Assembly (NCBI GenBank): GCA_030264375.1 | Contig: JASCQW010000098.1 | Span: 3,455,471-3,519,470 of the forward strand | DNA length: 64,000 nucleotides | Source of the DNA: Carcharhinus longimanus | Taxonomy: Eukaryota | Reading direction: 5' to 3' | Shown here: positions 1 to 64,000 of the stretch, in pieces | How the letters are laid out: every line of letters starts with the position of its first letter | How positions within the stretch are numbered: position 1 is the first letter of the stretch | Notes under the pieces: model-generated | Database searches by the model: none | Seen by the model: the letters and a program-made list of their open reading frames with translations, nothing else | Told to the model about the DNA's origin: nothing | Program-made: the position numbers and the translations under genes

Positions 1-499
1 AATAGGATGGGAATATAGGGAAGGGTAGAGGGTTTTAGTTCAGTTGGGCAGCATAGGTGGTGCAGGCTTAGAGAGCCAAAGTGCCTGTTCCTGTGTTCTT
101 CTTTGTACTCATGATGTGGTATAAATTGGAGATTTTCTGCCTGTGCAGATATGCTTTGATGAACAAAGTAAGGAGTACATTTGTATGCCATTGGTGCAAG
201 CTTCACCCAGCTCTACAGCATATATTAGGAAGGAGAATCATCAACAATTTCCTAATATGCATTCCTAACAGATCAAGTTCTGAATCAGGAGAACACTTAC
301 CCATCAGAACTAAACTTGGAGAAGGAAGAATAGTTCTCTCAAACATAAAAATTAAAAGTACACACTTAAAATGGAAGTAGGGTTTAAGTATGTTCTGCCC
401 AAAGAACTCCCATTTTGGTACAGAATGGCACCTATACTGAAAATTCCAATGATTCATTAAAAGATTATTCACTTAATTACCAATATGCATTCTCTTAAA

Positions 500-860
500 T
501 AAAAGCAGAATACTGGATGCTGGAAAGCTGAAACAAAGACAGAAAGTTCTGGAAAAATTAAGCAGGTGGAATTTTACAGCCTCACTCGTCCTGAAACTGC
601 AAAATCCTGCCTGAGGTCAATGGACCTTTCCATTGTCCGCTCCTCATCTGCTCCATGGTGGGCGGGGCAGTAAAATTCCAGCCTGCAGGTCTGGGAGTGT
701 CTGTGGAGCAAGAAACAGAGTTAAGCTATCAAGTCTAATATGACCCTTCTTCAGATCCTAGGAACAACCATATGGACTCGAAACGTTAACTCTGTTTTTC
801 CCTCTCTCCACAGATACTACCAGACCCACCGAACTTATCCAGCATTTTTTGCTTTGTGTT
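500..860. mobile_element. Two inverted Penelope-like terminal fragments with a nested MITE (567-680)
   Basis: 690-745 and 770-855 are mutually inverted relatives of the 6155-6250 element. The MITE has 11-bp terminal inverted repeats TGGAATTTTAC / GTAAAATTCCA. Confidence 0.55.
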
Positions 861-879
861 CTCTCAAGGACGACCTATG

Positions 880-1312
880 TTCTTCTGAGTCAAAAGGCTG
901 TGTGTTTGAAAACACTTGAAGACAGTACTTAGGGAGTGCTACACCGTCAGAGATGCCATCTTTCCGGTGAGATGTTTAATGCAAGGCCCAAGTGCCCTCT
1001 CAGCTGGGTGTAAAAGACCTCAAGGTTTTTGAGTCACAGGAAAGCAGAGGAGGTATCTCCAGGGTCATGGCCGATATGTATCCCTCAGCCAGCATTCCTG
1101 GAAAAACAGATTAGCTAATCATTTACCTCACTGCTGTTTGTGGAACTTTGCTACATGCAAATTCGCTAACATATTTCTGAAAGACTGAACATCCGACAGT
1201 GTCCTGAACACTGAGTGCCAGCATAGATTTTAAAGTACTCAATTGGCTGAAAAGCGTTTTGGGGTGTCCTGGATTGTGAGTGATGCTATAAACATGCAAG
1301 TTCTTTCTTTCC
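880..1312 (+). mobile_element. Deu-domain SINE (SacSINE1/AmnSINE1-like), decayed
   Basis: Recognisable Deu-domain (GGGAGTGCT...GATGCCATCTTT...GTAAAAGA...CAGATTA...CTGCTGTTTGTGG) and TGCAAGTTCTTTCTTT tail. Partial copies at ~4960-5170 (+), ~11455-11600 (-), ~14545-14680 (+) and ~53350-53450 (-). Confidence 0.7.
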
Positions 1313-1344
1313 TCATCAATTATGGCACTTTTATTAAAAAGAAA

Positions 1345-1580
1345 TACATAGAATCATAGAATCCCTACAGTTTGGAAGGATGCCATTCTGTCCATTGAGC
1401 TTGCACGGACAACAATCCCTTCCACGTCCTATCCCCGTAGCCTCACACATTTACCCCTGCTAATCCCCTTGACTCTAACGGTCAGTTTAGTATGGCCAAT
1501 CCACCTAACCCACATATCTTTGGACTATAGAGGGAAACCTGAACACCTGGAGGAAACCCACGCAGACATGAGGGGAATGT
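1345..1580 (-). mobile_element. HE1-like tRNA-derived shark SINE, partial
   Basis: Shares GGCCAATCCACCTAAC...CACATCTTTGGACT...GGAGGAAACCCACGCAGAC with many other copies in the window. Confidence 0.8.
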
Positions 1581-1687
1581 GGAGTATACAATTCTACAAG
1601 AGGGTATCTTTGAACACATGTTTTCCTGGGACTTTGCCTTCCCCCTTGAACTAGTGAAGAATAACATTGTAATAGAAAACAGCTTAC

Positions 1688-1735
1688 CCGGCAGGCAATC
1701 TCTCCTCTGTTTGCAATAAGGATTTTGTCAAATGT
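1688..1735 (-). CDS. PCCA: Propionyl-CoA carboxylase alpha, coding exon 3 (TFDKILIANRGEIACR); gene continues beyond the left edge or exon 4 was not recognised
   Basis: 48-nt exon bounded by pyrimidine-rich ...cccctcag and gtaag on the minus strand. Encodes the biotin carboxylase N-terminal signature KILIANRGEIA. Phase 0 on both sides. Synteny with ZIC2/ZIC5 favours PCCA over other biotin carboxylases. Confidence 0.95.
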
Positions 1736-2563
1736 CTGAGGGGAAGACAAACACCAAAAAGAAAGTAATTTAACAACTAAAGAATAGGGTTTGGTAATTG
1801 CTCTAAAGTTAACATCAATAGTTAACAAAGTAAAATGAATGTGTCATTCCCACCGAATTTACTCATATTCTCCCATCTTCTCGTGACTCTATTTAAGTCT
1901 ACCAGCTCTGGCTGCTTTCAAGTAGCTGGTCCAAGAGGACATTATTGACATGCTTCACTCAGCCATCTGTTGATCATTAGACTGCAATCAGGCACATGAG
2001 GGTGCGATTTCCCCCCTCCTTTATCTAAAGGAGCTGAGTCAATGCGTATATCTCTACTAATTAACTGAAACAGCAGAAATCTGGCCCAATATTCTTTTCA
2101 TAATCTTATTTGTCCTTTAATTATCTTTTCTACATGCATTCCCAATATTGTAGATCCAAGTGTGCACTCTCCTGGCTCGTTCTAACCCTCCAATATTAAT
2201 CCTATTTTATGAGTTTATTTTCTTTCATTGTTGCTTGCCAAGATATGTCACTTCACATTTCTCTACACTGAACAACGTCTGCCGTCTGTTTGCCCATTCC
2301 ACTAACCTATGCTCTCCTTCAGTTCTCTCTTGCTCAATTTGCCTTGCCTTTATAATTTGGTAGCTGCAAATTTAGATACCTTTCCTTCTGTAGCTGTGAC
2401 CAAATTATCTTCAGAAATGGATAAAAACAAAAATCATTGTGTGTGGATCTATCAGTGACTATCTTATGTTTATGGCCCCAAGTGTTGGTCTAGCCACAGG
2501 TGGAAACATCTTCTCTACATGTGCCCTGTTAAACCCTTAGGAGATCTAACAAGCAGAACTTAC

Positions 2564-2641
2564 TGGTTCATTTGGATCATAAACTGTGGAGTACAACACA
2601 CGAGACACAGCAAAGCTGTACCTGGAGCGAAATGACGCATG
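2564..2641 (-). CDS. PCCA: PCCA coding exon 2 (HASFRSRYSFAVSRVLYSTVYDPNEP)
   Basis: 78-nt open exon between ...tttttctag and gtaagt. Ends in YDPNE, which precedes TFDKIL in vertebrate PCCA. In frame with exons 1 and 3. Confidence 0.9.
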
Positions 2642-3299
2642 CTAGAAAAACAAACATAAATCACTTGATTAGAATCAGTGAAATCAGGATAACATTCANN
2701 NNNNNNNNNNNNNNNNGCAACTTTATATTTACATAGGGCTTTTAATGTAGCAGAACAGAGCAAGCTGCTTCAGAGGAGAGATGAAACACCAAAGGGAATA
2801 TTAAGATGGGTTACCATAAGCTTGATCACAGATCTAAGTTTTGAGAAGCATCTTGGAGGAGGAGGAAGAGCGATAGAGGGGATTCAGGGGTTATGCATGT
2901 AGGAACAGGAAGCTATTCAACCCTCTGAAATAAATCATAACTAATCTGTATTTATATCCATCATCCCATCTCATAGGAAACAGGAGCAGGAGTGGAACTG
3001 AGCCTTCTCAGCCACTCAAATAGATCATCTTGTCATAGTCACCATTATTGAGACCAGCTTTCAACTCCAGATTTTATTAATTGAATTTAAATTCCAGCAA
3101 CTGCCATGGTGGGATTTGATCCCATGTTCCCAGAGCAGTAGCATGGGCCTCTGGATTAGACATCACCACTACACAACTGTCTCACCCGAAAGGATGTAAA
3201 ACCAGGACACCTAGACTCAGGAGAAAGGGTTGGTCGTTCAGGATTGAGCTGAGGAGCAATTTCTTCAATCAAAGGGTTATCAATCTTTGCAATTCCTAC

Positions 3300-4560
3300 C
3301 ATTATTCTTATGAAACTCATCTACAAACTCTGTGTGCTGGGCACATCTTTTTCCTCTGCGAATGGATTCTGAACTTCCTAACCTACAGACCACAATCAGT
3401 GAGGATAAACAACAACACCACCTCCACAATTATCCTCAACACTGGTGCCCCACAAGGCTGTGTTTTCAGCCTCCTACTATACTTCTTATACAACGTGTGG
3501 CAAAATTCTCTTCCAACTTGATTTTCAGGTTTGCTGATAACGCCACCATAATGGGACGGATCTCAAATAATGACAAAACAGAGTACAGGAGTGAGAGAGA
3601 GAATTTAGTGAACTGGTGCAGCGACAATAGTCTCTCCCTCAATGTCAACAAAATGAAGGAGAAAGTCATTTACATCAGGAAGCGTAGCGGAGGACATGCC
3701 CCTGTCCAGATCAATGGAAGTCATGATGTGGAGATGCCAGCGTTGGACTGGGGTAAAACCAGAAAGAAGTCTCACAACACCAGCTTAAAGTCCCACCCAC
3801 CTGATGAAGGAACAGCGTGTTCTGAAAGCTTGTGGCATTTGCTACAAATAAATCTGTTGGACTTTAAGATGGTGTTCTTCTTTACATCAATGGAGACAAA
3901 GACGAAATGGTCGAGAGCTTCAGGTTTGTAGGTGTCCAGATCACCAACAACCTGTTCTGGTCGCCCCCATGCCAACACTATTGTTAAGAAAATCCACCGA
4001 TGCCTCTACTTTCTCAGAAGACTAAGAAAATTTGGCATGTCCGCTACGATTCTCACCAACTTTTACAGATGCACCATAAAAAGCATTCTTTCTGATTGTA
4101 TCACAGCTTGGTATGGCTCCTGTTCTGCCCAAGACTGCAAGGAACTATAAAAGGTCACAAATGTAGCCCAATCCATCACACAAGCCAGCCTCCCATCTAC
4201 TGACTCTGTCTACACTTCCCGCTGCCTTGGCAAAGCAGCCAGCATAATTAAGAACCTCACGCACCCGGACATTCTCTCTTCCACCTTCTTCCTTCAGGAA
4301 AAAGATACAAAAGTCTGAGGTCACGTACCAACCAACTCAAGAACAGCTTCGTCCCTGCTGCTATCAAACTGTTGAATGGACCTACCTCGTGTTAAGCCGA
4401 TCTTTTTCTACACCCTAGCTGTGACTATAACACTATAACACTACATTCTGCACTCTCCTTTCCTTCTCTAATGAAAGGTATGCTTTGTCTATATAGCTTG
4501 GAAAAAAAACAATATTTTTCACTGTATACTAACACATGTGACAATAATAAATCAAATCAA
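3300..4560 (+). mobile_element. Decayed non-LTR retrotransposon 3' half (Rex1/Babar-like RT), interrupted at ~3722-3890
   Basis: Frameshifted RT motifs GAPQGCV, RFADNATIMGRIS and RCLYFLRRLRKFGM...FYRCTIKSIL. Ends in AATAAT(AAATC)n. Confidence 0.8.
3797..3835 (+). ncRNA. Minimal type I hammerhead ribozyme motif in a Penelope-like repeat fragment
   Basis: CCAC-CUGAUGA-A-[GGAACA gcg UGUUCU]-GAAA-GC-UU-GUGG: stem I, intact core, 6-bp stem II, and a palindromic AGCU in place of stem III. Confidence 0.75.
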
Positions 4561-4841
4561 CTTATTTTTCCCACAGAGCTGCAGACATTGAGTACAGTCA
4601 AGGCCAAGTTTTGAGCAGTAGAGAGGCTGAGATATGGCACAGAGCAAGAAAGTGGAGTTGGCATAATACTTCATCCAAGGGCTCATTGACTGGGTAAACT
4701 CGAGGGGCTTTATGACCTTGTCCACTATTACTTCTTATATTCATAAATTGAGGCCCTGTCTGCTCTCTCTGGCATACAGAAAAGAAGTAAGAAGTCTGAC
4801 AACACCAGGTTTAAGTCCAACCAATTTATTTGATAGTAAAC

Positions 4842-4877
4842 TCACAAGCTTTCGGTGTTTGCCCCTTCGTCAGGTGA
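4842..4877 (-). ncRNA. Minimal hammerhead motif, sense to PCCA intron 1
   Basis: UCAC-CUGACGA-A-[GGGG caaa CACC]-GAAA-GC-UU-GUGA. Core intact; stem II has one mismatch. Confidence 0.65.
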
Positions 4878-6211
4878 AACCTGACATTCAACTGATGAAG
4901 GGGCAAACACAGCATCTCCACATCATACAGAAAAGAGCCCACAGCATAATTTGAAGAACAGCAGAGGAGTGCTCCCTGATGTGGCGGCCAACATTTTTCT
5001 CCCAACTAACACACAAAGACAGATATATCTGGTCATTTATTTCACTGCTGTTTGTTGTTGCACCTTGACTGCCACTTTTTCCATTATACCATAGTGAATG
5101 GACCTCAAAAGCATTCAATAGACTATCAAGTGCTTTGGGCCAACCTGAGATCATGAAAGGCAGCTCCTCCAAAACAACAATAATTTCCTCAGTACAACTG
5201 TCTATCTTGTTATGCATAATAAATTGCATTGAACTGCCAAAAACAATTCTTTTTATTCCACAGGATGTGCGTGTCACTGGCTATTGCAGCATTAATTGCC
5301 CGTCCTTCATTGCCTCAGGAATGTGGTGAGCTACTTTCTTGAACTGCTGCAGTCTCTGTGTTGTAGGTACACCAACACTGCTGTTAGGGAGGGAATTCCC
5401 GGATTTTGACCCAGCAACAGTGAAGGAACAGCAATATACTCCCAAATCAAAAGGGTCTGGAGGGATACTTGAAGATGTTCCTAAGTGTCTGCTGCCCTTG
5501 TCCTTCCAGGCTGGTAGAGGTCAGGAGAGTTTGGAAGGTACTGTTGAAGGAACCTTGGTGAGTTACTGCAGCGTATGTTGCAGTTATATTTTGGGAGCAT
5601 TTGGTACCATATTCTCCGGCAATCTTTACTTCCCGTAACCTGAAAGTTGTGCTCTATGATCTGCTATCAAGGATCTGCATATTCAGGAATCTAACAACTA
5701 TCCCATTTGCTGTCATCCGCTCACTGGAGTTAATAATTTTATTCTACACCATCCAATTCTCTTTGAGATCATACACATCACCACCCGCAAACACACAGCA
5801 GAAGCTTAAAGATTAAAGCCACTTTTACATTGACTTTCAAATGGTGATATGAAGCATTAGAAGCAGCACTAAAATTACGGTACATTTATAAAAATACATT
5901 GGCAACATCTGTAATTAGCCACTGGGAAAAACAGCAACTGTTCTAGTTCAGTTAAATTAATCTGTTAATATGGTAAGATAAATTCAGCACATTCCACTGT
6001 CCATCAACTCGCCAACTTCAAGCTTAAAATCTCAATGAGACCTTCACAATCTGCTCTGGCCAACAATTTCCAAAAGAAATCTGCTGTCTTCTGATAAGTG
6101 CACCACTTCTTGACAGCACACTGCCAGGGGCCCGAGTTCAATTCCCAGACCCAAAAGAGAAAATGCTGGAAAATCTCAGCAGATCTGGCAGCATCCGTAA
6201 GGAGAGAAAAG

Positions 6212-6250
6212 AGCTGATGTTTCAAGTCCAGACGACCCCTTATCAAAGCT
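6212..6250 (-). ncRNA. Hammerhead motif with U3:A8 variant core, sense to PCCA intron 1
   Basis: AGCU-UUGAUAA-G-[GGGUC gucug GACUU]-GAAA-CA-UC-AGCU. Confidence 0.55.
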
Positions 6251-6419
6251 AAAAGGCAGAGAAAGTGGGAGATATTTATACTGCAAGCTGAGGAAATGAA
6301 GAATGAGTCATAGCAACAGAAACAGGGAAACCAGTTAATAGCTGTCCACAGAGAGAATGAAGGGTGTGAATGGTCAAATGGCAAATAAAAGGAAGATGTT
6401 GGGGGAAGAGTGGGAAAGA

Positions 6420-6730
6420 AATGCATAGAAAGCAGTGCAGAAAGAGGCCATTCAGCCCATCGAGTCTGCACCGACAGCAATTCCACCCAGGCTGTATCCC
6501 CACATATTCACCCGCTAATCCCTCTAACCTACGCATTCCAGGGCACTAAGGGACAATTTAGCTTGGCCAATCCACCTAACCCGCACATCTTTGGACTGTG
6601 GGAGGAAACCCACGCAGACACGGGGAGAACATGCAAACTCTGCACAGACAGCGACCTGAGCCAGGAATCGAACCCAGGTCCCTGGAGCTGTGAAACAACA
6701 GTGCCATCCACTATGCTACCGTGCCACCCC
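6420..6730 (-). mobile_element. HE1-like SINE, near full length
   Basis: tRNA-like head with B-box GGTTCGATTCC on the minus strand, conserved core, and LINE-derived tail. Confidence 0.85.
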
Positions 6731-6924
6731 AAAATGAAGAAAGACAATAAAGAAATAAAAGGTTGAGTACAGTTAAAAAATTAAATAAAATAGAATGAAA
6801 ACAAAAGGGTAGAGATGGGGTAGAACAAATCATCTAAAATTGTTGAATTCAACGTTGAGACCAGAAGGCTGTGAAGTGCCTGGCCGGAAGATAAGATGCT
6901 GCTCCTCCAGCTTGTGTTGAAATT

Positions 6925-7150
6925 CCTGGCTTGGGTCACTGTCTGTGCAGATCTGCTTGTTCTCCCTGTGTCTGTGTGGGTTTCCTCTGGTTCCGTCCCA
7001 CAGTCAAAAGACATGCTGATTAGTGCATTAGCTATGCTGAATTGTCCCTCAGTGTACCTGAACAGGCGCCGAAGTGTGGCAATTGGAGGATTTTTACAGT
7101 AACTTCATTGCAATGTGAATGTAAGTTACTTGTGACCCTAATAAATAAAC
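6925..7150 (+). mobile_element. HE1-related SINE, alternative-tail subfamily
   Basis: Same core, with a different tail ...CAGTAACTTCATTGCA...CTTGTGAC..AATAAA also seen at 12500-12810 and 13103-13360. Confidence 0.75.
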
Positions 7151-7319
7151 TTTTAAAACAACTCTCATAAGCTGGGTTTTTCCTCCACCACCAAACAAAA
7201 CCAAAGAATATTTAATTCAATTAAAAACAAGAGGCAATTCTCAAAATTAATTGATGTAATTCTGATTTATAAACTACTTGCATGTCTAGACTCAATGTAC
7301 AAGCCACATCATTTTGATC

Positions 7320-7690
7320 ATAAGGACATAAGAACGTAAGAAATAGGAGCAGGAGTAGGCCATCTAGCCCTTCGAGCCTGCCCCCCCCNNNNNNNNNNNN
7401 NNNNNNNNNNNNNNNNNNNNNNNNNNNNNNNNNNNNNNNNNNNNNNNNNNNNNNNNNNNNNNNNNNNNNNNNNNNNNNNNNNNNNNNNTCTCCTTTATTT
7501 CCTTCGATAACCACGGCTGGTTATCCCTTCTCCTACAGTCCTTCTTTACCATCGGAATATATTTCCGCTGAATACTGAAAAAGATCTCCTTAAAAATCCT
7601 CCGCTGTTCCTCAGCCGTCCTACCAACCAATCTGCGCCCCCAATCTATATTCGCCAATTCCGCTCTCATCCTATCAGTCCTTTGAATTGT
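7320..7690 (-). mobile_element. CR1/HER1-like LINE fragments flanking a gap
   Basis: ORF2 segment MRAELANIDW...QPWLSKEIKE and the CR1 3' tail CCTACTCCTGCTCCTATTTCTTA. Confidence 0.75.
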
Positions 7691-7992
7691 GCTGTGGGAT
7701 GTCAATGGAACCACCCACTAATTAAACCAAACCACTCCAATCTCAGATAGTGTGAACAATGTCACAATAACAAATAACTTAGACTGTCACTGATATGTTT
7801 TGATGCAGCTTGGAATATAAGAGAGGGAAATAAACCCACTAATTGTTCCAGAAAATTCAAATCACAAGCCACAATCAGTCCCCCACAGGATCAGGTTTGC
7901 CAAACTCTGGATAGACCTATTCCTGAAGGCTTATTTACAGGACCTCCCAGCTCCAACCGCCAGTCAAGTCAAAGAGCCTTTTACCCCATCTT

Positions 7993-8295
7993 CATAGAAT
8001 CCCTGCAGTTCAGAAGGAGGCTATTTAGCCCATCAAATCTGCACTGACTATAATCCCAACCAAGCCCTATTCCTGTAACCCCATACATTTACCTTGCTAA
8101 TCCCCATGACGTGAGGGTCAATTTAGCATGGCCAATCCACCTAACCTGCACATCATTGGACTGTGAGAGGAAACAGAGCATCCGGAGGAAACCCACACAG
8201 ACACAGGGAGAATGTGCAAACTCCACACCGACAGTCATCCAAGCCAAGAATCGAACCTGAGTCCCTGGCGCTATGAGGCAGCAGTGCTAACCACT
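7993..8295 (-). mobile_element. HE1-like SINE
   Basis: Aligns by eye with 6420-6730. Confidence 0.85.
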
Positions 8296-9279
8296 AATCT
8301 CGGCTATATTTACAATTAAAGTGTTCAAAGAAAATGAGAAAAGACAAAAGCTCCTTTGAATTTTCTCACAAGGTTGGTCATAGCAATGTCCACAGAATCA
8401 GAACGCAACAGAAGCCATGAGTTAAATGTGTTTACCCCTTGAGACAAACTCAGTTTAAACCTTCCTGCACCTCTGTCAAGTTCAGGAATCTGATCATCAG
8501 CAGGTTCAAGAGGTCATGTATAGGTTTGCTTGGCAATAAAGCTCTTTCCATATTTAACATCAAACCATATCAGTGTCAGAGGGTTTCCCCTCAATTCTCT
8601 CTCCTTCCAAAAGCACTAACTATCCAGAGTGTCATCATTGCCATTTTTCAAATCTGAACATCAACAGCGAGTGCTGGCCAGCTATTTGAACATCGGGGGG
8701 TTGGAGAGAAGCTGAAGGCATTAAACCCAATTCTGTCCTGACTTTACGTTGATGTCTCATATCCATCCAATGATAGAAGTCCACTTCCATATGTTGGAAC
8801 AATGATCAAGAGACAGAACTCTTCCTGGAGACATTAGTATTCACTGGATGACCTCTGCTGCCTGAAGTACCTTGGCACTGAGAACAAAGCTGACATTTTC
8901 CAGGTCTCTATGGATCAGTCAAGACCTAAGAGTAATGTAGAGTCTTCAAGCTCATTTATAAGCAAATCACACTGGCAAACAGAAGCTGGCTGGAGGGAGG
9001 GCAGGGGAGGGGGATAGCGGCTGGCCCAGTTGGTTGGACAGCTTGGCTTTCATGCAAATCAGATTAACATCATCAGAACAGGGCTTGATACCCATTCCAA
9101 CTGAGGTAGACACAGGGTCTGCCTCCTTGCCCAACCATAACAAAATAAAGTTGTGGCATTGACCTTCAGACAGAGCAGTCAAAGAGAAAAATCATTCAGT
9201 TCTATCTGGACCCAGGCTAATGCTCTGGGGACAAGAAGCAAATTACAGGATTCGATAATGGATCTAACTATTCAATGAC

Positions 9280-9615
9280 TAGAATCATAGAAATCCTAAG
9301 TGCAGAAAGAGGCCATTTGGCCCATCGAGTCTGCACTGACCATAATCCCACCCAGGCCCCAGCCCCATATCCCTACCTATTCACCCACTAATCCCTCTAA
9401 CCTACACATCTCAGGGCTCTAAGGGGCAATTTTTAGCATGGCCAGTCAGTCTAACACGCACATCTTTAGATTGTGGGAGGAAACTGGAGCACCCAGAGGA
9501 AACCCACACAGGAACGAGGAGAATATCAAATCCACACAGTGACCCAAGCCAGGAATCGAATCCAAGTCCCTGGTGCTGTGAAGCAGCAGTGCTAACCACT
9601 GCGTTACCGTGCTAC
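9280..9615 (-). mobile_element. HE1-like SINE
   Basis: A-box-like GTGGTTAGCACTGCTGC and B-box GATTCGATTCC on the minus strand, with the same core and tail. Confidence 0.85.
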
Positions 9616-9689
9616 TATGCGACCGTGCTACAGTGCCATGTTACAGCCCAGGAGGCCACTTGTGGGTTAGGAAGTCTAGGATCCAGTCA

Positions 9690-10130
9690 CAGAGGGAGAA
9701 GCCAAGCCCCATGAAGTTTGGAGGTGAGTTTTGTAGGAATAATGGCATTAAAGGCTGAGCTATAGTCGTTAAATAGGATTCTGACATAGGTGTCTTTATT
9801 GTCTAGGTGTTCTAGGGTTGAGTGCAGGGCCAGGGAGATGGCGTCTGCTGTGGACCTGTTGCAGCTGTAGGTGAACTGTACAGGATCCAGACAATCTGGG
9901 AGGCTGGAACTGATTCATGCCATGACTAACCTTTCAAAGCACTTCATAACGATGGATGTCAGAGCCACCGGACGATCATCATTAAGGCACTCTGCTTGGC
10001 TTTTCATTGCTACCTAGATGATGGTGGTTCTTCCTGAAGCAAATAGGGTCCTCAGATTGTTATAAAGAGAGGTTGCAATTGTCTACAAACATCACCGCCA
10101 GCCAGTCCACACAGGATCTGAGTGCTCGTC
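9690..10130 (-). mobile_element. Decayed LINE RT C-terminal fragment
   Basis: Minus-strand sequence resembles non-LTR RT/tether regions ([45 protein letters not shown]). Confidence 0.65.
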
Positions 10131-11607
10131 TTATTGTTATGGCTCTGGAGTCACAAGTAGGCCAGATCAGGTAAGGACGGCAGATTTCCTTTGCTAAAGG
10201 AATCAGATGGGTTTTTCCAACAATCGACAATAGTGTCGTGGTTATCAGTAGATCCTCAATTCCAGATATTTTTACTGCATCTTTAAAGTCCCCTAACGGG
10301 ATCGAACCCGGGTCCTTAGAACATTAGCCTTTAGAGAAGGAAATCAGCCATTCATGCCCAGTCTGATCTACATGCAGAACCATAGTAATGTGGTTGACTC
10401 CTAAATGGCCTAGCAAGCCATTCAGTTCAAAGTCAATTAAGGACAGGCAACAAATGTTGGCCTTGCCAAAAATGCCCACATCCCACAAAAGAATAAAAAA
10501 GCCAGTCTGAAGGCATATGAGGTGTTGGGGTACATTCAGATGTACATAGTCACAGAGTCGTACATGACTCTTGGACAATAGAAGATGAAGCATTGGGACT
10601 TGAAACTTGTTTGAAATGCAAAGAAGGGGGCAAGAGTTTGATAAACAAATCAGATTGAAACTCTCTGAAGGTTGCGTTGTCAAGATCATCAAGATTAAAG
10701 TTTCAAAATAAATGTTACGTGTTCCCTCGTGTATACAATGAACTACTGCTCTAAATTCTATGCCTTCAATTGCTTGCTTTTATTGTTTTGAAAACAGACA
10801 TGGATACAGAATTATATTTCTAAACTATCGTATTATAGTATGATCAACAACATTCAATCTTAACAAAAACAAAGTTGGGGGGCTTCAGGATAAACATTTT
10901 TGAATGTGTTAAAACAGTGCTGTTTTCCCCCGGTTCAGTAAACAAAGATCACAAAATAGTAACATCAATACCATTCGACTCTGCAGTAAGGATGTCTCAA
11001 TTAATTATCCAGTATTACTTGATATTGGAGAACCATGCTTGCCATAAGAAAACCTTGATTCTGAGATTCAAACTTCATTTTCCACTTCAAAAACAAATTT
11101 GAAATCAGGCACTTTAAATTTATATTATCCAAGATTATTTTTACTCCACAGAAAGTATATGTATCAATGTGCGGGAGCAACAGATTATTAGGTAAATAAT
11201 AGCAAAGGCTGTAAAGGGAATGACGCATAGCTCAACAAACGTCATCTAGAACTGCCAAACCAGACAAGGGGTGAGTTTTTCCAGCCATACTTGCCCCGAA
11301 GCCAGAAAATCCCACCTGTGGTCAACAGACCTTTCCATGGTCTGCCCCTCGCTCACTACAATTCCCGTGGCGAGCAGAACGGGGAAATTCACCCTAAGAT
11401 GTTAAAACTAACCTAGATGTCACACACCCACATAAACGTAAGAAGCCATTTACCTTTTCAAACAAAATTTACATCTATAAATTGCCTTTCATGACCTCAG
11501 CACATCCTAAAGCGAGGAGTTACTTGTGAAGTGTAACCATTGACGTAACGTAAGAAACATGACATCAAATTTGTACTCAGCATAGTGATAATCTGTTTGT
11601 TCTTTAA

Positions 11608-11920
11608 TCATAGAATCCTTACTTTGCAGAAGGCAACCATTTGGCCCATCAAGCTTGCACTGACAATAATCCCACACACGCCCTATCCCCTTAACCCCAT
11701 ATATTTACCCTGCTAATCCCTCTGACACTAAGGGACAATTTAAAATGGCCAATCAACCTAGCAAGAATACCTTTGGAATGTGGGAAGAAAGCTGAACACC
11801 CAGAGGGAACCCACGCAGGCACAGGGAGAACGTGCAAACTCCATGCTGACAGTGACCTGAGGCTGGAATTGAACCCAGTTCCCAGGCTGTGAGGCAGCTG
11901 TGCTAACCACTGTGCCGCCA
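11608..11920 (-). mobile_element. HE1-like SINE
   Basis: Aligns by eye with the other copies. Confidence 0.85.
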
Positions 11921-11924
11921 AATA

Positions 11925-12225
11925 GATATTGGCCCAGAACACTGGAGGAGAGTCTCCTCTCCCCGGCCAACAGGCGCAGCATTGAGGCTCTAATCACTCA
12001 AAACCAGCTCCACTGGGCAGGACATGTTGTTCACATGTCTGACACCAAACTCCTGAAGGAACTGCACTATCCAGAACTCAGTTGCAGCAGCAGACTACCA
12101 GCCAGAATAATTTGGGGATGCCTTCGAAGCAATCCTGAAAAATTCAAAACTATCTGTCAGATTAATGGGAGACCCTGGCTTGTGACTGACCAAAATACAA
12201 AATGTTCACTGAGGAAGGCTCTGAA
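11925..12225 (+). mobile_element. RTE-clade LINE 3' fragment
   Basis: SIEALITQNQLHWAGHVVHMSDTKLLKEL matches the RTE C-terminal LRWAGHV motif. Confidence 0.7.
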
Positions 12226-12810
12226 TATAGAATCCCTACAGTGCAGAAGGAGGCCATTCAGCCCATTGCATCTGCACAGACTACTATCTCACCCAGCCCC
12301 TATCCACTTAGAACCACGTATTTTACCCCACTGGTCTCCCTGACACACTAAAGGTCAATTTAGCATGGCCAATCAACCTGACCCACACATCTTTGGACTT
12401 TGGAAAGTCACCAGAGCACCCGGAGGAAACGCACGCAGACACGGTATGCTGAGAGGCTTGACCAGGAAAGTGTAGAGGACAAGTCAAGGTGTCAGAGAAA
12501 GTTTAAGTTCATTTATTAGTGACACAAGAAAGCTTACATTAACACTGCAATGAAGTTACTGTGAAAATCCCCAAGTCGCCACACTCCAGCACCTGTTCGG
12601 ATACCCAGACGGATAATTTAGCATGGCCAATTCACCGAACTAGCACGTCTTTCGGACTGTGGGAGGAAACTGGAGCACCCGGAGGAAACCCACATGGACT
12701 CAAGGAGAACTGCAGACTTCATGCAGAAAGTGACTCAAGCTGGGAATCGNNNNNNNNNNTGGTGTCCCTGGCACTGTGAGGCAGCAGTGCTAACCACTGT
12801 GCCACCGCGA
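12226..12810 (-). mobile_element. Two adjacent HE1-like SINEs (12226-12445 partial; 12500-12810 alternative tail)
   Basis: Shared core sequence with the other copies. Confidence 0.8.
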
Positions 12811-13102
12811 CAAGTCCTCCAAACAACATGTCAAACCCTGCCCTGTCCGCAGCAGAGTCTGCAGGTAAAAGCACTGGGCACGTCGACCACCTCAAAGCGG
12901 AGGGGACGCACGATCGTCCTCAACCTCGAGGGACTGCCCAAGAGACAGACTGCTTCCGGCAGCCCGAGATCAGGTACGGTGGTACTGCATGGACTGGCCA
13001 AGCAGGCTGCACCCGGCCAGCTGAGCGGTCAACTCCTGCTCCTTTATAGACAGAACTTGTGTCAGGCTGGATGGAGGGTGTGTTCCAGGCTCTGGAGCCC
13101 CC

Positions 13103-13360
13103 TGGCACAGTGGTTAGCACTGCTGCCCCATAGCACCTGAGACCCAGGTTCGATTCCCAGCTTGGGTCACTCTCTGTGCGGAGTCTGCACGTTCTCCCCG
13201 TNNNNNNNNNNNNNNNNNNNNNNNNNNNNNNNNNNNNNNNNNNNNNNNNNNNNNNNTCAGTGTACCCGAACAGGCGCCGGAGTGTGGCGACTAGGGGATT
13301 TTCACAGTAACTTCATTGCAGTGTTAATGTAAACCTACTTGTGACACCAATAAACGAACT
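13103..13360 (+). mobile_element. HE1-related SINE, CpG-retaining (young), with a gap
   Basis: GGCACAGTGGTTAGCACTGCTGCC...GGTTCGATTCC head and the alternative tail. Confidence 0.85.
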
Positions 13361-13674
13361 TAGCTCAGAGCTGACTGTGTGTCACTGCCACCTCCCTACC
13401 CCTACCCCTACCCCTATCCCCAGGGGGTCTGAAGGGTGAGTCAACAAAGGAATGCAAGACAGTCACTAACAGAGTCATTACTGGACTCAATGATCAGAAG
13501 GTCAGCTCACTGATCCGGGCCTGGTTACCCCATCCTGTTAAAATCAGCGCCGTCTCCCCGGGCAACCAGCCCCAGTTAGAAAGCCGCTTCTTTTATTTTC
13601 TTTTCTAACTGCGCCAATCCGCCCTGCCACCTCCCCCGCTATTAGAGAATTTAATGCTGTTTAAAACCGTTCAC

Positions 13675-13728
13675 CTTCAGTGTCTGGATTGCCCGCCCCA
13701 TCGCACAACCCCCTCTGCGAGCCGCCAT
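13675..13728 (-). CDS. PCCA: PCCA coding exon 1 (MAARRGGCAMGRAIQTLK), start of mitochondrial transit peptide
   Basis: aagATGG start context, 54 nt to an AAG|gtgaac donor. Arg-rich and acid-free. Ends in TLK like the human first exon as I recall it. Lies in a small CpG-rich patch with promoter motifs directly upstream. Confidence 0.85.
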
Positions 13729-13830
13729 CTTCCCGTGACCTCTCACCCCAGGGAGAGAGGGGCGTGGCCGAGCCAGCAGCCAATCAGCACTCATGGAACT
13801 CAAGACCAGTGACGCAATAGCCACCGCCCA
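13720..13830 (-). promoter_or_regulatory. PCCA housekeeping-type promoter
   Basis: GC box GGGGCGTGGCC (~13759-13769), CCAAT box AGCCAATCAG (~13778-13787), CRE half-site TGACGCA (~13810-13816), and YY1 motif GCCGCCATCTT over the start codon. Confidence 0.7.
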
Positions 13831-13869
13831 TTTGACCGGGCAAAGACGGGATGGACAACTGAGCAGATC

Positions 13870-14280
13870 ATCAGGTTAACCCTCTCACCAGCTCAACCCT
13901 TTCACCAGGTTAACACACTGACCAGCTCAACACCTCCACCTGGTCAACACCTTCCTCATGTCAACACAGAGACCAGTTCAACACACTGACTCGGTCAACA
14001 TGTTCACCAGGTTACCACACTGACTAGGTCAACACCTTCACCAGGATAACACACTGGCCAGGTCAGTACACTGACTTGGTCAACCCCTTCACCAGGTCAA
14101 CACACTGACCAGGACAACACATTCACCAGGTCAAACCCTTCACCAGGTCAACACACTCACCAGGACAACACATTCACCAGGTCAGCCCCTTCAGCAGGCC
14201 AACACTCACCAGGTTAAACGACTGACCAAGTCAACACCTTCACCAGTCAACACACTGACCAGGACAACACCTTCCTCCAG
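13870..14280. repeat. 17-bp minisatellite (ACCAGGTCAACACACTG / ACCAGGTCAACACCTTC), about 24 degenerate units
   Basis: Directly visible tandem units, with two variants roughly alternating. Confidence 0.9.
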
Positions 14281-14719
14281 CATTGGGCATCATTCTGCAA
14301 GTACAACCTCTTTTGGTCTATTTCATTCTTTCAGTTAAATGGCTTCCAGTCTGCTCCCAGATTTTCTCAATTCTACTGGTAACACTGCTCACTGCCACCT
14401 GCCCCTTGGCAGGGTCTGCAGATTGCGAAGTGGACCCACCAGCCATGTCAGAATCCCTCAAAGAATGAAACATTAACTCAGCCTCTCTCTTTTCACAGAC
14501 CTGTTGAGTTTTATTCCTGCGCTTTCTGTCTTTCTGATGGTAGTACTCATGTCTCTGAGTCACACAATTCACCTTCACAGCTGATGCTCCCAGTGTAGGA
14601 AATGAGAGAGTGCTGCACTGTCAGGAGTGCCTTTTTTCAGATGAGACATTAAACTGAGGACCTCTTCTGCCTGCTCAGAGGCCAGAGTTACCAGGATTCT
14701 CTCAGAATGGTTCAAAATC

Positions 14720-16030
14720 AAAAAGGCTTTTGAACAGGAGGTGTCCTCTCACCATATTTATTCAACATCTGAACAGAAATGGCCATGAGAGAGACATCTA
14801 ATGGATATAAAAGTGGGATACCAATTGGCAGGCAGTAAGTTTTGAATCTGCAGTGTGTTGCTGACATTATTCTGCTTGCTAACTCAGTTGAGGAGCTACA
14901 GGAGTTGGTGAAATTACCGAGATTAATGTCAACACGACAAGGTGAAGGAAATGGGTGGGTGTTATGCTGTGGATGTTACGGCATTACAAAGAGATTCCAG
15001 ACTTTGTTAGGAACAAAAGATCAGAGAAACTTTGGTACAGGAAGTTTGTAGCCCTGGGCTGCCCTGGACCAGTAGCTCCAGTCCTTACATGCTTACTACA
15101 TGTCTGCTCGATGATTCTGCCTGAGAGAGGATTCCACCCTCTGCTGTGCTTGCTCACTCTCAGTTCCCCATTGGTCTGTCAAGTCAGGTGACTCACCTCT
15201 GCCGTACTATCTTAAAAAGACTGACACCACACACACAAACAGTGGGATCATCTGCAAGATTCTGATTAGCTTGAACAGATTGATGCATTCCTCTTAGGTT
15301 ACTAATCACAGAAGAAGCAGAGCCTACCAAAGGAAATTGGGCAAGACTTAGCAATGGGTGTGGCATTGTAAGCTCACTTAAAAGAGTAAGGAATAACCAC
15401 AGCATCTCGATTACAATGAAAATTCATCTTGAAAGCCCTTGTGTGGCCCATGGCAATGTGTAGCTGTGAATGTTGGACCATCAACAAGAGTGATAAGGTT
15501 TGAATAGGTGTATTTGAGATGAAAGGACTTGGACAGATATAAGGGCCAGAATTCTCCCATCCCACCTGCCAATGGAATTCTAGCAGGCAGGGGTGGGGGG
15601 TGGCGGACCATGTAAAGGTCCATTGAAGTCAGGTGGGAATCTCCGGTTTGGAGACGAGCATGGCCGGAGAATCCCACACAAAGTCATGGATGGACAAGCG
15701 GACAAAGGAGTGGGTGCTCAGGAAAGCTTGCGTTAAGGAGACTTTGTTCGATGTATTGATGTCAAGGAAACTCATACATTTTGGACATGTGATGGGTAAA
15801 GGAGGGGAGTGTTTGGAAAGAGAGGCACTACAAGGCAAAACACCTGGAAAACACGCACAGGGAAGACCCAAAATGGCACAGATGGACAATATCACAACAT
15901 CGACTGGCCTCTCAATGGGACAGGCAGTGAGTACAGCAGAGAATAGAAATTGGTGGAAAAATGTTCTTCCTGGTGCAATGAACTCTCGGAATGAGAGTGA
16001 ACGAAAGACAAGACAGAACATGGTGTTGGT
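14720..16030 (+). mobile_element. Fragmented RTE-clade (BovB-like) LINE with later insertions
   Basis: QGGVLSPYLFNI, NLQCVADIILLANSVEELQELV (degenerate YADD box) and SWMDKRTKEWVL...KLIHFGHVM...QGKTPGKHAQGRPK. A MITE is inserted at ~15545-15680. Confidence 0.75.
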
Positions 16031-16894
16031 ATGAAAAGGTTCTGTTCTATTTTTCCAAGGAGATGCCATGGTTAACCTGTATTTGGGATTTTACTGTCAC
16101 TGAGCAAACTGCTCCTTACCCTCTGCTCAGTACAGTTCCAAGTTAAATGTCCTAACTGCCTGGGAACTGATGTAAATCAGCAGGCCATGTGCTTGTTGTA
16201 TCTTCTGTTAAACATTCTGAGAAGTCTTTCAGAGAGTCAGACAGTTGATCATACAGCATTGAGGGAGTATTCACTATCATTCCATTATTCAGTATGACAA
16301 ATGGAGATTTTTTCTGTAAAAGAGCAATTGGGACTAGCTTAGAAGTTTAAGAAAAAGAGCAGAATGGACAAGTTGGTCTGAAGGGCCTGTTTCTATGCTG
16401 TAAACCTCTATGACTCTCAGAGGTATTGTGATCTTTACAGAAATGCCTGGAATGGATTCTCAAAAATCAGTCACTAAAATACCATAAAGCATAACATTGA
16501 TGATAAAATGAAGTTGGATAGATTATTGCTGACAGGTTTTCAAAGAAGAACAAAGAAAAGTACAGCCTGTGCCAATCATGATGCCCTAACTAAACTAAAA
16601 AAAACCTTCTGCCCTTACTCATTTAGTTTCCCTCTCTTCCCTCCCTATTTATGTACATTTAAGAGATGCCTCTTAAATGTTGCTAATGTGCCTGCTTCCA
16701 CCACCTCCTCTGGTAGCGCATTTCAGGCACGTACCATTCTCTGTGTGAAACACTTACTCTGCATTTCTCCCTTAAACTTCCCCCCTCCTCACCTTGAACC
16801 TGTGCCCCCTTGCAATTGATACATGCTTTCTTTCTTCGAGGTGAGCGCGTGTGATTGAGTTTCTGTGAAAGGGTAGACTCAATCACAGATAATA

Positions 16895-17500
16895 TTTGAT
16901 TTGATTTGACGTATTATTGTCACATATAGTGGTATACAATGAAAAATATTGTTTCTCGTGCGCTACACAGACAAAGCATACTGTACATAGAGTGCATAGG
17001 GGAGAAGGAAAGGAGAGGATGCAGACTGTAGTTTTATAGCAATAGCTAGAGTGTACAGAAAAATCAACTTATTATGGTGGTGGCATTCTTTACCCTGCAG
17101 ACATTATCAGAAAGAAACCATATGCAAACCAGCCTCCCATCCATTGTCTACACTTCTCGCTGCCTCAGCAAAACAGCCAGCATAATTAAGGACTCCATGC
17201 AGCCCACACGTTGTCTGTTCCACCTTCTTCCATCGGGAAAAAGATACAAAAATCCAAGGTCATGTACAACCAACTCAGGAACAGCTTCTTCCCTGTTGCT
17301 GTCAGACTTTTGAATGATCTTACCTGCATTAAGTTGACCTTTCCCTACACCCCGGCTATGACTGTAACACTACATTCTGCACTCTCTCGTTTCTTTCTCT
17401 ATGAATAGTACGTTTTGTCTGTATAGTGTGCAGGAAACAATACTTTTCACTGTATGTTAATACATGTGACAATAATAAATCAAATCAAATCAAATCAAAT
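16895..17500. mobile_element. Two back-to-back 3' ends of the Rex1/Babar-like LINE (16895-17075 minus; 17125-17500 plus)
   Basis: Both match 4180-4560, with (AAATC)n tails pointing outward. Confidence 0.8.
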
Positions 17501-17719
17501 ACCTGAAGGCTGCTATTAATTCTTCCACTAAGTCCAATCCTGTAAATGTATTTGCAAAGTGAAGCCTCTTGAGACACATTGAGAATCCCATTTCCTCGCA
17601 ACTTCTCCGTGCATTTCTAAATGTTTCCTGGTAATATCCATTCCCTTTTAAAAGCTGTTACAGATTCTGTTTCCAATAATGATTCAAATAATGTGTTCCT
17701 CTTGAAATGGTAGTAGAGA

Positions 17720-19690
17720 AGGACATAAGTATGAAGAAAACTAGGTTAACAGATTGGAGGAAAACTAATTTTATGGGGAAGAGAACAGAAATTGGGAAAG
17801 TAAAATTGAAAACAATATTGGCAAACAGCATGATAGAACAATAATGGGAAACATTTAAAGTAATGTTCAGCAGAGTGCCAGAAAATTATATTCTGCTGAA
17901 AGGAAAGAGCAAATTAAGCATTGGTGAGACTCCATGGATAAATAAAGGCATAAGGGAACAACTGAGGTTAGCAGATAGCTATTGTAATTCCTATATTTAA
18001 TAAGGGGAACAGAACATGCCCCAGACTGCTTAACATCTGTGGTAGAAAAAATAATGGGATCCCTACTAAAGGAGAAAATAGAAAAAATATCTAGAAATAA
18101 AAAGTACAATAATGAATAGTCAATATGGATTTTCAAAGGGAAAACCTTGTTTGACCAACCTTATTAACTTATAAAGGTGGTAACAGAGAGAGCAGACAAT
18201 GCTAATGCAGTAGATATGATTTATTTAGGTTTTTATAAAGACTAACAAGCGAGGCCAGAATGGGCAGCACGGTGGCACAGTGGTTAGCACTGCTGCCTCA
18301 AAGCGCCAGGAACCTGGTATGATTCCAGCCTTGGGTGACTGTGTGGAGTTTTCCCCATGTCTCCGTGGGTTTCCTCTGGGTTCTCTGGTTCCTCCCACAG
18401 TCCAAAGATGTGCAGATTAGGTGCACTGGCCATGCTAAATTGTCCCTTAGTGTCCAAAGCTGTGTAGGTTAGGGATTACTGGGGTAAATGTGCGGAGTTA
18501 CGGGAATTGGGTGGGTGGGTGGTCATAAGTAAAATGTTCTTTCTGAGGGTCGGTGCAGCCTTAATGGACCGAATGGCCTCCTTTTGCACTGTAGGGATTC
18601 TAGAATTCTGTGAATGTAATCATGGAAAAAGTGATCAAATTGACTGCTGGTTGGCTTCAAGACAGAAAGCAGAGAGTAGGAATAAAAGGTAGTTATTCAA
18701 AGTGTCAGAAAGCTGGATGTATTGTTCCAGAAGGATCAGTGCTGGCACCAATGCTGTTCACAATATTACGTTAATGACTGGGCCTTTGGCATCATAACAA
18801 CCATTTTTATGTTTGCGTGTGGCTCCAGTTTTGAGAGGAATAGCCAATATCAAGGAGTACTGCACCAAATCACAAGAGGACTTTAAGAAACTTGCAAATT
18901 GGGCAAATAATTGGCAAAGAAGGTTCAACACTGATAAATGTGAAGTTATTATTTGGAAACTGGGAATCTAAGTGGAGTAGAAGAACAAAGGGATCTTGCA
19001 GCGTAAATACACAAATCATTAAAAGTTTCACCACAGGCTAGCAATGTCATAACAAAAAATATAACCAAATGCCATGCTTTATTTCCAGACAGATAGAACT
19101 GAAAAGTAGATGGTTATGCTAAACCTATAGTGAATGTTGGCAAGACCATCCTTGGAGTACTGCATGCTCACCATGCTATGAAAAGGATATGAAGACACTG
19201 ACAAGGGTACAGAGATGATTTCCAAGCATCATGCGGGAAATACTTGGGTATCAGGAAAAGATGAAGAGACTGGCTTTCATTACTTTGAGAAAAGAAGACA
19301 AAGGAGTGACCTAATAAATGTCTTTGAAATTGCAAAATATTTTACTGAGGTTGATACAAGGAAAACGTAAGAGCAAACGAGAGGCTATCAACATAACATC
19401 ATCACCAAGTCTACGGTGGGAATTCAACTGGGAATTCAAAAGAAATGTCTTTGTTAAAAGTGGTGGGTTGTGAAATTTGCTACCACAGTAGTTCAAGTGA
19501 GCAGTATAAAAATGTTTTAAGGGGAGGATAGACAAGCATATGAGGGAGAAGGGGATAGAGAGTAACTATGGTAGATTTAAATGAGGAGTAAAAGAGAGGA
19601 GGCTCGAGTGAAGCATAAAGACCAGCATATAGATTGGTTGGGCCAAATAGCCAGTTTCTTATATCCTATGTAATGTACTCCTATGTAATC
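17720..19690 (+). mobile_element. Old CR1-like LINE ORF2 remnant with an HE1 SINE inserted at 18262-18605
   Basis: Decayed CR1 motifs (HGF.KGK.CLTNL, VPEGSVL.PMLFTI, LVRP.LEYC) and a CR1 tail. The SINE is in plus orientation. Confidence 0.75.
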
Positions 19691-20829
19691 CATTTTTAGT
19701 ATTGTGTGTAAAAAGAATTTCTAATTACTTGCTCTGTGCATCTGGTTCATTAATGTCCTTTAGGGAAGGAAATCTGCAGTCCTTACCTGGTCTGGCCTAC
19801 ATGTGACTCCAGAGCCACAACAATGTGGTTGACTCTCAACTGACCTAAATTTAATCAGACATCTATCTGATCATTCTATTTCTCCTTTAATTATTTATAG
19901 TCATATTCACAGTTAATCATACTATTATACCCATGTCTGGTTCACTTACATAGATCATGAAGAGCAGTAGACCTAGCACTGATCCTGAGAAAGGAAAAGA
20001 TCCTTCCTGTCCAAAAACAAGCATCCTAATAACCAGTGCTCTCTTTTCTGAGATTTAACTATCCAGTTTTCCTTTAATACCATGTGCCTCATATTTGTCA
20101 ACAAGTTTTCCCAATGTGCACCTTATAAGACATCTTTTGAAAACCTTTATAAACAACACCTACTCATTTCCTTTATCGGCCTACTCCTTAATTTCCTCAA
20201 ATAACTGCTAAATTTTTCAGATGTGCCTTTCCTTTTACAAACCTACTGCTGACTGCCCTAATTAAGCCTTGTCTTTCTAGGTGACTATCAAGATGAAACA
20301 AGAGCAGTGGGTTACATTCATTTTGAAGAATGCTGATCAAAATGTTTATTCATAGTCTGATCCCAGATTTTACCTTTTTGAAGTTTTGTCAACTCGTCCT
20401 CCCACTCTTAAATATATATTTGAGCATCCTTTCTGAGGGTGTTGACTTACCGCTGAGAGACACGTATCTCTGATACCTTTCTCAAATAGCTAGTAATCAT
20501 TGTGAGTCTTTTAGTCAATCTTAGCAGGCTAGTTAACCACAACAGGTAGCACAGCCAAATCAATCTTGTCCTCATCTGATGTGTTTTTTTGTGCTTATCA
20601 GAAGGAACACTCAAGAGCAATCGTGAGCAAGAACAAGACACTGCACTTGTTCTACCAACCAAGGGACAATGGTGCCAAATGTAATAAAGCTAGTTGTCAC
20701 CACAACTGAAAACAGCAAATATCATGAATGTTCATTATACTCCTACAAATTACATGACATCTTTTAAAACAAATTGCAATCTTCAATCCATATGAAAGTT
20801 CAGCTTATTTTTTCATATGATTTATTATT

Positions 20830-21300
20830 CATAGAGTCTCTACAGTGCAGAAGGAGGCCATTTGGCCCATTGAGTTTGCACCAACCATAATCCCAGCCAG
20901 GCTGTATCCCCTGCATTTACCCTAGCTAGTCCCCCTGACACTAAGGGGCAATTTAGCATGGCCAGTCCACCTAACCTACACATCTTTGGACTGTGAAGGA
21001 AACTAGATCACCCGCAGGAAACCCATGCAGACATGGAGGGAATGTGCAAACTCCACACAGACAGTGACCTAGGCTAGAATCGAACCTGGATCCCTGGTGC
21101 TGTGAGGTAAATTGAGTTTGAGTCTTTATATGCCCTGTTTGTGAACAGAACTCCCACTCACCTGATGAAGGAGCAGCACTCTGAAAGCTTGTGGTTTGTG
21201 CTACCAAATAAACCTGTTGGACTTTAATCTGATGTTGTGAGACTTCTTACTGTGCTGTGAGGCAGCAATGCTAACCACTGTGCCACCATGCTGCCCTTAG
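20830..21300 (-). mobile_element. HE1-like SINE with nested Penelope-like insertion (21108-21251)
   Basis: The SINE head is split, and GTGCTGTGAGG is duplicated on both sides of the insert. Confidence 0.85.
21159..21193 (+). ncRNA. Minimal hammerhead motif in a Penelope-like fragment inserted into a SINE
   Basis: CAC-CUGAUGA-A-[GGAG cagca CUCU]-GAAA-GC-UU-GUG, with the same downstream flank as the 3797 copy. Confidence 0.7.
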
Positions 21301-21309
21301 ATATAAAAT

Positions 21310-23830
21310 CATAGATTAATGAAATATAAAGCACAGAAGGGTACCTTTCACCCCCTGGTGCCCGTGCTAACTCCTCAAAGAGCAATCACACATAGTCTCA
21401 CATCCTGCTTTCCGTCTGTAAGTTCCTCATCCTCAAGTGCCTGTCCAACTTCCTTTTAAAATTATTTATGGAATCAGTTTCTACCATCTTTTCAGGTGGA
21501 AAGTTCCTGAAACTCTCTCAGTGAAAATATTCTCAAGAGCTACTCTGGGGATCTTTTGCCAATGATTTTGAATCCAAGATCTTTCGTTAGATCCAATTGC
21601 CGAGGGAATATTTTTTCTCAATTGCAATGGAATCCATATTTTCAAAGCTTGTATTTATTTTGAGACAGACTCTATCAACAAGGAAAACTGGGGAAAAAAA
21701 ACTGAGAAAGGAAACTGACCCTTCCAGTTTCTACAAAAACTGAGATTGAAACCGAGATTGGAAACTAAAACTTCAGGGGAGACTGAAAGTCTTTGAAACC
21801 ATATAAAAGAGTGCAGAGCTGTCAGATCTCAGATGGTGATTCCAGTGGTGTAGGACAGGCAGACTGAAGAAAGTGGAGGATAGACCAGGAAGCTGAGAAT
21901 AAACAACGATACAATTTCTGCAGCTGTTTCTGTAACTTGAAGGAAACATTAGTGGACCTACACCATCCAGACCATTGTAAGCAGAGTTCAGGTGGCTCTG
22001 TGGACACCTGCCATTTTTGATTAAGATCGTGCCTGTGGAGATCAGGTCACTTCTGCACTGTGGTCAATTGGAGGTCAGACTACATCCTAGCAGAAAAGAA
22101 ATTGGTCATGAGAAAGACAGAGTTTTGAAGAACTTTGTGACTGAGGTTGGTAACGTTATGCTGAGTGGACTGCTGAGTCAATTCATAAGCTCTTTATTCA
22201 TTGTTTCTGCCATTTAAGATGTAAATTATACTTCATAATCTGCTGCAATTTATCTGTTAATTGAGTTGAACTTATATTTGTTCTATGTTTCAGAGTAAAG
22301 ATGTTTGCCTAAAATAGTACTCTGTGTTTGCTTTGTTTGACTCCTGTATTGTTAAAAGAAAACATTGTTTTAAACTGTGAAGTCTTGTGGCTTCATTCCT
22401 TTAGTGGTGCTGGGGTTTCAGATTCCTTCATTTTATTTGAAACTAGTTACTGGTCTCGACCAAGTTTGTAGCACTGACTACCATATCAAAATCTTCCATC
22501 ATTTTGAAAACATCTGTTAAGACACCTCTCAATCTCCTGTGCTCCAAGGAGAATGGTACTAACTTTTCCAAGCTCTCTTCATAAATGAAGTCCTCACCCC
22601 TGGTAACATCCTGGATTACCTCCTCTTTGCCATCCCTGAAGTCTTTACTTTTTTTCTCAAGTGTAGTGCCCAGAATTGCCTACAATATTCCAAATACATA
22701 TAACCAGTGATTTATAACATTCTAGCATGATCCATTTGTAATTTTATTCTAGTTTTCCATTTATAAACACAAGTAACCCATATGTTTTTATAGTTTCCTT
22801 ATCAAGATGCCTAACCACCTTTAAGAGTTTGTTTATATCGGCACTAGGCCTCTCTGCTCATTAGCACTTTTCAAAACCATGCCATTTATAGTATACTGTC
22901 TTTCTATATTTAGTCCTCTCAACATGCATCACTTCACACTTCTCCACATTGAAGCAGTGCAATGCCTCTGCCCATTTTACCATCTTGACGAAGTCATCCT
23001 GAACCCTCTAACTATCGTCATCAATATCTACAACATTTTAAAGTTTTGTACCATGTATGAACTTCATAATGCTGTTCCCTAAACCCAAGTCCAGATCACT
23101 TATAAAAATCAATCACTTCCATTCTTTGTTCTTGCCAGTGGACCAATCCATATCTCCAATTTTCCCTTAATACTATCTTCTCAGTAAGTTCACACTAGCT
23201 TTTGTTCTGTTGATAGCTTTACAAAAGTCTATATAAATGCATGGTTCGCCCTAGGTTTTTCAAAAACAATCTTAAAGTCTCTATGAAGATCCGCTCTATT
23301 AACATCAACATATAAGAAGCTGAACACCAATTGTGACCAAAATACAATCCATCATTGAAAATGGGGTCAATCAACAAAGCAGCTACTGAGAGAAAGCTGA
23401 GGGAGATGGAAAGCGAAGGCAACTTCTCAAGCCAACAATCTGCAACCATCTCTACAGCTGACAACTGACTTCCTGGTGGGAAAGTTTGCAAGGCAAAATG
23501 CGACTCATAAAGCCACTGCAAACTCATAACCAACACTCACATCATACTTCTACTCAGCTGTCCACAAGAAAGAATCATCCTTGACACATGGAATTGCTGA
23601 TGATGCATATGAAACATCAACTGAAATACTGTACCTTGCTCAACTTTCTCTGTTACTGCATCAAAGAATCCAATGAAGTTAGCAAGATCTGATTTATCTT
23701 TAACAAATTCATGCTGGCATTCCTTGAGTAATCTAAATCTTTCCAAATGAAATTCCCCACCAAGTAGCCTGTAGTTTCCTGGTTTATCTCTTTTCTTGAA
23801 TGACATTAGCAACCTTTCAGTCCATAGCCA
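21310..23830 (-). mobile_element. Old CR1-like LINE remnant with nested insertions (~21620-22473 LTR-like; ~23245-23630 RTE-like 3' end)
   Basis: Minus-strand CR1 pieces (RDKPGNYR, QHEFVKDKSDLANFIGFFD) resume on both sides of unrelated blocks. Confidence 0.6.
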
Positions 23831-48803: not shown

Positions 48804-49807
48804 ATGGAAGCCGCGTTAAGCAAGCGGAACCCAGCACTGAGATTAGCGGATCTGGCAGCGAACAAATACCATTCCCATCAGAACATGTCAGGCTTCCCGG
48901 GGCTGGTGAGCCACCCACACCTCCACCCCGGGGAGATGAGCGGCGACCCCAGCGTGGCTCTCACCCCCTTTGGGCCCGAGCACATGGCTCAGTCTAGTGG
49001 TGTCCTCAAACTCAGTCCATCCCAGCACATGGCCGGCCACCCCGAGACGCAGACGGCGGCGATTTTCGGCTCCGCGCAGAACTCGGGCAGCTACCCAGCG
49101 GGTCACCCCCACTCGGGCTACGCGAGCGGCAGGGACTATATCCTCAGGAGAGACCTCTCAGCGTCCGTGATGCACGGGTTACCCGAGCAACACCCATCGT
49201 CTGCCTCGCACCATCACCATCACCATCACGGCATGTTCTTGTCCACCACCTCCAGCTGCGGGCATCCGGAGGTATTCCCGGGACTCCACGAGCAGTCGGC
49301 GCCGGGATCCCACCATGCTTTAAACGGACAGATGCGCCTGGGCTTGCCGGGGGATCTCTACAGGCCGGAACATTTCAACCACAGGGCTGAACATTACCCC
49401 GCTTCTTCCCTGCACTCTTACAACTCCATGAATTTGAACGTTAACCTGGCAGCGGCTCATCACGGCGCCGGGGCATTCTTCAGATACATGAGGCAACCCA
49501 TCAAACAGGAACTCATCTGCAAGTGGATTGACCAAGAAGAGACTTCAAAGAAACCTTGTTCGAAAACTTTCAGTACCATGCACGAGTTGGTGAACCATGT
49601 CACGGTGGAACATGTCGGTGGACCGGAGCAGAGCGTCCACATTTGTTACTGGGAGGATTGTCCCAGAGAGGGGAAACCGTTCAAGGCGAAATACAAACTG
49701 GTGAATCACATTCGCGTTCACACAGGGGAGAAACCCTTTCCCTGTCCCTTTCCGGCCTGCGGGACGGTATTCGCTCGCTCGGANNNNNNNNNNAAGGACT
49801 CACACAG
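48804..49807 (+). CDS. ZIC5: ZIC5 exon 1 (N-terminus to zinc finger 3), interrupted by a 10-N gap
   Basis: Starts [18 protein letters not shown], a ZIC5-type N-terminus, followed by ZF-NC and fingers 1-3. After the gap, AGG ACT CAC ACA G|gttggt gives RTHT and the conserved phase-1 intron. Confidence 0.94.
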
Positions 49808-52800
49808 GTTGGTGTTTATTAAAGCACTTTTGCGCTTTTGTTCCCCCCCCCCCCCCCGCCTCTTCGCCCGAGTACATCTCATGGCTACATCCATCTGCGG
49901 GCGAAGCTCTGATAAGTTAAAAAGAAAAGTTTAGCACTTACTCCCCCTCCCTCCCCACACACACCCTTCAATCGAGAATCTTAACCATTATCATCACAGA
50001 GTCACAGAACCCTTTTCACATCAGAAACAGGCCCCCTTTCTGATACACTCGCCGATAAATGGCACACAAATTCTGAGAATGTGGAATCAGAGCAAGGCGG
50101 TTTCGTCTGTAAGGTTTTGGAGATTTCCGATGTCGGGAGACAGGCCGGGAACATTTGCAAACGGGGTTTAAAACAGGGGGCCTCCCTTTGTCTCCCGCCC
50201 GGGGAATCTTGAGAGGACATGTCACTAATTTTAAATGTCGGCACCGGAGCTTTGACTGGAGGTGTTACTGGGATTTAAAGAAGCGAATTCCCCCCCTCCT
50301 CCTCCCCACTCCCCAATTAAAATCTGATATTTCAAATCAAGAAAAAATTAAGTACATTGAGAATGAGCAGAGTAAACTGAAAGCCCAGAATGGCACAGAG
50401 AGATTTCAGTGCAGTTTTGTGAACGGTTCAGTGCGGGGAAGGATTGGAACTTGTAAATCGGAAAAAAAAAGCGAGTTGGTTTTGCTGCTGAAATGCGCTA
50501 TTTCAGAGTTTTTGGGGAGGAACTATCCCGAGACAGTGTCAGCCAGCACCGTTGGTGCGAGTTATCAGCAGTAACTATCCAGGAACAATCCCTGCCCCCA
50601 GGGCTGTGCCCCATCGAACTTGTACAAAGTTTATTGCGTATCCTCGCGTATCGTTTTTAGTTTCTTGCGAAATCAGGAAAGCTGGTCAGAATTTATTGTT
50701 GCAGACAGATATGATTCCTTGGAGAATGTTTATTGACGTATGCTTTGCTTAAGTGTTTGCCCTGATTTATAGTGTGCTGTCACAGGGTCTAAACAGATAG
50801 TGTTACACTTATTCCTTTAATGTCTTCTTAATTTGTTGTTTAAATGTTAAAGCAAATGGTCCATGACTGCCCTGATTACAGATTTTATCTAACGAATATG
50901 TTGCACGAGTTTTTTTTTAAAGAACATCAGGGTGTGGGGTTGGGAGCGAACTGGGAATTCCAGCTACGTTGGGAAGGACCCAATTGGAGGGATAGATTCG
51001 GTTGCCCGGATCCTGTCCATGTCTTCTCAACAGAAGTGCGGAAAGTAAGGGACCTGTTTAAGACTTCCATTTTATTCGGTTTGTAGTCTTATATCCTCCC
51101 AACTCTGTATCCTGAAGATAAATCACAACTGAACACACTGATGTAGCCCTTTTAGCTTTTCAGGCCTCTTAATGGTTCCTAACTAGAGTTAGAAAATGGT
51201 CACCTTTTGAGTACTGTCCACTTGGACCTAGAGAGAAAAAAAAAACAGGAGTTCGGGGAGGGTTAACTGCTCATATTCTAGTATTTTTAAATGGGTCATA
51301 GATTAAAAATAACACAAAAAATGGTAATTAGCGTCACACGGGGAAGCAGAATTACTTTCTTCACTTCAGTGGAGCAGCGAGGTAAAATTGCCAATCAACT
51401 TCATGTCCGCCCAACAAATGAAACCCGATGTTGCTGAGATTCAGAGTGGGTGCAGAGCAGAGCTCGCCGCCAAAAACACAACTTTTCAGATAGATATAGC
51501 GGTGCCCCCCCCCCCCCCCCCCCTCCAGGCAAAAACACACACAATATGGCGATGTGCGCCAAGTGTGTTTGTAAAGTCAATTAACATAATTCTTTGCTCC
51601 TTTTTTTAGAAAAAAGAAAAGAAAGTACACTCTCTGCCTGTTCGAATGGGTGTGTGCTGTCTGCCTTTCGGTGTCAGGGCTTGAGGATTGATAAGTTTGT
51701 AAACTCTCAAGTGTTCGGAAACAAAGGCTGTGGTTACCCTAAGAGTTTGCTAAGAGTTCGCTCTGTGTTTGATACACTTGATAAACGAAGGCATTGATAT
51801 GCTGAGTAACACGTCCTTATGGGAGGAAATTCCACTCTGTACCTGACCCACACATGGGAAATGTGGCCTAAAACAGTGCATCTGAAAGAGAAAAATGCAT
51901 GGGAAGCACAGGGAAATCCGAATAGCAGTCATGTTCCTGATGACAGGGGCAGCTTTAAATGGAGCCAGTTTACACTCAATGCTATGAAGAGGGGGTTATG
52001 TTTGAGGGCGAATCGGTTTTTAGCATCGAGTGCTTTCTGGAGCCCCAAGCTCAACGCAAAAATGCAACACGGCAGTCAAAGGTTGTCAGTGTCTTTCTCC
52101 TAACATCACAGCTTGGGGGCCAGAAACTCCTCTCTAACCGCCAGGCCAAACACCAGACGTTTTGGAAGTGCTAGTTTATGAGCAGCCCCTGGGAGCCAGG
52201 CACTGCATCGGGCTGCCGCAGTCCACGCAGCTAAATATAAATGTTTACAATGTAAAACAGAACCGGGACGGTGTAATACTGGAAGACGCCTGTGGCCCTC
52301 TGCATTTGGCCAGCCCCATTTCAACCCCCCGCGTAAGAATAGTAACACCTATTAGATTCAAGGCAAGGACATTTTGCAAAGATTCCGCCAAGTGTTTGTC
52401 GGATACTAAGATGCAAGTGAACCTCAATCATGTTAGCGAGAGGAGTCCAAAAACTGCATTTCCAATGATGCAAAATGCCCCTTCTTACAAAGATGGCCAC
52501 CAAACCTGGAGTTATTGTCCTCGTTCAAGTTAACTCCAAACAAACAAGACAGAGCGTGATATGAATCCGTTTTCCATTTGAACCCTAATCTGAGAATAAA
52601 TATGTAGGCGAGATTTCTGCTCGATTACTTTGTGTAGAGTTGGCCTGTAATGTTGATGCTACTCTTGGTGACTGGGACGTTTCAATGGAACACATTTTAA
52701 TATTGCAGAGAGGCATACATTTGCCTAAATATCAGGTCACTAGGCGCTGGACTGCAGAATAAACAATGAAAGAAATACTATAAAGGACACACACAAAAAA

Positions 52801-53564
52801 AATACGAGGCTGGGGTTTGATCTCGAAGGTCGCCAGACTGGTTCAATTCGACTTGTTACAGATTGTTAAACGGGCCAAGTTCTGACCAGGCAAATACCAA
52901 ACACCAATATTCTGTTCACAGTCACCTTCCCGAAGTGCCTCAGAATATCGGCGTGTGAGAGGGGAATAGAAATATTCAAATATAATAGTGTAAGAAGTTT
53001 AACTAAAACTTGTCTTAAAACTTCTGGCCAAGGAAGCTTGCCAGAAACCTCAGCAGCAATTTTCCCCTTTCCAAGTTAAATGTTAAAACATGTTGGCGGA
53101 GTTTAAAGTTTCCCAATCCTTCAGAGGAACAATGAGGAATTTGACTTTCCTTTTGCAACGGACTCACACAAGGAAATCTTAGAAAAGAGAAACGCTTCTT
53201 CCCGGGGCGCGTTCGTGTCAAACTAAAGAGTGAATGAAATACTTTGCTGTTAAAACTAAGAGTTGCCTCCCAGACGCAAGTTGGTGGGTTTGAGAATCCC
53301 GCCAGCTGGTCACCACTGTAAGGCTTTCATTTTATGTTGCAAGTATACTTAAACAAGAACACTAGCATTTAGATAGCGCCTTTCGTGCCCTCCGCCCATC
53401 CCAAAGCACACTGCAGCCAATGGAAAACCACTGCTGGAATGTAGGAATTTACTTTTAAATACAATACTCAAATGGTTGCAATGAACCAGGCGCATTGTTT
53501 GAAAAACCTTATTATATAAAAACAGTCGACTGTGTTCCCTTACACTTTTTTTTACTATTTTCAG

Positions 53565-53998
53565 GAGAGAAACCTTTCAAATGCGAGTTTGATGGTTGTG
53601 ACAGGAAATTTGCCAATAGCAGCGACAGAAAGAAACATTCTCATGTGCATACCAGCGACAAACCGTACAACTGTAAAGTGAGGGGCTGCGACAAATCTTA
53701 CACTCATCCCAGTTCCCTTCGCAAACACATGAAGGTGCATTGTAAATCTCCACCGCCCCCCCTCAGCTCGGGATACGAGCTCTCAAACACGCCCTTAGGG
53801 ATGGTGTCCCCGGCCTCGGAACCAGCCAGGGGCCGCACTGCCAGCGTCTCCTCACAAGTTACCAACCTCAACGAGTGGTACGTCTGCCAGGGTAGCGGGG
53901 CTGCCAACAGCCTGCACACCCCGTCAAGCAATGGCACCTCATCCGACACCGAGGATGAGGAGGCTTACAGGGACCCGGACCCCAGGACAATGCTCTGA
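53565..53998 (+). CDS. ZIC5: ZIC5 exon 2 coding part (zinc fingers 4-5 and C-terminus)
   Basis: Pyrimidine tract plus cag|[32 protein letters not shown] and [10 protein letters not shown] with a C-terminal extension mark the ZIC4/5 subgroup. Head-to-head partner of ZIC2. Confidence 0.95.
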
Positions 53999-55531
53999 CA
54001 GAGGAGAGCTGAAGAGGCGTTCATATAGGCACCTTGAGAATGGTCCAGAGAAGGTCTGTAGCAATGGCGGCCATCAAATAGAACCAGCAAAGATGTGGCC
54101 CGTGGCCATCTTAAACCAACTAGCTTCATACTTCGAAGGAGAACAACTTAAGGGCTATGGACCTGACCCTGTATGCAGTTTTCTGGTCGATGCTCCCATT
54201 CTCTGTGGATTGGGATCATTGAAGATAAAAGAAAGTCACGGTTTGATTTGTTTTAAGACTTGTAAATATTGGTGGTATGAAATCAAAACGTGACTTAAAG
54301 GAACAAAACATATCGTCTGACCTACTTCGGCCCAGCAATACTACATTTCTCTCGACCGGGAGAACATCTCCGCTTTCTGGAACTAGTAGACTACACACCG
54401 CCAGTGCCCCCCACGGGGACGCAAGTGGGGGTTAGGACAGTGTTGAAGTGTTACAACTCGACGGTCTGAGGGAAGGGATATCCCACACTTCTGTGACATG
54501 ATGAAGGACAACAAAGATNNNNNNNNNNNNNNNNNNNNNNNNNNNNNNNNNNNNNNNNNNNNNNNNNNAGCGAGATCGCCGTATTTCTATGTCCAGATGA
54601 AATGACTCAGTCCTATCGGGTTCTTTTAATAACACACAAACACGAGCTCATGTCCATCCGCCCCACTGTTACCAAAAAGAGTTGAATTAGGATTTTCCTA
54701 AACCAGTCATATATCTCAGTAACGCTGAAAAGCGCAAGGACTCTATGTGACCCTGTGAAATCTGTACTGACAATACATCAACCTTTACTGGGAATCTGTA
54801 GAACCCGACCTTTTGTGTGTTTTTTTCTATCCATTATGGTATCGGCAAAAAAAATTTATATTTCACTCATAATTATTCAGGCCTTCGTACAAACAGACTA
54901 AAGAGCACTAATATGTCCTTAGAGGCCAGGAGACGCAAAAATGACAGGTCTGTCCCTGTAGAGTTTGTACATAATCGTTGTGGGCTGCGAGTCGTTGATA
55001 TAATCGTTAGCTACCTTAAGATTTTCGTCCGTAAATGCTCTTCAATTTGTAAACTATAATTTATTTGCTGATGTGTAATATCTTTCTGCAATAGTACAGA
55101 GACACCAAAGAATTATATTATTACGTTTGGTGGCGTATCGTGTGGTGATGATGAATTTGTGGTCTGTCCGAACATTTATTTTCCGCTTACTTGAATGAAA
55201 CGTGAAATGTGAAGATGAAGATATGTGATTGTTTTATTCTTCCTGGTGCTGCAGTGAATCGTTGTAACTCCAGTATTGGTGCATATGTTATTATTATCAT
55301 GCATGTTGCAGTCATTTTTTTNNNNNNNNNNNNNNNNNNNNNNNNNNNNNNNNNNNNNNNNNNNNNNNNNNNNNNNNNNNNNNNNNNNNNNNNNNNNNNN
55401 NNNNNNACACACAAAATGCAACGGAGAGATAGAGGTCCCTCTAAAACCATGAATGGTCCACCTGTACATCGGTTAGAATCGTGTTTCAGTGAAAGAGATT
55501 TAAACGCGTGACAATGTATTTTAAAATTGTG

Positions 55532-55537
55532 AATAAA
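55532..55537 (+). terminator. Candidate ZIC5 poly(A) signal
   Basis: AATAAA ~1.5 kb after the stop codon, followed by U/GU-rich sequence. Gaps in the UTR could hide others. Confidence 0.45.
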
Positions 55538-58500
55538 CAAATATTGTTTTCCCTTCAGCGTTAATAACCGCATTGTGTGTTAAATGGACGGTAAATTCTA
55601 GCGTTGCGGATATGGAAATCCTTACCTCGATGGCGGGGAATCAACTCATTGGCTAACGGTCTGAAGCTTAGAATTCTTGGTGTAACTTTTATTTCTATGC
55701 TGGACGGCAACATTTGCCCCAGTGCAACTATTCACCTGATTATCGCAAACGGGATGTACAGAAGGACTACAGTAAATGTTCGAGGTGTAGCTACCTATAG
55801 TTGGCAAATGGGAGGTGAAACAATTCCTAATATTGTCTGTAATTAGCATTTCTGCATGGCGCCCAAGAAAGGCAATGCTTGCCCCTTGGAACTATTGGGT
55901 CCCAGGTTGCCATCCCTTGCTGCCTATTTCCCTTTCACAGGCCCAGTCCGTGTACATATGGATATTTCATTGTGGTTCCGTTTATCCTATTGGCAGTCAC
56001 ATTGTAGCGTTACGTTGTACAAACACCACATGAATCTCCAGTAGATAAAGAAAAACAATCCAGAAATAGTCCAGGGCAGGAGGAAATGGGGTTCTTACGT
56101 TCCCCGAAATTCCACCATTACACATTCCGTTTCCCCATCCATGCCTGCCTCACAACTGCGGAAGGTGGCCCGAGATTCCATTTGGATCATTGTGACTTCA
56201 GATATGATGTTGGTGGCGCATTCTCTTTCTAATTGGGATTGAAAAAACAACTTGACCCATCAGTTAAAAAAGAACATCACTCAGAATCGCCTTTTAAGGC
56301 AGAGAGATATCTCACACTGTGCATCCAAAGGTTGAGATCTACGAATTCGGGACCACGCAACCTTTTCCAGTTTTAATGCACATTCTTCTGATACATCGCC
56401 GATAAAATGAAGCAACAGGAACTACATTCCTGTTGGCCAAAGTGTCAAAGAGCAGATGGAAATGTGGTCACAAGCACAGGCCCGGGACGCCAGAAAGCAA
56501 TCCGAAGAATGAGTGATATGCCTCCTAAATGAAATAGGTTGTTTCTGTGAGATTCACAATTAAAAGCATATGAAGCAGAAGAAGACTCATGTAAATGAAG
56601 GCGCCAATCAATGGGGAAACCTATAGCTCTCTAATGAAGTTTCTGGTGAAAGGAAGGCTTGTACAAAAGCATCTAGACATGAATCATTCATGGCAGATAT
56701 AAAAGATAAAAGATATCCGACAATAAGCAGATCGTTGTAAAGAATGTAAAAAAAAACACGCTTCCCCTCTATACTTGCTGCATGAAACTCCACAATCTCG
56801 CTCTCCTCCCTATAGAGTTAAAATGTGGCCAGTGCCTGTCCTGCGCCACTTCAAAGTCATTTACTCCAGAGCGGAAGACTTGGCGCTTGGACACTCTTCA
56901 TGCTGCGTTAGGATTTCTATGGCAATTGGCAAACCCCATCTCCACATTTGAATATATTTACAAAAACGCTCACTTTAGCTTTAAGCAGCGCCTTATTTAA
57001 GCGGTGACAGTGTTCACCCTCCACCCACCCAGTCCCGCACCCACCCCAGCATGGGGCTATCAGTGTACACCTTGCACTGTTAGAAAAAGTACTATTTTTT
57101 TTGGAGAGCTACCTCAACAAACTTGCCATTTGTTCATCTGTCGCGTCTCTAACTTTCAGCTACAAGTAGTCAAAAGGGTGTCCATTCTACCCACACATAC
57201 ACACACACACACACACACATACAGTGTATTGATGTAAACATGCCCTTTGTCAGAGATACGAATATGTCTAATAAATAGTGGTTAGATAACACCAAGCAAA
57301 TAATTTCGCTCCATGTTTTCAACGAGCGAGCAAGTTCTTTTTTTCTCTGTAAGCAGAGTGTTGTGAGACTGGGCCAGGAACAGGGCTGAAGACAACACAA
57401 ATATTGTCAAAACAAGAGGAGATTGCTGCCTCTCCAGTCCCGTTAACTATGTGTGCGTGTGTGCTTGGTTTGGTGAGCATTTGCAGTTTACACGTGGGCA
57501 GAACCAGATGCCGAAATTGCAAACAAAACACACACTAAAAAAAAGTGGGCTCACGTTTTAAGAGATGAGTCGCAAGCTTCCTCTCCTACCACCCCCCCCC
57601 CACCCCGCCCCCGCCCCCCTCCTGGGACAACCCATATCTGTAGTTGGTCGCTGATGAGTTTGGAGAAGCCAAACACAAGAGGTGCCGAGGAAGCGCAACC
57701 CAAGACAACAAAAAAAAGCAACACAAAAAAGCGCACGAGTCTAATCAGGCAGGCGAAAGTTCAAAGGCAAACCGCTTTGAAATTCAAACTACTGCTTTTA
57801 CGGTATATCAACATGGCGCGTTAAGATTGCTATGGCAATGAGTAAGCCCAGAGCAGGCTGCATTCAAAGCAGGTCTACCTCGATTCGCGACAGTCTATTA
57901 AGATACAGTTGCATTGACCTTTCGTTTCATGCTATGTTAGTTGAGTCAATTTCCACTGCATCAGAACCGTCCATATTTAGTTTTGCCCCTTTCTGAGCGA
58001 CTCTCCCCCCACCCCACCCCCTCCTCCTTTACCTTACCTTACCTCTCCCTCCCACCTCCTCTCCAAATATCAGCCAGCTACTTTACTTGCTTTTTTTTTG
58101 GATGGATCTTGAAGTATTTACTTGGATCTTTTATCTCCCCCCCTCCTTTTTTTTTGGGAGGCTTACCAACTATTGTGTGCAATATGTTATCGCTCTCTGT
58201 TTATCTAATACAAGTACTCTGTGAATGGTGAAAAATAAACAGGATGGAAAATAACTAAACAGATGATTCCTTCGAGTGAAAAACCCGGGGACTAAATAAA
58301 AGAGCGAAGCAGTCACCGATGAATGGAAAACCCTTTGAAGTGGAACTTATTATCTGAGGAATACTTTCCCGTCGTCCTAACGACACAGCTGAATTGAAAA
58401 GCGCTCCCTTTTGTCAGCGATTTGTTCTCCTTTACCAGAAAGCCCACTGGAATTACTTACATGAACTGCCTTAACATACAGACTGGAAATCAGTAACTTT

Positions 58501-61500
58501 GCAAGTCAGACTTTCAGACGCCACTCTGTTGAATCTGAGGGGAGGGTGTCGGTTGTTTCGGTGGGGGTTGGGGGGAGAGGATGGTGTGTGTATGTGTGTG
58601 TGTTTTTGTGTGTGTGGAATAAACCGATAGTAAACAGATCGTTTAAAGGGATTATTTATATACCTGCGTTGTCTGTTGTGTGTGTTGGTTAGAATCTCGA
58701 TTTCAACTCAACTTCACGTATGTTCTTAGAATACACCGCTTTAGACACCAGAGTGACAGATATACTGGCCACATGTTCCTCGGCTCACACGCCGCCTCGC
58801 CACTAAATTATCAACCCTAGCTGCCTGACGCTTTTTCTCTCCTCTTTCCCCAAACCATATCCTGTTTTACCCAAAATTTATTCATAACAGATGCACAAGA
58901 TAAACAGGCAATTTCAGAGTCAAGCGGCGGAGGAGAGTGTACTTGGAAAGTTGTAAATATCTTTTATACCTTCTCCCCCTGCAAGTAATGACTTGTTTCG
59001 AAATATTTATATTTGATCTGAGATTCCATACTGTAAAATAATTAGATTTCACCATATCAACAAGGGTAATTGTGCACACATACTGTGTACAACCCATTGT
59101 TAATATTTTCCCATATTTTCTTGCTTATTTCACTTTAATATAAATATATTACAATGACGAACTGTCTACAGCCGAACCTTTCTTTGTAGAAACGGAAATA
59201 CCAAAAGGAACTCCATAAACTGGAGTACAGATGTTATATTTTGAAACTCTGAAAGTAGATTGTCTCTGATTGTCTCTATATTATGTGTATGTATGTATAT
59301 ATATATGTATTTATATAATTACATTTAGCACATTTTGTACTCTCTCTTCAGATGGGCTGTCTTTTAGTTTGGACACAGTGAAAAGTAATGTGCTTGCTGA
59401 GAACCAAGCACCAGTCACAGCGTTACAAACAGAGTGCATTAAATATTGAATGACATTAGGGAAAAAAAGAGCTTGTCAAGGGGCAGTCAGCCTGAAAGTC
59501 TTTCTTTGACTTTTTTCTGCGCTGCCCTGTCCGACTATTTAAGCTGGTGTTAATTAAGGCTGCTTACGATTCAGCTCCATCTCAGCTTTGTCTATGTTCT
59601 TCACCACACTTGTCAAACGACATCGTTAGTCCAAGCAGCTTCTTTTTTTCTGTTGTACATACATTTAGTTTAGTGAAAGTGCACTTCCTGTAGTACTGGA
59701 GATAGCTTTGTAAACCGCACCCTGCAAACAGGGATTCAGCAAGCTCAGAAACCTCCCCCTAAAAACATTGATTTACATGTTGAAAGATCAATGTATTCGC
59801 ATTAGACCAAACGTGTCATTCGTGCATCTAACTGGAACTTTTGGCTTGGTTTACGGGCGATTTAGAATGACCACCATCAACACAGAGCATGCTCTTGAGA
59901 GCAACCTTTGGTTCATTCTGAGAATCCATGTGATTGTTTAAGCTTTATACCAAACATTAGTTTCATATTTACCGTAGGGTCTATCCTGTCCAAAACCTGC
60001 TTCAGGCCAATCTGCCCAATTCGTTCACTGCGCCATAGCCTTTTAATCACATTGTACACTTTATGTTTAAACGCGGTGAAGAATAATAGTTAAGAATAAA
60101 AGCTCCCGAAAAGCAGTCCTCCTCACACTGCTTACAAAGAGCTGTCTCCAGATAATGTCTGGAAGCTTCTTGCTAACTGCCACAAGCAACAGTCAGCATC
60201 AACAAACATCCATGGTACTGGTCGGAAAAATTACAGAAATGAAAATTGCCTCAAAATATCTGCTTATTCACTATGATATTGAAAGTGAAGAGTGCTTTCG
60301 GCGACTCTGTCTCTAATTTGGGCGATGTGTATAGGTGGAAACTGACCCCTCGCCTCTCAAAGCCTTGTAAAGGAAATAATCCCCAGTCAGAAACGATGCC
60401 CTCCCACCCACTACTTTCTGAAACTCCCAGGCCTCACTGATAGAAACCGAAATCAGAAACTCATTCTAGACTCAGGAAATTAAGGCTTCAGAGCCTAAGC
60501 AGCTACAGCCGTTTGGGCTAATTTACACACCATTCGCCAATACTTCCCACTCAATGTTGAAAGGGTGGGGAATTTGACAGAGGTGAATATTTAGTCGGAG
60601 CGAGTTGGGAAAATGAAACACTTTTTTAAATGTTAAAACATTTTTAAAATGTTNNNNNNNNNNNNNNNNNNNNNNNNNNNNNNNNNNNNNNNNNNNNNNN
60701 NNNNNNNNNNNNNNNNNNNNNNNNNNNNNNNNNNNNNNNNNNNNNNNNNNNNNTTACCTGCAAGAGGATTGAATGGGGTGGACGGTGCAGGGGGCGGGGC
60801 GGTGGGGTGGGGGGGGAGGGGGGAGGGTCGTTGGCGGAAACAATGCTTAAGTCCTGGAATACTAGGAGTGCTTCTGAAAGGTGAAAGGGTCCACGTGGTT
60901 CAGTAACTGGGTTGGGTTTAACAAGGACACTAAATTATTCTGCAATCCATCCCAAGCACCAAGGGCATCGCCAGCACAGCGCACCCTCTCTCTGTCACAA
61001 GGTGACTGAGACAAAATCACGATGCAGTCCCTTAGAAAGATGGGGGATGAGGCTGTCAGCACTCTGAGAGATTCCTTCACTTCTACCTAAACATGTTTAG
61101 CAACATGTAGGATTGGTGCACGGAATTCACTTCGGGGGCGTGTCTGCCAAATGTTACTGTAGCTTTTTTTTTGGAAAAACAAAATAGATCAGGTTGTGTG
61201 AACGGGGATTGAGAAGAGAGGGAAGTTCGCTTTAGCATGGAATGTGAGTTTGGAGATACTTTTGCGCAAGAATCCAGCTAGCCTCGTTACACACGCAGGG
61301 ACTGGCTGGACCAGTCCCCTTGATGTCTGAACCAAAGGAAAGTCTCGTAAAACAATCCTAATGGAAAGCGACAGACAGGTCGGATGTCCCTTAAACTAGC
61401 CATCAATAAAGGCGCGAGCAGGCACTGCTCAAATTGGAGGGAGCCGCTTTCAGCCCTAGTAGATCCTGGTCAACTCACAACTTAACAACAGGTTTCTAAA

Positions 61501-63599
61501 TCTCCTTTAGCAAGGTCAGCCTTCTGTGATTTGAGAAAAAAAAATCCACATTATCATTAACTTGGGAAACTTTTGCCAAAACTTTCCATTAGCCTAAAAG
61601 CCCGCGTTTGTTTTACAGTCGGTAGGATTTGGGGAGGTTATTTTTTCTGCCCCCGTTGCTGCCGTCTCAAACATGGTCCACGGCCCCATTCTCCTTGCTG
61701 ACTCAAGTGTGAGATTTCAGAGTGGAAATACTTCTTGTTAATGGACACACATTCACAAGTTTAGGCATTGTGCCAAAATCTACCAAGCACCCTACCTGGC
61801 CGCACTGCTTACATCTCTTGAATAGGTGGAGAGAGAGGGAGAGAGAGAGGGAGAGTGAGAGAGAGGGAGAGAGAGAGAAAAAAAAGCTGGCATCGTGTTG
61901 TTCTGGGAAACAGATAAAGCCGTGCTCAGGAGCCAAGGTTTAATTTGAATGGTGAAGATTCCTCTCTCTCGGAAGTTGCAGAGTTTGGGGACTCTGGCAG
62001 ATTGTAAGTACATTGCCTCTCCAGGTCTTTTGCTAAGCAGGCGAGAGAGAGAGGCCGGCTAGCGTGCTAAATGCTGGTTCAGGGGCTTTTGTCACAGATG
62101 GTGGAATTGTTGAAAGTGCATTCTATGCTTTTCTTGAAGAAGTTTTCAATNNNNNNNNNNNNNNNNNNNNNNGGTGTAAAAAACACGGGGCTGGTGTCCT
62201 GTTGAATTAGGACCGCTTGAATTGCGGTAAATTTGGGGAGCGATTGATTCCCTCCCAGAAGTCAGGTTCGGGCAGCTGTGACTTCACCTATTAGCCCCGA
62301 TGTCTTTTGGAAGAGATTGTTGGAGTTAAGCATCCGACAATGTGCGCTCTGGGGCGTCTCTCTCCTGACCTTTACCCGTTTTTAATAGTTTCATAGGAAC
62401 TTCATTAAATCAATTACTTAGTGAGCACATCATCATTTATTTGTAATTAGCACTGAAGAGCTTGATTTTTTTTGGACTGCCCAGCGGGATTGATTGGGTA
62501 CCACAAGCAGGTTTGTTTTCCCCTGGACTCGTGGTGTTATCTGAGCGAAACAATAAAAGCGTAAACTTACGTCTTAATGTAACATCGAGTCGGGACAAAC
62601 CAAACCAACTGAAAGCGACAATATTTGTCTTCATTTAGAAGTTCTTTGTTGCCTGTGACTCACTGAGCGTGTTCGTGTGTGGTTTTTCTTGTACAATACA
62701 GTAAGTATGTCTACTTCACTGTACACCATCCCGTTACTTCTGTGCCGGACACGGACAGGTGAAGGAAAGGGAGAGACAGTGGAGGACTGATCTTGTGTGG
62801 TGTTTCAGAAGGCGAGGGAAGCAGGAGGTAGTGAACGCACGAGGTCGCCGCTAGGGCAAGAGGCAGAGTGAGGGGTGGTGTGTGGGGTACGTGTGTGAGG
62901 GGGTTTGTGCTTGGGGAGGTGTGAGGGGAAACAGATAATGTCGAGTTAACGCTGAATGAAAGACGAGTGAGGGCGAGATAGAGAGAATCAGCTCGAGAGG
63001 TAAAGTTTCAGAGTGCACCAAAAATAGGCGTGAAACCGGCTCAATTTTAAACCGACACGCCGACTGAGAAAGGGATGAAATGGGCTATAGTACTAGGCTT
63101 GCACTGAAAAAAATCATCACTGCCCCCCCGCCACTGGGTCCACAGACTCAATAATAAGGATGTTCTGTGAGTCACTGAATTTATTCTCTGTTAATGAAAC
63201 TGTACAATTCATCAGCATCCCAGTCCGGGATGGGTTAGTTGATGTCGGATGAGGGGTCTTGGAGGAGGCTGCTAGCATCGACCTTAGGCTTCCCAAGCCT
63301 TATTGCGACGAGTTAACTGGAAGTGCCTCTCAGCCTCAGCTGTGATGCCACTAGCTGAGGAATAGGCTGCGATGACTATGGATCTCGTTGCCTAGGACTC
63401 TGATCCCCGGTACAAACTGCATGCCCAACAAAAGGGTCATGCCCTCAGTGGACTGGAGGAAACTGTCGAGAAAATAGTAGCAACAACGAGAAAGAGAGAG
63501 AGCGAGGGATGAATAGCCGTGAAGGCAAGAAACTACAAGGAAATGACAGAGAAGCAAGCAAAGACATTGGGTGAATGAATTATTTAATGTGGCGCAGAG

Positions 63600-63870
63600 A
63601 CCCAAGGAACCCAGAAAACCTCAAATCCCAAGCTCAGAATTAGAAAAATGGGATAGAGAGTAACTGGCTACATTGTAGGTCAAAGAAAGAGAATAATCCT
63701 TCAAAGGCTTCCAGAACTGAACAATATTCAGGTCTGCAACTCATGAGGATAAAACAGGTTTGAATCATAAGAAGCAGAGAAAACTTCATGATCCCTCAAA
63801 CCATTCCAACATTCAATAAGATCCTGACTGAATATCAAATCAACTTCACTTTCTTACCCTTTCCTCATAT
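63600..63870. mobile_element. Highly decayed CR1-like remnants
   Basis: GGATAGAGAGTAACTGGCT...AAAGAGA and CATTCAATAAGATCCTGACTGA resemble CR1 pieces elsewhere in the window. Confidence 0.4.
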
Positions 63871-63889
63871 TTTAGAATATCTCTTCCTC

Positions 63890-64000
63890 TCTGTCTAGAG
63901 TATATTCATCTATCAATCTCTGTCCAGACTATATTCATCTATCAATCTCTGTCTAGAAGAGATTCATCTATCGATTTCTGTCTAGAGTATATTCATCTAT
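63890..64000. repeat. 29-bp tandem repeat (TCTGTCTAGAGTATATTCATCTATCAATC), at least 4 units, runs off the window
   Basis: Units start at 63890, 63919, 63948 and 63977. Confidence 0.9.

What the first reader, a model, noticed from the sequence alone, without database searches (positions are those of the whole stretch)
3797..3835. Intact minimal hammerhead ribozyme enclosed in an inverted repeat
Seen: the complete core CUGAUGA...GAAA...UH with a 4-bp stem I (CCAC/GUGG) and a 6-bp stem II. Stem III is reduced to the palindrome AGCU. The motif is bracketed by an 18-nt inverted repeat (AACACCAGCTTAAAGTCC ~3776-3793 / GGACTTTAAGATGGTGTT ~3859-3876), and the unit is inserted in another LINE. Known: Penelope-like elements carry minimal type I hammerheads with palindromic stem III, thought to cleave as dimers, and often have inverted terminal repeats. 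Inference: this is a short non-autonomous ribozyme-bearing retroelement fragment.
Basis: partly seen in the sequence, partly recalled or inferred. Interest (0 to 1): 0.7.

Follow-up and report, generated by a model that had tools for sequence, protein, structure and literature searches.

The report
Penelope retrotransposon stub with minimal hammerhead
This is a 165-base mirror-image stub of a very common Penelope-type jumping gene, carrying the small hammerhead RNA motif already known from such elements and likely inactive here; it is ordinary, except that such stubs mostly begin just before the motif, which likely marks where the element's RNA starts.

Summary
The hammerhead motif is there, but it is not fully intact: it has an extra A3808 and a G.U instead of G-C at the base of stem II. 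A predicted hairpin also blocks stem I. The 18-nt inverted repeat is a slice of a larger unit, 3719-3883. That unit is an inverted pLTR end with its ~38-nt tail plus a forward pLTR end holding the hammerhead, with an 11-bp target duplication in a LINE. The parent is a Neptune/Nematis-type Penelope-like element (RT, CX4CX2C, GIY-YIG; pLTR-ORF-pLTR copy found). The core pattern occurs 25,175 times in the genome and stem II covaries between subfamilies. 663 loci share the layout with varied junctions, but only 3 share this exact one, so these are independent insertion products, not a non-autonomous family. The motif, the inverted pLTR and the one-sided tail are all in print, and this scan found the same thing before on other DNA (161 notes, 18 genomes, this genome included). 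One useful extra: copy starts pile up just 5' of the hammerhead, not at its cut site, and the tail ends at the ORF's ATG. The stubs may therefore be copies of the uncut mRNA leader. Cleavage was not tested.

The parts
3719..3883 (.). Whole insertion (165 bp): inverted pLTR end plus forward pLTR end of a Penelope-like element
   Evidence: Ends fixed by the target duplication and by empty sites in 10 of 11 other host LINE copies
3708..3718 (+). Target site duplication, left copy (11 bp)
   Evidence: 10 of 11 identical to the right copy
3884..3894 (+). Target site duplication, right copy
3719..3793 (-). Inverted arm: pLTR 3' end with the ~38-nt tail; its outer end reads ATG ACT, the first two codons of the parent ORF
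   Evidence: Reverse complement; ORF start after the tail in L092 and L067
3791..3793 (.). Inversion junction with 3-nt microhomology (TCC)
   Evidence: Sequence against relatives; same junction at 3 loci
3791..3883 (+). Forward arm: 5'-truncated pLTR from about 10 nt before C3 to the short (tail-less) end, with a 6-nt deletion after 3876
3797..3835 (+). Minimal type I hammerhead motif: stem I 3797-3800/3832-3835, core 3801-3807, extra A3808, stem II 3809-3814/3818-3823 (G.U first pair), GAAA 3824-3827, palindrome AGCU 3827-3830, predicted cut after U3831
3830..3847 (+). Predicted competing hairpin 3830-3836/3841-3847 that takes up the cut site and the 3' strand of stem I
   Evidence: six inner pairs at P>=0.93, stem I at P<=0.04
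3290..4560 (+). Host: decayed 3' part of a LINE (RT end; limits approximate; Rex1/Babar-like is a recalled label)
   Evidence: RVT_1 E 0.1; PF09004 E 1e-7; 40 scored relatives at 86-93%

Best explanation
The motif is a minimal type I hammerhead sequence inside a 165-bp insertion (3719-3883) made of two back-to-back pseudo-LTR ends of a Penelope-like retroelement with an 11-bp target duplication in a LINE, likely laid down in one insertion event by the parent element's own enzyme and likely inactive as a ribozyme. Shown: the anatomy, the parent family (RT, CX4CX2C linker, GIY-YIG), the tail on one arm only, the tail ending at the ORF's ATG, and varied junctions across the genome. Inferred mechanism: the GIY-YIG domain makes an 11-nt staggered cut. 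Each free 3' end primes reverse transcription at one of two internal start sites about 38 nt apart on the element's uncut RNA (tail end and short end). One cDNA stopped after about 75 nt. The other ran through the hammerhead and ended about 10 nt before it, where many copies end. The two were joined through a 3-nt microhomology. The hammerhead was under selection in the active parent elements (stem II covaries between subfamilies), would work only as a dimer or with protein help, and is a passenger in this stub.
For: Target duplication and empty sites: (10 of 11 host copies). Parent ORF: RVT_1 E 1.8e-6, YIDD/YIDE and VVYLIRC..WYIGET motifs, pLTR-ORF-pLTR in L091. Two end points: EN-anchored copies end near query 641-655 or 680-683. 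Tail on one arm only in 25 of 32 inverted units, on neither in 7, on both in 0, and on exactly one arm in 17 of 22 of the closest loci. Target duplications in 15 of 22 and 6 of 12 inverted units, against 0 of 110 and 0 of 60 shifted controls. Independent events: 663 loci with this layout, 3 with this junction. Real motif: 25,175 exact core matches, reversed control 0. Stem II Watson-Crick cells 77.5% against 62.7% with swapped partners, 0 of 10,000 reaching it. 22 cells with two-sided changes against 8.3. Literature: cleavage and extension of both strands, two internal RT start sites that bound the tail, and insertion from uncut RNA, all in vitro (PMC11167929).
Against: No cleavage or transcription data for this copy or family. 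The GIY-YIG Pfam match is weak (E 0.036, below cut-off), and none for the longer piece. The RT score (28.3) is just under Pfam's cut-off (29.6). No intact ORF was seen. Priming on both strands is inferred from end geometry. Template switching or fold-back self-priming (proposed in PMC3846280) could give similar products. The swapped-partner and shuffle controls do not remove relatedness. 7 of 32 inverted units lack a tail on both arms, and 1 of 22 (L027) has it on both.
Confidence: 0.85

Rival explanations
1. A non-autonomous MITE- or retrozyme-like family with terminal inverted repeats that is copied as a unit.
For: Hundreds of short units of similar size exist (663). The same junction recurs at 3 loci. 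Retrozymes derived from pLTRs are described (bioRxiv 10.64898/2026.07.22.740005).
Against: The 100 junctions listed are nearly all different. One of the two other loci with this junction (L008 = L124) has the tail on the opposite side and another stem II loop and N17; the third (L126) was not examined. The unit is not a tandem repeat. Exact patterns miss decayed copies, so 3 is a lower bound.
Confidence: 0.06
2. The unit is what deletion or recombination left of a longer inverted Penelope insertion after it landed.
For: Long inverted insertions exist (for example L027, L068, L071), long palindromes are unstable (general knowledge), and the junction has microhomology.
Against: Random deletion would not put 37 of 76 copy starts within -20..+8 of C3, nor give an 8-fold drop in copy number across the 5' edge of the hammerhead. 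Many short copies have no inverted partner.
Confidence: 0.07
3. This copy is a working ribozyme that cuts host transcripts passing through it.
For: All core bases are present, and the isolated 39-mer folds as drawn (stem I P 0.95-1.0).
Against: With natural 3' sequence stem I falls to P<=0.04. The first stem II pair is G.U. The unit holds a single motif. A single minimal motif showed no cleavage in PMC4209133, and 8 of 9 Xenopus dimers did not cleave.
Confidence: 0.04

Closest known systems
Minimal type I hammerheads (min-HHR) in pLTRs of metazoan Penelope-like elements (Cervera and De la Pena 2014, PMC4209133; parts 1-2 of 4 read)
   Same: Short stem I (4 bp), unpaired base between A9 and 10.1, G10.1-C11.1 in most family copies, palindromic 15.2-16.2, high stem II variation within a genome, mostly solo copies from truncated elements.
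   Different: This copy has G.U at 10.1-11.1 and a predicted hairpin over the cut site. The parts read list fishes, coelacanth, frog and reptiles and do not name this family.
EN+ PLE insertions with inverted 5'-truncated pLTR, one-sided 30-40-bp tail and TSD (Pen2a_Av, PMC3846280; Fig. 2 legend of PMC8557442; passages read)
   Same: Inverted truncated copy next to the forward pLTR, ~38-nt tail on one arm, short TSD (8-10 bp there, 11 bp here), overlap at the inversion junction.
   Different: No ORF at all: the shortest form, 165 bp, with only one arm reaching the hammerhead.
Poseidon element PAc of Anolis (Frangieh et al. 2024, PMC11167929; parts 1-2 of 4 read)
   Same: Two RT start sites bounding the tail, roughly 120-130 nt 3' of the hammerhead core; uncut RNA as template fits the intact motif in the insertions.
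   Different: In PAc the ORF begins at stem II. Here the ATG lies at the tail end, 128 nt after C3, and the parent has the CX2-5CxxC linker of Neptune/Nematis.
Non-LTR retrozymes (bioRxiv 10.64898/2026.07.22.740005; parts 1 and 3 of 5 and passages read)
   Same: pLTR-derived, non-coding, type I hammerhead.
   Different: Retrozymes are defined as head-to-tail tandem units with at least two hammerheads. This is a single fold-back unit with a TSD.

Membership tests
Metazoan PLE min-HHR | Core CUGANGA / GAAA / UH with type I topology | tested here: met
Metazoan PLE min-HHR | Unpaired base between A9 and 10.1; palindromic minimal stem III | tested here: met
   A3808 and AGCU; both at least 90% conserved at A3808, C3829, U3830 in 46 copies
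Metazoan PLE min-HHR | G10.1-C11.1 pair | tested here: not met
   G.U in this copy. G-C in 23 of 30 positional copies and 28 of 46, so met by the family, likely lost here by CpG decay
Metazoan PLE min-HHR | Covariation in stem II | tested here: met
   relatedness not controlled
Metazoan PLE min-HHR | Self-cleavage as dimer or with protein | not testable with these tools
   Folding suggests a blocking hairpin
EN+ Penelope-like element | Single ORF with RT and C-terminal GIY-YIG between pLTRs, in the parent family | tested here: met
   only broken copies seen; Pfam GIY-YIG match weak
EN+ Penelope-like element | Inverted truncated pLTR, one-sided 30-40-bp tail, TSD | tested here: met
Neptune clade | CX2-5CxxC linker between RT and EN | tested here: met
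   PCHSNLCKTC; shared with Nematis
Neptune clade | Placement in an RT tree with reference PLEs | not tested
   No reference sequences at hand; Neptune is favoured only because one search lists Neptune and Poseidon for vertebrates
Non-LTR retrozyme | Tandem units with at least two hammerheads | tested here: not met
   One motif in the unit, no tandem copy
Non-autonomous TIR element (MITE-like) | Many copies with one fixed structure and matched terminal repeats | tested here: not met
   3 loci with this junction against 663 with the layout; arms unequal

The most novel reading that the evidence does not exclude
The tens of thousands of short stubs are cDNA copies of the parent's uncut mRNA leader. 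Transcription starts 10-20 nt before the hammerhead, reverse transcription starts internally at the ATG/tail end and at a second site 38 nt upstream, one on each strand of the cut target, and runs off the RNA's 5' end. The genome would then record the start site, both priming sites and the fact that the ribozyme has not cut the template.
Probability: 0.4. Interest if true: 0.45.

Novelty: new member of a known kind. Interest (0 to 1): 0.17.

Why it matters
The copy itself matters little: it is one of more than 25,000 decayed motifs of a known kind, and the scan has reported the same structure many times. The family-level pattern has modest value. Copy starts cluster at the 5' edge of the hammerhead, show no excess at its cut site, and the tail ends at the ATG. 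This fits the one in vitro study of an active Penelope-like element and gives a cheap test (5' RACE, junction census) of how the inverted ends arise and when the ribozyme acts.

Tried and rejected
Rfam scan of 1-12000 at E<=10: 7 weak miRNA/snoRNA matches, no hammerhead family. RNA search: no RNA holder listed for this stretch. Four runs guessed to be RNA, from other organisms and held only as contigs, were laid on a natural 5' pLTR-ORF copy: they show no starts, ends or clean splice joint, and cannot by their nature. Co-folding two copies did not return the double hammerhead as best structure; energy models ignore core contacts, so this was not used. Ribozyme cut as the source of copy starts: only 3 of 76 starts lie at +26..+31 of C3, no spike. 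Hidden subfamily or spliced exon upstream of the pile-up: among 37 copies only one pair shares upstream sequence other than the inverted arm. A formal core-versus-flank conservation test was not run, because dead copies decay neutrally; covariation between subfamilies was used instead. The hairpin probabilities printed used wrong pair indices; one search has the right ones. Lunse et al. (dimer cleavage) was not held and is known only through a review passage. Searches for a description of this family or of the truncation cluster listed nothing that describes them, judged from titles, abstract starts and the passages read; subscription papers, Repbase/Dfam and supplements were not seen and may hold the family.

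Full report
Observation. The motif is at the stated place: stem I CCAC 3797-3800 with GUGG 3832-3835, core CUGAUGA 3801-3807, GAAA 3824-3827, palindrome AGCU 3827-3830, N17 = U3831. A descriptor of my own found 2 motifs in the window and none in 200 dinucleotide shuffles. Two details were missed. A3808 is an unpaired extra base, and the first pair of the 6-bp stem II is G3809.U3823. Of 28 close relatives that aligned without gaps (out of 29 tried), 18 have C there and 10 have T, which fits CpG decay (inference). The 18-nt inverted repeat matches at 17 of 18. Rfam has no matching hammerhead model at E<=10.

The real unit. Comparison with the 30 best genomic matches shows that both arms are copies of the same element end. 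The left arm, 3719-3793, is the inverted end with a tail of about 38 nt. The right arm, 3791-3883, is the forward end without tail and with a 6-nt deletion. They overlap by TCC at 3791-3793. An 11-bp duplication flanks the unit (3708-3718 and 3884-3894, 10 of 11). In 10 of 11 other copies of the host LINE the site is empty, with a single copy of that sequence; the eleventh breaks off there. The host is a decayed LINE 3' part; the label Rex1/Babar is recalled.

Parent element. Longer copies extend upstream into a Penelope-type ORF: RT (RVT_1 E 1.8e-6, 28.3 bits against a cut-off of 29.6), a PCHSNLCKTC linker and VVYLIRC..WYIGET. Pfam's GIY-YIG match is weak (E 0.036) and absent for the longer piece. 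L091 holds pLTR-ORF-pLTR over about 3.1 kb, with stops and frameshifts. The linker fits the CX2-5CxxC motif of Neptune and Nematis (PMC8557442 passages); no tree was built. In L092 and L067 the tail is followed at once by ATG and the ORF; L091 has AGG there. The outer end of the window's left arm reads ATG ACT, so the tail ends at the start codon. That the host is a shark comes from the scan's other notes and my recall, not from a tool result.

Is the hammerhead real at family level? An exact core pattern occurs 25,175 times, the reversed control 0 times. In the first 30 places (two of them arms of one insertion), stem II, which the pattern leaves free, has 77.5% Watson-Crick cells against 62.7% with swapped partners, 0 of 10,000 swaps reaching it; 21 of 30 have at least 3 pairs. 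In 46 copies (2 from the window, 44 from EN- or RT-anchored loci, out of 94 that covered the motif), 89.5% of cells pair and 22 show two-sided changes against 8.3 in shuffles. These controls do not remove relatedness, but changes such as G-C/A-U at two stem II positions mark selection in the parent elements. This matches the published min-HHR (PMC4209133, parts 1-2 read).

Is this copy active? Probably not. Alone, the 39-mer folds as drawn. With its natural 3' sequence a hairpin 3830-3836/3841-3847 takes up the cut site, and stem I falls to P<=0.04. This is a family trait: a stem I pair reaches P>=0.5 in only 7 of the 43 rows (of 46) that could be folded with flanks. A single min-HHR did not cleave in PMC4209133. 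The Anolis ribozyme needed the element's protein and was dispensable for insertion in vitro (PMC11167929).

Family or repeated product? 663 loci have a short inverted end within 30 nt of the hammerhead, and the 100 listed junctions are nearly all different. The window's exact junction occurs at 3 loci including itself. One of the others has the tail on the opposite side and a different stem II loop (L008); the third was not examined. Among the 30 closest loci, 22 have an inverted arm, 17 of these have the tail on exactly one side, and 15 have a target duplication (0 of 110 controls). Among 29 positional loci, 12 have an inverted arm and 6 a duplication (0 of 60 controls). In a set anchored 3' of the hammerhead (90 copies, 14 dropped for N at the junction), 32 have an inverted arm upstream: tail on one side in 25, neither in 7, both in 0. 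This is the known PLE insertion pattern (PMC8557442, PMC3846280; passages), made anew each time.

Where copies begin. Of the 76 copies, 37 start within -20..+8 of C3, 19 at +9..+51, 6 at -100..-21 and 14 further up; 3 lie at +26..+31, around the cut site. The estimate rests on 14 natural references and local alignment, and some starts at +35..+46 are artefacts of subfamily differences. Independent counts agree: an 18-mer 3' of the motif occurs 42,016 times, one at -31..-14 occurs 5,310 times and one at about -117 occurs 4,294 times. In 19 long copies the three are exact in 5, 6 and 6. Subfamilies missing from those 19 could inflate the step, but 37 pile-up copies share no hidden upstream sequence, bar one pair. 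So the step lies at the 5' edge of the hammerhead, not at its cut.

Mechanism. Shown: anatomy, parent, two end points, independent junctions. Inferred: a staggered cut, priming from both target strands at two internal sites on uncut RNA, and joining by microhomology. PMC11167929 shows both-strand cleavage and extension and two internal start sites in vitro, in another clade. The simplest reason for the pile-up is that the template's 5' end lies there, so that the stubs copy the mRNA leader from start site to ATG. An internal pLTR promoter is known for Drosophila Penelope (PMC2377424 passages), but no start site was measured here, and fold-back self-priming (PMC3846280) remains a rival.

Verdict. 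A new copy of a known kind. The scan has noted it before: 161 findings in at least 18 genomes hold the search words, and 7 notes in this genome fit, one of which already mentions joins clustering at the ribozyme's edge. Interest 0.17; the leader model has probability 0.4 and would deserve 0.45.

Noticed in passing
window 4786-4923: A second fold-back insertion of another subfamily, with a perfect 13-bp duplication (4773-4785/4924-4936), a hammerhead on the minus strand (C3 at 4873) and a forward arm that jumps from stem II to the tail.
   Followed up: partly
window 21108-21252: A third, solo forward pLTR end with hammerhead (C3 at 21162) and a perfect 10-bp duplication (21098-21107/21253-21262), inside what looks like a SINE (label recalled).
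   Followed up: partly
L091 (G000:C27:115967800-115974300, minus strand): Near-complete but broken pLTR-ORF-pLTR copy whose 3' pLTR breaks inside stem II and runs into an inverted 300-bp piece of its own RT region; its two pLTRs are only 76% alike.
   Followed up: partly
pLTR, about 13 nt before C3 (for example L011, L035): A pyrimidine-rich run ending in CAG resembles a 3' splice site just before the hammerhead, as described for Drosophila Penelope; no spliced form was seen.
   Followed up: partly
L005, L015, L022, L023, L027: Several loci hold two Penelope stubs or extra DNA between the arms within 1.5 kb, which shows how dense the family is (about one core match per 107 kb).
   Followed up: no

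What the first reader, a model, noticed from the sequence alone, without database searches (positions are those of the whole stretch)
6212..6250. Hammerhead variant with compensatory U3:A8 core
Seen: the core reads UUGAUAA instead of CUGANGA, so both C3 and G8 are changed, while stems I and II and GAAA...UC are kept. Known: positions 3 and 8 form a tertiary Watson-Crick pair in the active hammerhead, and U3:A8 restores it. A related copy at 720-754 (minus) has the canonical CUGAAGA with a similar stem II. Inference: this double change reflects selection for catalysis in a second shark repeat family, and searches using only the canonical core would miss it.
Basis: partly seen in the sequence, partly recalled or inferred. 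Interest (0 to 1): 0.72.

Follow-up and report, generated by a model that had tools for sequence, protein, structure and literature searches.

The report
Shark Penelope hammerhead with U3:A8 core
This is a worn-down, likely inactive copy of the tiny hammerhead self-cutting-RNA motif at the end of a shark jumping gene; its swapped U-A core pair is shared by the whole subfamily and likely kept the source element's ribozyme working, but the same swap is already published for other animals.

Summary
The motif is real and lies on the minus strand (6250-6212). U3:A8 is the state of the subfamily, not of this copy alone: 39 of 42 copies picked without looking at the core have it and none has C3:G8. 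Genome-wide exact matches in one stem II context: U3:A8 734, C3:G8 285, C3:A8 184, U3:G8 41. The covariation rests on one change between two source elements; within the C3:G8 subfamily the two positions decay independently. The repeat is not a separate family. It is the 3' end of a Penelope-like retrotransposon (endonuclease tail at 6919-6830), whose sister subfamilies carry C3:G8. All six differences between sister source motifs keep the fold (0.1-0.35% of random draws), which supports selection on the source element. This copy has lost C11.1 and the palindromic G16.2 and is likely inert. U3-A8 minimal hammerheads in such elements were published in 2014 (PMC4209133), natural U3-A8 cores in 2011 (PMC3088659), and this scan noted the variant in several other genomes. 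Verdict: new shark member of a known kind; cleavage untested.

The parts
6212..6250 (-). Minimal type I hammerhead motif, subfamily A (U3:A8), decayed copy
6240..6246 (-). Core box positions 3-9, UUGAUAA here (subfamily UUGACAA); U3 = 6246, A8 = 6241
6224..6238 (-). Stem II (5 pairs, 5-nt loop); closing pair G10.1-U11.1 in this copy, G-C in the subfamily
6216..6223 (-). GAAA, positions 15.2-16.2 (CA here, palindromic CG in the subfamily), U16.1 and C17; predicted cut after 6216
   Evidence: numbering after PMC4209133
6273..6280 (-). TATA-like box, first base 30 nt upstream of the first base of stem I (6250); promoter role inferred
6151..6421 (-). 3' untranslated end (pseudo-LTR) of the Penelope-like element; this copy ends at the shorter of two common 3' ends
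6731..6925 (-). 5' piece of the same truncated element: last 29 codons of the GIY-YIG endonuclease (6919-6833), stop, start of the 3' UTR; about 100 nt of the UTR are missing
6425..6730 (-). Unrelated dispersed repeat inserted into the element (5 further matches in the window); SINE-like by recall
720..758 (-). Decayed hammerhead of the older subfamily C (C3:G8, A7; GAAA broken)
769..861 (+). Partial second copy facing away from the 720 copy (inverted arrangement), lacking the core box

Best explanation
The motif is the minimal type I hammerhead in the 3' end of a 5'-truncated Penelope-like retrotransposon, inherited with U3:A8 from one source element in which the ribozyme likely still cut its own RNA, while this copy is likely inert. 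Shown: the anatomy, the subfamily-wide U3:A8, the link to an RT and GIY-YIG reading frame, and neutral decay of the copies. Inferred: the ancestor had C3-C7-G8; G8, in a CpG, changed to A and C3 to U restored the tertiary pair; selection acted only on the transposing source. Inferred from published cases: lacking helix III, the motif would cut after C17 only when two motifs pair through ACGU in a tandem transcript or when the element's own protein helps it fold.
For: U3:A8 in 39 of 42 core-blind copies, C3:G8 in 0; U3 in all 18 copies found downstream in 17 of 29 loci picked by the endonuclease tail 450-780 nt upstream. 734/285/184/41 genome-wide, odds ratio 28. Three subfamilies with matched stem I changes: GCU/AGC, GCU/GGC, GUU/AAC, and position 7 C, C, A. 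Six differences A-B and six B-C all keep the descriptor; random sets of six do so in 0.1-0.35% of 40,000 draws. GIY-YIG match upstream (E 0.001, 19.8 bits, under the 22.6 cut-off); an upstream fragment hits 70 proteins, many with PF00078 and some with PF01541, the best six from sharks and rays. A same-strand second motif about 2.5 kb upstream in L303; 3' ends at two sites about 36 nt apart. Published: U3-A8 in Schistosoma Cercyon elements, dimer-only weak cleavage (PMC4209133); protein-assisted cleavage and 3-8 swap rescue in an Anolis element (PMC11167929).
Against: No cleavage was tested. The covariation is one event, so the odds ratio counts copies, not independent changes. The pass rule was written after seeing the motifs, the B and C samples were collected with patterns that demand part of the core, three positions of the B source were set by hand from the genome counts, and C rests on 10 copies. 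Core positions are no better kept than flanks among copies (19 of 416 against 100 of 2489 mismatches). In the Anolis element, cleavage was not needed for insertion in vitro and no RNA reads ended at the cut site (PMC11167929). No tree was built, so the order C, B, A rests on divergence of biased samples (17.7%, 9-11%, 5.2%).
Confidence: 0.75

Rival explanations
1. The ribozyme was already dispensable. The source of subfamily A picked up G8A through CpG decay and C3U by an ordinary transition, and both rode along with a successful element; the restored pair is coincidence.
For: One event only. G8 sits in a CpG in subfamily B and decays often (about 141 C3:A8 copies of B type); doubly changed B copies do arise by chance (11 of 30 examined, about 10 expected). 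Cleavage was not needed for insertion in vitro (PMC11167929); Naiad elements spread without the motif (PMC8557442).
Against: All other changes between sources fall at tolerated places, including a compensatory 2.2-1.2 change; a passing motif with U3:A8 arose in 0.008-0.025% of random draws from B. The same swap recurs in unrelated lineages (PMC4209133, PMC3088659).
Confidence: 0.12
2. The fold is kept, 3-8 pair included, but serves as a binding or positioning structure at the start of the element's RNA rather than as a cutter.
For: Copy 5' ends cluster at the first bases of stem I (10 of 29 and 15 of 37 callable ends at -4 to -1), not at the cut site, so uncut RNA seems to be the usual template. 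Minimal motifs cut poorly in vitro (PMC4209133).
Against: Keeping GAAA, U16.1, a non-G at 17 and the 3-8 pair is the signature of the active fold; an Anolis motif does cut with its protein (PMC11167929).
Confidence: 0.1
3. The source core was U3:G8 or C3:G8 and the A8 copies are all CpG decay after insertion.
For: In subfamily B this decay is common.
Against: CpG decay is symmetric in B (about as many U7-G8 as C7-A8 copies), but in A there are 734 A8 matches against about 19 G8, only 3 of 14 examined with U7; position 8 is A in 40 of 41 aligned copies while true CpG sites mismatch at 33%.
Confidence: 0.02

Closest known systems
U3-A8 minimal hammerheads of Schistosoma mansoni Cercyon Penelope-like elements (Cervera and De la Pena 2014, PMC4209133; main text parts 1-2 of 4 and supplement parts 1-2 of 3 read)
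   Same: Type I, no helix III, extra base between 9 and 10.1, G10.1-C11.1, palindromic 15.2-16.2, place in the element's end, mostly single truncated copies. Their S. mansoni(3) example has the same core letters as this copy. That paper built a U3-A8 descriptor and found about 1,300 hits.
   Different: Host is a cartilaginous fish (none among the species of its Fig. S3 text); stem II is 5 pairs; the carrier has a Neptune-type linker; C3:G8 sister subfamilies are present in the same genome.
Natural U3-A8 hammerhead cores (Perreault et al. 2011, PMC3088659; passages read)
   Same: Same covariation of the 3-8 pair, described there as seen in several natural examples and as already shown active in vitro.
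   Different: Those are not described, in the passages read, as helix-III-less motifs of Penelope-like elements.
Hammerhead of the Anolis carolinensis Poseidon element PAc (PMC11167929; passages read)
   Same: Vertebrate Penelope-like element with a hammerhead in its pseudo-LTR and a two-ended tail; 3-8 pairing tested by single and double changes.
   Different: C3:G8 core, Poseidon clade, and its reading frame starts inside stem II; no such start was established here.
Neptune-type EN+ Penelope-like elements (PMC8557442; passages read)
   Same: RT then C-terminal GIY-YIG, CX2-5CxxC linker, 5' truncation, partial tandems, inverted copies, 30-40 bp tail.
   Different: Clade not placed by a tree here; Nematis shares the linker.

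Membership tests
Minimal hammerhead of Penelope-like elements | Core boxes with a paired 3-8 (C-G or U-A), GAAA and UH | tested here: met
Minimal hammerhead of Penelope-like elements | Stems I and II, with one unpaired base between 9 and 10.1 | tested here: met
   4-pair stem I, 5-pair stem II, extra base at 6239; stem I changes matched across subfamilies
Minimal hammerhead of Penelope-like elements | G10.1-C11.1 and palindromic 15.2-16.2 in the subfamily | tested here: met
   majority C11.1 29 of 42, C15.2 31 of 42, G16.2 23 of 42, the rest mostly CpG transitions
Minimal hammerhead of Penelope-like elements | G10.1-C11.1 and palindromic 15.2-16.2 in this copy | tested here: not met
   U11.1 and A16.2; palindrome duplex +3.4 against -1.7 kcal/mol
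Minimal hammerhead of Penelope-like elements | Lies in the terminal repeat downstream of the element's reading frame | tested here: met
   440-510 nt after the query start at the endonuclease tail in most loci
Minimal hammerhead of Penelope-like elements | Self-cleavage as a dimer or with protein help | not testable with these tools
   needs an in vitro assay
EN+ Penelope-like element | Reverse transcriptase followed by C-terminal GIY-YIG | tested here: met
   GIY-YIG E 0.001 but under the Pfam cut-off; RT fragments gave no Pfam match on their own but hit RT and GIY-YIG proteins at E down to 1e-45
EN+ Penelope-like element | 5' truncation, partial tandem or inverted copies, 30-40 bp tail | tested here: met
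   no full-length intact element was found among 8 long loci
Neptune clade | CX2-5CxxC linker between RT and endonuclease | tested here: met
   C-x4-C-x2-C in L171 and L174 and in homologue P0027
Neptune clade | RT groups with Neptune in a tree | not tested
   no named reference set in hand
Rfam hammerhead families | Covariance model match | tested here: not met
   none among 10 matches at E up to 10

The most novel reading that the evidence does not exclude
The hammerhead begins exactly at the element's transcription start, 30 nt after a TATA box, so cleavage would remove the capped first 35 nt and silence the element's own RNA; the U3:A8 swap retuned this off-switch on the branch that became the youngest and, by intact motifs, the most numerous of the three shark subfamilies, giving a natural ancestor-descendant pair for testing what these ribozymes are for.
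Probability: 0.15. Interest if true: 0.55.

Novelty: new member of a known kind. Interest (0 to 1): 0.22.

Why it matters
It confirms that the 3-8 pair is exchanged as a unit in a shark retrotransposon lineage, and that canonical-core searches would miss the larger class of intact motifs in this context (734 against 285). The role of these ribozymes is still open (PMC8557442, PMC11167929), and two sources that differ at only 6 of 39 places are a convenient pair to assay. The variant itself is not new, and this copy has no likely function.

Tried and rejected
Rfam scan: no hammerhead match. Folding alone is no evidence: z 0.68 for the 54-nt stretch, which prefers another fold. Pfam on four RT fragments and three of four fragments and a PDB sequence search gave nothing useful; the protein atlas gave no answer. 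A search for other hammerhead families with a different second base of stem II returned mostly variants of the same three subfamilies in the 100 of 538 rows listed, against 145 control matches, so no second independent U3:A8 lineage was found; this is not a proof of absence. A search for an intermediate source (U3:A8 with U17) gave 32 matches; of 30 examined 18 were A type, 11 B type, 1 unclear, about what decay predicts. No RNA holder listed; runs are contigs and cannot show ends or cleavage. The second laying was too short to list differences at 3 and 8. The alignment had 2 of 10 rows mis-set and was not used. The first profile had only 3 seeds and served for nothing further. No tRNA in the window. 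R-scape-style covariation was not run: copies descend from two or three sources, so it would count one event many times.

Full report
Observation. The motif is on the minus strand and spans 6250-6212 exactly as described: stem I, core UUGAUAA, one extra base, a 5-pair stem II, GAAA, CA, UC and stem I. The copy at 720-758 has CUGAAGA but GAUA in place of GAAA. Rfam has no hammerhead match in the window. The surrounding 54 nt do not fold better than shuffles, although stems I and II are the lowest-energy fold of the bare 39-mer (-7.6 kcal/mol). The evidence that the motif is real comes from the family, not from this copy.

Is U3:A8 private to the copy? No. The first search used the core and is biased, so I took samples blind to it: 29 other loci picked by the 66 nt downstream, 29 other loci picked by sequence about 500-700 nt upstream and 60 evenly spaced 10-kb stretches. 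Among copies from these that spanned the core and had at least 4 of 5 downstream marks of this subfamily, 39 of 42 were U3:A8, 1 C3:A8, 1 U3:G8, 1 gapped and 0 C3:G8 (copies with the core missing or masked were left out, and some loci gave two copies). The majority core is UUGACAA. In run X17, contigs at least 82% alike showed no unlisted change of the kinds that would give C3 or G8 at 5% or more, read from the tallies of change kinds (27 rows were not shown, names are coded, and the sample is biased to near copies).

Covariation. With stem II and GAAACGU fixed there are 1338 exact matches and 0 for the reversed pattern: U3:A8 734, C3:G8 285, C3:A8 184, U3:G8 41; 94 have other letters. The odds ratio is 28, but it counts copies. 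Sorting 30 loci of each of three classes by downstream flank: C3:G8 29 B and 1 unclear; C3:A8 23 B, 6 A, 1 unclear; U3:G8 15 B, 14 A, 1 unclear. In B the C7-G8 CpG decays both ways (13 C7-G8 and 13 U7-G8 among 29; 22 of 23 B-type A8 copies have C7), so the mismatched copies are decay after insertion. U3:A8 on a B background is seen in 11 of 30 examined, of 32 matches, against about 10 expected from independent changes. So positions 3 and 8 changed together once, between sources, and vary independently afterwards. Copies keep the core no better than the flank (4.6% against 4.0% at non-CpG sites; CpG sites 33%, the flank figure biased low by how half the loci were picked).

Selection on the sources. 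Clustering 160 copies on downstream sequence gave three groups: A (U3:A8, C17, stem I GCU/AGC), B (C3:G8, U17, GCU/GGC) and C (C3:G8, A7, GUU/AAC; C3 in 36 of 40 matches). Their divergences, 5.2%, 9-11% and 17.7%, suggest that A is youngest and U3:A8 derived; the samples are biased and no tree was built. A and B differ at 6 of 39 motif positions (3, 8, two loop bases, 17, 1.1), B and C at 6 (2.2 with 1.2, 7, 10.2, a loop base, 1.1). All keep the fold; random sets of six changes do so in 0.1-0.35% of 40,000 draws. The rule was written after seeing the motifs and B and C were collected with core-bearing patterns, so this is support, not proof. B-like cores also appear in the core-blind stretches.

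This copy. It differs from the A majority at C7U, the extra base, one loop base, C11.1U and G16.2A. The last two are CpG transitions that weaken the stem II closing pair and remove the ACGU palindrome needed for the two-motif helix III. The copy is single, truncated and split by another repeat, so it is likely inert (inference).

The carrier. Window 6925-6731 and 6421-6151 align at 83-87% with long genomic copies, with a 306-nt unrelated repeat between them. 6919-6833 encodes the last 29 residues of a reading frame that in longer copies holds a GIY-YIG stretch (E 0.001, under the Pfam cut-off) and a C-x4-C-x2-C linker. A fragment further upstream hits 70 proteins, many with PF00078 and some with PF01541, the best six from Rhincodon, Chiloscyllium, Mobula and Hypanus. 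Among 8 long loci I saw inverted partial copies and, in L303, a same-strand second motif about 2.5 kb upstream, but no intact full element. 3' ends fall at two sites about 36 nt apart, matching the tail described in PMC8557442. The 60 stretches plus the window gave 45 hits of the downstream profile in 594,434 bases, 3 of them A type outside the window, which puts A at roughly ten thousand copies, with wide error.

How it likely works. In PMC4209133 a single minimal motif did not cut and dimers cut weakly. In PMC11167929 an Anolis motif cut only with the element's protein, single changes at 3 or 8 killed it, the double change partly rescued it, and cutting was not needed for insertion in vitro. 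The shark source most likely behaved alike. A TATA-like box starts 30 nt before the first base of stem I, and copy 5' ends cluster there (10 of 29 and 15 of 37 callable ends within -4 to -1), which fits a transcript that starts at the motif and is copied uncut. That the start lies there, and that cleavage would remove the cap, is inference; the TATA spacing rule is recalled.

What is known. PMC4209133 reports U3-A8 in Cercyon elements with about 1,300 hits; its alignment has an example with this copy's core letters and no cartilaginous fish. The machine-read text of its Fig. S4C appears to show U3-A8 in two Xenopus families (Xen_7, Xen_8), so this is probably not the first vertebrate case. PMC3088659 reported natural U3-A8 cores. 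I found no paper on shark elements with this core; 10.64898/2026.07.22.740005 (passages only) screened one chondrichthyan, and I did not see its supplements. PMC6155905 was read in passages; PMC7151607 only as a listing. Earlier notes of this scan report the variant in other genomes and the same elements elsewhere in this genome; none matched this stretch by sequence.

Verdict. Observation confirmed; interpretation partly supported. A real, subfamily-wide compensatory core in a shark Penelope-like element, one event, already known as a kind; this copy is a decayed remnant. Interest 0.22.

Noticed in passing
window 688-861: Two remnants of the older subfamily C lie back to back on opposite strands with about 15 nt between them, the usual inverted layout of these elements; both hammerheads are broken.
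   Followed up: partly
L031-L060, L061-L150, L181-L300: Many copies begin within four bases of the start of stem I, 30 nt after a TATA-like box, often joined to an inverted piece of the downstream arm.
   Followed up: partly
window 6151-6211 (minus): Downstream of the motif is a pyrimidine run ending in CAG in the subfamily (CGG in this copy), like a 3' splice site, then a predicted hairpin; in L303 the upstream repeat joins the coding body near this CAG.
   Followed up: no
window 6425-6730, 8005-8296, 9287-9615, 11625-11915, 18267-18496: An abundant repeat of about 300 nt, SINE-like by recall; one copy sits inside the Penelope-like element and so is younger than it.
   Followed up: partly
window 13855-14280: Tandem array with a 17-nt unit.
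   Followed up: no
L269:7320 (minus): A copy with an A-type flank and U3:A8 but B-type letters at 17 and 1.1; 4 more such among 30 loci. Chance decay or a minor intermediate; not resolved.
   Followed up: partly
window 35988 (plus): A loose CUGAUGA...GAAA match without an evident stem II; taken as chance.
   Followed up: no
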